A stretch of DNA of 64,000 bases from Vicinamibacteria bacterium (GTDB lineage: Bacteria; Acidobacteriota; Vicinamibacteria; Marinacidobacterales; Marinacidobacteraceae): the NCBI GenBank assembly GCA_965199715.1, contig OZ241322.1, forward strand, positions 1,888,001 through 1,952,000, given 5' to 3'. How positions within the stretch are numbered: the first letter of the stretch is position 1; each line of letters begins with the position of its first letter. The translations under genes and the position numbers were made by a program. A model generated the notes under the pieces. The model was not told the origin of the DNA. It was given only the letters and a program-made list of their open reading frames with translations, and did no database searches. Below, one piece after another: positions 1-64,000 of the stretch.

Positions 1-235
1 GCAGCCGCGTCCGCGTCTCCTCGTGCTCGGCGCCCGCCAGCTTGCCGGCGTCGCGCTCGAAGTCGAGTTCGGCGAGTCCCATGAGCAACTGGTCGCGCTT
101 CTCGGCGAGCCGCAGCCGCTCGCGCTCGGCCTCGGTCCGGGGCGCGGCGGTCGAGACGTCGGCGCTCGCGAACAGCGGCTGCAGCGCGAACGCCGTGGCC
201 GCGGCGGCGAGGACGCCGAGCAGTGCCGGAACCAA
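1..235 (-). CDS. CcmI-like/accessory cytochrome c biogenesis membrane protein (runs off window start)
   Basis: Manual translation from TTG at 235: MVPALLGVLAAAATAFALQPLF...LAEKRDQLLMGLAELDFERDAGKL. N-terminal TM helix plus an LxELxFxxxxGKL motif typical of CcmI-like N-termini; lies directly downstream of ccmH. Confidence 0.6.
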   Translation of the reverse strand, partial: MVPALLGVLAAAATAFALQPLFASADVSTAAPRTEAERERLRLAEKRDQLLMGLAELDFERDAGKLAGAEHEETRTRL

Positions 236-238
236 CCG

Positions 239-706
239 TCAGTCGCCCCGGATCTCGTCCACTTCGCGTTCGATCCGGGCGAGCATCTCCGGCGACGGGG
301 CCGGTCCGGCGGGAGCGGGCGTGGCCCGCCGCCAGCGCCCCAGAACCCGGATCGCCGCGAGTCCGCCGATCGCCAGCGCGACGAACGGGAGGATCCAGGC
401 GGCGAGATTGAATCCGCTGGCCGGCGGCGCGGCGAGGATGCGCAGGCCGTAGCGTTCGGTGAACGCGGCGAGGATCCCCTCGGGGGACTCGCCCCCCTGG
501 AGGCGCGCCGCGACCTCTTCGCGGATCGGCTCGGAGGACGGGCAGCGGTCCATGGCGCACTCGGAGACGCGGGCGTTGCAGCCGCCGCACTGGCAGACCA
601 TCGCGCCGGTCACCTCGCGGTAGGCGGCCGTGTTGTAGCGCTCCTGGGACGCGGCGAGCGCCGACGAGAACGCGATGACGGCGACGAGGGCGCGGAGCTT
701 GCTCAT
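239..706 (-). CDS. ccmH: Cytochrome c-type biogenesis protein CcmH-like
   Basis: True start ATG at 706 (C-terminal part of track ORF 239..2443). Signal peptide, Cys cluster VCQCGGC...EC...C, ERYGLRILAAPPASGFNLAAWILP motif; overlaps the ccmF stop. Confidence 0.8.
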   Translation of the reverse strand: MSKLRALVAVIAFSSALAASQERYNTAAYREVTGAMVCQCGGCNARVSECAMDRCPSSEPIREEVAARLQGGESPEGILAAFTERYGLRILAAPPASGFNLAAWILPFVALAIGGLAAIRVLGRWRRATPAPAGPAPSPEMLARIEREVDEIRGD

Positions 707-2703
707 GCGGCCTCCATGCCGGCCCCCGCCGGCGCGCGCAGCGTCCGGATCTCGCGGCGGTCCGGAAGCAGAGTGAGAAGCGTTCCGAGGAACATCACAA
801 GCGCCCCGAGCCAGACCCAGCGCACCAGCGGGTTGCGGTACACGTGGATCGTGGCCCGGCCGTCGCCGGTCATCCCCGAGAACACGAGGTACATGTCCTC
901 CCGGAAGGTCGCGTGCCGGCGCACTTCCGAAGTCGCCTGCCCGGTGGCCTTGTCGAGCTGGCGGCGCGGCTGGTACATCCCGACCGGCTCGCCGTGTTTC
1001 GAGAGGACGAGATTCGCGCCGAGCCAGTCGTACACCGGGGTCTCGCCGCCCGGAAGGTCGTTCAGGGCGACGGTCCAGGGGCCGACGGACGCGCTCTCGC
1101 CCGGATTCAGGTCGGCGATCACGTCCTCGTTGAAGGCGTTGCCGGCGAACCCGATGAACAGCAGCACGATCCCGAAGTGGACCACGTAGCCGCCGTAGCG
1201 GCGGTTGTTCCGCTGGACGAGGTCGGCGAGGGCGCCCGTGTAGCCGCCGCCCCGGTGGGCGCGCCGGGCGCGGACTCCCCGGTGGAACTCCATCGCGATC
1301 GTGACGGCGACGAAGGCCGAGAACGCGAAGCACAGCACCGCCTCGAGGTGGCGCATCCCGAGCAGCGGGAGCGCGACTCCGACGGCGAGCCCGGCCGCGG
1401 CGGGGGCCGCGAAGTTGCGCTTCAGGCTGTCCGCCGACGAGCGCCGCCACGCGAGCAGCGGCCCCACGCCGGTCATGAGCAGGAGCGCGATCCCGAGCGG
1501 GACGTTCACCCGGTTGAAGAAGGGAGCGCCGACGGTGATCTGCTCGCCCTGGATCGCTTCCGAGATCACCGGGAACATCGTGCCCCAGAACACCGCGAAG
1601 CAGGCGGCGAGCAGCAGCAGGTTGTTGAAGAGGAACCCGGATTCGCGGGAGACGACCGACTCCAGCTCGTTCTCGGTGCGCAGGTCCTTGACGCGGGTGA
1701 GCAGCAGCGCGGCCGAGCCGAGGGTCACGGCGACGAGGAAGCCGAGGAACAGCCACGCGAACTCGGAGGCGGCGAAGGCGTGGACCGAGGAGACGACGCC
1801 GCTGCGGGTCAGGAAGGTGCCGAAGACGCACAGCAGGTACGTCGCCATGAGCAGCCCGGCGTTCCAGATCTTGAGCATCCCCTTGCGCTCCTGGATCATC
1901 ACCGAGTGCAGGAACGCGGTTCCGGTGAGCCACGGCATGAGCGCCGCGTTCTCGACCGGGTCCCAGCCCCAGTAGCCGCCCCAGCCGAGCTCCACGTAGG
2001 CCCAGCGGCCGCCGAGCAGGATGCCGCTGCCGAGGAAGAACCACGCGACCAGCGTCCAGCGCCGCGTCGTCGTGATCCACGCGGCGTCGAGCCGGCGGGT
2101 CCACAGCGCCGCGATGAGGAAGGCGAAGGGGATGACGAACCCGACGTACCCGACGTAGAGGATCGGCGGGTGGATCGCCATGATCGGGTGCTGGAGCAGC
2201 GGGTTCAGGCCGTTGCCGTCGGCGGGCAGGAAGGGGATCGGGCCCGACGCGGTGATCTCGGCGAGCTGGCCGAACGGGTTGCTGACCCAGTAGTTCATCC
2301 CGGCGAAGAACAGGATCAGGACCGAAAGCGTGGCGATCACCTGCGGCAGCAGCACGTCGCGGCGCCGGCGGACCACGCAGGCGGCCGCGAGCGCCAGCAT
2401 CAGGAACGTCCACAGCAGGAGCGAGCCGTCGTTGCCCGCCCACAGCGCCGAGATCTTGTAGGGAATCGGCAGCGCCGCCGCCGAGTAGCTCGCGACGTAG
2501 CGGAAGCGGAAGTCGTCGGCGACGAACAGCGCGAGCAGCGAGACGATGGACAGCGCCGAGAACCCAGCGGCGCCGAGGATCCCCCGGCGGGCGCTCTCCA
2601 GCACCGCGGCGGATTGCCGCCGCGCGGCGAACAGCGCGGCGACGCCCGCGTAGGCGGTGAGAACCAGAACCGCGATCAGCGAGAAGTTGCCGAGGTGATG
2701 CAT
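703..2703 (-). CDS. ccmF: Cytochrome c heme lyase CcmF
   Basis: WAYVELGWGGYWGWDPVENAALMPW (WWD domain), GLNPLLQHP, HPP, TRSGVVSSVHAF; many TM helices. Confidence 0.97.
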   Translation of the reverse strand: MHHLGNFSLIAVLVLTAYAGVAALFAARRQSAAVLESARRGILGAAGFSALSIVSLLALFVADDFRFRYVASYSAAALPIPYKISALWAGNDGSLLLWTFLMLALAAACVVRRRRDVLLPQVIATLSVLILFFAGMNYWVSNPFGQLAEITASGPIPFLPADGNGLNPLLQHPIMAIHPPILYVGYVGFVIPFAFLIAALWTRRLDAAWITTTRRWTLVAWFFLGSGILLGGRWAYVELGWGGYWGWDPVENAALMPWLTGTAFLHSVMIQERKGMLKIWNAGLLMATYLLCVFGTFLTRSGVVSSVHAFAASEFAWLFLGFLVAVTLGSAALLLTRVKDLRTENELESVVSRESGFLFNNLLLLAACFAVFWGTMFPVISEAIQGEQITVGAPFFNRVNVPLGIALLLMTGVGPLLAWRRSSADSLKRNFAAPAAAGLAVGVALPLLGMRHLEAVLCFAFSAFVAVTIAMEFHRGVRARRAHRGGGYTGALADLVQRNNRRYGGYVVHFGIVLLFIGFAGNAFNEDVIADLNPGESASVGPWTVALNDLPGGETPVYDWLGANLVLSKHGEPVGMYQPRRQLDKATGQATSEVRRHATFREDMYLVFSGMTGDGRATIHVYRNPLVRWVWLGALVMFLGTLLTLLPDRREIRTLRAPAGAGMEAA

Positions 2704-2751
2704 CGTCAGGAACCGGAACGCCGTCCGCTCATGGGGGCGACGGCGGCGCGG

Positions 2752-3186
2752 TCAGGGCGCGGCGGGCGTCGCGTCCGCGGTCGTGGTCTCCGCGTAGGCG
2801 GCTTCGTACTTGGAGGCGCACTTGGCCTGCACGTGCGAGGCCTCGAACGAACCGTCGGGGAGCAGGCTTCCCTCGGCGACGGCCTGGGCCCGATCCACCA
2901 GCGTGTCCGGCAGCGGCTCGCGCCCGGTGTAGAGCACGTCGAGGCGCGACCCCTCGTGCTCGATCTGGAACCGGACCCGGCCCTCGTTCACCGGCTCGAT
3001 CGTGCCGGGAACCACGTCGCCGGCGACCCGCAGTCGCGCTCCCTCGGCGCGCGGACCCATGGCCGCAAGCTCGCCGACGGTGCGGTAGTAGGCCTTTCCT
3101 TCCTCGAAACCGGTCAGGAGCAGCCCGGCGACCGCGACCAGAAACAGCCCGCCGCCCACGAAGAATTTCCCCTTGCGCGCCACCAT
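2752..3186 (-). CDS. ccmE: Heme chaperone CcmE (CxxxY variant)
   Basis: N-terminal TM, YY motif, RVAGDVVPGT, LPDTL, C-terminal AKCASKY; upstream of ccmF. Confidence 0.92.
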   Translation of the reverse strand: MVARKGKFFVGGGLFLVAVAGLLLTGFEEGKAYYRTVGELAAMGPRAEGARLRVAGDVVPGTIEPVNEGRVRFQIEHEGSRLDVLYTGREPLPDTLVDRAQAVAEGSLLPDGSFEASHVQAKCASKYEAAYAETTTADATPAAP

Positions 3187-3263
3187 TTCGGCTTGAGTTT
3201 ACCACCGGGGGCGGCTCCTCGGAGCCGCCGTAGAATCGGCGGACCCACCGTAGGGAGGTCGTC

Positions 3264-4457
3264 ATGCAGCCCACCCGCCGCGAGTTCATCGGCGCCGTCT
3301 CCGCCGCCGGCCTGGCGGCTTCGACCGCCTCCGCCGCCGACCCGCTCGGCGTCCGGGGCGACTTTCCCGCCGTCGAGGAGGGGATCTGGCTGAACTGCGC
3401 CTACATCGCGCCGTCGCCGACGCCCGTCGTGGAGGCGGGCCGCGCCTTCCTCGACGCGAAGTCCCGGAATCCGTTCAGTCTGGGGCGGATGGTCGAGGAA
3501 GCGGATGCGGCGCGGCGGAAGTTCGCCCGGCTGATCGGCGCCTCCGAGGCCGAGATCGCGCTCCTGTTCTCGACGAGCGACGGCGAGAACATCGTGGCGC
3601 GGTCGCTCGACCTCCGCCCCGGCGACAACGTGGTCGTGGACGATCTCCACTACCAGACCACCTACGTCCTCCACCGGCGCCTCGCCGAGACCCTCGGGAT
3701 CGAGGTCCGGGTCGTGCGTTCGCTGGACGGCGGGGTTCCGGCGGATGCGTTCGCCGACCGCATCGACGACCGGACGAAGCTCGTGTCCGTGGCTTGGGTC
3801 TCGAACCAGAACGGGTTCCGCCACGACCTCCGCGCGCTTGCGGACGTGGCCCACGACCGGGGCTCGCTGCTCTACGCCGACGCGGTCCAGGGCGTCGGGG
3901 CCGTGGATATCGACGTCAAGGAAGCGGGCGTGGATTTCCTGGCCACCGGCACCTACAAGTGGGTGCTCGCGGGCCTCGGCGTGGCTGCGTTCTATGTCCG
4001 CGAGGATCTGCTGGACCGGATCGAGCCGGACCGCTTCGGCCACCTCCACGTCGCGGAAACGCACGACGACTACCGCTACACGCTGCACGACGACGCACGG
4101 AAATTCGGGTACGCGACGCTGGCGTTCGAGTCGGTGTTCCAGTTCAGCGCGGCTCTCGACTACCTGCTGCGCGTCGGCGTGAAGCGCATCGAGAACCACT
4201 CGGTCGGGCTCGCGCATCGGCTGCACGACGGGCTGACCGGTCAGGGCCACGACGTCTGGACGCCGGCCGGCAATCGGTCGCCGATCGTCGCCTTCCGGCA
4301 TCGCCGCGACGCGGACATGGTCCGCCGCTCCCTCGACGAGGCCGGAATCACGGTCAGCTTCCGGGAGAACGAGTCGCAGCTTCGGGTCTCGCCGTCGCTG
4401 TTCAACACCGCCGCGGAGGTTGATCGGTTCCTTGAAGTGACCGGCGCCTGGGCCTAG
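3264..4457 (+). CDS. Class V PLP-dependent aminotransferase / cysteine desulfurase-like, with Tat signal
   Basis: TRREFIGAVSAAGLAASTASA twin-arginine leader; ADAVQGVG, GTYKW (PLP lysine), LRVSPSLFNT; GGGAGG RBS. Confidence 0.85.
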   Translation: MQPTRREFIGAVSAAGLAASTASAADPLGVRGDFPAVEEGIWLNCAYIAPSPTPVVEAGRAFLDAKSRNPFSLGRMVEEADAARRKFARLIGASEAEIALLFSTSDGENIVARSLDLRPGDNVVVDDLHYQTTYVLHRRLAETLGIEVRVVRSLDGGVPADAFADRIDDRTKLVSVAWVSNQNGFRHDLRALADVAHDRGSLLYADAVQGVGAVDIDVKEAGVDFLATGTYKWVLAGLGVAAFYVREDLLDRIEPDRFGHLHVAETHDDYRYTLHDDARKFGYATLAFESVFQFSAALDYLLRVGVKRIENHSVGLAHRLHDGLTGQGHDVWTPAGNRSPIVAFRHRRDADMVRRSLDEAGITVSFRENESQLRVSPSLFNTAAEVDRFLEVTGAWA

Positions 4458-4654
4458 CATCGCCGCCCGTGGGGGTCGGGGTGCGCCGGGAGTACCGGAC
4501 GACGCACGCCGAGGTTCTTGGGTTGAGAGAGGCCAGGATCCCTTGCGAAGTCGGAGATGTCCGCTCTCGAGAAATCCACCTGGCTCTTTCCCGGCTTGCG
4601 GCGGGCCTTGAAGATCGCCTCCAGAATGGCGGCGTAAGCGTTGGATTTGGTCAT
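4454..4654 (-). pseudogene. Truncated putative type II restriction endonuclease (N-terminal ~49 aa only)
   Basis: MTKSNAYAAILEAIFKARRKPGKSQVDFSRADI...PKNLG resembles the N-terminus of an endonuclease family found next to N4-C methyltransferases (recalled, not searched); the similarity ends after PKNLG. Confidence 0.55.
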
Positions 4655-4668
4655 GCGACAACCCCTCG

Positions 4669-5988
4669 TCAGCCGGGCCACTGAAGTCGGACGACCTCTT
4701 CCCGAAGGTATTCGCGACTGGCGGTTGCGTATCGGGAACGGAACAGGTCCATGGCGGTAAGCCTGTAGCCCAAGGATTGCGCCAGTTCGCCGAGAATGCT
4801 TCCCGTTCGAATCATGACCCTCAGGTACGAGGCTTGGTCGCCGACAATGTACGCCAGTCTGGCGCCGGGACGCAGTCTGCTCCGGAGGCTCGCCAGGCGC
4901 CGAACCATGCCGCCGAAGTAGAGCCGGGTGACGCGAGCGTATTGACGCTCGAAGCCGGATGTCTTCCCCAGCTCCAGGCGCCGCTTCTCGATGGAATGGG
5001 CGATGCGCTGGATGCCCTCATGGTTCTCGACGAGCGCGTCGTCCGCGTCGCTTACGTACACGCCGCGTGTATTCGAGCGAACCAGCCCTTGTTTCAGGCG
5101 CCGCAATTCCTGCCGGTCCTGGACAAAGCCGAGCAGCACGTTCTCAAGGCGCGTCGTTCGCGTGTAGTCCTTTTCGTTGGGGTAGGGAGGGGACGTAATT
5201 CACCGCATCCACCGGCTCCGCCTCCAGCGGAAGTTCGAGGCCGCGCGAGTCCGCGAGGTGCACCGAGGCGGCTGGCCGGGGCCAATTTCGCGCCGCGCGC
5301 AGATCGCTCGCCATCGTCTGGACTCGCCGGAGCCAGTCACTCACCACCGGCGCGTCCGATTGAATGCGGCGCACTCCGACTTCCGGCCCGAAGCGCAGAT
5401 TGCTGATCCCCGACACGAGGGCGGCTGCGAGCGCCAACCGCTCGTGCGAGTGCGCCGCGTGGCTCCGATGTCGCTCCAGGGCGTCGAGGAGAACCAGGGT
5501 CTTGTGCAGCGGCACGGGGCTGATCGAGTTCTTCAGCAGCAGGCGCTGTCGATCAGGAGACAGGGCCCGGAGCTCCGGAGTCGCCGAGTCTCGCTGGTCG
5601 AACAGGGGCCCGAAGCGGAAATCGTCGATCCCCTGCCGCTCCAGTTCATCCTGGGCTTCCGCAGCGATCGCGCTGGCGTGTTCAACCAGGGCCTCCGGAT
5701 TCAGGCTCCAGTCGAGTTTCGTTCTGCTGGCGAACCACGCGATGGGGTTGCGCTCGATCCCCACGCTCGGAATCCCGAGCTTGCGGCACTCCACGAGAGT
5801 GGTTCCGGTGCCGCAGAACGGGTCCTGGACCCGCTGATTCGGTTGGACTTCCAGAATCTCGAGATAGTCCCGGACCAGATGGAAGGAAAGGAAAGGACCA
5901 ACCGATACCAGTCGCGGACCGGACGATCTTCCGGCCGCAGGCGATTCCTTTGGGAAGAGCGGCGGGACTCCGCTTGGGCGATCGTCAT
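4669..5988 (-). pseudogene. Amino-DNA (probably N4-cytosine, alpha-class) methyltransferase with two frameshifts
   Basis: Joining three frames gives DWYRLVLSFP/HLVRDYLE..DPFCGTGTTLVEC (motif I)...DAV/ITSPPYPNEKDY (motif IV SPPY)...YIVGDQASY. 1-nt deletion near 5883, 1-nt insertion near 5199. Confidence 0.85.
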
Positions 5989-5996
5989 GGCGACCC

Positions 5997-7154
5997 CTAG
6001 ATGACGTTCCCCTCGGGGATCGCCGAGCCGCCGTGGAACCGGGCCAGCGAGAACGCCTCGATGTCCAGCGTCCGCGAAGCGCCGTCCACGATGACCTCCG
6101 AGATCGCCTTGCCCACCGCCGGAGCGTGCTGCATGCCGTGGCCGGAGAATCCGTTCGCCAGCACGAAGCGCGGCAGCTCGGGGGTCGGCCCGAGGATCGC
6201 GTTGTCGTCCGGCGAAATCTCGTAGAGCCCGGCCTGCGGGGCCTTCATGGAGGCCTTTTCGAGCGGCGGGAGCCGTCGCGCCGCGTCCTCCCACACGCCG
6301 GCGAGAAAATCGAGATCCGGCGTTTGCGAGAAACTTGGCGGCTCGTCCGGGTCCGAGCGGCCGATCAGCATGCCCCCGCTGTGGAGGTGCATGTACACGC
6401 CCGTACCCCAGTCGATCGTGAGCGGCATCCGCTCGGCGGTCCACCCGAGCGGCTTGGTCGTGAAGAACTGGCGCCGCGCCGGCGACACCGGGACGTTCAC
6501 GTCGAGGAGCGCGCCGACCTGGCCGGCCCACGGCCCCGCCGCGTTCACGAGCCACGCGCACTCCCAGCGCTCGCCGCCGGCCGTGAGCGCGAATCCGCCG
6601 CTCGGGAGGGGCTCCGCCGCGGTCACTTCGCACCCGCGCCGAAGCTGTGCGCCGCCGCCCCGCGCGAGCGCCGCGTACCCGGCCACGAGCGCGGCGGGCG
6701 TGGCCACCCCGTCCTCGGGGCAATACGTCGCCCCCGCCAGATCGTCGGTGCGGACCCCGGGGGCGAGCCGCCGCGCCTCCTCGGGCGAGATCACCTCCAC
6801 CGGCGCTCCGAGCGCCCGCTGGCGCTCGGCCGTCTCCGAAAACCGCCGGAGGTCCGCTTCCGAGTCCAGCAGGAACAGATAGCCGTCCTGCGCGAAATCG
6901 GCGTCCACTCCGGTGCGCTCGCGGAAGTTCCGGATCTCCTCGATCGAGTAGCGGGACAGCGCGACGTTGGCGGCGGTGGTGAACTGGAGCCGCACGCCGC
7001 CCGCCGCCTTCGCGGTGGTGCCGGTCCCGAGCGCTTCCTCCCGCTCGAAGACGACGATCCGGCCCGGCCTCCGCTCGGCGAGGTGCGCGGCGATCGAGGC
7101 GCCGATCACGCCCCCGCCCACGATCGCGATCTCGGCCGTGCGTCGGGGACTCAT
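5997..7154 (-). CDS. FAD-dependent oxidoreductase (DAO / sarcosine oxidase beta family)
   Basis: IAIVGGGVIG Rossmann motif, GTTAKAAGGVRLQF, VNAAGPWA, ANGFSGHGMQHAPAVG. Confidence 0.9.
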   Translation of the reverse strand: MSPRRTAEIAIVGGGVIGASIAAHLAERRPGRIVVFEREEALGTGTTAKAAGGVRLQFTTAANVALSRYSIEEIRNFRERTGVDADFAQDGYLFLLDSEADLRRFSETAERQRALGAPVEVISPEEARRLAPGVRTDDLAGATYCPEDGVATPAALVAGYAALARGGGAQLRRGCEVTAAEPLPSGGFALTAGGERWECAWLVNAAGPWAGQVGALLDVNVPVSPARRQFFTTKPLGWTAERMPLTIDWGTGVYMHLHSGGMLIGRSDPDEPPSFSQTPDLDFLAGVWEDAARRLPPLEKASMKAPQAGLYEISPDDNAILGPTPELPRFVLANGFSGHGMQHAPAVGKAISEVIVDGASRTLDIEAFSLARFHGGSAIPEGNVI

Positions 7155-7164
7155 GGAGGGGCGG

Positions 7165-7170
7165 TAAAAT
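7165..7170 (+). promoter_or_regulatory. -10 box (TAAAAT) of probable leaderless gltA transcript
   Basis: TAAAAT lies 7 nt before the TTG start at 7178, in a 23-bp divergent intergenic gap with no SD. Confidence 0.5.
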
Positions 7171-7177
7171 TATCCGC

Positions 7178-8488
<1,311 letters not shown>

Positions 8489-9643
8489 GACAGGCGGTCC
8501 ATCCGCCTCGAGGGGAGAATCCAGCCGTCCGCGCGGCGCCGCTCCTCGTCGCCGCCGTACACCGCCGCCACCTCCACCGGGAAGGCGTCGAGGTGGCCGG
8601 CTACCCGGCGGGCGCCCGACAGCCTCCCGGACGAGAGCGCGCCGGCCGACTTGCATTCGACGAACGTCAGTCGATCCGGTCGCTGGATCACGAGGTCCAC
8701 TTCGGCGCCGTTGCAGTCCCGATAGAACGAGAGCAGGCGGTCCTCCTCGACGAGCTTCCGCGCCTCGGAAAGGACCCACGTCTCGAACGGCGCGCCCCGC
8801 AGCGGGTGGCTGCGAAGGTGGGCCGGCTCACGGATCCCGAGCAGGCGAGTCCGGCGTCGTGGAACGCCAGTTTCGGGGCCTTCCCCGGCCGCTTGCGGAC
8901 GTTCGCGTGGAAGGGGCGAAGCCGGAACACGACGTAACCGGCCTCCAGCACCGACAGCCACGTCCTCGCCGTGGGTTGGGAGATCCCGTAGGCCCTGGCG
9001 AGCGACGCCAGATTCAGCAACTGCGCGGTCCGTCCGGCGCACGACTCGAGGAAGCGCCGGAACGTCTCGAGATCGCCGACGTTGAGCGCCTGGCGCACGT
9101 CCCGCTCAATGTACGTGCGCACGTAGCTGCCGAGCCAGCGCGACGGTTGCCGGCCTCTGTCGAAGACGCGGGGGAAACCGCCGGCGAGCAACGCCTCGTC
9201 GAGAGTGGCCGGCGGCTTCTCGAAACGCTGGATCTCGGCCCAGTTCAGCGGCAGGAGTTCCAGAAGCTCGGTCCGGCCGGCGAGCGACCGGTCGCCCGGA
9301 TCCCGGACGGAACCAGTCAGGATCCAGCGTCCGCGCGCCGGGTTCTCGTCCACGATCCCCTGGAGGTGCGAGAGCAGGTCCGGCGCGCGCTCGATCTCGT
9401 CGAGGACTGCGTCGTGCGGGAACTGCGCGAGGAATCGGCGCGGGTCCTCGACCGCGAGGGAGCGCGTGTCGAGCTCCTCGAGCGAGGCGAAGGGCCGGTC
9501 GCCGAAGACATGGCGGCAGAGGGTCGTCTTGCCGCTCTGCCGGGGACCGGTGAGCGTGACGACCGGCGCCAGGCTGGCCGCGACCCTGACTGCCGGCGCG
9601 AGATCCCGGCCAATCCAAGATCGAATCTTGAATCAGCTTGAGT

Positions 9644-10771
9644 TCAGGCGGCGACCAGCGTCTCCGCGGCGACCTCCCGCAGGGTCTCGCTGATGAGGCC
9701 GAGGCTCGTCTCGAGCACGTGCGGCTCGGCGCCGTAGCCGATCCGGAGGAAGCCGTCCATCTCGAAATGGCTGGCGGGGACGACCAGCAGGTCCTTCTCC
9801 AGGCGCAGCCGCTCGCCGAACTCCTCCGCCGGGATCGGATGTTCGTAGCGCACCGCGGCGATCGCGCCGGCCTCGGGGCGCGTCCAGCGGAGCCCGACCG
9901 GATGGTTCGCGTGGGACGCGATCCAGCTCTCGACCAGCGGAAGCTGGCGGCGCATGATCCCGCGGGTGCGCTCGAGGATCTCGGGCCGGCGGTCCAGCGC
10001 GATCCGCGCGAGCCGGTCCGAGAGCGCGCTGATGGCCAGCGTGTTGTAGTCGCGGTGGCCCCAGAGCTCGTTCGCCCGATCCTCGGTCGTCACGATCCAG
10101 CCGACCCGGAGCCCGGGCAGCCCGAACGCCTTGGAGAGGCCGGCGTTCAGGAAGATGCGATCCACCCGGCCCCAGAACGTCGGGCACTCGACGCCGTTCA
10201 GTTCCGCGCCGCGATAGACCTCGTCGGCGAGCAGCCAGGCGTCCGAGCGGTTCGCGACGTCCGCGATCCGGTCCATCTCCCGCTCCGTGAGCACGCGGCC
10301 GGTCGGGTTGTTGGGGTTGCAGACGCAGATCAGCTTGGTGCGCTCGGTGACCGCGGCCTCGAGCGCGTCGAGGTCGGGCCGCCAGCCCTCCGCTTCGACC
10401 AGCGGGAAGGGGATCACCCGGGCGCCGAGCGACCGGCAGGCGCCGATGATCTGCATGTAGTTCGGGACCATCGCCACGACCTCGTCGCCCGGGTTGAGGG
10501 AGACGAGCGCGGTCAGGAAGTTGGCCTCGGCGGTTCCGTTGGTGATGAGCACCTGGTCCCGGTTCGCGCCCGGGTGGAGCGCGGCGACCCGCTCCCGCAG
10601 CGGAATCGTGCCGTTGCTCTGCGGATAGCCGAGCAGCGTGTCCCCGAGATCGCGGTCGCCGACGAGCTCGGCGAGCGTCATCGGGTGGACTCCGCTTTCC
10701 GAAATGTTCCAGCGCACGGTGTTTTCCCACCGGCACAGGCTGCGCTCCATGACGAACGGCACGAACTTCAT
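9644..10771 (-). CDS. Class I/II PLP-dependent aminotransferase
   Basis: Start ATG at 10771 (MKFVPFVMERSLCRWEN...). CNPNNPTG, ADEVYRG, GLSKAFGLPGLRVGW. Confidence 0.92.
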   Translation of the reverse strand: MKFVPFVMERSLCRWENTVRWNISESGVHPMTLAELVGDRDLGDTLLGYPQSNGTIPLRERVAALHPGANRDQVLITNGTAEANFLTALVSLNPGDEVVAMVPNYMQIIGACRSLGARVIPFPLVEAEGWRPDLDALEAAVTERTKLICVCNPNNPTGRVLTEREMDRIADVANRSDAWLLADEVYRGAELNGVECPTFWGRVDRIFLNAGLSKAFGLPGLRVGWIVTTEDRANELWGHRDYNTLAISALSDRLARIALDRRPEILERTRGIMRRQLPLVESWIASHANHPVGLRWTRPEAGAIAAVRYEHPIPAEEFGERLRLEKDLLVVPASHFEMDGFLRIGYGAEPHVLETSLGLISETLREVAAETLVAA

Positions 10772-10794
10772 GGGCGGGAATCGTAGTCGGCCGA

Positions 10795-10800
10795 TACCAT
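10795..10800 (+). promoter_or_regulatory. -10 box (TACCAT) of probable leaderless ispG transcript
   Basis: 7 nt before ATG 10808. A divergent TACGAT (10785-10780, minus strand) lies 8 nt before the aminotransferase ATG. Confidence 0.5.
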
Positions 10801-10807
10801 TGGCGGC

Positions 10808-11938
10808 ATGGAGCGCAATCCCACTCGCCGCGTCCCCGTCGGTTCGGTGGTCGTCGGCGACGGCAACCCGATCGTCGTCCAGAGCATGTGCGCGACCCAC
10901 ACCCGGGATGTGGACGCGACCGTGGCCCAGACCGAGGCGCTCCGCGCCGCCGGGGCCGGCATCGTGCGGGTCGCGGTGGACAGCCGGCGGGAGGTCGATG
11001 CGCTGGCCGAGATCCGCAAGCGCACGCCGGCGAACCTCGTGGTCGATCTGCAAGAGAGCTACCGCCTCGCCGAGAGCGTCGCCCCGCACGTGAACAAGAT
11101 CCGGTACAACCCCGGGCACCTCTGGCACCACGAGACCTCGCGCCCGGTTCCGGACAAGGTCCGCTACCTCGCGGACGTCGCCGGCGAGCACGGCTGCGCG
11201 ATCCGCGTCGGGGTCAACTGCGGCTCCATGGACCCGGCGCACCAGGACCGCTTCGACGACGACCCGGTGGGGGCGATGGTCGCTTCCGCCACCGAGCACT
11301 GCGAGCTCCTGGACCGGTTCGGGTTCACCCGCTACGTGGTCTCGCTGAAGGACTCGGACCCGGCGAACGTCATCGACGGGAACCGGCGCTTCGCCGCCGA
11401 GCGTCCGGACGTGCCGCTCCACCTCGGCGTCACCGAGGCCGGGATGCCCCCCGAGGGCGTCATCAAGACGCGCATCGCCTTCGAGCAGCTCGTGAGCCGC
11501 GGCATCGGGGACACGGTGCGGGTCTCGCTGACCCTCCCGAACGTCCGCAAGCCCGAGGAGGTGGAGGCGGGCCACCAGATCCTCACCGACATCGCGAACG
11601 GGCGCTTCCGTTCGGTTCCCGAATTCCCGAAGGACCGGCTCAACATCATCTCCTGCCCGTCCTGCTCTCGCGTCGAGAACGAGCAGTTCATCGAGTTGGC
11701 CGAGGACGTGCGCGAGATGACTCGCTACGCCGAGAAGCACGCGATCACGATCGCGGTCATGGGGTGCCGGGTGAACGGCCCCGGCGAGACCGACGACGCC
11801 GATCTCGGGCTCTGGTGCGGTCCGGCCTTCGTGAACCTGAAGAAGGGGCCCGAGTCGCTCGGCGCGTACCCCTACGGCGAGATCCTCGGCCGCCTGAAGG
11901 TCGAGGTGGATCGCCTCATTCAGCAGCGCGCGGGCTGA
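10808..11938 (+). CDS. ispG: (E)-4-hydroxy-3-methylbut-2-enyl diphosphate synthase
   Basis: [62 protein letters not shown]. Confidence 0.96.
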
Positions 11939-12698
11939 TTCGGCGCGCGGCGACGTCGAGCTGCCGCGCCTCGAACGCGAGCGTCGCCTCGCGCAACTGG
12001 CGCCGCCGCGTCTCGAGCCAGTCCGCCGCCCGCTCCCCGACCTCCTTCTCGATGAATCCGAGAATCGTCCGGAGGAAATACGCCTCGTCCCCGGGATAGC
12101 CCCCGTCCCGGGGGACGACCCGCCAGTCGGAGCGCCCCGAAGCGACCCCGGCGAATCCCGGCGCGTCCTCCGTCAGGAGCTCGCCGGCGCGGGGCGCGGC
12201 CATGCTCCGATGGTACGCGTCGAGGACGGGGGCGTCGGATTCGTGCGGCGGGTCGAAGCGCGTCTCGCCGGCGAACGTGAGCGCGGCGTAGAACACGCCG
12301 CCCGGCGCGAGGACTCCGCGGGCGAAGTCGAACGCCGCCCCCGCCGGCAGGAGGTCCCAGAACGACCGGGCGAGGAGCAGGTCCCACCGCTCGCCGCCGA
12401 AGCCGCCGGGGACCTCCGCCGCACGGAAGCGGACCGGAAAACCGGCGGCCGCTTCCCGATACGCTCGCAGGAGCTCCGGATTCCCGTCGGTCGCGGTGAG
12501 CTCGAAATCCACGCCGTCCAACAGCCGCATCCAGCGCCGGAAGCCGCCGCCGGCGCCGCCGCCCACCTCGAGCGCGCGGAGCGGCCGGCGAGCGGGGAGC
12601 GCGGCGCGGACGGCGCGTTCCACCCCCGGATGGATCGATCGTTCGTCCACCCCGCGCTTGGCACGCAGGTAGCGGACGAAGTCGGCCGGGGCCGCTAC
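11916..12698 (-). CDS. Class I SAM-dependent methyltransferase (start uncertain; track start 12650)
   Basis: LEVGGGAG motif [29 protein letters not shown]. The open frame extends upstream through [16 protein letters not shown] to about 12698 without a canonical start. Confidence 0.7.
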
Positions 12699-12781
12699 TT
12701 TCGGGAGCGCCTCGGGCGGCTTTTTCCGTTGGTGCCCTGGAAGATCTTGCCGCGTTTGGTGCGCCGGTCGCCTTTTCCCAT
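12695..12781 (-). CDS. thx: 30S ribosomal protein bTHX (Thx)
   Basis: Manual translation [28 protein letters not shown] matches the bTHX signature GKGDxxTxRGKIxxGxxGKxRP; TAGAAT -10 box upstream. Too short for the ORF track. Confidence 0.93.
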   Translation of the reverse strand: MGKGDRRTKRGKIFQGTNGKSRPRRSRK

Positions 12782-12809
12782 GAGGTCGGGGATTCTAGCC
12801 GCCCGTCCG

Positions 12810-12815
12810 TACAAT
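12810..12815 (+). promoter_or_regulatory. -10 box (TACAAT) of probable leaderless pxpA transcript
   Basis: TACAAT 7 nt before ATG 12823, no SD. Confidence 0.55.
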
Positions 12816-12822
12816 CGTCGCC

Positions 12823-13581
12823 ATGCGCATCGACCTGAACTGCGACATGGGCGAGAGCTTCGGCAATTACGAGCTCGGCTGCGACGAGGACATCCTCGAA
12901 GTCGTCACCTCCGCGAACGTCGCCTGCGGGTTCCACGCCGGCGATCCGGTCATCATGGACCGCACCGTGGCGCTCGCGCTGGCGAAGGGCGTGGCGGTGG
13001 GCGCCCATCCGGGCCACCACGACCTGCGGGGCTTCGGTCGTCGCCCGATCCAAGCGCCGCCCGAGGAAGTGGAGGCCGACGTGCTCTACCAGGTCGCCGC
13101 GCTCGCCGGATTCGTGCGCTCCCGCAACGGCCGCATGGCGCACGTGAAGCCGCACGGCGCACTCTACAACCAGGCGGTGGGCGATCCGTCGCTGGCCGCC
13201 GCGCTCGCCCGCGCGGTCGCCCGGGCCGATCGGGATCTGGTCTTCGTCGGCCTCGCCACCTCGGACGCGATGCGCGACGCCGCCCGGGCGGAGGGCCTCC
13301 GCTTCGCCGGCGAGGCGTTCGCGGACCGGGTGTACAACCCCGACGGAACGCTCCAGTCGCGCCGGATTCCGGGATCGGTGATCCACGACCCCGAAAAGGC
13401 CGCAGCGCAGGCGGTCCGCATCGCGAAGGGATCCGTGGTCGCCCACGACGGGATCGAGGTTCCGGTCGCGGCCGAGACGCTCTGCCTCCACGGAGACAAT
13501 CCCGCGGCGCTCGAGAACGCCCGCACCGTGCGCCGGAGGCTGGAGGCGGCCGGGGTGGCGGTCCGGGCGCCCGACCGGTGA
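12823..13581 (+). CDS. pxpA: 5-oxoprolinase subunit A (LamB/YcsF)
   Basis: IDLNCDMGESFG, SANVACGFHAGDP, GAHP, GFGRR, HVKPHGALYN, EAFADR, TLCLHGD. Confidence 0.96.
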   Translation: MRIDLNCDMGESFGNYELGCDEDILEVVTSANVACGFHAGDPVIMDRTVALALAKGVAVGAHPGHHDLRGFGRRPIQAPPEEVEADVLYQVAALAGFVRSRNGRMAHVKPHGALYNQAVGDPSLAAALARAVARADRDLVFVGLATSDAMRDAARAEGLRFAGEAFADRVYNPDGTLQSRRIPGSVIHDPEKAAAQAVRIAKGSVVAHDGIEVPVAAETLCLHGDNPAALENARTVRRRLEAAGVAVRAPDR

Positions 13582-15212
13582 CCGAGCCTCGCCTGCTGGA
13601 CGCCGGCGAGGCCGCCTTCGTCGTCGAGTTCGGCGATCGCATCGACGACGACCTGCATGCGCGGGCCACCGGACTCGCCGCGCTGCTCGAGCGCGAGCCG
13701 TTCGACGGCTACCGGGAGGCGATCCCCACGTACCGCTCGGTCCTCGTGCTGCACGATCCGGCGGCGGACCCCGACGCGGTCCGCGCCTGGACGCTGGATC
13801 GCGCCCGTCGCGCCGGAGCGGAGCGGAAGGCCCAGCCCGGGCGGATCGAGCTCCCCTGCGTCTATGACGGCGAGGATCTCGGGGACGTGGCCGAGCAGGT
13901 TGGCGTCCCGGTCGAGGAGCTCGTCCGCGTCCACTCCGGGCGCGACTACCGCGTCTTCCTGATCGGCTTCACCCCGGGGTTTCCCTATCTGGGGATGGCC
14001 GACCCCCGCCTCGACATCCCGCGCCGCGCGACGCCCCGGGTGCGGGTTCCCGCCGGTTCGGTTGCGATGGCCCGCGCCCAGACCGGCGTCTATCCGTGGG
14101 TGACCCCCGGCGGCTGGCATCTCCTCGGCCGCACCGATCCGGCGCTCCTGTTCGACCCCGACCGGAGCCCGCCGGCGACGTGCCTGCCGGGCGACGAGGT
14201 CCGCTTCGTTCCGGTCGAGGAGCTTCCAGTCCGGGAGGCGGTCGCGAACCGGCCCGAAACCGAGCCGTCCGGCGCGCCGGCGCTCGAGATGCGGCGCGGC
14301 GGGCTCCTCACCACCGTCCAGGACCTCGGCCGGCCCGGCTTCCAGCGCTACGGGGTTCCGCGCGCCGGAGCGGCGGACCCCCGCTCGCTCGCCTTCGCGA
14401 ACCGGGCGGTGGGGAACCCGGACGGCGCCGCCGGGCTCGAATGCGCGCTGCTGGGTCCACGGGTCCGGTTCCTGCGCCGGGTTCTCGTCGCGCTCGGCGG
14501 CGCGGACCATCGGGCGGCGCTGCGGCTTCCGAACGGGATGCGCTGGCCGGTCCCGGTGGGGACGTCCCTCCTGGCGCCGGCGGGCAGCGAGCTGACGTTC
14601 GGCGGCCCGCCGACCGGGATGCGCGCCTACCTCGCTTTCGCCGGCGGGATCGACGTGCCCGAGGTGCTCGGGTCCCGCGCCACCTACCTCACCGCCGGAT
14701 TCGGCGGGTTCCGGGGGCGCGCGCTGCGCGACGGCGATCGCCTCCATCTCGGTCCGGCGCCCGAGGACGCACGGGAGAGCCGGTTCGAGCCGCTGGCGCG
14801 GCGCGCCCCGTCGGGCGACCTGCGCCTGCGGGTCAGCCTCGGCCCCCAGGCGGACTGCTTCACGGGCGCGTGCATCGAGCGGCTGCCCGAGCTCGCCTTC
14901 ACCGTCTCGAACGACTCGAACCGCATGGGAACGCGCCTCGACGGCCCGGTTCTCGCGCACCGGCCGGGGAAGAAGGAGATCGTCTCCGACGCGAACCCGC
15001 CGGGAGCGATCCAGGTTCCCCCGGCCGGGCGGCCCATCGTCATGGGGGCCGATCAGGGAACGACCGGCGGCTACCCCAAGATCGGGTGCGTCGCGGCGCC
15101 CGATCTGGCCCGGCTGGCGCAGGCGCTTCCGGGGACCCGGGTCGGTTTCGACGTCGTGTCGCTGGCGGAGGCCCGGGAGATCACGCTCGCCGACGCCAGC
15201 CGCCTCCCCTGA
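13578..15212 (+). CDS. pxpBC: Fused 5-oxoprolinase subunits B and C
   Basis: GTG start overlaps the pxpA stop. PxpB part: IPTYRSVL, GFTPGFPYL, PAGSV, TPGGWHLLGRT. PxpC part: TTVQDLGRPG, ANRAVGN, SNRMG, GAIQVP, TTGGYPKI. Confidence 0.92.
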   Translation: MTEPRLLDAGEAAFVVEFGDRIDDDLHARATGLAALLEREPFDGYREAIPTYRSVLVLHDPAADPDAVRAWTLDRARRAGAERKAQPGRIELPCVYDGEDLGDVAEQVGVPVEELVRVHSGRDYRVFLIGFTPGFPYLGMADPRLDIPRRATPRVRVPAGSVAMARAQTGVYPWVTPGGWHLLGRTDPALLFDPDRSPPATCLPGDEVRFVPVEELPVREAVANRPETEPSGAPALEMRRGGLLTTVQDLGRPGFQRYGVPRAGAADPRSLAFANRAVGNPDGAAGLECALLGPRVRFLRRVLVALGGADHRAALRLPNGMRWPVPVGTSLLAPAGSELTFGGPPTGMRAYLAFAGGIDVPEVLGSRATYLTAGFGGFRGRALRDGDRLHLGPAPEDARESRFEPLARRAPSGDLRLRVSLGPQADCFTGACIERLPELAFTVSNDSNRMGTRLDGPVLAHRPGKKEIVSDANPPGAIQVPPAGRPIVMGADQGTTGGYPKIGCVAAPDLARLAQALPGTRVGFDVVSLAEAREITLADASRLP

Positions 15213-15603
15213 ACAAGCGCGCGATCCGCGAGTCGAGCAGGTCGCGGGTCTCCCGGAACCGGACGAGCGACTCCTCGGCGGTCGCGGCGCCCGCGGGGTC
15301 GCGCAGCGGCCAGTGCAGCCGGTGGGTTCCCGGCGGGAGCGTCGGACAGACCTCCTCGGCGCACAGCGTGATCACGCACGCGGCGTCCGCGATGGGTACG
15401 TCCTCGAGGCCCTTGGACTTCGCCTTCGAGATGTCCGCGCCAATTTCCCGGAGCACCCGAATGGCCATCGGGTGCACTCTCCACGGCGCGGATCCGGCGC
15501 TGAAGACCGCGACCTCTGGCGGCGCGTGGCGGCGCGCGACCGCCTCGGCGAGCTGGCTGCGCGCCGAGTTCGCGAGACACAGGAAGATGACCGGGCGGGG
15601 CAT
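15181..15603 (-). CDS. arsC: Arsenate reductase ArsC / LMW-PTP family
   Basis: FLCLANSARSQLAEA P-loop, SAGS, VHP, ITLCAEEVCP, HWPLRDPA. Confidence 0.85.
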   Translation of the reverse strand: MPRPVIFLCLANSARSQLAEAVARRHAPPEVAVFSAGSAPWRVHPMAIRVLREIGADISKAKSKGLEDVPIADAACVITLCAEEVCPTLPPGTHRLHWPLRDPAGAATAEESLVRFRETRDLLDSRIARLFRGGGWRRRA

Positions 15604-15646
15604 GCGGACGCGCGAAGTCTAGGGGGGAGCGAACGCTATTCTTGCC

Positions 15647-16351
15647 TTGATTCCCGTGGTTTTCCGTCGGCTCCCGCTGATCCCGTGCGTGGCGGTGCTC
15701 GCGTGCGCGCCCGAACCGGAGATTCCGGCGGATCCGGTTCCGGCGGTCGAGCCCGACCGCTCGGGCCCGGCGCTGATCGCCTTCGGGGACAGCCTCACCG
15801 CCGGCTACGGAATCGATCCGGAAGAAGCGTGGCCGGCGCGGCTCGAGGCCCTGCTCGCGGCGCGGGGGCGCGACCTTCGGGTCGTGAACGCCGGAGCGTC
15901 CGGGGAGACGAGCTCGGGCGGACTGCGGCGGCTGCCCTGGGTGCTGGATCGGGAGCCCGGCGCCGTCGCGCTCGTGGTCGCGCTCGGCGGCAACGACGGG
16001 CTACGGGCGATTCCTCCCGAGCTCATGGAGGAGAACCTGCGCGGCATGCTCGCCGAAGCCCGTTCGCGCGGACTTCCGGTCCTGCTCGCCGGAGTCCCGT
16101 CGCCTCCCGAACTGGGGGACGACTACGCCGAGGAGTTCCAGGCCGCGTTCCGCTCCGCCGCCGCCAGCGCCGGAGCGCCGCTGCTCGCGAGCCTGCTCGA
16201 GGGGGTCGCCGGGGTCCCGGAGCTGAATCAGCGCGACGGGATCCATCCGAACCCGGAAGGCGCGTCCCGGATCGCGTCGGTCGTCCTCGCCGCGGTCGTT
16301 CCGCTGCTGGGGAACGCCGCGCCGCCGGACGTCGTTACCGACGAGGAATGA
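15647..16351 (+). CDS. tesA: GDSL/SGNH arylesterase (TesA-like lipoprotein)
   Basis: FGDSLTAGYG, NAGASGETSSGG, LGGNDGLR, DGIHPN; LAC lipobox; adjacent to ybbA/ybbP homologues. Confidence 0.88.
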   Translation: MIPVVFRRLPLIPCVAVLACAPEPEIPADPVPAVEPDRSGPALIAFGDSLTAGYGIDPEEAWPARLEALLAARGRDLRVVNAGASGETSSGGLRRLPWVLDREPGAVALVVALGGNDGLRAIPPELMEENLRGMLAEARSRGLPVLLAGVPSPPELGDDYAEEFQAAFRSAAASAGAPLLASLLEGVAGVPELNQRDGIHPNPEGASRIASVVLAAVVPLLGNAAPPDVVTDEE

Positions 16352-17052
16352 GCGCCATGATCGAGGCCATCGGCCTCGAGAAGACCGTCCGGAGCGGGGA
16401 CCGCCCGCTGACCATCCTGAAGGGGCTCGACTTCGTCGTGGAGCCGGAGTCGGTGGTGGCCATCCGCGGCCCGTCGGGAAGCGGCAAGTCCACGCTGCTC
16501 GGCCTTCTCGCCGGACTCGATCCGCCCACCGCCGGGAGCGTCCGCATCGCCGGGATCGACCTCGCGAGCCTCGACGAGGAGGGACTCGCGCAGTTCCGCT
16601 CGAAGAACGTCGGCTTCGTCTTCCAGTCGTTCCACCTGCTCCCGAACCTGACCGCGCTCGAGAACGCGGCGGTGCCGCTGGAGATCGCGGGCGATCCCGA
16701 CGCGCTCGACCGGGCGGCCGAGGTGCTGGAAGCCTTCGGCCTGACGGCCCGCGCCCACCATCTGCCGTCCCAGATGTCCGGCGGCGAGCAGCAGCGGGCC
16801 GCGATCGCCCGCGCCATCTCCAACCGGCCCCGGCTCGTGCTGGCGGACGAGCCCACCGGGAACCTCGACGAGGAGACCGGCGCCCGGATCGCGGCCCTGC
16901 TGGTGGACGTGCGCGACCGGTTCGGCGCGACCATCGTGGTCGCGACCCACGATTCGGAGCTCGCCGCTCGCGCCGACCGGCGCCTCCTGCTGCGCGGCGG
17001 CGCTCTCGCTCCCGACCGCCCGGCGCGGACGCCCGAGCTGGTCTCCGCCTGA
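16348..17052 (+). CDS. ABC transporter ATP-binding protein (YbbA-like)
   Basis: ATG 16348 overlaps the tesA stop; GPSGSGKST, GFVFQSFHLL, MSGGEQQR, LADEPTGNLD. Confidence 0.93.
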   Translation: MSAMIEAIGLEKTVRSGDRPLTILKGLDFVVEPESVVAIRGPSGSGKSTLLGLLAGLDPPTAGSVRIAGIDLASLDEEGLAQFRSKNVGFVFQSFHLLPNLTALENAAVPLEIAGDPDALDRAAEVLEAFGLTARAHHLPSQMSGGEQQRAAIARAISNRPRLVLADEPTGNLDEETGARIAALLVDVRDRFGATIVVATHDSELAARADRRLLLRGGALAPDRPARTPELVSA

Positions 17053-17057
17053 CCGGG

Positions 17058-19583
17058 ATGCGCTTCGCCGTCCGGATGGCGGTCCGCGAACTCCGGTCCT
17101 CGGTCCGGCGCCTGTCGCCCTTCTTTCTTGCGGTGGGCCTCGGAGTCGCGGCCATCGTCGTGCTCCGGTCCGCCGCCGACAGCCTGAAGACGGCGCTCAC
17201 GAGGGAGTCCCGGTCGCTCCTCGCCGGCGACGTCCGGGTCGTCACCTCCGAGGGCTTCACCGAGCACGACCTCTTCATCCTCCGCGAGAAGCTGGAAGCC
17301 CATCCGGTCACCGGGATCGCCCGCACCGCCCAGCTCGCCACGCTGGCGCGCTCCGGTTCCAGCGAGGGGCTCGGCATGATGGTCGAGCTGAAGGGAGTGG
17401 AGGCGGGGTTCCCGCTCTACGGGGCCATGGAGCTTCAGGGCGCCGAGTACGGCCCCGATCTTCTCGCCGACCGGGGCGCGCTGGTTCGCCCCGAGGTGTT
17501 GGCGCGGCTCGACGTGGAGGTGGGGGACCGGATCGCCCTCGGCGGCGCGTCCTTCGAGGTGCGCGGCGTCCTGCTGAAGGAAGCCGGGGCGGGCGTCGAT
17601 TTCTTCCGCCGCGGTCCGCGGGTCCTCGTCGCCCACGGCGACCTCATGGGTTCGGGCCTCCTCGACGTGCCCTCGCGCGGCCGCCACGAGATGCTCGTCG
17701 CGCTCCCGACCGAAGACGACGCCACCGACCTTGCGTGGGACCTTCGCGGCGCGTTCGAGGACACGTCGGTGCGGGTCGGCACGTTGCGCGAGACGGGGGA
17801 CCGCCTCTCGCGCCGCATCCAGCGAGCCGAGGACTACCTCAGCCTCGCCGGGTTCGTGATCCTCGTGCTCGGCGCGGTCGGGGTCTTCAGCGTCATCCGC
17901 ACGTTCACGGTCCAGAACCTCCCCGCTGCGGCCATCCAGCGCTGCCTCGGGGTGGGGGCCGGAACGATCTTCCTCACCGCGCTCCTTCAGGTCATCGCGC
18001 TCGCGGGTCTCGCCAGCGCGTTCGGGATCGGGCTCGGCGCGGCCGCGCTCGCGCTGGTGCCCGACGTGGAGATGGCCGGCGTCGCGGTCCGCTCGCGGCT
18101 CACGGTCCCGGCGGCGCTCCAGGGAGCGCTCGTCGGCGGCGCGGTCTCGCTCTTGGCCGCGATCGTGCCGATGCTGCCGCTGCGCCGGGTGCGTCCGCTC
18201 GGGCTGCTGCGCAGCGGCGACCTGACGGACTCCGGCGACGTCCGTCAGCGGAGGATCGAGCATCTCGTGGCGGGGCTGGTCGTCGCGGCGTTCCTCGCGC
18301 TCGCCGGGCTCCAGTCGGGGTCGCTGCCGATCACGCTCGCGGTCTCGGGCGGCTTCGTCGGCGTCGCGATCTCGCTCTGGGCGCTCGGCGGCCTCCTCAT
18401 CCGGGCGCTCCGCCCGCTCGTCGCCTCGCGGAATTTCGCGGTGCGCCACGCGCTGCGCACGGTCGTGCGGGGCGCGAGCCAGGTCCGGATCATCCTCGTG
18501 GCGCTGGGAGTGGGGGTGTTCCTCGTCACGGCGGTGACCGGCATCGAGTCCAACCTGCGCCGCGAGTTCCGCTTCCAGGAGGACAGCAGCGCTCCCGACC
18601 TCTTCTTCCTCGACATCCAGGACGACCAGGTGGACGCCGTCCGGGCGAACGCCCTCGCCGCCGGGGCGGCGGACATCCGGCTCATCCCGGTGCTCCAGGG
18701 GCGGATCCACGCGGTCTTCGGACGCGACGTCCAGCTCGAGGACCGCGAAGCGGTTCGGTCCCGCGGCGGGCTGGGGCGCGAGTACACGATCAGCGCCCGG
18801 ACTGCGCTCGACGACAACGAGACGCTCGTCGAGGGCGAGTTCTGGGGAGATCGCCCTTCCGACGGGATCGAGGTCTCGGCGGAGATCCAGATGCAGCGCG
18901 AGTACGGGCTGCAGGTCGGCGACGTGGTGCGCTTTCGGATCCTCGGCGAGACGCTCGACGCCCGCATCACGTCCATCCGCGACGTGGAGTGGCGCAACGC
19001 CCGCAACGGCGGGTTCACGTTCCTGCTGCACCCGGACGTGGTGGACGACTTCCCCACCACGTGGGCGGGGTTCGTCCGGGGGCCCGACGGGGTCACCGAG
19101 CGGGCGCGCTTCCAGGCGGCGGTCGCCGGGGCGTTCCCGAACGTGAGCGTGCTGGACCTCCGCGACGTGCTGGACACGATGCAGGAGGTCGCCGGCGCGG
19201 TCGGGATCGCGATCCGCGTCGTCGGGCTGATCGCGCTGATCGGCGGGATCCTGATCCTGATCGGCTCGGTGGCCGTCCACATGAGCGCCCGGCGGCGGGA
19301 GACCGCGGTGCTGAGAGTGCTCGGCGCGGCGCGGTCGAAGGTCGTCGCCCTGACGATCATCGAGCACGGCGCCATCGGCGCTCTCGCCGGGGCGACCGCG
19401 GCGGTCTTCGCCGCGCTGGTGACGCTCTACGTGATCCGGGAGATCATGCGGGTGCCGTTCGCCGCCGAGCCGGCGACCGCGGTCGTGGCCGTCGTGGGCG
19501 CCGCGCTCGGAGCCGCGCTCGTCGGGGCGGTCGCCGCCGCCGACGTGCTGCGCCGGAAGCCGCTCGGCCTCTTGACCGACTGA
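17058..19583 (+). CDS. ABC transporter permease (YbbP-like, two FtsX domains)
   Basis: RMAVRELR, LLAGD, LKGVEAGFPLYG, PDLFFLDIQDDQ, RRRETAVLRVLGA; two TM clusters. Confidence 0.9.
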   Translation: MRFAVRMAVRELRSSVRRLSPFFLAVGLGVAAIVVLRSAADSLKTALTRESRSLLAGDVRVVTSEGFTEHDLFILREKLEAHPVTGIARTAQLATLARSGSSEGLGMMVELKGVEAGFPLYGAMELQGAEYGPDLLADRGALVRPEVLARLDVEVGDRIALGGASFEVRGVLLKEAGAGVDFFRRGPRVLVAHGDLMGSGLLDVPSRGRHEMLVALPTEDDATDLAWDLRGAFEDTSVRVGTLRETGDRLSRRIQRAEDYLSLAGFVILVLGAVGVFSVIRTFTVQNLPAAAIQRCLGVGAGTIFLTALLQVIALAGLASAFGIGLGAAALALVPDVEMAGVAVRSRLTVPAALQGALVGGAVSLLAAIVPMLPLRRVRPLGLLRSGDLTDSGDVRQRRIEHLVAGLVVAAFLALAGLQSGSLPITLAVSGGFVGVAISLWALGGLLIRALRPLVASRNFAVRHALRTVVRGASQVRIILVALGVGVFLVTAVTGIESNLRREFRFQEDSSAPDLFFLDIQDDQVDAVRANALAAGAADIRLIPVLQGRIHAVFGRDVQLEDREAVRSRGGLGREYTISARTALDDNETLVEGEFWGDRPSDGIEVSAEIQMQREYGLQVGDVVRFRILGETLDARITSIRDVEWRNARNGGFTFLLHPDVVDDFPTTWAGFVRGPDGVTERARFQAAVAGAFPNVSVLDLRDVLDTMQEVAGAVGIAIRVVGLIALIGGILILIGSVAVHMSARRRETAVLRVLGAARSKVVALTIIEHGAIGALAGATAAVFAALVTLYVIREIMRVPFAAEPATAVVAVVGAALGAALVGAVAAADVLRRKPLGLLTD

Positions 19584-19587
19584 GGGT

Positions 19588-20076
19588 TCAGTCCCCGGCG
19601 GTGAGCCGGGCGAGCCACTCCTCGGGAATCCGGACCGCGATCACTTCGCCCTCGGCGGTCCGCGTCCCGTCCGCCTCCACCGCCACCGTCACGTGGACGC
19701 GCCGCTCGCGGATCTCGGTCGCGCGTCCCCGAAGCACGAGCTCCCCGCCGAGCGGCGTGGGCTTCAGGAAGCGGACCCGGAGCTCGCCGGTCACGAACCG
19801 AAGCGGCGGATCCGAGTCGAGGTCCCGACCGGCGGCCCGGTACGCGGCCGCCGCCGCGGTCCCGATCCCGTGGCAGTCGATGAGCGACGCGATCAGCCCG
19901 CCGTACACGGCGCCGGGCACCGCGGTGTGGAATGGCTCCGGGGTGAAGCGGCACACCGCCTCCGCGCCCTCGTCGAAGCTGCGGATCCGGTATCCCTCGG
20001 GATTTCGGGAGCCGCAGCCGTAGCAATGCCGGGTCGCGTCGGGATACGTGTCCTGGATCGCCCGCGGCTCATGCAT
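19588..20076 (-). CDS. PaaI family (hotdog) thioesterase
   Basis: CYGCG..NPEG, GAVYGGLIASLIDCH, VTGELRVRFLKPTP. Confidence 0.88.
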   Translation of the reverse strand: MHEPRAIQDTYPDATRHCYGCGSRNPEGYRIRSFDEGAEAVCRFTPEPFHTAVPGAVYGGLIASLIDCHGIGTAAAAAYRAAGRDLDSDPPLRFVTGELRVRFLKPTPLGGELVLRGRATEIRERRVHVTVAVEADGTRTAEGEVIAVRIPEEWLARLTAGD

Positions 20077-20437
20077 GGGTGCGGAAGGTCGCGACGAGCA
20101 GCGCCGCCCAGCCCCCGATGAGCGCGAGTCCCCCCAGCGGCGTCACCGGACCGAGCCAGCGGGGGCCGCCGAGCGCGAGCCAGAACAGGCTTCCCGAAAA
20201 GAGCGCCGCGCCGACGCAGGCGAGCAGGCCCGCCGCGTGGACCCACGAGCCGAGCCCGTCGCGGGCGAGCGCGCCGATGACCAGCAGGCCGAGCCCGTGA
20301 TACGCGAGGTAGCGCGCGCCGGTCTCGAACGTCTGGAGCGCCTTCGGCTCGAGGCGCGCCGCGAGCGCGTGGGCGCCGAACGCCCCGAGCGTCACCGCCG
20401 CCAGCATGAAGAAGGCGCCGGCGCGGACCCAGATCAA
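20069..20437 (-). CDS. DUF423 (YgdD-like) membrane protein
   Basis: LGAFGAH, FETGARY..YHGL, LFSGSL, LGPVTPLGG. Confidence 0.9.
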   Translation of the reverse strand: MIWVRAGAFFMLAAVTLGAFGAHALAARLEPKALQTFETGARYLAYHGLGLLVIGALARDGLGSWVHAAGLLACVGAALFSGSLFWLALGGPRWLGPVTPLGGLALIGGWAALLVATFRTHA

Positions 20438-21480
20438 CGAGCGGTCTGCCCCATGCGCAGCGCCCGCTGCGGGGTCGTCGGCTCGTCCGGATAGAGGCTC
20501 GCCACTTCGTTCCCGTACCCGTTGAAGATGGGCGTCGGGAAGCGCTCCTCGTCATCCAGCCAGTACGACTGCGCCTGGCTCCAGCGCGGGTGCGGGATGT
20601 TCGGGTTCACGTTCGACAGGAACCCGTACTCGTGTTGCTGCATCTCCCAGAAGAACGGGGGCTGGTCCGTGGTCAGCTCGATCTTCACGACCGCCTTCGG
20701 CCCCTTGTAGCCGTACTTCCACGGGATCGCGAGCCGGACCGGAGCGCCGTGCTGGCGCACCAGCGGTTCGCCGTAGACGCCGGTCGCGACGAACGCGAGC
20801 GGGTGCATCGCCTCGTCCATCCTAAGCCCCTCGTGGTACGGCCACGGGTACCAATTGCTGGCGCGCAGCCCGGGCATCTCGTTCGGCCGGTTCAGCGAGA
20901 TGAAGGAGACGAAGCGGGCGTCCGCGGTCGGCTCGACCGCCTCCAGCAGCGCCGAGAGCGGGAATCCGGTCCACGGCACGTTCATCGCCCACCGCTCGAC
21001 GCAGCGGAAGTGATAGACGCGCTCCTCGTGCGGGATCGCGAGCAGGTCGTCGAGGTCGAAGGTGCGCGGGCTGTGGCAGGCGCCGGTGACCTCGATCTCC
21101 CACGGGACCGGGTTGTAGTCCCCCGACAGCTTCCAGACCGCTCCTCCCCGCCCGGCGAGGAACTCGTAGAAGTTGTTGTGGGAACCGGCCACCTCGCGGG
21201 ACATGAGCTCCTTGCGCTCCACCGAGGCCGGCACCTGGTGCGCCTCGTTCGCCGCCGCCGGGAACACGTCGGGCCGCGAGTACGGCACGTCGAGCAGCTC
21301 GGTGCCCTCGGCGCGCTCCGCGCAGGCCATCGAGTACGGACCGAGGAGCGCCGCGGCGCCCATGGTCCCCGACAGCTTCCGGATCAGCGCGCGCCGCCCG
21401 CAGAAGACCTCGAGGTCGGTGATCCCGCCGCCGACCGGGCTGGCCGCGTAGGGGAATCGCCGGGAACTCTTGATGCTCAT
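20434..21480 (-). CDS. msrP: Protein-methionine-sulfoxide reductase catalytic subunit (molybdoenzyme)
   Basis: Start ATG 21480 with GAGGAAGG SD; IT...RR Tat leader, HNNFYEF, RVYHFRCVERW, WPYHEGLRMDEAMHPL, HGAPVRL..PWKYGYK, NVNPNIPHPRWSQ. Confidence 0.93.
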   Translation of the reverse strand: MSIKSSRRFPYAASPVGGGITDLEVFCGRRALIRKLSGTMGAAALLGPYSMACAERAEGTELLDVPYSRPDVFPAAANEAHQVPASVERKELMSREVAGSHNNFYEFLAGRGGAVWKLSGDYNPVPWEIEVTGACHSPRTFDLDDLLAIPHEERVYHFRCVERWAMNVPWTGFPLSALLEAVEPTADARFVSFISLNRPNEMPGLRASNWYPWPYHEGLRMDEAMHPLAFVATGVYGEPLVRQHGAPVRLAIPWKYGYKGPKAVVKIELTTDQPPFFWEMQQHEYGFLSNVNPNIPHPRWSQAQSYWLDDEERFPTPIFNGYGNEVASLYPDEPTTPQRALRMGQTAR

Positions 21481-21589
21481 TGCTAACCTTCCTCGAGCCT
21501 CCCGCCGGGCGGGAGGCGGCTCTGAAACCGCTCGTCCCAATGGTAGCCGCCGGAGCTCTCCGCCATCCGGCCGGCGCCGGCGCCGGCGC

Positions 21590-23020
21590 ATGAGCTGGAG
21601 CATCGACGGCCCCGCGACCGGCGCGGCCCGGGCGCTGTGGGAGTGCGCGGACCCGCCGGCGCGGATGGGCGCGACCGGGAAGAACACCGGACGCTCCCGG
21701 CTCGGCTGGCTGGATCTGCCGGGCGCGGGCGTTCCCGACTACCGGGCCCTCCGGGAGGAGCTGCTCGACGAAGGGTTCCGCCGGCTCACCGTCGTCGGAA
21801 TGGGAGGCGCCGGCCTTTCCTCGGTGACGCTCGCGTCGGTCCTGGCGCGGGAGGCCCCGGGACTTTCGCTGGGTCTGCTCGCGACGCTCGATCCCGACGA
21901 GGTGCGCGGCGAGCTCGAGCGTCGCTCCGAGACCGTATTCCTGATCGCGTCCCGGTCCGGCGCCACCGCCGAGACCCGCGCGCTCGAGGCGGTCCTGGCC
22001 CGGCAGGTCGGGCCCGGGCGCCAGATGCTCGCCCTCACCGCGCCGGGGAGTCCGCTGGAGGTCCATGCGCGGGAGTCGGGGTACCGCCGGATCTTCCACG
22101 GCCATCCCGGGGTCGGGGGCCGGTTCGCGGCGCTGGACGCGTACGGCGCGTTCCCGGCCGCGCTCGCCGGCCACGACGTCGAGCGCGGACTCGACGCGGC
22201 GCGGGAGGCGCGGGCCGAGCTCGACGGCGACTCCCTTCCCGATAGCTTCCGGGCCGGCGAGGCGCTCGCCGCGCTGGCCTCGGTCGGGCTGCTCCGCGTG
22301 CGGCTGTCCGCGTCCCCGGCGTTCGCCGGCCTGCTTCCGTGGCTCGAGCAGCTTTTCGCCGAGAGCCTCGGCAAGGAAGGGAAGGGCGTCCTGCCGGGGG
22401 CCGGCGGCGGGCCGCGCATCCATGTCGGCGAGGGAGGGCCGGACGCGCCGCTCGTGCGCAGCCGGCCCGCGCCGGGAGCGGGGGCGGGCGAGCTGTTCCG
22501 CTGGCAGGTCGCGGTCGGCGTCGCCGGCGCGCTCATGGGCGTGGACCCCTACGACCAGCCGGACATCGACGGGAGCAAGGCCCGCGCCCGGACGCTGCGC
22601 GCCGGCGGAGCGCCGCCGGCCGCGACCGGTCCCGAACTCGCCGAGTTCCTCCGCCGGAACGCCGGCGGCGGGCTGGTGCTGAACGCCTACGGCGCCCGGA
22701 ACCCGGAGAACGAGGCCGCGCTCGGCGCCTTGCGGCGGGAGTTTCCCGACCCGCCGGCGCTCGCGTGGGGGCCCGGGCTCCTGCATTCCTTCGGACAGCT
22801 CCAAAAGGGCGGTCCGCGCGACCTGGCGGTGCTGCAGATCACCTGGGGGGTCGGCGAGGATCTCGTCGGCCCCGACGGGCGCGGCCTCGGCGAGCTCGCG
22901 CACCTGCTCGCGCTCGCCGACTTCGAGGAGATGCGGTCGCGGGGGCGGCCGGTCTGCCGGGCGCACGACCCGGCTCCGGGACCCGCCGCCGTGCTCCGCC
23001 GGATCCGCGAGGCGCTCTGA
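21590..23020 (+). CDS. Glucose-6-phosphate isomerase-like (SIS domain) protein
   Basis: Start ATG 21590; GMGG, ASRSGATAET, GGRF, EQLFAESLGKEGKG, PYDQP, LHSFGQLQKGGP, resembling the Pgi half of Tal-Pgi enzymes. Confidence 0.75.
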   Translation: MSWSIDGPATGAARALWECADPPARMGATGKNTGRSRLGWLDLPGAGVPDYRALREELLDEGFRRLTVVGMGGAGLSSVTLASVLAREAPGLSLGLLATLDPDEVRGELERRSETVFLIASRSGATAETRALEAVLARQVGPGRQMLALTAPGSPLEVHARESGYRRIFHGHPGVGGRFAALDAYGAFPAALAGHDVERGLDAAREARAELDGDSLPDSFRAGEALAALASVGLLRVRLSASPAFAGLLPWLEQLFAESLGKEGKGVLPGAGGGPRIHVGEGGPDAPLVRSRPAPGAGAGELFRWQVAVGVAGALMGVDPYDQPDIDGSKARARTLRAGGAPPAATGPELAEFLRRNAGGGLVLNAYGARNPENEAALGALRREFPDPPALAWGPGLLHSFGQLQKGGPRDLAVLQITWGVGEDLVGPDGRGLGELAHLLALADFEEMRSRGRPVCRAHDPAPGPAAVLRRIREAL

Positions 23021-24400
23021 GTGCTCTGGCGGCGCTCCGCCTCCTGGCTGCGGGACGCGCTGCGGCGGCGCGAGGTCTCGGCCGTCGAGGTCATGGAGGC
23101 GCATCTCAACCGCATCGAGGCCGTCAATCCGCGGCTGAACGCGATCGTGACCCTGCTTCCCCGAGAGCGCCTGCTGCGCGACGCGGCGCGGGCGGACGCG
23201 GCGAAGGAGCCGCTCGGCCCGCTCCACGGGCTGCCGGTGGCCCACAAGGACATGTTCCTGACCCGGGGCGTGCGGACGACCCTCGGCTCGCCGATCTACG
23301 CCGACTGGATTCCCGACCGGGATTCGCTCATCGTCGAGCGCCTGCGCGCCGCCGGGGCCATCATGGTCGGCAAGACGAACACCCCCGAGTTCGCCGCCGG
23401 GTCGCAGACGTTCAACCCGGTGTTCGGCCCCACCCGGAACCCGTGGGATCCCGGCCGAACCTGCGGCGGCAGCAGCGGCGGCGCGGCGGTCGCGCTTTCG
23501 GCCGGGATGCTCCCGATCGCCGACGGCAGCGACTACGGCGGATCGCTGCGGAACCCGGCGAGCTTCTGCGGCGTGGTGGGCCTGCGGCCGACTCCGGGCC
23601 GGGTTCCCGACTGGCCCGACCCGGCGCCGTGGTTTCCGATGGCCACTCCGGGGCCGATGGCGCGGACGGTGGACGACGTCGCCCTGATGCTCGGCGCGAT
23701 CGCCGGACCCGATCCCCGGGCCCCGCTCTCGCTGCCCGCGACGCAACCGGGGCGGAGCGGCTTCGAGGGCGTCCGCGTCGCGTGGGCGGCCGACTTCGCC
23801 GGGCTGCCCTTCGAACCCGGGGTGCTGGACGCGATCGCGCCCGCCCGCCGGGCGCTGACGGACCTCGGCTGCGTCGTCGAGGAGCGGTCTCCCGACATGC
23901 GCGACGCGGCGACGGTGTTCGCGCGGTATCGGGCGTTCTGGTTCGAGCTGCGGTTCGGCCCGCTGCTCGAGCGCCATCGGTCCCGGATGAAGGACGCGGT
24001 GGTGGAGGAGATCGAGGCGGGCCGGCGGCTCACCGCGGCCGAACTCGCCGACGCCAGCCGGCGCTGGGCGGGGATCCTCGAGCGCCTCGCCCGCTTCCAG
24101 GCGGATTGCCCGTACTTCGCGCTGCCGGTCGCGCAGGTTCTCCCCTTCGCCGTCGAGACCCCGTGGCCCGCCGAGGTCGCCGGCGTGACGATGCGGAACT
24201 ACACCGAGTGGATGGGTTCGTGCGCCTTCGTCTCGCTGCTCGGGGTTCCGGCGCTCTCGCTGCCCGCGGGGTTCGCCGCCGGATTGCCGGTGGGGCTTCA
24301 GATCGTCGGCCCCCGGGGCGACGACTCCGGAACGCTCCGGCTCGCCCGCGCGCTCGAGAAGCGGCTCGGGGCCGCTCCCATGCCGGAACTCACGCCCTGA
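23021..24400 (+). CDS. Amidase signature family enzyme
   Basis: GPLHGLPVAHKD, GKTNTPEF, GGSSGGAA, GSDYGGSLRNPASFCG, GLPVGLQIVG. Confidence 0.95.
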   Translation: MLWRRSASWLRDALRRREVSAVEVMEAHLNRIEAVNPRLNAIVTLLPRERLLRDAARADAAKEPLGPLHGLPVAHKDMFLTRGVRTTLGSPIYADWIPDRDSLIVERLRAAGAIMVGKTNTPEFAAGSQTFNPVFGPTRNPWDPGRTCGGSSGGAAVALSAGMLPIADGSDYGGSLRNPASFCGVVGLRPTPGRVPDWPDPAPWFPMATPGPMARTVDDVALMLGAIAGPDPRAPLSLPATQPGRSGFEGVRVAWAADFAGLPFEPGVLDAIAPARRALTDLGCVVEERSPDMRDAATVFARYRAFWFELRFGPLLERHRSRMKDAVVEEIEAGRRLTAAELADASRRWAGILERLARFQADCPYFALPVAQVLPFAVETPWPAEVAGVTMRNYTEWMGSCAFVSLLGVPALSLPAGFAAGLPVGLQIVGPRGDDSGTLRLARALEKRLGAAPMPELTP

Positions 24401-25031
24401 GGTCGTGGACGTACTCGTACATGTACCAGACCCCCACGCTGCGGAAGGGCCGCCAGCGCTCCGCCGCCTCGACGTAGGCGGACGGCGGCGCGTCCTCGCC
24501 GATCCCGTAGAGGGCCCGCATCGCCCGCAGCACCGCCGCGTCCCCCGGCGTGAACACGTCGGGCCGGTTCAGGGTGAAGATGAGGTGCATGTGCGCGGTC
24601 CACTCGCCGATCCCGCGCACCACCGTCAGCCGGGCGATCACCTCGGCGTCGTCCGCCGTCTCGAGTCCGCGAAGGTCCAGTTCCCCCGACTCGATCCGCC
24701 TGGCGAGGTCCCGCAGGTAGGCGATCTTCCGCCGCGAGAGCCCGATCCGACGCAGCGTCGCGTCCCGGCGGCGCAGCACGTTCGCGGCCTCGGGCGGATC
24801 CCCGGCGAGCTTGACGAGCCGTCCGTAGATGCTGCGCGCCGCCGCGGCCGAGATCTGCTGGGCCACGATGGCGCCTGCGAGGGTTCCGAAGGAGTTGGGG
24901 CGCGGGCCGAGCGAGCAGGGGCCGAGCCGCTCGATGAGGCCGCCGAGGACCGGATCGTTCCGGCGCAGGCGCTCGAGGGCGGGAGTCCAGCCCGGAGCCG
25001 CGTCCGCGCCCGGCGTCCACGGCCCGTCCAT
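24390..25031 (-). CDS. DNA-3-methyladenine glycosylase II (AlkA family, HhH-GPD)
   Basis: AIVAQQIS, GLSRRK, LTVVRGIGEWTA (HhH), RPDVF..GD, WRPFRS. Confidence 0.9.
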   Translation of the reverse strand: MDGPWTPGADAAPGWTPALERLRRNDPVLGGLIERLGPCSLGPRPNSFGTLAGAIVAQQISAAAARSIYGRLVKLAGDPPEAANVLRRRDATLRRIGLSRRKIAYLRDLARRIESGELDLRGLETADDAEVIARLTVVRGIGEWTAHMHLIFTLNRPDVFTPGDAAVLRAMRALYGIGEDAPPSAYVEAAERWRPFRSVGVWYMYEYVHDLRA

Positions 25032-25066
25032 CGCGGCGGAAGCATAGGCGTCGTTACCATCGCGGC

Positions 25067-25798
25067 GTGCTCGCGCTCGCCGCTGCGGTCCTGCCGCTTC
25101 TCCAGGCGCCCGATCCCCGGGAGATCATCGACCGGGCCGACCAGCTTCTGCGGGGCGACTCGAGCCGCGCCGTGGCCGCGATGGAGGTTGTCACCGAGCA
25201 CTGGTCGCGCGAGATGACCATGGAGATGTGGTCGCTCGGCGCCGACTACGCCCTCGTCCGGCTGCGCTCGCCGCGCAAGGACGCGGGAACCGCGACGCTG
25301 AAGGCCCGGGACGACATCTGGAACTACCTGCCCAAGGTGGACCGGACGATCAAGATCCCCGCCTCGATGATGGGCGGCGCGTGGATGGGCTCCCACTTCA
25401 CGAACGACGACCTCGTGAAGGAGAGCCGGCTGATCGACGACTACGACATCGAGATCACCTTCAACGGCGAGGATTCGGGCGGCACGGCGGTCTGGGAGCT
25501 CACGCTCGTTCCGCTTCCCGAGGCGCCGGTGGTCTGGGGGCGCATCGAGTATCGGGTCCGCCAGGCCGACTTCATGCCGCTTTCGGTCCGGTTCTACGAC
25601 GAGGACGGCGAGCTCGCGCGGCGCATGGAGCATTCCGGGTTCGTCCGGTTCGGCGGGCGGCTCGTGCCCTCGGTGCTGGACATGTACCCCGCGGAAAAGC
25701 CCGGCGAGCGGACCACGATCCGGTACCAGGAGCTGGAGTTCGACGTGGATCTCGACCCCTCCTTCTTCTCGCTCCGGAGCCTGCAGCGCGGGAGGTAG
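25067..25798 (+). CDS. Outer-membrane lipoprotein-sorting (LolA-like) protein
   Basis: Signal peptide; P.KDAGTATLK, IWNYLPKVDRTIKI, WMGSHFTNDDL, FFSLRSL. TACCAT -10 box 6 nt upstream. Confidence 0.85.
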   Translation: MLALAAAVLPLLQAPDPREIIDRADQLLRGDSSRAVAAMEVVTEHWSREMTMEMWSLGADYALVRLRSPRKDAGTATLKARDDIWNYLPKVDRTIKIPASMMGGAWMGSHFTNDDLVKESRLIDDYDIEITFNGEDSGGTAVWELTLVPLPEAPVVWGRIEYRVRQADFMPLSVRFYDEDGELARRMEHSGFVRFGGRLVPSVLDMYPAEKPGERTTIRYQELEFDVDLDPSFFSLRSLQRGR

Positions 25799-25804
25799 CG
25801 CCCG

Positions 25805-27058
25805 GTGTCCCCCTGGCGGCGAATCGGCTGGCGCAACCTCGGACGGAACCCGCGCCGGACGATCCTCACCTCGCTCGGCCTCGCGGTCGGCTACTTCGCG
25901 GTCGTGTTCATCATCGGCTGGGCGGGCGGGATCACCGCCGAGCTGGTCGAGAACGCCACCTCGCTGGTCGGGGGCGCGATCGAGGTCCACCACCGCGACT
26001 ATCTGCCCGACCGCGGCCTCTACGACACGCTCGGCGGGCGCGACGGAGTGGACGTCGCGGAGCTTCTGGGCGCGATCGAGGCCGCGCCCGGGGTCGTGGC
26101 GGCGGCTCCCCGCGTGTACGGGGGCGGCCTCGTCAGTTCCGGCGACGCCACCGCCGCGGGGGCGCTGTACGGCGTGGACCCCGAACGGGAGACGCGGCTG
26201 ACCCGCTTCCTCGATCCGCTCGTGGCCGGCCGGCTCCCGTCCGCCGGAGCGGGCGAGGTCGCGGTCGGCGAGGAGATGGCGCGGCAGCTCTCGGTCGAGG
26301 TCGGAGACGAGCTCGTCGTCGTCGCCTCGGCGGCCGACGGCTCCATGGGGAACGACCTCTTCACCGTGTCCGGCGTGTTCCGCACTGGGCTGATCGAGTT
26401 CGACGCCGCCACCGCGGTCCTGCCGCTCGGGGACCTCCAGACGCTCATGGCGCTGCCTCCCGGACGCATCCACCAGGTGCTCGTCGGCGTCGCCGATCCG
26501 ACGGACGCGCCGGCGGCCGCCGATGGCGTCGCCCGGGCGATCGGGGCGGAGTCCCGGGAGATCGCGGCGGCCCCGTGGACCGAGCTCAACCCGGTCCTGC
26601 GCGACTACGTGGCGCTCGCGGGCTCCATGTACTGGCTCATCATCGTGATCGTCTTCGCGATGGCGAGTTTCGGCGTCGCGAACACGATGCTCATGGCCAG
26701 CTTCGAGCGCCGGCGCGAGTTCGCGGTCATGCTGGCGCTCGGCGCCGGCCCGCGGGCGGTCGTCGCCACGGTGCTCGGCGAGGCCTTCGCCATCGGGTGC
26801 GCGAGCCTCGCGATCGGCGGCGCGATCAGCTTCCCGCTGATCGCGTGGTTCTACGCCGCGCCCCCGAGCCTCGCCGGAGTCTGGGGGAACGTGACGCTCC
26901 AGGGGGCGCTGCTCACCCCCAGCCTGCGCGTGGGCCTCGATCCGGTCGGGTGGGCGTGGGCCACCGTCGGCCTCCTTCTCACCGCGGTGCTCGCCGGGCT
27001 CTATCCGGCGATCAAGGCGTCGCGCACCCCGCCCGCGGACACGCTCGCCGGCCACTGA
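25805..27058 (+). CDS. ABC permease (LolE/MacB-FtsX type) 1
   Basis: GWRNLGRNPRRTILT, ANTMLMASFERRREFAVMLALG, LYPAIKASR. Confidence 0.92.
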   Translation: MSPWRRIGWRNLGRNPRRTILTSLGLAVGYFAVVFIIGWAGGITAELVENATSLVGGAIEVHHRDYLPDRGLYDTLGGRDGVDVAELLGAIEAAPGVVAAAPRVYGGGLVSSGDATAAGALYGVDPERETRLTRFLDPLVAGRLPSAGAGEVAVGEEMARQLSVEVGDELVVVASAADGSMGNDLFTVSGVFRTGLIEFDAATAVLPLGDLQTLMALPPGRIHQVLVGVADPTDAPAAADGVARAIGAESREIAAAPWTELNPVLRDYVALAGSMYWLIIVIVFAMASFGVANTMLMASFERRREFAVMLALGAGPRAVVATVLGEAFAIGCASLAIGGAISFPLIAWFYAAPPSLAGVWGNVTLQGALLTPSLRVGLDPVGWAWATVGLLLTAVLAGLYPAIKASRTPPADTLAGH

Positions 27059-28335
27059 TGCCGCTCCGCCTCCTCCTCGTCCTCGCCCTGCGCAACCTGC
27101 GCCGCCAGTTGCGGCGCTCGATCCTCACCGCGGCCGCGATGGCGTTCGGCGGCGTGCTCATCGTCTTCACGTTCACCCTTTCCGACGGCAGCCACGAGCA
27201 GTGGATCGACTCGGCGGTGCGCCTCGGCAGCGGCCACGTCACGGTGGAGCGCCCCGAGTACCGGCTCAGCCGGCGCATCGACGACCGCCTCGACGACGAG
27301 GTTCGCGCCGCCGCCGAGGCGGCGCTCCGGTCGCCGGGGATCGCCCCGGACGTCGTCTCGGTGTCCGCGAGGCTCAACGTGAACGGCCTCGCCGGGTCCG
27401 CCGCCGGGGCGCGCCCGGCGCGGATCGTTGCGGTCGATCCCGTCGCCGAACGGGATTTCGGGCCGGTGGACGACGAGATCGTCGAGGGCCGCTATCTCGA
27501 ACCCGGGGATCGGCTCGCCGCCGTGGTCGGAGTCGAGCTGCGCGACGCGCTCGACCTGCGGCTCGGTTCGCGGCTCGTGGTGCAAGCGCAGGACGCCGAG
27601 CGCGAGATCGCCGGGCAGTTGCTCCGGGTGGTCGGCGTGTTCGAGACCGGGTCGCCCGGCGTGGACCGGGGCGTGATCCACATGCCGCTCGAAGTCGGCG
27701 GCGAGTGGCTCGCGTCGGGAAGCGGAGTGACCAACATCGCGGTGGCGCTCGAAACGAGCCGCGCGACGGGTCGCGTGGCCGAGCGGCTCGCCGAGGCGCT
27801 CGCGGGGCCGCTTGGGGAGAACCGGGCGAGCGTGCTCGGCTGGCGGGAGACGGATCCGGCGCTCGCGTCGGCGCTCGCGATCGACGCGCTCGGCAACTAC
27901 CTGATGCAGGGGTTCCTGTTTCTCATCATCGCGTTCGCGATCGTGAACACGGTGCTCATGTCGGTCATGCACCGCAACCGCGAGTTCGGCGTGCTGCGGG
28001 CGCTCGGGGTCACCCCCGGCCAGAGCGGGGCCATCGTTCTGATCGAGGGCCTGACGCTGTCCGCGCTGAGCGGTCTCGCCGGAGTCGGGGCGGGACTCCT
28101 GCTCACCCAGGGGCTCTTCGGGGACGGGCTGGACTTTTCGGTCCTGCTCGGGGACATGGACCAGATGACCTTCTCCGGCGCGGTGGTCGATCCGATCATC
28201 ATGCCGCTGTTCCGACCCGCCCGGCTCGTCGGGATCACGCTCTTCATCCTCGTCGTGGGCTTCGCCGCCTCGGTGTACCCGGCGCTGCGGGCGGCGCGGA
28301 TCGACATGACCGAGGCGGTCAAATTCGACCGATAG
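27058..28335 (+). CDS. ABC permease (LolE/MacB-FtsX type) 2
   Basis: ATG at 27058 (TGATG overlap); ALRNLRRQLRRSILT, VNTVLMSVMHRNREFGVLRALG, YPALRAAR. Confidence 0.92.
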   Translation: MPLRLLLVLALRNLRRQLRRSILTAAAMAFGGVLIVFTFTLSDGSHEQWIDSAVRLGSGHVTVERPEYRLSRRIDDRLDDEVRAAAEAALRSPGIAPDVVSVSARLNVNGLAGSAAGARPARIVAVDPVAERDFGPVDDEIVEGRYLEPGDRLAAVVGVELRDALDLRLGSRLVVQAQDAEREIAGQLLRVVGVFETGSPGVDRGVIHMPLEVGGEWLASGSGVTNIAVALETSRATGRVAERLAEALAGPLGENRASVLGWRETDPALASALAIDALGNYLMQGFLFLIIAFAIVNTVLMSVMHRNREFGVLRALGVTPGQSGAIVLIEGLTLSALSGLAGVGAGLLLTQGLFGDGLDFSVLLGDMDQMTFSGAVVDPIIMPLFRPARLVGITLFILVVGFAASVYPALRAARIDMTEAVKFDR

Positions 28336-28345
28336 GGGACCTGCG

Positions 28346-29041
28346 ATGGCGAACGAACCGGCGGTCCGGACCGAGAATCTGTGGAAGGTCTTCACCCAGG
28401 AGGCCGAGGAGGTCCACGCGGTCCGGGGCGTGGACCTCGCAGTCGCGTCGGGCGAGTTCACGGCGCTCGCCGGCCCCTCGGGATCCGGCAAGACCACGTT
28501 GCTGAACCTGATCGGCGGCCTCACCCGCCCGACGAGGGGCGACGTCTTCGTGGCGGGGAAGGCGCTCGGCGGCCTGAGCAACCGGGAGCTCGCGCTGCTG
28601 CGCCTGAGCCAGGTCGGATTCGTCTTCCAGGCGTACAACCTGCTTCCGGTGCTGAGCGCGTTCGAGAACGCCGAGTTCCCGATGCTGCTCCAGGGCGTAC
28701 CGCCCGACGAGCGGCGCAAGCGCGTGGACGAGCTCTTCCGCCGCACCGGAATGGAGGGCCTCGAGGACCGGCGCCCGGGCAAGCTCTCGGGCGGGCAGCA
28801 GCAGCGCGTGGCCGTGGTGCGGGCGGTCGCGAGCCGCCCGGCGCTGGTGCTCGCCGACGAGCCCACCGCGAACCTCGATTCGGCGACGAGCGACGCGCTG
28901 CTCGACGTGATGGACGAACTGAACCGCGACCTCGGCGTCACCTTCGTCTTCGCGACGCACGACGCGCGGGTGATGGAGCGGTCCCGGCGGCTGATCCGGA
29001 TGGTGGACGGCGCGGTCGCGAGCGACGGGCGGCGTTCGTGA
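28346..29041 (+). CDS. ABC transporter ATP-binding protein (LolD-like)
   Basis: GPSGSGKTT, GFVFQAYNL, LSGGQQQRVA, LADEPTANLD. Confidence 0.94.
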   Translation: MANEPAVRTENLWKVFTQEAEEVHAVRGVDLAVASGEFTALAGPSGSGKTTLLNLIGGLTRPTRGDVFVAGKALGGLSNRELALLRLSQVGFVFQAYNLLPVLSAFENAEFPMLLQGVPPDERRKRVDELFRRTGMEGLEDRRPGKLSGGQQQRVAVVRAVASRPALVLADEPTANLDSATSDALLDVMDELNRDLGVTFVFATHDARVMERSRRLIRMVDGAVASDGRRS

Positions 29042-30189
29042 GGCGCGCCGCCCTTCTGGCTGGCCTGCTCGGCGCGGCCGTCCCCGCAGCGGCGCAGCCG
29101 GTGACCGGGTACTTCCAGACGGTCCCGATCGCCGCCGACGGCGGCCTGCTCGCCGACTTCACCCGCCTCCGGCTCGCGAGCGACGCGGAACTCGGCGCCT
29201 TCCGGTTCGAGGTCGCGTGGGAGCACGTCCTGACGCTGCGGCGCAACGACGTGCTGCCGGGGTTCACGCTGGGAACCGCGCCCGGCGGCGGGGAGTGGCT
29301 CGACCTCGAATGGACGCTCGCCGAGGGCGAGCACGGGGAATGGCGGCACCGGTTCGACCGGCTCAGCGTCTCGTGGACTCCCGCCGAGACCCTCGAGATC
29401 CGCGCCGGACGGCAGGCGGTCTCGTGGGGCACAACGCTGTTCCTGACCCCGGCCGATCCGTTCACCCCGTTCAACCCGGTGGACCCGTTCCGGCAGTTCC
29501 GGGCCGGCGTCGATGCAGCGCGGGTGCGCTTCTACCCCGGCGCGCTCAGCGAACTGGATCTGGTCGTGCGCCCGACCCCCTCGCCGGACGGAGACGAAAT
29601 CACCGCGGTGGCGCGCGGCCTGACCACCGTGCGGAACTGGGAGATTTCCGGATGGGCCGGCGCGCTCTACGGCGATCCGGCGGCGGCGGGCGCGTTCGCG
29701 GGCGCGCTCGGCGCGTGGGCGGTGCGCGGCGAGACCACGCTCCGAAGCCTCGAGGATCGCACGGCCTTCCGCGGCGTTCTCGGCGTGGACCGCGTGCTCA
29801 AGCTCGCCGGGCGCGACTTCTCGATCGCCGCCGAATACCAGCGCGACGGACTCGGCGCGGCCGACCCCGCGGAATATCTGGACGTGCTGCGGTCGGACTC
29901 CTTCCGGCGCGGCGAACACCAGGTGCTCGGACGCGACGAGGCCGTGCTCCAGGCGTCGTACGCCCTCCACCCGCTGTGGAGCATGAGCGGCCTGTGGTTG
30001 GTGAACCTCAACGACGGCAGCGGCGTCCTCGGCCCCGCGCTCGGCTGGTCCGTAGGCGAGGAGTTCAACCTTGCGGCGGGCGCGTTCCTCGGCTTTGGGG
30101 CCGACGACCAGACTCTCGCGCGCCCCATCCCGTCCGAGTACGGCCTGGCCAAACTGACCGGGTACGTGTCGTTCAGTTGGTATTTCTGA
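29038..30189 (+). CDS. Putative outer-membrane beta-barrel protein
   Basis: GTG 29038 overlaps the previous stop; signal peptide, DRL...GRQAVSWG...GVDAAR, alternating strand pattern, C-terminal YVSFSWYF (BAM-type terminal Phe). Confidence 0.75.
   Translation: MRRAALLAGLLGAAVPAAAQPVTGYFQTVPIAADGGLLADFTRLRLASDAELGAFRFEVAWEHVLTLRRNDVLPGFTLGTAPGGGEWLDLEWTLAEGEHGEWRHRFDRLSVSWTPAETLEIRAGRQAVSWGTTLFLTPADPFTPFNPVDPFRQFRAGVDAARVRFYPGALSELDLVVRPTPSPDGDEITAVARGLTTVRNWEISGWAGALYGDPAAAGAFAGALGAWAVRGETTLRSLEDRTAFRGVLGVDRVLKLAGRDFSIAAEYQRDGLGAADPAEYLDVLRSDSFRRGEHQVLGRDEAVLQASYALHPLWSMSGLWLVNLNDGSGVLGPALGWSVGEEFNLAAGAFLGFGADDQTLARPIPSEYGLAKLTGYVSFSWYF
30154..30176 (+). repeat. Left copy of 23-bp perfect direct repeat bounding the island
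   Basis: CTGACCGGGTACGTGTCGTTCAG is identical at 39026-39048. Confidence 0.9.
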
Positions 30190-30394
30190 CGCGGGGCCGC
30201 AAACCGTTCCCGCTTGGGTGCGCCCGACGGAACCATGCCACAGGCAACGAAGCCGCCGACCCGCCCCTCCTGTCCTTCAGGACCACGTAGACATCTCATC
30301 CGCACAACGCCTCGTCCGTCCGGAATCGGTGCCCGCCGCTACGCTCGGAACGCTCCGCAGTACCGCGTGGCGCGGCATACAATCCACTGTCACC

Positions 30395-31429
30395 ATGCCG
30401 AGCACGTATCAGACGATTCCGACCTCTCGAATTGACTTCGACCGGGAAAACCCACGGATCAAGGTTGCCTTGGAAAAGTACGGCGACAAGCTCAATGAGC
30501 CCCGCATCCGATTCGCGCTGCAGACCGCCACGGAGGGGTCGGCCAGTGCGTCCTCCTATCGCGCCCTAAAGGACTCCATCAGAGCGGCGCAAGGCATTTC
30601 CGTGCCAATCGTCCTGAAGCCTCAGGATGACCGTTTCGTGTGTATTGACGGCAACACCCGCTTGGCAATCTACCAAGAGCTCCACGACGAGAGTCCCCAC
30701 GTAGGATGGGACACCATAGACTCCCTGGTTTTGGAGCATCCCACTCCCGTAGATATTGAAACGATTCGCGTTACCGCACATCTTGTGGGCGCACGTGAAT
30801 GGCCCGCATACGAAAAGGCGCGCTATCTTCACCATCTGCGCAATGTCGAATTCATGAGTTACGACGAGTTGATCGCACGATGCGGTGGGAACAGAAAAAC
30901 AATCGATCAGCAAATTGATGCCTTCCATGACATGAATGAGTACTATCGAGACTTGGGGAGTGACGATGCGTTCCGAGTCGATCGCTTCAGCGGATTCGTC
31001 GAGTTGCAAAAGCGAGGCATCAAGGAAGCCATCTTTGACGCTGGTTTCGAACTTACGGACTTCGGTGGCTGGATTCGCACGGGCAAGATCTACAAGCTGG
31101 CCGATGTCCGTATGCTGCCCCGCGTCCTCGCTGATCCAGAAGCGCAGGAGGCCTTGGTCGAGGGCGGGATTCGTGCAATAGAGCGCGCCAATGACATCGC
31201 AACGAGAAACCGCCGTCCCAGCGCGCGCTCTTCGGCTGCTGAGCTCGCAGTGGCCGATGCCGGTCTCACGCTGTTGGCGGAGGCACTTCAACAGAAAATC
31301 AACGCTCTACCACGAGAGGAGTTCCTAGCGCTTCGCGATCGGCGCGGCGATACAGAGTCGCAAGCTGTAGATGCCTTGGAGATTCTCGCGACGTCGCTTC
31401 GGGACCTTCTTCAAGATGTCACCAAGTAG
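30395..31429 (+). CDS. ParB/Sulfiredoxin-like N-terminal domain protein (copy 1)
   Basis: Start ATG 30395 (TACAAT at 30378); IDFDRENPRI, LKDSIRAAQGISVPIVL, VCIDGNTRLAI (ParB GxxR motif), HLVGAREWPAYEKA. Confidence 0.8.
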   Translation: MPSTYQTIPTSRIDFDRENPRIKVALEKYGDKLNEPRIRFALQTATEGSASASSYRALKDSIRAAQGISVPIVLKPQDDRFVCIDGNTRLAIYQELHDESPHVGWDTIDSLVLEHPTPVDIETIRVTAHLVGAREWPAYEKARYLHHLRNVEFMSYDELIARCGGNRKTIDQQIDAFHDMNEYYRDLGSDDAFRVDRFSGFVELQKRGIKEAIFDAGFELTDFGGWIRTGKIYKLADVRMLPRVLADPEAQEALVEGGIRAIERANDIATRNRRPSARSSAAELAVADAGLTLLAEALQQKINALPREEFLALRDRRGDTESQAVDALEILATSLRDLLQDVTK

Positions 31430-31865
31430 CGAGCATCAGCGGCTCACCGCTGTGACCGCCCGCGCCCTCAGGGTGCTCTACCCAAACTGGGACTTCAGGA
31501 TTGACCTTCCAGGGGAGCGGGTGCCGCGACTGCTCGGCGGTTATCGCCCCGATATTCTGGCGTGGAGCCCGGAGGATGGCGTCCGGCGAATCGTCGCCGA
31601 AGCGAAGACCGATGGCGACGTGGACAATCCCCACACACGCGCTCAGCTCCGCAGCTTTGTGGATTATCTCATTGGAGACTCTGTGCGTCAGGGCACGCTC
31701 ATTCTTGCCATCAACCCAGTCGCGGCTCCGACGGCGGTTCGCGTTCTACGCCTTCTGTGCGGTGGACACACGTCGCGGAATTTGCGCGTCTGGTACTTCG
31801 ACGGATTGGATTTCTGGGAGCGCGCCGCACACGGCGGGGGCGACTTCAGTTGGCATTTGCGCTGA
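31416..31865 (+). CDS. Small PD-(D/E)xK-family putative nuclease
   Basis: Start ATG 31416 overlaps the upstream gene; SEHQRL helix, YRPDILA...IVAEAKT...HTRAQL. Confidence 0.7.
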   Translation: MSPSSEHQRLTAVTARALRVLYPNWDFRIDLPGERVPRLLGGYRPDILAWSPEDGVRRIVAEAKTDGDVDNPHTRAQLRSFVDYLIGDSVRQGTLILAINPVAAPTAVRVLRLLCGGHTSRNLRVWYFDGLDFWERAAHGGGDFSWHLR

Positions 31866-33307
31866 GGCGAAAGCCGACGCTTTCGCCGATACACGCGGCG
31901 TACCCGTACCAACTGGACGCCGTGCGGGCGCTGGAGGATCGGCCCTACGCCGCTGTCTTCCATGAGCAGGGTCTCGGCAAGACGAAAATTGCGATTGACC
32001 TGGCGCTCCAGTGGCTCAAGCGCGACCTAGTGGACACGGTGTTCATTGTCACGAAGAAATCGTTGGTTGAGAACTGGCGACGAGAAGTGGAGGCTCACTG
32101 CGCGATCACACCGCACGTTCTGTCGAGTAACCGTGCGCGGAACAGCAAGGCACTCAACTCCCCAGTTCTTCTGTATATTATGCACTACGAGACTGTCGCG
32201 TCGAACAAAGGGACTTTGGGACTGTTCTTGCGGACGTGTCGAGTTGGATGCATTCTCGATGAAAGTCAGAAAATCAAGAACCCACAGACAGCGCTATCGC
32301 GAACCTTCCACGACATAGCGAGCGGGTTTGAACGTCGGGTCATCATGACGGGTACACCGGCCGCAAATCGTCCGTACGACATCTGGTCACAAATTCGTTT
32401 TTTGGACGGCGGACACGCTCTCGGCGAGTCGTTCGACAGTTTTCGTGCGGAGATGGATCTGCCAAATGTTGGCACTAGTGTGGACGAATACGGTCAACGC
32501 CTGAGCGCGATCCATCGACGACTAGCGCCATTTGCTGTGCGGGAGACAAAGGAGACGGCGGGCATTAGTTTGCCGGAAAAGACCATTGTCGGCCATCGAG
32601 TGGAAATGGAGATGCGACAAGCGGAACGGTATTCCGCGTACCGAGACGAACTTGCGTTGGAGTATTTGAGGGAGGACGGCAATGTCGAGGTGGACGACGC
32701 GGAGAACGTCCTCAAGCGGTTGCTGCGGCTGGTCCAATGCGCATCCAATCCGGCGTTGATCGATGAGGAGTATGACAGAGAGCCGGCGAAATTGCCGTTG
32801 CTGCGGGACCTGTGCCAGGAGTTGATTCCGGACTCGAAATTGATTATCTGGACAGGATTCGTGGCCAATGTGGAGTGGCTGGCAACGAAACTAGCCAGCT
32901 ACTCGCCATTGACTGTTCACGGAGGCCTCACGATGTCGCGACGAAATGACGCGATCTGCGAGTTTGTTGAGTCAAGACACTTGATTTTGATTGCGACGCC
33001 GGGAGCGGCCAAGGAGGGGCTCACTCTGACGGCGGCGAATCATGCGATTTTCTTTGATCGCAGTTTTAGTTTGGACGACTACCTTCAAGCACAGGATCGC
33101 ATTCACCGGATTTCTCAGACGCGAGAGACATTTGTGCACAACCTGATAGCGCAGAACACGATTGACGAATGGATCGATTCACTGCTCTCGGCGAAGTACC
33201 GTGCGGCGCAGATGGCGCAAGGTGACATCAGTGCGACACGGTTTCGCAACTCGTTCCAGTCGGATGTGGGCGAGATGCTTCGGGCGGTTCTCCGCTCCGG
33301 GCGGTAA
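31850..33307 (+). CDS. SNF2-family (SF2) helicase/ATPase
   Basis: Probable TTG start at 31850; YPYQ, FHEQGLGKT (Walker A), ILDESQKIKN (Walker B), MTGTP, KEGLTLTAAN, QAQDRIHRISQ. Confidence 0.92.
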   Translation: MAFALRRKPTLSPIHAAYPYQLDAVRALEDRPYAAVFHEQGLGKTKIAIDLALQWLKRDLVDTVFIVTKKSLVENWRREVEAHCAITPHVLSSNRARNSKALNSPVLLYIMHYETVASNKGTLGLFLRTCRVGCILDESQKIKNPQTALSRTFHDIASGFERRVIMTGTPAANRPYDIWSQIRFLDGGHALGESFDSFRAEMDLPNVGTSVDEYGQRLSAIHRRLAPFAVRETKETAGISLPEKTIVGHRVEMEMRQAERYSAYRDELALEYLREDGNVEVDDAENVLKRLLRLVQCASNPALIDEEYDREPAKLPLLRDLCQELIPDSKLIIWTGFVANVEWLATKLASYSPLTVHGGLTMSRRNDAICEFVESRHLILIATPGAAKEGLTLTAANHAIFFDRSFSLDDYLQAQDRIHRISQTRETFVHNLIAQNTIDEWIDSLLSAKYRAAQMAQGDISATRFRNSFQSDVGEMLRAVLRSGR

Positions 33308-33426
33308 TTGCGGGCGTTGCCCGGGGCGGGTTCGGACCACGCAGCTGGGTATCCGCCGCGGCGCGATATTGCGTTACGGGCGTAGGGGGCGGGGTGGTGG
33401 AGCGCATTGGGGGGTGCGGGGTCTGG

Positions 33427-33870
33427 ATGCTGGAGTCGCCCGATCGACTGCTGGATCAGTTTCTGGCGCAGCGGGGCTTCGCTGTGGCGTTCCACGAAGG
33501 GGACGCTGGTCAAGGCCTCGAAGGAGGCGGTCGCTTACCGGATCCTCGGGCCGGGATGGATGTCTGCCTGTATCGCGAGGAGGAGCGGGCGGCGGGGAAC
33601 CTTCGAAACGGGCGCAACCGGAAGCCGGCCTTACCGACGACGGGGAGATGGACCAAGGGGGTCCGCGGGGCCGCATGGGTGGACTCGGGTCGAGCCTCGT
33701 AGAGAAGCGCCTCCGGCGGCTGCTGGGGTTCGACGTGGAGACGCTCTCGAGGTCTCGCCGAACTTGTCTTGACGGTGACCGACGAGGCGCGATAGCAGCG
33801 GTCGCACGCGCTGGAGGCGACGTACGCGTTGATGTTCTTCGACGCGCTGCGGGTGAAGGTGCAGGATAAG
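33427..33870 (+). pseudogene. IS256-family transposase remnant
   Basis: Fragments across frames: PDRLLDQFL, GNLRNGRNRK, LTDDGEM, LVEKRLRRLLGFD, LEATYALMFFDALRVKVQD (IS256 'FFDALRVK' motif). Confidence 0.75.
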
Positions 33871-33916
33871 TGTCTGTGCGGCCCAACCCCATCACGGCCG
33901 TCCAATGCGCTCCCAG

Positions 33917-34560
33917 TGGAGTTGCCCCGGTTTCGTGGACGGCTGACCTCTAGCGAGGAGGGCGTCCACGATGATGACCAAGAAGAAGCGGAAGCGTCCG
34001 CAGCGGTGCGCTTCGGAACGCGGCTGGTTGAGCTGGCGCGCTCGGGCCGGAGTCCGGAGGACCCGGCGCGGGAGCTCGAGCCTACCGCCGCGATGATCCG
34101 GACCTGGCGGCGGGCCGCGGACTTGGCCGAGGAAGCGGACGCCGACGGCTGGAGTCGGCCGGAGCGCGAGGAGATGCGCCGGCCGCGTCAGGAGAACTTC
34201 CGCCTCAAGCGCGAGCGGGAGATCCCGGGAAAGGCGGCGGCCTGGTTCGCCCGGGAGACCATCTCCGAGGGTGGAGGCTCATGAAGGCGCGCCGGGCCGA
34301 GTGTCCGATCGCCATGACGGCCCGCGTCCTGAAGGTCTCGAGGAGCAGGCGCTACGCGCGGCTGGGGCGCGAGCCGTCCTCTCGCGAGGGCGGACACGGC
34401 GCTGATGGAGGCGATCCGGGCGATCCACGAGGAGAGCCGGGAGGCGTACGGCGCGCCGCGGGCTCGGGCGGAGCCTCGCTCGCGGGAAGAGCGGGCGAGC
34501 CGGAAGCGGATCGCGCGGTTGATGCGGAGGCTGGGCGTTCAGGGAGCGTCGCGGCGGCTC
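33917..34560 (+). mobile_element. IS3-family element remnant (left end, orfA, 5' part of orfB)
   Basis: TGGAGTTGCCCCGGTTTCGTGGAC left IR; orfA LVELARSGRSPEDPARELEP...RLKREREIPGKAAAWFARET; orfB RVLKVSRS..Y, IRAIHEESREAYGAPR, RKRIARLMR. DDE domain missing. Confidence 0.85.
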
Positions 34561-34679
34561 GGGGAATCGCCTACTGATTTCTTGGTACAGTGCGCTCGAA
34601 TTCCGCCATGGGACCCAAAACGGGCCCCCGATCAGGTCGTTACGGAGAGAGCGAAGAAAGTGAACGGACAGACCGCCCA

Positions 34680-35702
34680 ATGAGTTCGCATGGCCCCACA
34701 ATCACTTTACTGGGAACGACCATCGAAGGAACGGAGGAGAGCCTCCCCATAGAAGATCTCCGCTTCTTCCCAGAGAACCCGCGTGTACTGGCTGCCGTGC
34801 GAGAAATTACGGGTTTCGAGGAGCTGACGTTAGAGGAAAAACAGGAGCAAATCTACAAGCGCCTGCTGAAGGAACCCAGTGTCAAGAATCTCAAGCCCGA
34901 AATCGAGCGTGATGGCGGGCTCCAAGTGCCGATCATCGTTCGCGTAGAGACCAACCAGGTAATCGAGGGAAACTCGCGCCTTGCGGTGTACCGCGCGCTG
35001 GCCGAAGACAATAGAAGCGACGAGCGATGGACACACATACGGTGCCACGTCTTCTCCGGGCTTACGGACGAACAACAAACACGGATTTTGAGTGCAACCC
35101 ATTTACAGGGCATCACCGAATGGCCGCCGTATGCGAAAGCACTCTTCTGCTTCACAGCCGTGGAAGAGCGTCAGGTACCGATCGAAGCGTTCTCCAGCCT
35201 CACTGGAATGGGGAAGGCCGAGATACAGAAGCAGGTCAAAATAGTCAAGATGATGCAAGAAAACGCCGACAACAACTACGCGAATTTCAGCTACTACGAC
35301 GTGTTGGTGCGTTCTCGCAAACTCGCTCCTGCGATCCAAGACAACGAGACGCTTCGCAAGAAACTTCTCAGCGATATCAAGACGAGTGCCTTTACAGCAC
35401 GAGCAATGCGCGATCAGCTTCCAACTATCATGGATAAGCCGCGCGTATTTCGAAAATATATGCAGGGCGGAGTGACACTGGAGGAGGCCTACGATCGTTC
35501 GAAAATTAGCGGAGCTGAGCAGCTTCTGAAGCGGGTCCTCACGCGGTTGAAGGAAATCGAGGCGCCGGACATTACGAGTTTGGAAGCAACGCGCGCGCGA
35601 GCTCTTCAAATGCACGCCCGAAAGATCGAGAGAGAGATTCGACGCGTCTTGAGTGGCGTCGAACGGCACTTGAAGTCCGACGGAGAAAAAGGGATTCCAT
35701 GA
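34680..35702 (+). CDS. ParB/Sulfiredoxin-like N-terminal domain protein (copy 2)
   Basis: Probable ATG 34680; LRFFPENPRV, IERDGGLQVPIIV, VIEGNSRLAV, HLQGITEWPPYAKA; paralogous to 30395..31429. Confidence 0.8.
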   Translation: MSSHGPTITLLGTTIEGTEESLPIEDLRFFPENPRVLAAVREITGFEELTLEEKQEQIYKRLLKEPSVKNLKPEIERDGGLQVPIIVRVETNQVIEGNSRLAVYRALAEDNRSDERWTHIRCHVFSGLTDEQQTRILSATHLQGITEWPPYAKALFCFTAVEERQVPIEAFSSLTGMGKAEIQKQVKIVKMMQENADNNYANFSYYDVLVRSRKLAPAIQDNETLRKKLLSDIKTSAFTARAMRDQLPTIMDKPRVFRKYMQGGVTLEEAYDRSKISGAEQLLKRVLTRLKEIEAPDITSLEATRARALQMHARKIEREIRRVLSGVERHLKSDGEKGIP

Positions 35703-37324
35703 CCGCGTTCGGATCCGGGAAACGCATCCTTCTGGTGGAGCCGGGATACCGAAACAAGTATCCCCCGCTAGGCCTCATGAAGCTGGCGGCGTACCACGGG
35801 CCGGAGGGCCGGAGAGATATGGTTCGCTTCGTGAAGGGTGAAGACCCCGAGGTTCTTGAGCACGCTTGGGATCGAGTCTACGTGACCACGCTGTTCAGCT
35901 TTGAGTGGAAGCGGACTGCGGAGGCCATCGATTTCGCAGTGCGGGCCGCACACGGACAGGCCGAGCGGGTCTTCGTGGGGGGTATCGCCGCCACATTGAT
36001 GTTCGAGGATTTTGTGCGGGAACCGCGGTGGGCGGGAGTTCGCTTCATCACCGGACTCTTGGATCAGGCGCCCGCTCAGTCGCTCCAACTCTCGACCGCA
36101 GACGGTGACTTCGGCGCGGATGACATGGATGGATTGCCGATTGAGGAACGGGTGCCCGACTACACGATCCTCGATCACGTGCGCTATGGGTATCCGGTTC
36201 ACGATGCGTACTTCGGGTACGCCTCACGCGGATGTGTGAGGAAATGCGCCTTCTGCGGCGTCCCCAAATTGGAGGGTGGACAGCGGGAAATGCCACCGCT
36301 TACGGGGATGGTGCGCGACGTGTACGATCGATTTGGGCCCAAGAAGGATCTCATTCTTATGGACAACAACGTTGCGGCAAGCACGCGGTATCGGGAAGTT
36401 ATTGCAGAGATCCGTGACGTGGGTTTCCATCGGGGTGCACGGTTGGAGCGGGGAGGGAACAAGCCGATTAAGCGCCGCGTGGACTTCAATCAAGGTGTGG
36501 ACGCACGTATTCTTGTGAAGTCGCCGATGTACCTTGAGGAAATGGCCACGATATGTATTGATCCACTGCGGATTGCGTTTGATCACGTCGGGATGCGCCG
36601 AGTCTACGAGCGTGCGGTTCGCATGGCGGCGGAAAATGGCCTCACGTCATTGTCCAACTACCTGCTCTACAACTTCAAGGACTCACCGCGGGATCTCTAT
36701 CGACGCATGAAGATCAACATCGCTCTGAATGAGGAGCTCGGAGTACGGATTTGGTCGTTTCCGATGAGATACCTGCCTGTGACCATGAAGGACCGCTCCC
36801 ACGTCGGCGAACGATGGAACCGTTACTTCCTGCGGTCATTTCAGCTCATGCTGCAGGCGACGCATGGAGTTGTGTCGGGGAATGGGGAGTTCTTTCATCG
36901 GGCGTTCGGAGACGGGGAGGAGCAATTCGAGGAGCTGCTAGCGCTTCCCCACGCCTTCATTTTCGCGCGGAGCTTTTACGATCAAGGGGCGGGACGCGGC
37001 GTTTTCGACGACTACCTGGCGCTTCGGCGGCGAGCGTCGGCGAGTCAGCGTGCCGATCTTGTCGCTGTGCTCAGCGAGGTGTTGAATCTCCGCCCACGGC
37101 GGGACGCATTTCGGCGTCTGTTGGCGGATCGGTCCGTGGACCGTCTTACGCGCGAGCTGGCGCGCTTTCACGCCATCGACACGCGAGCGCCCAAGGTTAC
37201 CGAAGTGTCGCGCTTGGTTTCGGAGGTCGCGCCGGAGGAGGTACGAATCGAGGACGCGGGCTTGTATGATCCAATCGGCGGTCAGCCGGAGTCCGTAGAG
37301 ACACCGCTGCGCGCGAGCGGATGA
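35699..37324 (+). CDS. Cobalamin-binding-domain radical SAM protein
   Basis: N-terminal ILLVEP..YPPLGLMKLA, VYVTTLF, VFVGGIAATL (B12-binding Rossmann pattern); SRGCVRKCAFC (CxxxCxxC), MDNN, DFNQGVDAR; ATGA overlap with the upstream gene. Confidence 0.88.
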   Translation: MTAFGSGKRILLVEPGYRNKYPPLGLMKLAAYHGPEGRRDMVRFVKGEDPEVLEHAWDRVYVTTLFSFEWKRTAEAIDFAVRAAHGQAERVFVGGIAATLMFEDFVREPRWAGVRFITGLLDQAPAQSLQLSTADGDFGADDMDGLPIEERVPDYTILDHVRYGYPVHDAYFGYASRGCVRKCAFCGVPKLEGGQREMPPLTGMVRDVYDRFGPKKDLILMDNNVAASTRYREVIAEIRDVGFHRGARLERGGNKPIKRRVDFNQGVDARILVKSPMYLEEMATICIDPLRIAFDHVGMRRVYERAVRMAAENGLTSLSNYLLYNFKDSPRDLYRRMKINIALNEELGVRIWSFPMRYLPVTMKDRSHVGERWNRYFLRSFQLMLQATHGVVSGNGEFFHRAFGDGEEQFEELLALPHAFIFARSFYDQGAGRGVFDDYLALRRRASASQRADLVAVLSEVLNLRPRRDAFRRLLADRSVDRLTRELARFHAIDTRAPKVTEVSRLVSEVAPEEVRIEDAGLYDPIGGQPESVETPLRASG

Positions 37325-38832
37325 GACGGGAACGCCCGGCGCTCGTCGGGGGCGATATCCTGCGGCTGGTCACATCGGGGATTTATGACGACCCCTTGAT
37401 GTTGTATCGGGAATACCTCCAGAACGCGGCGGATTCGGTGGAGATTGAGGCTGGTGGGAAGGGAGCGGCGCACGTCGTTCTCGATCGACTTGCCGGACGA
37501 GTAACCGTACGTGACGATGGTGCCGGGTTGTCGCCGGCCGAGGCGGTCAACCGGCTGACGGATGTGGGGAACAGCCCGAAGGTTCCTGGGCGTCATCGCG
37601 GGTTGCGCGGAGTTGGGCGTCTGTGTGCGCTCGCGTTCGCGGAGAGCGTGCACTTCACAACGCGCGCCAGTGGGAGGGAACCGGTGACGCGCGTCTCTTG
37701 GAGCGGGCGCGCTTTCCGCGAAGGAGCCGGGGTCGACATGGACGCGAGGGAGGCGATTGAGTCCTGTACTGAAGTCCAGACGCTCTTGGGAGGGGACTGG
37801 CCCGAACGGTTCTTTGAGGTGAGAGTGGAACGCGTGACGCGGATGGCGGCCGGACTGGTGCTCAACGAAGATGCAGTCCGACGGTACATTGGCGAGGTGT
37901 GCCCCGTTCCCTTGGATTCATCTTTTCCATTTGCCACTGAGGTGAACGCGTTCCTCAGTCAACACATCAACTACTTCGGGCTTGACGTGCGGCTCAATGA
38001 ACGGGAGAGGCCGATCAAGCGACCATACGGGAAGGGTGTGAGAGTGACGGACGAGCTATTGGTTCCGTTCGAGCGACTTGAGACTCGTCTGATTCCGCGA
38101 ATCGATTCGGACCGGCCGGCGGCCGTCGTGTGGCTTGCGCACACGCCGTATATGGGCTCGATCTCGAAGCGACTGGCGATTCGGGGCCTTCGTGCACGAG
38201 TCGGGAACGTGCAAGTGGGTGGGGATCACGTGTTCGAGAAATTGTTTCATGAGTCTCGTTTCAATGGGTGGTGCGTAGGGGAGGTCCATATTGCGGATAG
38301 TCGGATCGCCCCCAACGGGAGACGCGACTACTTCGAGGTGAACCCGCATCTGCGGAATCTCGAGAACCATCTTGGGACGGTCGCGCGGGAGATTGGCGGG
38401 AGGTGTCGGCGGGCCTCGTCGCAACGCAACAGAATTCGTAACGTTCGGACGGTCATCGGTCAGGTCAAGCGAGCTCGGGAGTTGGCGATATCGGGGTACC
38501 TGTGTAGGGAGGACGCAGCGCGGCTGTTGCAGCGCCAGCGGGCGCGGATGGAGGAGATCAGGAAACACGTGCGGCTGCTTCCGGCCGCCCTGGGCGTGGA
38601 GGGGGGCGAAATGGAGTCTCTTGAGAGCGAGTTGGAGGAGGTCGACTTGGAAGCGCTCGGGCGCCGCGCCAACGACAGACTGACTGACTTGCCGCCTACG
38701 TCGGCACGCGCCCTGCGGTCGGCCTTTGGGGCGCTCGCTGCGACCATGTCGGTCGACGCAGTCTTCGAAGTCATTGCGCTCGTCGAAGGCCGGCTGTCTC
38801 GTGAGCGGGCTTTTCGGGCGAGCCGAGCGTGA
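37321..38832 (+). CDS. GHKL ATPase (MORC/Hsp90-like, HATPase + S5 domain)
   Basis: YREYLQNAADS (ExxxNxxD), RDDGAGL, RGLRGVGRL, FTTR; second domain RVGNVQVG...CVGEVHI...PNGRRDYFE; helical C-terminus; ATGA overlap. Confidence 0.88.
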   Translation: MRRERPALVGGDILRLVTSGIYDDPLMLYREYLQNAADSVEIEAGGKGAAHVVLDRLAGRVTVRDDGAGLSPAEAVNRLTDVGNSPKVPGRHRGLRGVGRLCALAFAESVHFTTRASGREPVTRVSWSGRAFREGAGVDMDAREAIESCTEVQTLLGGDWPERFFEVRVERVTRMAAGLVLNEDAVRRYIGEVCPVPLDSSFPFATEVNAFLSQHINYFGLDVRLNERERPIKRPYGKGVRVTDELLVPFERLETRLIPRIDSDRPAAVVWLAHTPYMGSISKRLAIRGLRARVGNVQVGGDHVFEKLFHESRFNGWCVGEVHIADSRIAPNGRRDYFEVNPHLRNLENHLGTVAREIGGRCRRASSQRNRIRNVRTVIGQVKRARELAISGYLCREDAARLLQRQRARMEEIRKHVRLLPAALGVEGGEMESLESELEEVDLEALGRRANDRLTDLPPTSARALRSAFGALAATMSVDAVFEVIALVEGRLSRERAFRASRA

Positions 38833-38849
38833 CTTCCGCTGCGGCCGCT

Positions 38850-39060
38850 GCCCCACGCCTTCGCCCAAAGAAGACGGCGTCACCGCGCTCCTGCGGGGCC
38901 TGACCACCGTTCGGAGCTGGGGTGCGTATGCGCTCGACTGCTTTCCGGCCGGGGCGCTCCGAGGCTTCGGTGCTTACGACTCGGCGCCGTTGCGCCTGAC
39001 TCCGTCGGAATACGGGTCGGCCCGGCTGACCGGGTACGTGTCGTTCAGGTGGTACTCCGG
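38850..39060 (+). pseudogene. Diverged, internally deleted duplicate of the 3' half of the beta-barrel gene 29038..30189
   Basis: PTPSPKEDGVTALLRGLTTVRSW matches PTPSPDGDEITAVARGLTTVRNW (29571-29640); GFGAYD..TPSEYGSARLTGYVSFRWY matches GFGADD..IPSEYGLAKLTGYVSFSWYF. Confidence 0.88.
39026..39048 (+). repeat. Right copy of 23-bp perfect direct repeat
   Basis: Identical to 30154-30176. Confidence 0.9.
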
Positions 39061-39227
39061 ATTGGGCGAGGCGTTAGGCTGCTGCGTCCGAATTGGGTGG
39101 TTCACGCCCTCGGCCCCGCTATTGGTCGTGAGCGAACGCCTCGTCGACGAGTGCGCCGCCGACGTGCTGCTCGCGACGAGTCGATTCTGGGCTTCCGCAA
39201 CCCCCAAACCGTCTGGGAGCGCACCTG

Positions 39228-39700
39228 ATGCTGCGTGAAGTGCAACTTGAGAATTTCAAGTGCTTCGAGCACTTGAAGCTCGACTGCGCGCCGCTGAGCC
39301 TCCTCTGCGGACTGAATGGCACGGGAAAGAGCAGCTTGATTCAGGCGCTGCTCGTGCTGAGACAGTCGTTCGCGAGCCGCGCCCTCGAAGACGGGCGCCC
39401 TTCGCTTCGCGGGGAGCTCGCCGGTCTCGGTGATGCCTCGGATGTTCTCTTTCAGCATGCGAAGATGCCAGAAGCGGCCTTCTCTCTTGGTGCTGGGTCC
39501 GAGCGCGAGGCCTGGAGCAAGCGGTTCCGACTCTCGAGCATCGGTCGGTTCGCGGCCGTCCGCGCGGACGAGGAAGTCCCGCACGCCTAGCGAGACGCAA
39601 CCCCGTTCGGCGGGCGCATGCTGCACGTGGGGGCGGAACGGGCGGGGCCCCGCAAGGCCTTTCCTCTCGCCGAAAAGGAGGCCCAGCCGGAGCACTTCGG
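39228..39700 (+). pseudogene. ABC/AAA_21-type ATPase (DUF3696-associated type), N-terminal fragment
   Basis: LENFKCF..L...LSLLCGLNGTGKSSLIQALLVLRQS; in-frame TAG at 39588, then LHVGAERAGPR motif; signature and Walker B half absent. Confidence 0.75.
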
Positions 39701-39713
39701 CCACAATGCCCCC

Positions 39714-40757
39714 GTGATCGCCCTCCTCGCGCAGGCGGCGCTGCTCGTCGCCCTTGAGGCGGTCGTGCTCGACGGGGGCGAGCCGGTTCGGGGACTCGAC
39801 GCGGAGGATTTCGAGGTCGTCGTCGCAGGCCGCGCCCATCCGGTCGCCGACGCCCGGAAGATGGAAGCCGGAGACGCGCCCCGTCGGTTCGTCTTCGTCA
39901 CGAATCGGCGCGGCGCCCGCGGGAGCGATCTCCAGCGAGCGCGGAACGGCTTGGAACGCTTCCTCCGGGAGCGGTTCGCCGAGGGAGACCGCGCGCTTCT
40001 CGTCGATTTCGCCGAGGTTCCACGGATCTCCCGGGGTTGGCGGAATCGGGCCGAGGCGCTCGCGGACGTCCAGTCGGCGGTGGCGGCCGGATTCCGGAGC
40101 CCGAGCGGAGCCGCCGCCGACGCGGCGGACGCCGCGCACATGCTGTTCGCGCTCGCGGAGCGGCTCGCCGGGGAGCCGGGCTCCAAGACCGTCGTCCTGA
40201 TGTCGGGGAGCCTCGCCGCCTTCGCCGGTGAGGCCGGGGGCGCCCTGGGCCAGAACCGCGTTCCGTTCGATCCGCCGAACTGGCTTCCGCGGCTGCCGAA
40301 GGACCGCAATGGAAACCGCGACGCGCCGGGCGCGCTCGCCCTCGCGTTCCGCGCCGCCGGAGCCACGCTCCACGCGATCCACCTTGAGGGCGCACGCCGC
40401 CACGACGGCGGCGTCCTCGTCTCGAGCCGCGCCGAGTCGGGCCCGATCTCGACGACCACGGGGGCGAACGGCGAGACAACGAGCGCCCAGCGCGTCTGGA
40501 ACTCCTCCGCGTCGCCCTCGGGCCGGACCCGCGACGCCTTCGCGCGCCCGACCGACGACTTCCTCTCTTCGCTCGCCTCCGACACGGGCGGCTCCTACGT
40601 TGCGCGCGCCGCCGACTTCGCCCGCGCGCTCGAGCGGATCGAGGCCCGAAGCCGGGTCTGGTATGGACTGGCCTTCGAGTCGCCGGGCGGCGCCTACGAA
40701 GTTCGCGTCCGCGGGAGGCCCGAACTCACGGTTGCCGCGCGCCTCGTCCCCGAGTGA
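39714..40757 (+). CDS. VWFA-related acidobacterial secreted protein 1
   Basis: GTG 39714 (CACAAT 6 nt upstream); V.D.GEPVRGLDAEDFEV, KTVVLMS, LASDTGG, Y.L.F, VRVRGRPELTV. Confidence 0.75.
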   Translation: MIALLAQAALLVALEAVVLDGGEPVRGLDAEDFEVVVAGRAHPVADARKMEAGDAPRRFVFVTNRRGARGSDLQRARNGLERFLRERFAEGDRALLVDFAEVPRISRGWRNRAEALADVQSAVAAGFRSPSGAAADAADAAHMLFALAERLAGEPGSKTVVLMSGSLAAFAGEAGGALGQNRVPFDPPNWLPRLPKDRNGNRDAPGALALAFRAAGATLHAIHLEGARRHDGGVLVSSRAESGPISTTTGANGETTSAQRVWNSSASPSGRTRDAFARPTDDFLSSLASDTGGSYVARAADFARALERIEARSRVWYGLAFESPGGAYEVRVRGRPELTVAARLVPE

Positions 40758-40840
40758 CCTGCGATCCTGTCGCAGCACGGCTGGGCCGCGCTCTTCGGGT
40801 ATCCTCCCTTTGAGGAGGTACATCGGATGGGGGTGATCGC

Positions 40841-41451
40841 GTGATCCGCGAGGTCCGCGCCATGGCCGAGGGGTACGCGGCGTGGCTGCGGGACTCGACG
40901 CACCTGCGCGAGATCGGGAACGCGGTCGAGATCACGACCCCCGTGTCTGGATCGACGCAACGACCATCTCCAGCTCCACGCCCGGTGCGAGAACGGTCAT
41001 GTGCTGCTGACCGACGAGGGCTACGTCCTCGCCGATCCGAAGATGTCCGGATGTCCGATTGACGCGCCGAGGTGCGCGGACCTGATCGATACGACGCTCC
41101 GGGGCGTCGGCGTCAGGCGGAACGGAGCTTCGCTTGAAGTGACGGCTTCGACGAACGACGTTCCGCCGAAAACGGACAGCCTCGTACAGGCCATGCTCGC
41201 CGGGAACCACCTGTCCTTCACGGTTCCCGCGGCGAATTCGGCTTGTGTCCGGAAGCCTGCGGCGCCCGACCGATCGCCTGGTTCGATCGGGACGCAGCCA
41301 AGCGAAATCTGATGGATCGGCGCCTAACGCGATGCGCGACGACGCGCCCAATGCACTTCCCCCGGTGTCGAGGCCGCGATGGAGGCCTACGGCGTGCGTC
41401 CGATCGCATGGTCCGGTCGTGGACGCGGTCCAAGAAGACCTGATCGCCTGA
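40841..41451 (+). pseudogene. DUF1828/DUF1829-like protein, frameshifted and internally deleted
   Basis: YAAWLRD...VEITTP / LDRRNDHLQL...LLTDEGYVLAD..MSG...LVQAMLA, then C-terminal EAYGVRPIAWS / DAVQEDLIA*. Confidence 0.7.
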
Positions 41452-41491
41452 GTCCGGGCGCATTGGCGCCGTCGCGCGCGTCGGGTTCACA

Positions 41492-42487
41492 ATGACGTCG
41501 CTCGTGACCTTCCCTCTCGTCCTGCTCGCGGCGCTCGCGCAGGCGCCCGTGACGGTCGAAGCGCTCGTCGTGGACCGTCGGGGCGAGGCCGTCACCGGTC
41601 TCTCCGCCGCCGACTTCGAGGCGGAACTCCCCATCCTCGAGGCGAAGGCGGCGGGCGACGGCCCCCGGCGCCTCGTCCTCGTCTTCAACCGGCGCGGCGC
41701 TGTGGCGGGCCGGCTGAATCGGGCGAAGCGCGGCGTGGAGGCGTTCCTTCGGAGGCGCCTGCGGGAGGAAGACGAAGTCCTCTTCGCCGACCTCGGCGAG
41801 ACGTTGCGGATCGGGCGGGGCTTCGCTTCGGGGCGCGCCGCGGCGCTCGCGGGCCTCGGGACCATCCCCGCGATGGGATATCCGAGCCCCTCCGGCGCGC
41901 GGGGCGACGCGGCCGCCGCCCGGTCGCTCCTGGATCTCGTCGCCGAGCGGCTCGCTGGCGAGCGCGGCCGCAAGATCGTCGTTCTCTACTCTGGCAGCCT
42001 CAGCAGCTTCTCGGACGTCGGCGAGGACGTGCAGGGCGCCCGCAGCGAACCCGCCTACGCCGCGCTGGTGGAGGGATTCCTCGCGGCGCGGGCGCAAGTC
42101 CACGTGGCCCACCTCGCCGGAGTCATGGAGTTCGAGGACCGCATCCTGACCGCCGGCCGGGGCGAGCTCATCGTGAACTCCGAAGCCGGCGGCCGCGTGC
42201 TGGGCAGCATCTTCTCCTCGTCCACGAAGGACCAGCGGCGGATGGACTCCACGCCCCGCAGCGGCGACGACGTCCTGTCCAGCCTCGCCGCCGACACCGG
42301 TGGCCTGTATCTTGCTCGGACGACGGATTTCGGGAGCGCGCTCGACCGCGCGCTCGCCCATGACCGGAGTCGATACGTGCTGACGCTGCCCCGCATGGAA
42401 GAATCCGGGAAGATGGGGATTCGCGTTCCGGCCTGCGACGAATGCCGGGTGTTGCTCGCGCGCGTCGCGCGGGAGGACGAACAGTGA
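41492..42487 (+). CDS. VWFA-related acidobacterial secreted protein 2
   Basis: Signal peptide; VVDRRGEAVTGLSAADFE, RKIVVLYS, LAADTGG, RYVL. Confidence 0.78.
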   Translation: MTSLVTFPLVLLAALAQAPVTVEALVVDRRGEAVTGLSAADFEAELPILEAKAAGDGPRRLVLVFNRRGAVAGRLNRAKRGVEAFLRRRLREEDEVLFADLGETLRIGRGFASGRAAALAGLGTIPAMGYPSPSGARGDAAAARSLLDLVAERLAGERGRKIVVLYSGSLSSFSDVGEDVQGARSEPAYAALVEGFLAARAQVHVAHLAGVMEFEDRILTAGRGELIVNSEAGGRVLGSIFSSSTKDQRRMDSTPRSGDDVLSSLAADTGGLYLARTTDFGSALDRALAHDRSRYVLTLPRMEESGKMGIRVPACDECRVLLARVAREDEQ

Positions 42488-44418
42488 CCGGCAAGACCCT
42501 GACGCGCCTGATCCTGGCGCTGGCCGTGGCGGTTCCCGCCGCCGGCTCCGCCCAGACCTTCCGCTTCCGCGCCGAGGCGACGCGGGTGATCGTGGACGTC
42601 CTCGTTCTGGACGACGACGGGAGGCCGGTGCCCGGCCTCATGGCCGAAGACTTCGAGCTGGTCGAGGACGGCGAGCCGCAGCGGGTCGCCTCGATCGACG
42701 TCGTGGACTGGGAGCGCTACGACCTCGAGCGCTCCGATCCCGAAGCGGCGGAGGCCGTTCCCGGCGCGGCGCCGGCGCCCGAGGCCCGGGACGCGCAGGT
42801 CAACGCCTCGCCGCGGCGCTTCGTCATCGTGTTCAACCGCCGCCGCGCCGACCCGGTGAACCTGCGGCGGGCGAAGCGGGGCATCGAGGAGTTCGTGGTC
42901 CAGAACATGGTGGACGGCGACGAGACCATGCTCATCGAGTTCGCGAACCAGGTGCGCGTCCTCCAGGAGTTCTGGCCGGGCAAGGGGCAGACGCTCGCCA
43001 ACGTGCGGCGCATCGTGCCGGGCACTTACGAGAGCCCAGTGGGGCCGGAGATGGACGCCCGCGAATCCTTCCGCATGCTGCATGCGCTCGCCGGGGCGCT
43101 CGAGTCGATCGAGGGACGCAAGATCGTCGTCCTCTTCTCGATCGACCTCCAGACCTTCGCCGACCCGAGGCAGGTCGTCGGCGAGATCGCCGGGACCGAG
43201 GTGGACGAGTTCCCCGGCCGGCGCGCCTTCGACGAGACCGAGACCCTCCACCACGCGATCCGCCAGCTCAACCACGCGAACGCCACGCTCTACGCGGTGG
43301 ATCTCGAGGGGGTCTATGGAAGCGAGAACGACATCCTCGTCGCCTCGCGGAACTCGTTCGACATCTTCGGCAACGAGCTCGGAGTCGAGGGCAGCGACCA
43401 TCCGCTGGCTCGCATGGACGTCGCCGCCAACGTGCCCTCCGAGGGCGGAACCGCGTCGCTCGCGGTCGCGACCGGCGGCACCTGGTTCCCGAACCAGACG
43501 AACTTCGCGGTGGCCCTGAACCGCATCGGGATCCAGAACCAGCTCTACTACCTGCTCTCGTTCTCGCCCCGCAACAGCGAGCTGGACGGCTCGTACCGCA
43601 ACATCGAAGTGCGGGTCCGGGACCGTCCCGACCTGCGGGTGATCGCCCGCCCGGGATATTTCGCGCGCGAGCGCGAGGGGCCGGCGACCGAGATGGTGAC
43701 CGTCGCCCGGGGGAGCTACGGCTACGCCCTCCCGGAGAACCTGCACACCTACTCGTACCTGCTCGAGCCGCGCCCCGACGGAGCCTTCGGCGTGATCTCC
43801 GCCGCGCTCCCGGATTCGATGCTGGACGAGCCCGCCGACCTGCGGCTGCGCGTCTCGAACGCCGCCGGCGACGTCCTCGCCGAGGCGGCCGACCGGGTGG
43901 ACCGCGAGCGCTTCTTCGTGAGCGCGCCGGCGGACCTGCCCGCGGGCGAGCTGCTCCTCGAGCTCGTGCTGGAACGGGACGGGCGCGTCCTCCAGACGGC
44001 CGACTCGGATCTTCGGATCCCCGCCGACTTCGGCGCCGACTTCTCGCTTTCCAGCGTGTTCCCGTTCGTGGCCGAAGCCCACCAGGCGGAGGCCGTCGGA
44101 CCGCCGGTGCGGCCGGTGGCGACCTTCGCGGGGGCCGAGGACGCGCGGGTGGCGTTTTTCGTGTTTCCCGGCCGGGAGAACCCGGCCGCCGGGGTCCGGG
44201 TCGCCTACGAGATCCGCAACGCCGCCGGCGAGATCTCGGTCGAGGGCGAGCGTCCGGGGGTCTTCGACATCGATCCGTCGCGGCCGGGAGGCACGCCGAT
44301 CATGCTGGCGCTGCAGACCGGTTCGCTCCGCGCCGGGCTCTATACCGCGGTCGTCCGGGTCGAGGACCGGCGCGGGGACCGCAGCGCGGTGGGCGAGCTG
44401 GACTTCCTGATCCGCTGA
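42484..44418 (+). CDS. VWFA-related acidobacterial secreted protein 3 (with C-terminal beta domains)
   Basis: GTG 42484; VIVDVLVLDDDGRPVPGLMAEDFELVEDGEPQ, GRKIVVLFS, LAVATGG, YYLLSFSP..DGSYRNIEVRV..ARPGYFA. Confidence 0.85.
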   Translation: MTGKTLTRLILALAVAVPAAGSAQTFRFRAEATRVIVDVLVLDDDGRPVPGLMAEDFELVEDGEPQRVASIDVVDWERYDLERSDPEAAEAVPGAAPAPEARDAQVNASPRRFVIVFNRRRADPVNLRRAKRGIEEFVVQNMVDGDETMLIEFANQVRVLQEFWPGKGQTLANVRRIVPGTYESPVGPEMDARESFRMLHALAGALESIEGRKIVVLFSIDLQTFADPRQVVGEIAGTEVDEFPGRRAFDETETLHHAIRQLNHANATLYAVDLEGVYGSENDILVASRNSFDIFGNELGVEGSDHPLARMDVAANVPSEGGTASLAVATGGTWFPNQTNFAVALNRIGIQNQLYYLLSFSPRNSELDGSYRNIEVRVRDRPDLRVIARPGYFAREREGPATEMVTVARGSYGYALPENLHTYSYLLEPRPDGAFGVISAALPDSMLDEPADLRLRVSNAAGDVLAEAADRVDRERFFVSAPADLPAGELLLELVLERDGRVLQTADSDLRIPADFGADFSLSSVFPFVAEAHQAEAVGPPVRPVATFAGAEDARVAFFVFPGRENPAAGVRVAYEIRNAAGEISVEGERPGVFDIDPSRPGGTPIMLALQTGSLRAGLYTAVVRVEDRRGDRSAVGELDFLIR

Positions 44419-46113
44419 CTACCAGCCGGCGGCGTGCCCCTCGCGCCGCTGGTCCGGGCCGCCGGAGAACACCCCCGAGCGCGGCCAGATGCGGATCGCG
44501 TTGAGCATTCCGAGCCGGGGCGCCGGCTGGCGCAGCCGGTGGCCCCTGGCGGCGAGCGCCTCGCGCGCCTCGTCGTCGAAGCCCTCCTCCAGCACGAGGT
44601 CGGTCCCCGGCAGGTAGGGGATCGAGTTGTCGAGGAAGCGCACGACGAAGCGCGGCGCGTCCACGGCCGCGGGCGCGTCCATGTCGTAGTCGAGCGCCCG
44701 CACCAGCACCTGCAGGATCGTCTGCGGGATCGTCCACCCGCCCGCGGAGCCGAGCGCGAGGAAGGGCTCGCCGTGGCGGGTCACGATCGTGGGGCTCATC
44801 ACGAACCGCGGTCGCTGGCCGCCCTCGATGAGGTTCACGTCGCCCTCGTCGAGGCTGAAGTAGGACATCCCGTTGTTGAAGATCACCCCGGTTTCGGGGA
44901 CCACGACCCCGGCGGGCAGCATCAGCGTCTGGGTGACCGAGACCACGTTGCCGTGGCGGTCCACGACCGTGTGGTGCGTCGTGTGCTCCACCGCGGTCGG
45001 GGTCTCGCCGGCCTCGCGCCGCGCCTCGTGGAACCGGGCGCGCTCGAGGTCCACCCGCTCCGCCTGCTCGGCCGCGTATTCCTTCGAGAGCAGCCGATCC
45101 AGCGGAATTTCGACGTCGTCCTTCCCGGTGTTGAAGGCGTCTTCGTCCACGAACGCGAGCTTCATCGCCTCGGCGAGCAGGTGCACGAAGTCGGGCGAGT
45201 TGTGCTCGAGCGCCGCCACGTCGAAGTTCTCGAGGATGTTGAGCGTCTGGAGCACCGTCATCCCCGACCCGCCGGGCGGCTGGCTGTGCACCCGGAACTC
45301 GCGGTAGTCGGTCGCGATGGGGTCCTGCCAGCGCGCCCGGTACGAGGCGAAGTCGTCCAGCGAGAGGATGCCGCCGTTCTCGCGGAAGAACGAGACGACG
45401 CGCTCGCCGACCGCGCCCCCGTAGAAGACCTCCGGGCCGCTCTCGGCGATCGCCCGGAGCGTTCCGGCGAGGTCCGGCTGCTTGAGGACGTCGCCCACCG
45501 GCCACGCTCCGCCGCCCTTGAAGAAGATCCCGGCCCCGTAGGGATACCGGGCGACCTCGGCCCCGAACCCGCCGGCCGAGAACGCGCCGTGCACCGCCGG
45601 GGTGACCGCGAAGCCCTCCTCGGCGTACCGGATCGCCGGCGCGAGCGCCTCCGGCCACGACATCGAGCCGTATTCGTCGAGCAGCGCCGCCCAGCCGGCG
45701 AGGTTGCCCGGCACGAGCGGCGCGAGGAAGCTGTCGCGGGCCGGGTGGCTGCGGTCCCACAGCCGACTCCCGGTCGTGAACGTCTCGGGCCGGGCCGCCG
45801 CCGGCGCCGCGCCGATGAAGTCGAGCGAGCGGATCCGCCCGGAGTCGCCCTCGTGGACCAGCGCGTACCCGCCGACCCCGCCCAGGCCGGACATGAGCGG
45901 CTCCACGACCGCGAGCACCGCGGCGCTCGCCACGGCCGCGTCGAAGGCGTTCCCGCCCGCCTGGAGGATCTCGAGGCCGGCCTGCGCGGCGAGCGGATGC
46001 GAGGTGACGACCATCCCGTTCGTGCTCATCCCGGTTCCCGACGCGGGCGCCCCCGCGATCCCGGGGAGCAGCGCGATCCCGATACCCGCGGCGAGGAGGG
46101 CCCTGCGCTTCAT
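44419..46113 (-). CDS. ggt: Gamma-glutamyltransferase family protein
   Basis: HPLAAQAG..IL.AGGNAFDAA, VEPLMSGLGG, VPG, FYGG, HTTHHTVVDRHGN (catalytic Thr), P.TGVIFNNGM, GSAGG, GGPDQRREG. Confidence 0.93.
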   Translation of the reverse strand: MKRRALLAAGIGIALLPGIAGAPASGTGMSTNGMVVTSHPLAAQAGLEILQAGGNAFDAAVASAAVLAVVEPLMSGLGGVGGYALVHEGDSGRIRSLDFIGAAPAAARPETFTTGSRLWDRSHPARDSFLAPLVPGNLAGWAALLDEYGSMSWPEALAPAIRYAEEGFAVTPAVHGAFSAGGFGAEVARYPYGAGIFFKGGGAWPVGDVLKQPDLAGTLRAIAESGPEVFYGGAVGERVVSFFRENGGILSLDDFASYRARWQDPIATDYREFRVHSQPPGGSGMTVLQTLNILENFDVAALEHNSPDFVHLLAEAMKLAFVDEDAFNTGKDDVEIPLDRLLSKEYAAEQAERVDLERARFHEARREAGETPTAVEHTTHHTVVDRHGNVVSVTQTLMLPAGVVVPETGVIFNNGMSYFSLDEGDVNLIEGGQRPRFVMSPTIVTRHGEPFLALGSAGGWTIPQTILQVLVRALDYDMDAPAAVDAPRFVVRFLDNSIPYLPGTDLVLEEGFDDEAREALAARGHRLRQPAPRLGMLNAIRIWPRSGVFSGGPDQRREGHAAGW

Positions 46114-46151
46114 CCTGCCGCCCGATTAGACCACAGGGTTAGGCTCGCCCC

Positions 46152-46793
46152 ATGCTTCCCGTGACGCTCGCCGCGCTGATGGCCCAGGCGTCGGCCGCCT
46201 ACGAGGCCGCTCAGGTCCGGCCCGAAGCGCTCGACTGGAGCCGAGCGCAGGAAGTGGCCTTCGGCCCCGCGCCCTGGCGGACCCGGTTCCGGGCCCTGTG
46301 GAGCGAGGCCGGCCTCCACCTTCGCTTCGAGTCCGAGGACGCGGACCCGTGGCACACGATGACCTCCCGCGACGATCCGCTCTGGGAGGAGGAGGTCGTC
46401 GAGATCTTCCTCGATCCCGAAGGCAACGGCCGCTACGTCGAGGTCGAGCTGAACCCGGCGAACGTGGTCTGCGACCTGCGCCGGCTCGGGCCCGGCGAGA
46501 CCGCGTCGGACCCGATCGGCCCGATGGACCGGGGCTTCGACGTGGAGGGAATCCGCACGAGCGTCGAACGGGACGAGGAAGGCTGGATCGGGACGATCTT
46601 CCTGCCCTGGACCGGGCTGGGCCTTCCCGGGCCGCCGGCCGGGCCCATTCCGTTCAACGTCTTTCGCATCAAGCGCCCGGGCGGACCGGAGGCGCCCGAG
46701 CGGGCCGCGGTCTTCGCCGCGTGGTCGCCCACCGGCAGCCCGAGCTTCCACGTTCCGGCGGCGTTTCGGCCGATGGTCCTGCTACGGCCCTGA
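46152..46793 (+). CDS. Carbohydrate-binding family 9-like protein
   Basis: TRFRALWSEAGLHLRF, RDDPLWEEEVVEIFLDP, YVEVELNP, NVFRI, WSPT..PSFHVPAAF. Confidence 0.8.
   Translation: MLPVTLAALMAQASAAYEAAQVRPEALDWSRAQEVAFGPAPWRTRFRALWSEAGLHLRFESEDADPWHTMTSRDDPLWEEEVVEIFLDPEGNGRYVEVELNPANVVCDLRRLGPGETASDPIGPMDRGFDVEGIRTSVERDEEGWIGTIFLPWTGLGLPGPPAGPIPFNVFRIKRPGGPEAPERAAVFAAWSPTGSPSFHVPAAFRPMVLLRP

Positions 46794-64000: not shown

Follow-up and report, generated by a model that had tools for sequence, protein, structure and literature searches.

A radical-SAM enzyme and GHKL ATPase dyad with swappable nuclease modules: a candidate mobile conflict system in a Vicinamibacteria bacterium

Do the six co-oriented + strand ORFs at positions 30395-38832 of the window, a Vicinamibacteria bacterium DNA stretch of 64,000 nt, form one system, and what might a locus do in which a radical-SAM enzyme and a GHKL ATPase accompany two ParB-like proteins, a small nuclease, and a SNF2 helicase? 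The original prediction took them for an undescribed defense or DNA-modification system.

Locus layout and conserved neighborhood

ORF calling and homology place the following features in and beside the locus:

29570-30189, + strand: 3' part of a conserved upstream gene (75-76% identity to congeners)
30395-31429, + strand: ParB1, ParB/Srx-like, 344 aa, heading the nuclease-helicase block (ORF; PF02195 in orthologues; invariant motifs)
31416-31865, + strand: small putative PD-(D/E)xK nuclease, 149 aa (ORF; motif alone)
31850-33307, + strand: minimal SNF2-family helicase, 485 aa, TTG start at 31850 (PF00176, PF00271)
33310-34575, no strand assigned: insertion-sequence debris, outside the system, splitting the operon (G+C-rich; IS3-type fragments)
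34680-35702, + strand: ParB2, paralogue of ParB1, 340 aa from the ATG at 34680, the ORF opening with GTG at 34590 (hhalign; motifs)
35699-37324, + strand: radical-SAM enzyme, core gene, 541 aa (invariant cysteines; AF2 model; structural matches)
37321-38832, + strand: GHKL (GHL) ATPase, core gene, 503 aa (PF13589; invariant motifs; AF2 model)
38850-39061, + strand: diverged partial second copy of the upstream gene's 3' part, just beyond the GHKL gene (repeat families D1 and D2)

The six ORFs lie where they had been predicted, and the predicted overlaps (31416/31429, 31850/31865, and 4 nt each at 35699 and 37321) are all present. The low G+C content is likewise confirmed, with 0.55-0.67 across 30-39 kb against 0.70-0.78 in the surroundings. 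All six genes are considered intact because their homologues align nearly end to end (median query cover 0.77-0.99 in the 41 loci where tblastn matched every one of the six). The catalytic motifs are invariant in the orthologue alignments of each of the six protein families.

The genes do not, as first described, form one contiguous run. Between the SNF2 end (33307) and the ParB2 start (34680) lies the 1.3 kb G+C-rich debris, which contains IS3-type orfA/orfB-like fragments at 33829-34284 and 34281-34577 with a weak HTH_Tnp_1 match (E 0.009), and whose contig depth reaches 364 compared with about 100 for the island (DNA run X1). Homologous loci lack the debris, and the stop codon of SNF2 overlaps the start of ParB2 there. 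The operon is thus contiguous elsewhere and has been parted into two halves in this genome by the remnant of an insertion sequence. On the left, the edge of the variable region falls at position 30190: the flank 26000-30190 matches congeners G002 and G003 with 75-76% identity, and the match stops at query position 4190 of 4201. The island had been called repeat-bounded: a second copy does exist (29570-30189 and 38850-39061), but it is merely a diverged (71-76%) 3' part of the upstream gene. The "defense debris" reported nearby is not recognizable, the ORFs at 39.1-44.4 kb having no Pfam match.

Two collections of loci bear on whether the genes belong together. In 80 genome loci collected with the radical-SAM protein as query, the radical-SAM gene is accompanied by GHKL (directly downstream in 78), SNF2 (48), ParB2 (48), ParB1 (47), and the PD-(D/E)xK gene (46); the full set of six is present in 46 loci, and the gene order of the window in 43. 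In the reverse test, based on 80 metagenome loci collected with ParB1 as query and sorted into informative and uninformative ones by a contig-length rule, the radical-SAM gene is present in 49. The remaining 31, without a visible radical-SAM gene, comprise 30 contigs too short to tell and one lone ParB1 homologue (L120); informative loci without the gene number 0. The six genes are thus no chance neighborhood, the same order being found in many unrelated bacteria across phyla, and the proposal of a single conserved system is upheld. It is extremely improbable that two unrelated three-gene systems merely lie side by side: the debris parts the halves in the window and a ParB-like gene of its own heads each half, but in homologous loci nothing lies between the halves, whose stop and start codons overlap, and the idea is contradicted by the 46 six-gene loci and by the linkage of ParB1 to the radical-SAM gene on every contig of sufficient length.

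The invariant core is the translationally coupled dyad of the radical-SAM enzyme and the GHKL ATPase, and the ParB1-PD-(D/E)xK-SNF2-ParB2 block is one of several swappable add-ons. The two ParB-headed triplets postulated as units therefore give way to this dyad (78/80 loci); the sister clade has a different division into blocks, [ParB1, PD-(D/E)xK, SNF2, ParB2] and [DpdB-like, radical SAM, GHKL], whose transcription is often divergent (16 of the 49 loci carrying both). The gene directly 5' of the dyad is ParB2 in the clade of the window; in the sister clade it encodes a DpdB/DndB-like protein. The dyad occurs without the ParB1 block in 32 of the 80 genome loci (those lacking SNF2), usually with other nuclease modules; its alternative add-ons include the DpdB/DndB-like protein, a PIN (PIN_8) protein with a second GHKL protein, and a DndB-HEPN fusion. 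The block of ParB1, PD-(D/E)xK, and SNF2 (and ParB2), for its part, is found solely beside the core dyad. The block depends on the core and not the reverse, the pattern expected where a restriction part needs a modification part.

Core enzymes and the nuclease-helicase block

The radical-SAM protein is modeled (AF2, pLDDT 87.3) as an N-terminal cobalamin-binding-like Rossmann domain, a radical-SAM barrel, and C-terminal helices. The superfamily is defined by CxxxCxxC in a partial TIM barrel, and the protein contains both: C179, C183, and C186 are invariant among 70 sequences from several phyla (mean column identity 59%). Its match to PF04055 remains below the cut-off (16.6 vs 29.5 bits), and no specific NCBIfam or Pfam family was found. 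At the fold level only, the model suggests a cobalamin-domain (class B) enzyme: residues 4-142 match cobalamin-binding domains with Z 9.4-9.6, and the whole protein aligns structurally to MgmA, TsrM, OxsB, and CysS. PF02310 has no match in the window protein and matches three distant relatives (E 1.4e-4 to 9.5e-4, all below the cut-off). AprD4 has a cobalamin-type domain without the cofactor. Given three further PF02310 proteins above the cut-off in the host genome (93% complete), in which CobS was not found, cobalamin is probably available.

The best structural matches of the enzyme (AprD4, Z 21.5; MgmA, 21.0; MtaB, 20.3; MiaB, 19.4; TsrM, 19.3; OxsB, 19.1) lie within about 2 Z of one another and thus single out no substrate. 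With AprD4, MgmA, TsrM, OxsB, CysS, TokK, and MiaB/RimO/MtaB it shares the three-part architecture and CxxxCxxC (Z 19-21.5 over 320-380 residues), but it is just 10-16% identical to these solved enzymes and, unlike MiaB and RimO, lacks the conserved N-terminal cysteines for a second cluster. It is the most conserved partner of the locus (median identity 64% vs 34-55% for the others, 41 loci), which fits a constrained enzyme and not an arms-race sensor.

The GHKL protein is modeled (AF2, pLDDT 90.9) with Hsp90-like N-terminal and middle domains followed by a helical C-terminal part. It contains the Bergerat-fold motifs and the transducer (middle) domain by which GHL ATPases are recognized: E31, N35, D38, D65, G67, G94, G97, and G99 are invariant, and PF13589 gives a borderline match (E 1.5e-5, 25.5 bits vs a cut-off of 25). 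Structural matches, covering residues 1-370, are GRP94 (Z 24.5), TRAP1 (22.3), SMCHD1 (21.6), MORC3 (21.1), MORC2 (19.9), and MutL (17.0); contrary to the label "MORC-like", Hsp90 ranks nearest, and SMCHD1 and MORC lie 3 to 4 Z lower. The S5 domain of the MORC/paraMORC subfamily has a specific motif, given as GhXhhpXXRhl (PMC2292703). The protein shares the invariant Bergerat motifs and superposable N-terminal and middle domains with Hsp90, SMCHD1, and MORC proteins (including antiphage Tiamat); it differs from Hsp90 by the helical C-terminal part in place of the Hsp90 C-domain, and from all of them by its constant pairing with a radical-SAM protein. In PADLOC, its sole match is a stray JetC (E 0.0057).

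ParB1 and ParB2 are full-length paralogues, as originally proposed (BLASTP 25% identity, E 2e-13; hhalign probability 99.9, E 1.8e-34, 307 columns), and both may be assigned to the ParB/Srx superfamily, judging from motifs and profiles. PF02195 (ParB_N) matches 20 of 40 ParB1 orthologues at E <= 0.1 (best 6.6e-6); window ParB1 has no PF02195 match of its own, and both window proteins remain below the Pfam threshold. Further weak matches connect ParB1 to the TIGR03764 ParB family (NCBIfam, E 5.4e-4) and to profiles of SbnI, Noc, and ParB chains (E 0.03-0.98), while the nearest named Atlas cluster of ParB2 is ParB/RepB/Spo0J (score 0.98). Both paralogues have invariant NPR and GN(T/S)R motifs; the residues concerned are N19, R21, and G86-N87-T88-R89 in ParB1 and N33-P34-R35, G97-N98, and R100 in ParB2. 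The 149-aa protein has no sequence match in Pfam, NCBIfam, PADLOC, or PDB; it is a putative PD-(D/E)xK nuclease by its motif (P45-D46 ... E62-A-K64), D30, P45-D46, E62, K64, and Q77 being invariant in 38 orthologues. In the SNF2 protein, matches above the cut-off to PF00176 (E 2.9e-25, 89.4 bits) and PF00271 (E 8.9e-14, 52.1 bits) indicate an N-terminal ATPase lobe and a Helicase_C lobe. The helicase core also matches the PADLOC models ZorD (E 6.8e-41) and DpdE (E 6.2e-32).

Relation to known systems and possible function

No system of PADLOC-DB v2.0.0 is matched by the locus: the radical-SAM, ParB2, and PD-(D/E)xK proteins match 0 families, SNF2 has generic helicase-core matches, and the sole match of ParB1 is PDC-M38A (8.3e-5). 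Nor was a specific NCBIfam model found that matches it, or a paper that names the six-gene system. The predicted lack of fit to named systems thus holds, as does that of a methyltransferase, DndC, DpdA, or Pgl protein (Pfam and PADLOC searches of the six proteins).

The inferred function that accounts best for these relationships, with a probability of roughly 45%, is that of a horizontally mobile conflict system made of modules, which would combine modification and restriction in the manner of Dpd, Dnd, and Ssp but with different (radical-SAM) chemistry. The radical-SAM enzyme would install a covalent mark on DNA of its own cell, loaded onto DNA or regulated there by the nucleotide-dependent ParB/DpdB-like protein and the dimerizing GHKL ATPase. 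The dependent block would attack unmarked incoming DNA: the ParB1 clamp might sense it, the SNF2 motor translocate on it, and the small PD-(D/E)xK nuclease cut it. This reading draws on the synteny, the one-sided dependence, the invariant motifs, and the radical-SAM conservation given above, on the mobility and metatranscriptome contigs described below, and on raw counts among the 113 nearest-flank ORFs: 8 transposases/integrases and 9 ORFs with domains often seen in defense genes.

Links to DNA-marking systems come from the DpdB/DndB matches of the sister clade and the DpdE match of the SNF2 core. Dpd consists of 7-deazaguanine DNA modification (DpdA/B/C) and restriction (DpdD-K). The sister-clade gene 5' of the radical-SAM gene matches DpdB (PADLOC, E 1.4e-16 to 7.3e-18) and Pfam DndB, so that a ParB-superfamily NTPase partner would adjoin the putative modifying enzyme as in Dpd; common to both would also be a modification module combined with a nuclease/helicase module, and a mobile, sporadic occurrence is shared. 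In contrast to Dpd, none of the six proteins matches TGT/DpdA, DpdC, or preQ0 genes (Pfam, NCBIfam, PADLOC), and the radical-SAM enzyme and Hsp90-like ATPase stand where the transglycosylase would. Window ParB2 has no DpdB match, hhalign finds no link between it and the sister-clade DpdB-like protein, and window SNF2 matches DpdE on the core only (e.g., model positions 728-1147 of 1176), ZorD scoring higher. The likeness to Dnd and Ssp consists in DndB-type (DGQHR) proteins beside the modifying genes, in related loci only (Pfam DndB), and in one conserved modification module with alternative restriction modules. For Dnd, such modules are described as often decoupled (PMC10853773). The six proteins differ in having no match to the DndA desulfurase, the DndC/SspD-type PP-loop enzyme, the DndD/SspC ATPase, DndE, or any Ssp protein; the system has no sulfur-transfer enzyme.

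Several observations count against modification-restriction. Among solved structures, the nearest relatives of the radical-SAM enzyme have small molecules, proteins, or RNA as substrates; PF02310 fails to match the window protein; the PD-(D/E)xK call is by motif alone; and the best likeness of the GHKL protein is to the chaperone Hsp90, ahead of the DNA-acting MORC, SMCHD1, and MutL (17-21.6). Partners of the PIN and HEPN type are characteristic of abortive infection directed at RNA, not of restriction. Many of the nearest neighbors are housekeeping genes. In one DNA run, depth arithmetic gives a hint that the system has been lost by deletion in about a third of the population.

More specifically, and with a likelihood clearly short of even, the radical-SAM enzyme might write a DNA modification new to cellular genomes (e.g., radical-mediated C-methylation or another carbon-centered adduct, whether on base, sugar, or backbone). 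The ParB/DpdB-like protein and Hsp90-like ATPase would load the enzyme onto DNA, and the interchangeable nuclease modules would read the mark. Modification-based immunity would then have a fourth chemistry in addition to methylation, phosphorothioation, and 7-deazaguanine.

The target might instead be a free nucleotide, which the radical-SAM enzyme would turn into an analogue that poisons phage replication or signals to nucleotide-binding partners (ParB-like, DpdB-like, GHKL) and their nucleases. Viperin converts CTP, and OxsB acts on dATP; the best structural matches of the enzyme include OxsB and AprD4, though the top matches are tied. The architecture counts suit a conserved producer combined with exchangeable effector modules that each contain a nucleotide-binding protein, and the dependence of the effector block on the core suits this reading too. 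Like prokaryotic viperins and Ophion, the locus is of a defense type with a radical-SAM enzyme at its center. However, no viperin or signaling-system model of PADLOC gives a match, and the radical-SAM protein matches no PADLOC model of any system; the usual signal-sensor domains were not found in the accessory proteins scanned, and the DpdB-like and DpdE-like links point to action at the DNA level. These points make a nucleotide product unlikely. Ophion comprises radical-SAM, PHP, and PRTase proteins (bioRxiv 10.1101/2025.09.30.679545), and the latter two are absent from the window system. A 2026 preprint devotes one sentence of its accessible text to an Hsp90 and radical-SAM neighborhood that surrounds a cyclase-like effector; the context is a predicted immune one, and the reading is similar to the nucleotide one. 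No other mention in print was found in which an Hsp90-type protein is coupled to a radical-SAM protein; that text gives no families, accessions, or partners, and the window contains no cyclase-like gene.

Alternatively, the Hsp90-like ATPase could act as a switch which senses a phage cue and frees the radical-SAM enzyme to damage host or phage RNA, protein, or DNA, with the nucleases as back-up effectors and no self-marking. Hsp90 ranks first by fold, PIN_8 and Swt1-type HEPN partners occur, and surveys treat Hsp90-like NTPases as conflict-system switches (bioRxiv 10.64898/2026.10.19.760177). Such an abortive-infection mechanism is nevertheless quite unlikely: the radical-SAM protein is far more conserved than its partners, the SNF2 and ParB partners suggest sustained DNA action, and metatranscriptome contigs cover the genes without a known infection context.

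Mobility, distribution, and metatranscriptome contigs

The operon is horizontally mobile. None of the 3 congeners has a strong match, and of the 24 family members 1 has; phyla are intermixed in the radical-SAM tree (14 label changes vs a shuffled mean of 15.5). The system occurs on conjugative plasmids, including pNL1, where it lies among plasmid accessory genes; there are 12 plasmid records at 56-64% identity, and 7 of the 17 matching records are conjugative. Some loci adjoin DUF2958, DUF932, RepA_C, or DUF3363 genes, 15 IMG/VR loci carry the system, and distant homologues are found in phage genomes.

All these settings would also suit a cassette serving its carrier plasmid, ICE, or prophage instead of defending the cell, by marking element DNA against host restriction, excluding rivals, or repairing DNA. 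But the 80 genome loci are mostly chromosomal, flanked by housekeeping genes, the full nuclease-helicase block accompanies the core even in viral contigs, and many true defense systems likewise ride mobile elements, which leaves this explanation improbable. In two metatranscriptome runs of one study, both operon halves are covered by contigs at 99-100% likeness.

Organization of the six-gene locus

G+C content falls to 55-67% at 30-39 kb of the window, compared with about 70-78% in the host DNA. This low-G+C island encodes six ORFs on one strand, interrupted by insertion-sequence (IS) debris:

30395-31429, plus strand, ParB1
31416-31865, plus strand, 149-aa protein with a PD..EAK motif
31850-33307, plus strand, SNF2 helicase (485 aa, TTG start)
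33310-34575, G+C-rich IS debris of 1.3 kb (IS3-like orfA/orfB fragments and a weak HTH_Tnp_1 match)
34680-35702, plus strand, ParB2
35699-37324, plus strand, radical-SAM protein (541 aa)
37321-38832, plus strand, GHKL ATPase (503 aa)

The gene overlaps listed in the original prediction agree with these coordinates, and its description of six intact, co-oriented genes is largely right, although it left unmentioned the break that the debris makes after the SNF2 stop at 33307. The debris represents at least one IS3-type element and sits exactly between SNF2 and ParB2; its contig depth in DNA run X1 (up to 364x versus about 100x for the island) identifies it as a multi-copy element. A possible second IS fragment lies within it on the minus strand (33374-33895). 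In homologous loci with all six genes, SNF2 and ParB2 overlap at stop and start, so the debris in the window is a later insertion that split one operon. L002 and L061 are examples of this contiguous form. Promoter and terminator sites in 29900-39300 are no commoner than in shuffled sequences.

The 3' part of the upstream gene recurs as a diverged second copy just beyond the GHKL gene. The left flank is kept in congeners as far as 30190, and the right flank is non-syntenic before about 42.5 kb. The claim that defence debris lies nearby is unsupported, since Pfam detects no defence-type domain among the window ORFs at 39.1-44.4 kb. Elsewhere in the window, a gene for an ankyrin-repeat protein, low in third-position G+C (0.67), adjoins an IS5-type DDE transposase (51839-52798 and 53009-53971) and is, together with it, another foreign insertion; foreign ankyrin-repeat insertions are typical of sponge symbionts.

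An invariant dyad and a dependent nuclease-helicase block

The system is a conserved mobile operon with an invariant dyad of a radical-SAM enzyme and an Hsp90-like (GHKL) ATPase, a dependent nuclease-helicase block, and intact catalytic motifs. Among 8,000 candidates scored, at least 7,995 are homologs of the radical-SAM protein at E <= 0.001; identity reaches 69-74% in the best 120 listed. One-genome-per-species contigs contain 134 confirmed places encoding a relative, and all ORFs were clustered for the best 80 of these.

Genes accompanying the radical-SAM gene in the best 80 of 134 loci
GHKL directly downstream of radical SAM: 78/80
SNF2: 48/80
ParB2: 48/80
ParB1: 47/80
PD-(D/E)xK: 46/80
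Small DpdB/DndB-like protein: 36/80
Second GHKL (HATPase_c_3): 33/80
PIN_8 protein: 24/80
Large DndB + Swt1-type HEPN fusion: 10/80

Co-occurrence of the six genes in other genomes, which the original prediction proposed as a check, is found in 46 of the 80 loci, in window order in 43 (all six genes are recovered in 41 loci by stricter tblastn). A DpdB-like gene between ParB2 and radical SAM is present in 19 of the 43 window-order loci and absent from 24. Approached from the other side, a ParB1 profile search of metagenome contigs yields at least 538 confirmed places. Among the best 80 of these, 49 contain the radical-SAM gene; the remaining 31 are all too short by the contig-length rule and are for this reason classed as uninformative, leaving no informative locus without radical SAM. 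The block is colinear with the core in 27 loci, divergent in 16 (i.e., [ParB1, nuclease, SNF2, ParB2] + [DpdB-like, radical SAM, GHKL]), convergent in 4, and placed in tandem upstream in 2. The sole possible exception is the metagenome locus L120, with a lone ParB1 homolog (9001-10032, 49% identity) and no nuclease, full SNF2, or radical SAM across 9 kb upstream and 4.6 kb downstream.

The forward and reverse counts together indicate that the core is independent and that the nuclease-helicase block depends on it: the dyad is found on its own or accompanied by other modules, and the block was found only beside the core. The module boundaries originally drawn, with two triplets each headed by a ParB-like gene, thus need correcting. 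The same counts contradict the view that two unrelated systems became neighbors by chance, which is extremely improbable.

Several loci have additional genes. In L001, L007, L010, L011, and L031 (genomes) and in L102-L104 and L107 (IMG/VR), a second GHKL, preceded by a 556-612-aa protein without a Pfam domain, is located directly upstream of radical SAM; in the distant IMG/VR layout (L102-L104 and L107; 30-41% identity), the downstream GHKL is undetected. In L055, L056, and L074, the opposite strand downstream of the core encodes a ~265-aa protein, a second GHKL, and a HerA/DUF87-type ATPase, which may form a further accessory module; in L056, a DUF5131 protein follows the ATPase.

Protein features and proposed function

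Of the six proteins, only SNF2 clearly passes Pfam thresholds (PF00176, PF00271). The radical-SAM protein is the best-conserved partner: against the window's own proteins, median identities are 64% for radical SAM, 55% for SNF2, 47% for ParB1, 43% for GHKL, 35% for the nuclease, and 34% for ParB2. Its cluster motif, C179-x3-C183-x2-C186, is invariant in the alignment, and its predicted model (pLDDT 87.3) comprises an N-terminal Rossmann domain, a radical-SAM barrel, and a helical C-terminus. The top structural matches (AprD4, Z 21.5; MgmA, 21.0; MtaB/MiaB, 19-20; TsrM, 19.3; OxsB, 19.1; CysS, 19.0) are tied within a spread of about 2 Z units. The label "B12-type" is valid for the fold, as residues 4-142 of the model superpose on cobalamin-binding domains. 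For the radical-SAM protein, the Atlas returns generic "radical SAM" clusters alone. Some of the 437 representatives of the wider superfamily (E <= 1e-30) are longer, with about 800 aa (P0135, P0145, P0146, P0167, and P0173) or about 680 aa (P0136, P0149, P0156, and P0163); their C-terminal extensions of 150-300 residues contain no Pfam domain.

All ATP-binding motifs are kept in the alignment of the GHKL protein. Its model (pLDDT 90.9) matches Hsp90 paralogs best (GRP94, Z 24.5; TRAP1, 22.3), followed by SMCHD1 (21.6), MORC3 (21.1), and then topoisomerase II and MutL (about 17). Gene coupling suggests that it may bind the radical-SAM protein. An abortive system switched by this Hsp90-like ATPase is quite unlikely.

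ParB1 and ParB2 are full-length paralogs; PF02195 (ParB_N) matches 20 of 40 ParB1 orthologs, and neither the NPR nor the GN(T/S)R motif varies among the ParB-like proteins. Comparison of the DpdB-like and ParB2 profiles by hhalign gives no similarity (probability 0.2), and homology between them is therefore not claimed. The 149-aa protein is a putative PD-(D/E)xK nuclease by virtue of its invariant D30, PD46, and ExK64 motif; it has no sequence matches to families or solved structures, and a PD-(D/E)xK profile searched against PDB sequences returned rows at chance level only.

Comparison with named systems, proposed in the original prediction and run with PADLOC v2, matched no system, and the radical-SAM protein, ParB2, and the nuclease gave zero matches. 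NCBIfam has no specific model for the system. No description of the gene set was found in full-text literature, a search that covered text outside figures and bioRxiv supplements, which may bear on the question (above all Figure 6A and the supplements of 10.64898/2026.10.19.760177). The text of that preprint is among the closest published items and mentions in passing a triad of PAACC, Hsp90, and radical SAM. The system appears to be undescribed as such. Table 1 of PMC3710099 lists a ParB-HEPN fusion, Saro_3948. Ophion (bioRxiv 10.1101/2025.09.30.679545) also relies on a radical-SAM protein but is another system, whose partners are PHP and PRTase.

In Dpd, Dnd, and Ssp, the modification module is conserved, the restriction modules paired with it can be exchanged, and ParB/DndB-fold proteins serve as partners. 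By this layout, the dyad, aided by ParB2 or the DpdB-like protein, would mark the cell's own DNA via radical chemistry, and the block of ParB1, PD-(D/E)xK, and SNF2 would then attack DNA without the mark. This joint reading is tentative, with a probability of about 0.45; the original interpretation, in which a mark or modified nucleotide is made by one gene group and unmarked DNA is restricted by the other, is plausible and hypothetical. The main rival explanation, which is unlikely, has the radical-SAM enzyme producing a modified nucleotide, either as a poison of replication or as a signal for nucleotide-binding effector modules.

If the marking and restriction reading is true, the locus represents a widespread modification-restriction-type system with a radical-SAM protein as the modifying enzyme, its breadth reflected by at least 7,995 core-enzyme homologs, 134 genome places, and at least 538 ParB1 metagenome places. 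It could then expose new DNA chemistry of use in epigenetic marking and nucleic-acid tools, provide the first role for an Hsp90-type ATPase together with a radical-SAM enzyme, and make visible the reuse of ParB-fold proteins in immunity. Should the enzyme instead yield a nucleotide and no DNA mark, the dyad still constitutes a large uncharacterised enzyme family. It is experimentally tractable in cultured, harmless strains; candidate carriers are Novosphingobium aromaticivorans DSM 12444, whose plasmid pNL1 has the gene series PIN, GHKL2, DGQHR, radical SAM, GHKL, and Rhizobium leguminosarum with a plasmid-borne copy.

Mobility, expression, and possible loss

A quick IQ-TREE phylogeny of 70 radical-SAM rows splits with full support into two clades. 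The window belongs to the one of 29 rows, whose scanned loci lack the small DpdB-like gene. Phylum labels change 14 times on the tree, against a shuffled mean of 15.5, and are as mixed as when shuffled. In a comparison with 40 genomes related to the host, the strong match is absent from all 3 congeners and present in just one of the 24 family members; two further matches are weak (E about 1e-5), and one of these is in G033, which is given no weight. The family member with the strong match, G006, encodes only a lone radical-SAM homolog (locus L188, G006:C1:1904000-1922500, 8475-10073; 64% identity), which is interrupted by a single TAG and lacks partner genes within 8 kb; this decayed remnant is uninformative on function.

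Seventeen plasmid records match, 12 of them at 56-64% identity, and 7 are conjugative. In pNL1, the system genes bear generic names only; the name of Saro_3948 suggests a gene of the strain with pNL1, and it may be the large DGQHR protein adjoining the core. In 7 of the 15 IMG/VR loci, the core is accompanied by all or most of the nuclease-helicase block. Phage genomes encode distant homologs only (at most 34% identity). In the temperate phage Marinitoga camini virus 1 (L092, 5998-7080), a 360-aa distant relative of the radical-SAM protein (29% identity over residues 8-378) adjoins genes for a HerA helicase and a NurA-like exonuclease on the other strand. The Pfam scan of flanks covered 113 of 140 non-redundant nearest-flank ORFs, with raw counts of 8 transposases/integrases, 4 plasmid/ICE genes, and 9 ORFs with defence-common domains; many of the 113 are housekeeping genes. 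That the system serves the element carrying it is distinctly improbable.

The window stretch is present in sponge-metagenome and related runs from three studies, with runs X9 (share 0.07), X10, and X11 (both 0.00) excluded. Two metatranscriptome runs, both from one study, gave RNA contigs that match 30952-32839 and 34643-38788 with 99-100% likeness. With a contig depth of only 2-9, nothing is concluded from their lack over 32840-34509. Each of the two runs has a contig whose first base is 34643, placing it 37 nt ahead of the ParB2 ATG. This hints weakly at a new transcript start on the downstream side of the IS debris; the libraries may, however, contain carried-over DNA.

In run X1, contig depth is about 150-159x in the flanks and about 97-104x in the island, and another contig (46.5x) joins 30787 to 39024, skipping 8236 nt. 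The joint has a shorter side of only 27 letters. With the flank depth roughly equal to the sum of the island depth and that of the joining contig, these values suggest that some one third of the population may have lost the system, the deletion running from within ParB1 to a point just beyond GHKL.

Follow-up and report, generated by a model that had tools for sequence, protein, structure and literature searches.

A mobile low-GC operon that pairs a B12-type radical SAM protein with an Hsp90-like ATPase, a candidate DNA modification–restriction system

Introduction

Class B radical SAM enzymes such as MgmA, TsrM, TokK, CysS, and OxsB, together with AprD4, are built from a Rossmann cobalamin-binding fold followed by a barrel that carries a CX3CX2C motif. 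MgmA is a protein glutamine C-methylase, OxsB is a B12-radical SAM enzyme that acts on deoxyadenosine nucleotides, and AprD4 has a B12-like domain but is not known to depend on cobalamin. Among DNA modification systems, Dpd and Dnd/Ssp combine a modifying core with a protein of the ParB superfamily (DpdB, DndB, or DGQHR); their restriction modules are swappable, the elements that carry them are mobile, and orphan cores occur. Prokaryotic viperins are radical SAM defense enzymes that act on nucleotides. Like the viperins, OpnA of the Ophion system is a radical SAM enzyme in a defense context, for which interference with nucleic acids has been proposed; Ophion pairs the enzyme with PHP and phosphoribosyltransferase proteins rather than with Hsp90-like, ParB, or SNF2 proteins.

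The operon that we describe here has features of each of these systems. Its radical SAM protein shares the two-domain architecture of the class B enzymes (Foldseek E values of 1e-10 to 1e-7, Z scores of 13–17) but differs from them in its low sequence identity (11–16%, Foldseek), its own invariant motifs, an extra helical C-terminal domain, and a context that is defense-like rather than biosynthetic. As in Dpd and Dnd/Ssp, a ParB-superfamily protein goes with a putative modifying core, the restriction modules vary, the system is mobile, and solitary cores are found; the SNF2 helicase, moreover, matches DpdE models (E = 1e-31). Unlike in those systems, the part of modifier would fall to a B12-type radical SAM protein with an Hsp90-like ATPase, a combination found in neither. 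The viperins, whose match is weak, lack the B12-type domain. An Hsp90-like ATPase and a radical SAM protein side by side are also read as immune in a one-line mention of an “HSP90 chaperone and Radical SAM” three-gene neighborhood with a PAACC cyclase-like gene in a 2026 preprint (10.64898/2026.10.19.760177). That mention gives no sequences, and the likeness is one of description; it describes no ParB, SNF2, or nuclease modules, and we recognized no PAACC-like gene at the present locus.

Results

The operon occupies a low-GC island

The window, the 64-kb stretch of DNA analyzed here, contains an island of low G+C content that carries the whole system (Table 1). The island begins at the end of the gene at 28381–30189, and the diverged copy of the 3′ end of that gene marks its right border. 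No tRNA was found at the island edges, and a promoter and terminator scan did no better than on shuffled sequences. Forms with and without the island are present side by side in one DNA run.

Table 1. Features of the island and modules found around the radical SAM–GHKL core
Feature	Position	Strand	Remarks
Low-GC island carrying the whole system	30190..38850	.	~60% vs ~72% G+C (composition profile)
ParB/Srx-like protein 1 (ParB1)	30395..31429	+	probable start ATG 30395, placed by homology
Small PD-(D/E)xK-type nuclease	31416..31865	+	PD ... E-A-K-T motif conserved in a 46-sequence alignment
SNF2-family helicase	31850..33307	+	probable start TTG 31850
IS3-family remnant between SNF2 and ParB2 genes	33913..34577	+	orfA and 5′ part of orfB
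ParB/Srx-like protein 2 (ParB2)	34682..35702	+	ParB1 paralogue; start placed from relatives and sequence
Radical SAM enzyme	35699..37324	+	B12-type Rossmann domain ~8–125, linker, barrel ~165–375
Radical SAM enzyme, C-terminal part			helical C-domain 375–496, then disordered tail
Hsp90-like GHKL ATPase	37321..38832	+	C-terminal helical (coiled-coil-like) region
Diverged duplicate of 3′ end of gene 28381–30189	38850..39061	+	direct repeats D1, D2; 71–76% identity
Module 1			ParB, PD-(D/E)xK, and SNF2
Module 2			PIN-like and GHKL paralogue
Module 3			NurA-type exonuclease/HerA helicase-like (as annotated, Marinitoga camini virus 1) and GHKL paralogue
Module 4			DEAD, MZB, and NERD-UvrD

Six genes make up the operon, in the order ParB-like, PD-(D/E)xK nuclease, SNF2 helicase, ParB-like, radical SAM, and Hsp90-like GHKL ATPase. 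The radical SAM gene has the neighbors that the original prediction gave it, with ParB2 upstream and the GHKL gene downstream, and an ATGA overlap joins its start to the ParB2 stop and its stop to the GHKL start. The accompanying description of a DNA-processing operon without natural-product genes is also borne out; the gene has no biosynthetic neighbors. ParB1 has weak ParB matches (NCBIfam TIGR03764, E = 7e-4; phrog_3264, E = 2.9e-6) and the motifs NPR, GG..P, and EGN.RLA.Y, which are conserved in 46 sequences; ParB2 has motifs in common with it and matches phrog_3694 (E = 8.8e-9) as well as ParB-like phrogs. The PD-(D/E)xK-type nuclease has no match in the profile libraries. The helicase is recognized by PF00176 (E = 4.7e-25) and PF00271 (E = 1.3e-13) and, in PADLOC, by ZorD (1.2e-40) and DpdE (1.2e-31).

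Of the Dpd components only DpdE has a likeness here, to the SNF2 gene; the PADLOC E value is 1e-31, but the NCBIfam score is 20 bits where the cut-off is 500. None of the seven operon proteins matches DpdA or DpdC, so the operon does not belong to Dpd; nor do the operon proteins match DndA, C, D, or E or SspABCD, which likewise places it outside Dnd/Ssp. DndB/DGQHR-type genes are confined to variants of the system at other loci and to a fusion protein described below; the variant in the window has no DGQHR gene.

The IS3 remnant has no DDE domain and gives weak matches to HTH_Tnp_1 and to IS3 transposases. The region at 33913–34557 shows multi-copy depth and contig breaks, and in the closest relatives no gap separates the SNF2 and ParB2 genes. 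In two metatranscriptome runs from a single study, contigs span ParB2 together with the radical SAM and GHKL genes and leave out the IS remnant, which gives a weak hint that these three genes are expressed. Positions 32743–34377 are not covered by contigs from the RNA runs.

A large, unnamed radical SAM family

The radical SAM reading frame is open throughout and encodes 541 residues. All motifs quoted for it in the original prediction are present, with YPPLGL at residue 21, VFVGGIAAT at residue 91, SRGCVRKCAFC at residue 176, MDNN at residue 221, and DFNQGVDAR at residue 262, and D.H..G is without a match, as claimed; other class B radical SAM enzymes are not known to have the His ligand motif either. 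The CX3CX2C motif formed by Cys179, Cys183, and Cys186 is kept without exception in the 31 family members aligned and, together with a barrel that aligns to many radical SAM structures, places the protein in the radical SAM superfamily. In the same 31-member alignment P22, L26, G94, G178, D222, N224, D262, Q265, and G266 are invariant as well, and the motifs are therefore family signatures rather than chance occurrences. The invariant motifs specific to the family are EP.Y.NKYPPLGLMK, DNN, VDFNQG.DAR, and SFPM.Y.P. Beyond the cluster motif the protein has a single cysteine, C286, and residues 1–178 are free of Cys, making an auxiliary cluster in the N-domain impossible. The long basic C-terminal extension that had been predicted stood in part: residues 431–496 are helical with a net charge of +6, but residues 497–541 are predicted to be disordered and carry a net charge of −5, leaving +1 for the whole tail.

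The protein of the window scores 16.6 bits against PF04055, below the cut-off of 29.5, and on its own has no match to PF02310. Across the family, PF04055 matches 28 of 31 members (E ≤ 0.1; best 4.3e-9) and PF02310 matches 14 of 31 (best 1.6e-8). No name for this family exists in Pfam, NCBIfam, or PADLOC, and no curated family claims it, yet at least 7995 sequence clusters among 8000 candidates scored match it at E ≤ 0.001, as do 1568 clusters at 50% identity. A PDB sequence search returned matches to the cluster motif only, and a search of the ESM Atlas returned nothing beyond clusters labeled “radical SAM protein.” Family members of 680–820 residues have C-terminal extensions in which Pfam finds nothing save one weak DUF3825 match. 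One member of the family has a SAP domain at its N terminus (E = 1.6e-5).

A methylthiotransferase of the MiaB/RimO type was considered and rejected: the N-domain has no Cys triad, a TRAM match is absent, and the MiaB/RimO NCBIfam scores are 11.9–17.7 bits against cut-offs of 251–357.

The fold resembles that of B12-dependent enzymes

The AF2 model of the radical SAM protein (pLDDT 88.5) is consistent with the predicted combination of an N-terminal cobalamin-binding-type Rossmann domain and a radical SAM domain, matching both B12-radical SAM enzymes and the B12-binding domains of photoreceptors. Foldseek ranks MgmA first (1.4e-10), followed by TsrM, MiaB, TokK, AprD4, OxsB, and CysS; VIA-align gives the highest score to AprD4 (Z = 17.0 over 355 aligned residues, rmsd 3.3), followed by MgmA (16.5) and TsrM (15.4), so that AprD4, MgmA, TsrM, and MiaB are the nearest solved structures. 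Compared with B12-binding domains, the N-domain alone aligns with photocobilin (Z = 9.9) and AerR (Z = 9.1). At the level of fold and family, the protein has the N-terminal cobalamin-binding-type Rossmann domain of class B enzymes. Since AprD4, the best VIA-align match, is not known to depend on cobalamin, this domain may be vestigial.

Alignment of the family profile with the mutase-type and MetH-type B12 domains of the host by hhalign was not significant (E = 0.16 and 0.64, respectively). In the alignment with the methylmalonyl-CoA-mutase-type domain, T-T-L and V-G-G of the family fall on S-I-L and V-G-G of the mutase. The host genome (93% complete) encodes three PF02310 proteins, indicating cobalamin use, and has no matches to CobS or CobD.

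The radical SAM protein is paired with an Hsp90-like ATPase

The GHKL ATPase matches PF13589 just above the cut-off (25.5 bits against 25, E = 1.5e-5) and the NCBIfam HSP90 family (E = 1.2e-8). Its Bergerat motifs ExxxNxxD, DxGxG, and GxxGxG are in place: across 28 sequences there is little or no variation at E31, N35, D38, D65, G67, G69, G94, G97, and G99. Its AF2 model (pLDDT 87) matches TRAP1/Hsp90 in Foldseek with E = 2.5e-15. In 75 of 80 genome loci, and on all three of the plasmids (3/3), the two genes lie next to each other on one strand, and the pairing persists at 28–58% identity, in either gene order, in 16 loci on viral contigs. The ATPase is missing from L029, L061, and L073, three loci that could accommodate it, and 61 viral-contig relatives and three phage-record relatives have no GHKL neighbor. 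In one 1359-aa protein a DndB-like part, a radical SAM part (37% identity), and a GHKL part (31% identity, E = 5e-54) are fused, although the protein is known from one metagenomic sequence and might stem from misassembly or a frameshift. A complex prediction for residues 6–496 of the radical SAM protein with the ATPase scored 0.00 and carries no weight either way.

A constant core with exchangeable modules

The radical SAM–GHKL pair is the constant core of the system, usually with a protein of the ParB/DndB superfamily ahead of it. At least four alternative nuclease/motor modules surround this core (Table 1), which is also found alone, and in other loci its partners are ParB, DGQHR, or DndB-like proteins. 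The ParB1-like gene is accompanied by the radical SAM–GHKL pair in four of five genomes and lacks the radical SAM gene in the fifth; in one genome, the gene after the ParB–nuclease–SNF2–ParB cassette is not of this family but encodes a canonical B12-radical SAM protein (PF02310, 36.2 bits; PF04055, 72 bits).

The distribution is patchy. Within the phylum, the family is encoded by only 7 of the 401 genomes sampled. Overall it extends over many phyla, plasmids, and phages, with Novosphingobium aromaticivorans DSM 12444 (pNL1), Rhizobium (R. leguminosarum WSM1325), and Sphingomonas among the carriers. Across phyla the radical SAM protein retains 70–73% identity, and relatives with 73% identity in this protein have partner proteins at 46–68%. 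Seventeen plasmid records carry the family, seven of them typed as conjugative, with ParA, toxin–antitoxin, and integrase genes as neighbors; most loci are chromosomal. One plasmid match bears an intein annotation. The phage relatives are short, stand-alone proteins (phrog_9298, E = 3e-34) encoded next to DNA polymerase, Dam methylase, clamp, RecA-like, DnaB-like, or other methylase genes. The operon is a horizontally mobile, modular system of a putative defense type, which the original prediction did not recognize.

Discussion

We tentatively read the operon as a Dnd/Dpd-like modification–restriction system in which the radical SAM enzyme, as catalytic subunit, would mark DNA by radical chemistry. 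The genomic context favors a nucleic acid substrate; the ParB, DGQHR, or DndB-like partners, the SAP domain, the replication neighbors of the phage relatives, and the cassette that ends in a canonical B12-radical SAM gene all count as links to DNA. Our analysis establishes the fold and motifs of the enzyme and the makeup, modularity, mobility, and patchy distribution of the operon; what we infer of the substrate, the use of cobalamin, the chemistry, and the role in defense can be put together as follows. A [4Fe–4S] cluster on C179, C183, and C186 would cleave SAM to a 5′-deoxyadenosyl radical, and the N-terminal cobalamin-type domain probably holds methylcobalamin. The resulting modification would be put on the host's own DNA, most likely by C-methylation of a base or sugar carbon, with the ATPase and the ParB-like protein loading or positioning the enzyme, and the nuclease/motor module, here ParB1, the PD-(D/E)xK nuclease, and the SNF2 helicase, would attack unmarked DNA. 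The stand-alone phage relatives may be orphan modifiers that shield phage DNA.

A narrower version, which we regard as rather doubtful, has a cobalamin-dependent enzyme, loaded by the Hsp90-like ATPase and the ParB/DndB-like protein, write a carbon-centered mark (for example, C-methyl at purine C2 or C8 or at a deoxyribose carbon) that would be the self signal for the interchangeable nuclease modules and that phages would forge with stripped-down copies. Several observations count against the modification–restriction reading. The GHKL partner looks like the protein-handling Hsp90/TRAP1 and not like MutL or MORC; the radical SAM protein is not among the PADLOC models, which therefore do not validate a role in defense; and in a host with no CobS or CobD match, cobalamin would need to be imported. 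The closeness to MgmA, the absence of a PF02310 match and the low PF04055 score of the protein itself, the hhalign results, the loci without the ATPase, and the ParB1-like gene without a radical SAM gene weigh in the same direction.

The enzyme might instead act on a free nucleotide, giving a chain-terminating, toxic, or signaling nucleotide or a modified dNTP precursor, while the Hsp90-like ATPase would sense or switch and the nuclease modules would be co-effectors. Radical SAM defense enzymes that act on nucleotides are known in the viperins and in Ophion, and OxsB is among the fold matches (VIA-align Z = 14.0–14.3). The phage relatives in replication modules would also fit modification at the precursor level, and the conservation of the enzyme above that of its partners fits a universal small substrate. 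We nevertheless consider this unlikely. Viperin structures align over the core with Z = 8.6–8.8, against 17.0 for the best match, and the viperin/pVip models of PADLOC are without a match at E ≤ 0.1, so the protein is not one of that family. Nucleotide kinases, phosphatases, and transferases are not among the conserved operon genes; the enzyme is constantly accompanied by proteins of DNA-binding type and by a clamp-like ATPase, and swappable nuclease/helicase modules are typical of discrimination between marked and unmarked DNA.

Because the partner is Hsp90-like and the closest match, MgmA, is a protein methylase, a protein substrate is conceivable: as with the B12-radical SAM methylases MgmA and Mmp10, the modification would be post-translational, on the Hsp90-like partner or on a client clamped by it, perhaps a phage protein. 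MgmA is the best match by sequence profile and by Foldseek, and a weak NCBIfam match is to the same family; this likeness, however, is one of fold only (16% identity, profile E = 0.015), and in the structure comparison MgmA ties with enzymes that act on DNA, RNA, and sugars. The near-obligate pairing and the fusion would suit an enzyme with its substrate or adaptor, as would the TRAP1-like fold of the invariant partner and its invariant residues outside the ATPase site, among them E321 and R335, which lie in a conserved PN.RRD loop. Set against these are the viral-contig and phage-record relatives without a GHKL neighbor and the ParB, DndB, SNF2, nuclease, and SAP associations, which point to DNA, and we judge modification of a protein to be quite unlikely.

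The two ParB-superfamily genes, the plasmid and conjugative carriers, the ParA, toxin–antitoxin, and integrase neighbors, and the polymorphism of the island in the population would also be expected of a module for partition, exclusion, or addiction that serves the maintenance of a plasmid or integrative element, or conflict between elements, rather than anti-phage immunity. Neither ParA nor centromere-type repeats accompany the operon in the window, however; defense systems commonly ride such elements, most loci are chromosomal, and the nuclease/helicase modules match the PADLOC defense models ZorD, DpdE, and DrmD, which leaves this explanation improbable. The idea of a common housekeeping or biosynthetic enzyme (lipid, cofactor, tRNA, or natural product) whose place beside DNA genes is incidental is close to refuted. 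The weak matches to RimO, HpnJ, MiaB, and a B12-radical SAM family of lipid enzymes are to the cluster-motif region, cover ~25–55 residues, and score 12–18 bits against cut-offs of 251–578. With a best NCBIfam score of 17.7 bits against 357, the protein does not cluster with characterized lipid, cofactor, or tRNA enzymes, which the original prediction had named as a refutation. The absence of the Cys triad, the rarity in the phylum, the low-GC island, the partners conserved over 80 loci, and the lack of biosynthetic neighbors all speak against it as well.

We found no description of this system in open-access papers and bioRxiv; subscription journals and supplementary tables could hold one. 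If a modification–restriction system is what the operon encodes, radical, possibly B12-dependent chemistry would join methylation, phosphorothioate, and 7-deazaguanine among the marks that distinguish self from foreign DNA, and an Hsp90-type ATPase would have a DNA-related role. A carbon-centered mark, if real, would be the first epigenetic DNA mark for self/non-self discrimination made by radical chemistry. Even were the substrate a nucleotide or a protein, the enzyme would stand for a class new in function among radical SAM proteins with a B12 domain. The family is large and nameless in the curated libraries, and its culturable carriers make direct tests possible.

Family motifs and predicted fold of the radical SAM protein

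The reading frame singled out in the original prediction is intact and encodes 541 residues, among which we find all of the motifs quoted for it, at residues 21, 91, 176, 221 and 262, and, as had been noted, no DxHxxG. Apart from C179, C183 and C186, arranged as CX3CX2C, the sequence has a single cysteine, C286. Across 31 aligned, diverse relatives, the segments EP.Y.NKYPPLGLMK, VGG, RGC...C.FC, DNN, VDFNQG.DAR, R.AFD, SNY.LYNF.D.P.D.Y.R and SFPM.Y.P are invariant or nearly so, and the quoted motifs are therefore family signatures and not chance resemblances. The proposed long basic C-terminal extension holds for residues 431–496, which are helical with a net charge of +6, but not for residues 497–541, which are predicted to be disordered and carry a net charge of −5.

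Single-sequence searches detect the cluster motif alone. PF04055 scores 16.6 bits against a cut-off of 29.5, the NCBIfam models for RimO, HpnJ, a lipid B12-radical SAM family, the MgmA family and MiaB score 12–18 bits against cut-offs of 251–578, PDB sequence matches lie at E ~0.07, and none of the PADLOC models matches the protein. When the 31 relatives are scanned member by member, 28 match Radical_SAM and 14 match the PF02310 B12-binding domain (best E 1.6e-8). The AlphaFold2 model built from their alignment (pLDDT 88.5, pTM 0.86) consists of a five-stranded Rossmann domain (about residues 8–125), a linker, a radical SAM barrel and a helical C-domain. The best Foldseek match is MgmA (1.4e-10), followed by TsrM, an MtaB model, MiaB, TokK, AprD4, OxsB, CysS and RimO; with VIA-align, the whole model is closest to AprD4 (Z 17.0), MgmA (16.5), TsrM (15.4) and MtaB/MiaB (about 15). 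The N-terminal domain, predicted earlier to be Rossmann-like, by itself matches the domains with which photocobilin (Z 9.9) and AerR (Z 9.1) bind cobalamin. Taken together, the family-level domain matches, the predicted fold and the structural matches make the modelled protein class-B-like by architecture. A methylthiotransferase-type auxiliary cluster is ruled out because the N-domain contains no cysteine.

The protein may bind cobalamin, but a B12-type domain is also present in AprD4, an enzyme that is not known to use cobalamin, and hhalign comparison of the family with the host's own B12 domains gave no significant match. In the host genome, which spans 2.66 Mb and is 93% complete, we find three PF02310 proteins but no match to CobS or CobD; the organism therefore uses cobalamin, which it probably imports.

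A low-G+C island with a single gene set

The gene lies in a stretch of ~8.7 kb (30.2–38.9 kb) with ~60% G+C, compared with ~72% for the genome; on this stretch lies a single co-directional set of genes. The ParB-like and GHKL neighbours reported earlier both directly adjoin the radical SAM gene, each through an ATGA overlap. The GHKL protein retains all Bergerat motifs, and its model (pLDDT 87.2) is nearest in fold to Hsp90/TRAP1 (E 2.5e-15), with a long helical region at the C-terminal end. The diverged duplicate at the right edge suggests that the island integrated at the end of the flanking outer-membrane-type gene, displacing the old copy. Just outside this edge, a 120-aa reading frame looks like a truncated defence-type gene.

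Features of the island and its edges (window coordinates)
Feature	Position	Remarks
Outer-membrane-type gene	28381–30189	left flank
ParB/Srx-like 1	30395–31429	
Small protein	31416–31865	conserved PD...EAK nuclease motif
SNF2 helicase	31850–33307	PF00176 4.7e-25; PADLOC ZorD 1e-40, DpdE 1e-31
IS3-family remnant, ~0.65 kb	33913–34577	SNF2–ParB2 interval; orfA and 5' part of orfB, DDE domain absent
ParB/Srx-like 2	34682–35702	
Radical SAM	35699–37324 (+)	541 aa
GHKL ATPase	37321–38832	
Duplicate of 3' end of outer-membrane-type gene	38850–39061	versus 29570–30189; 71–76% identity, internally shortened; right edge
AAA_15/OLD-type ATPase N-terminal fragment	39228–39590	PF13175, E 7.8e-11

The gap between the SNF2 and ParB2 genes is absent from the closest relatives. 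In the metagenome, the IS3 remnant within it shows raised depth and variant contigs, and related IS copies therefore exist elsewhere.

Population and expression data

In the DNA sequencing run X1, the flanks have a depth of ~150–160 and the island ~97–104, and a contig at depth 46.5 joins position 30787 to 39024, albeit with an arm of only 27 letters on the shorter side; the left break falls within the ParB1 gene, off the island edge. Because these depths add up, the population probably contains, next to the form with the island, another in which it is missing or largely deleted, and in about one-third of the population most of the system seems to be absent.

Contigs from two metatranscriptome runs of one study, possibly from the same source as the genome, cover 30.9–32.5 kb and 34643–38788. 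In both runs a contig starts at 34643, 39 nt upstream of ParB2 and just downstream of the IS3 remnant; 32743–34377 is uncovered in either, and the DNA run covers the whole stretch. These contigs, which prove neither transcription nor transcript ends, give a weak hint that both operon halves are transcribed and that transcription of the ParB2–radical SAM–GHKL half begins separately, downstream of the remnant.

A radical SAM–GHKL core with exchangeable partners

The family is large and patchily distributed. At least 7995 clusters of a 90%-identity database match (7995 of 8000 scored candidates), the best at 69–74% identity; at 50% clustering, 1568 match at E ≤ 0.001 and 268 at E ≤ 1e-30. An N-terminal SAP domain is present in one representative (E 1.6e-5). 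Within the phylum, the gene occurs in 7 of 401 sampled genomes (6 of 228 genera). We compared 80 genome loci, drawn from eight or more groups of phylum or class rank; their radical SAM proteins are 53–73% identical to that of the window, and by a profile-based count a GHKL gene adjoins on the same strand in 75 (74 downstream, one upstream), as well as being present at all three plasmid loci. Two of the five exceptions (L040, L056) end at contig edges; at the other three (L029, L061, L073) there is room for a GHKL gene but none is present. L061 and L073, both from Arenicellales genomes, end their operons with the radical SAM gene, and L061 has repeated reading frames of 443 and 210 aa close by, suggesting that IS copies lie there and perhaps took the place of the GHKL gene.

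Around this core, the six-gene architecture of the window recurs in 17 exact cases plus near-variants; a further form has a DGQHR/DndB-type gene inserted ahead of the radical SAM gene. Elsewhere we observe DGQHR, radical SAM and GHKL with a PIN-like gene and a GHKL paralogue; a GHKL paralogue and two genes upstream of the radical SAM gene, the latter two matching Marinitoga camini virus 1 genes annotated as single-strand exonuclease (NurA-type) and HerA helicase; a DEAD helicase with an MZB-domain protein and a NERD–UvrD protein; and the radical SAM–GHKL pair alone. Within shared operons, no component is better conserved than the radical SAM protein (at L001, 73% identity versus 68, 46, 62, 54 and 59% for its five partners). 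When longer proteins were searched, one metagenomic protein of 1359 aa (P0272) emerged, joining a weak DndB-like region (E 0.0026), a radical SAM part (37% identity) and a GHKL part (31% identity, E 5e-54); this single instance could be a genuine fusion or an artefact of assembly or frameshift.

The association with the ParB cassette is not strict: a ParB1-like gene occurs in 5 of the 401 phylum genomes, with the pair nearby in four. In the fifth (G084, L172 1142–11903) the ParB1-like gene lies, with no radical SAM gene beside it, in a defence island that also holds a 1745-aa DEAD–MZB helicase, a restriction-modification pair made up of a Dam-type methylase and a NotI-type endonuclease, and a DUF2130 protein. 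In one of the four (G055, L173 13377–14984), what comes after the ParB–nuclease–SNF2–ParB cassette is a B12-radical SAM gene of a different, canonical kind (535 aa; PF02310 36.2 bits, PF04055 72 bits) and an IS, with the family's own pair ~7 kb upstream across IS and integrase genes. This cassette has thus acquired two radical SAM genes of the B12 type.

Viral relatives

The window protein matches phrog_9298 (E 3.2e-34) and 11 phage records, and relatives are encoded in 472 of 569 pattern-matched IMG/VR stretches. Among the 80 viral loci kept, GHKL is adjacent in 16, nearby in one and absent from 61, with no reading frame in two. The radical SAM proteins measure 460–700 aa at the GHKL-adjacent loci, 364 aa where GHKL is merely nearby and mostly 280–440 aa where it is absent. 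Many GHKL-bearing viral loci adjoin integrases or recombinases.

We annotated neighbours for 12 GHKL-less viral loci and three phage records. They include DNA polymerase A, Dam methylase, clamp and clamp loader (L106), a RecA-like protein (L108), a DnaB-like helicase and second radical SAM gene (L123), a primase-helicase-like DUF5906 protein (L129), DNA methyltransferases (Bacteroides phage BI-TP1), replication genes (phiCT453B) and terminases (L117, L118, L122); those of L100, L102, L103, L107 and L124 are uninformative. Tandem radical SAM genes lie beside replication genes (DnaB-like helicase, beta-clamp-like) on two viral contigs (L123 5947–8554, L103 5899–8609).

Substrate and function

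The system resembles Dnd, Ssp and Dpd in its constant catalytic core amid interchangeable nuclease and motor modules, its ParB/DndB-type companions, orphan cores and patchy mobile distribution, and its phage-borne stand-alone homologues beside DNA methylases. On this modification-restriction-like anatomy, we tentatively favour DNA as the substrate: the enzyme would place a radical modification on it, probably a cobalamin-mediated C-methylation, and that modification would serve as the self mark. Other readings stay alive because the partner ATPase is Hsp90-like and not MutL- or MORC-like, and because MgmA, the nearest characterised relative, is a protein methylase. A nucleotide-directed product is unlikely, a protein substrate slightly more so, and it is improbable that the system serves the maintenance of mobile elements or conflict between them. 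A housekeeping role is all but excluded.

In the open-access papers and bioRxiv preprints searched, we found no published description of the present system. Ophion is a distinct radical SAM defence system, whose partners are PHP and PRTase. The DNA-directed reading would make the radical SAM–GHKL family possibly a modification-restriction-like defence system, and one whose chemistry may be unprecedented.
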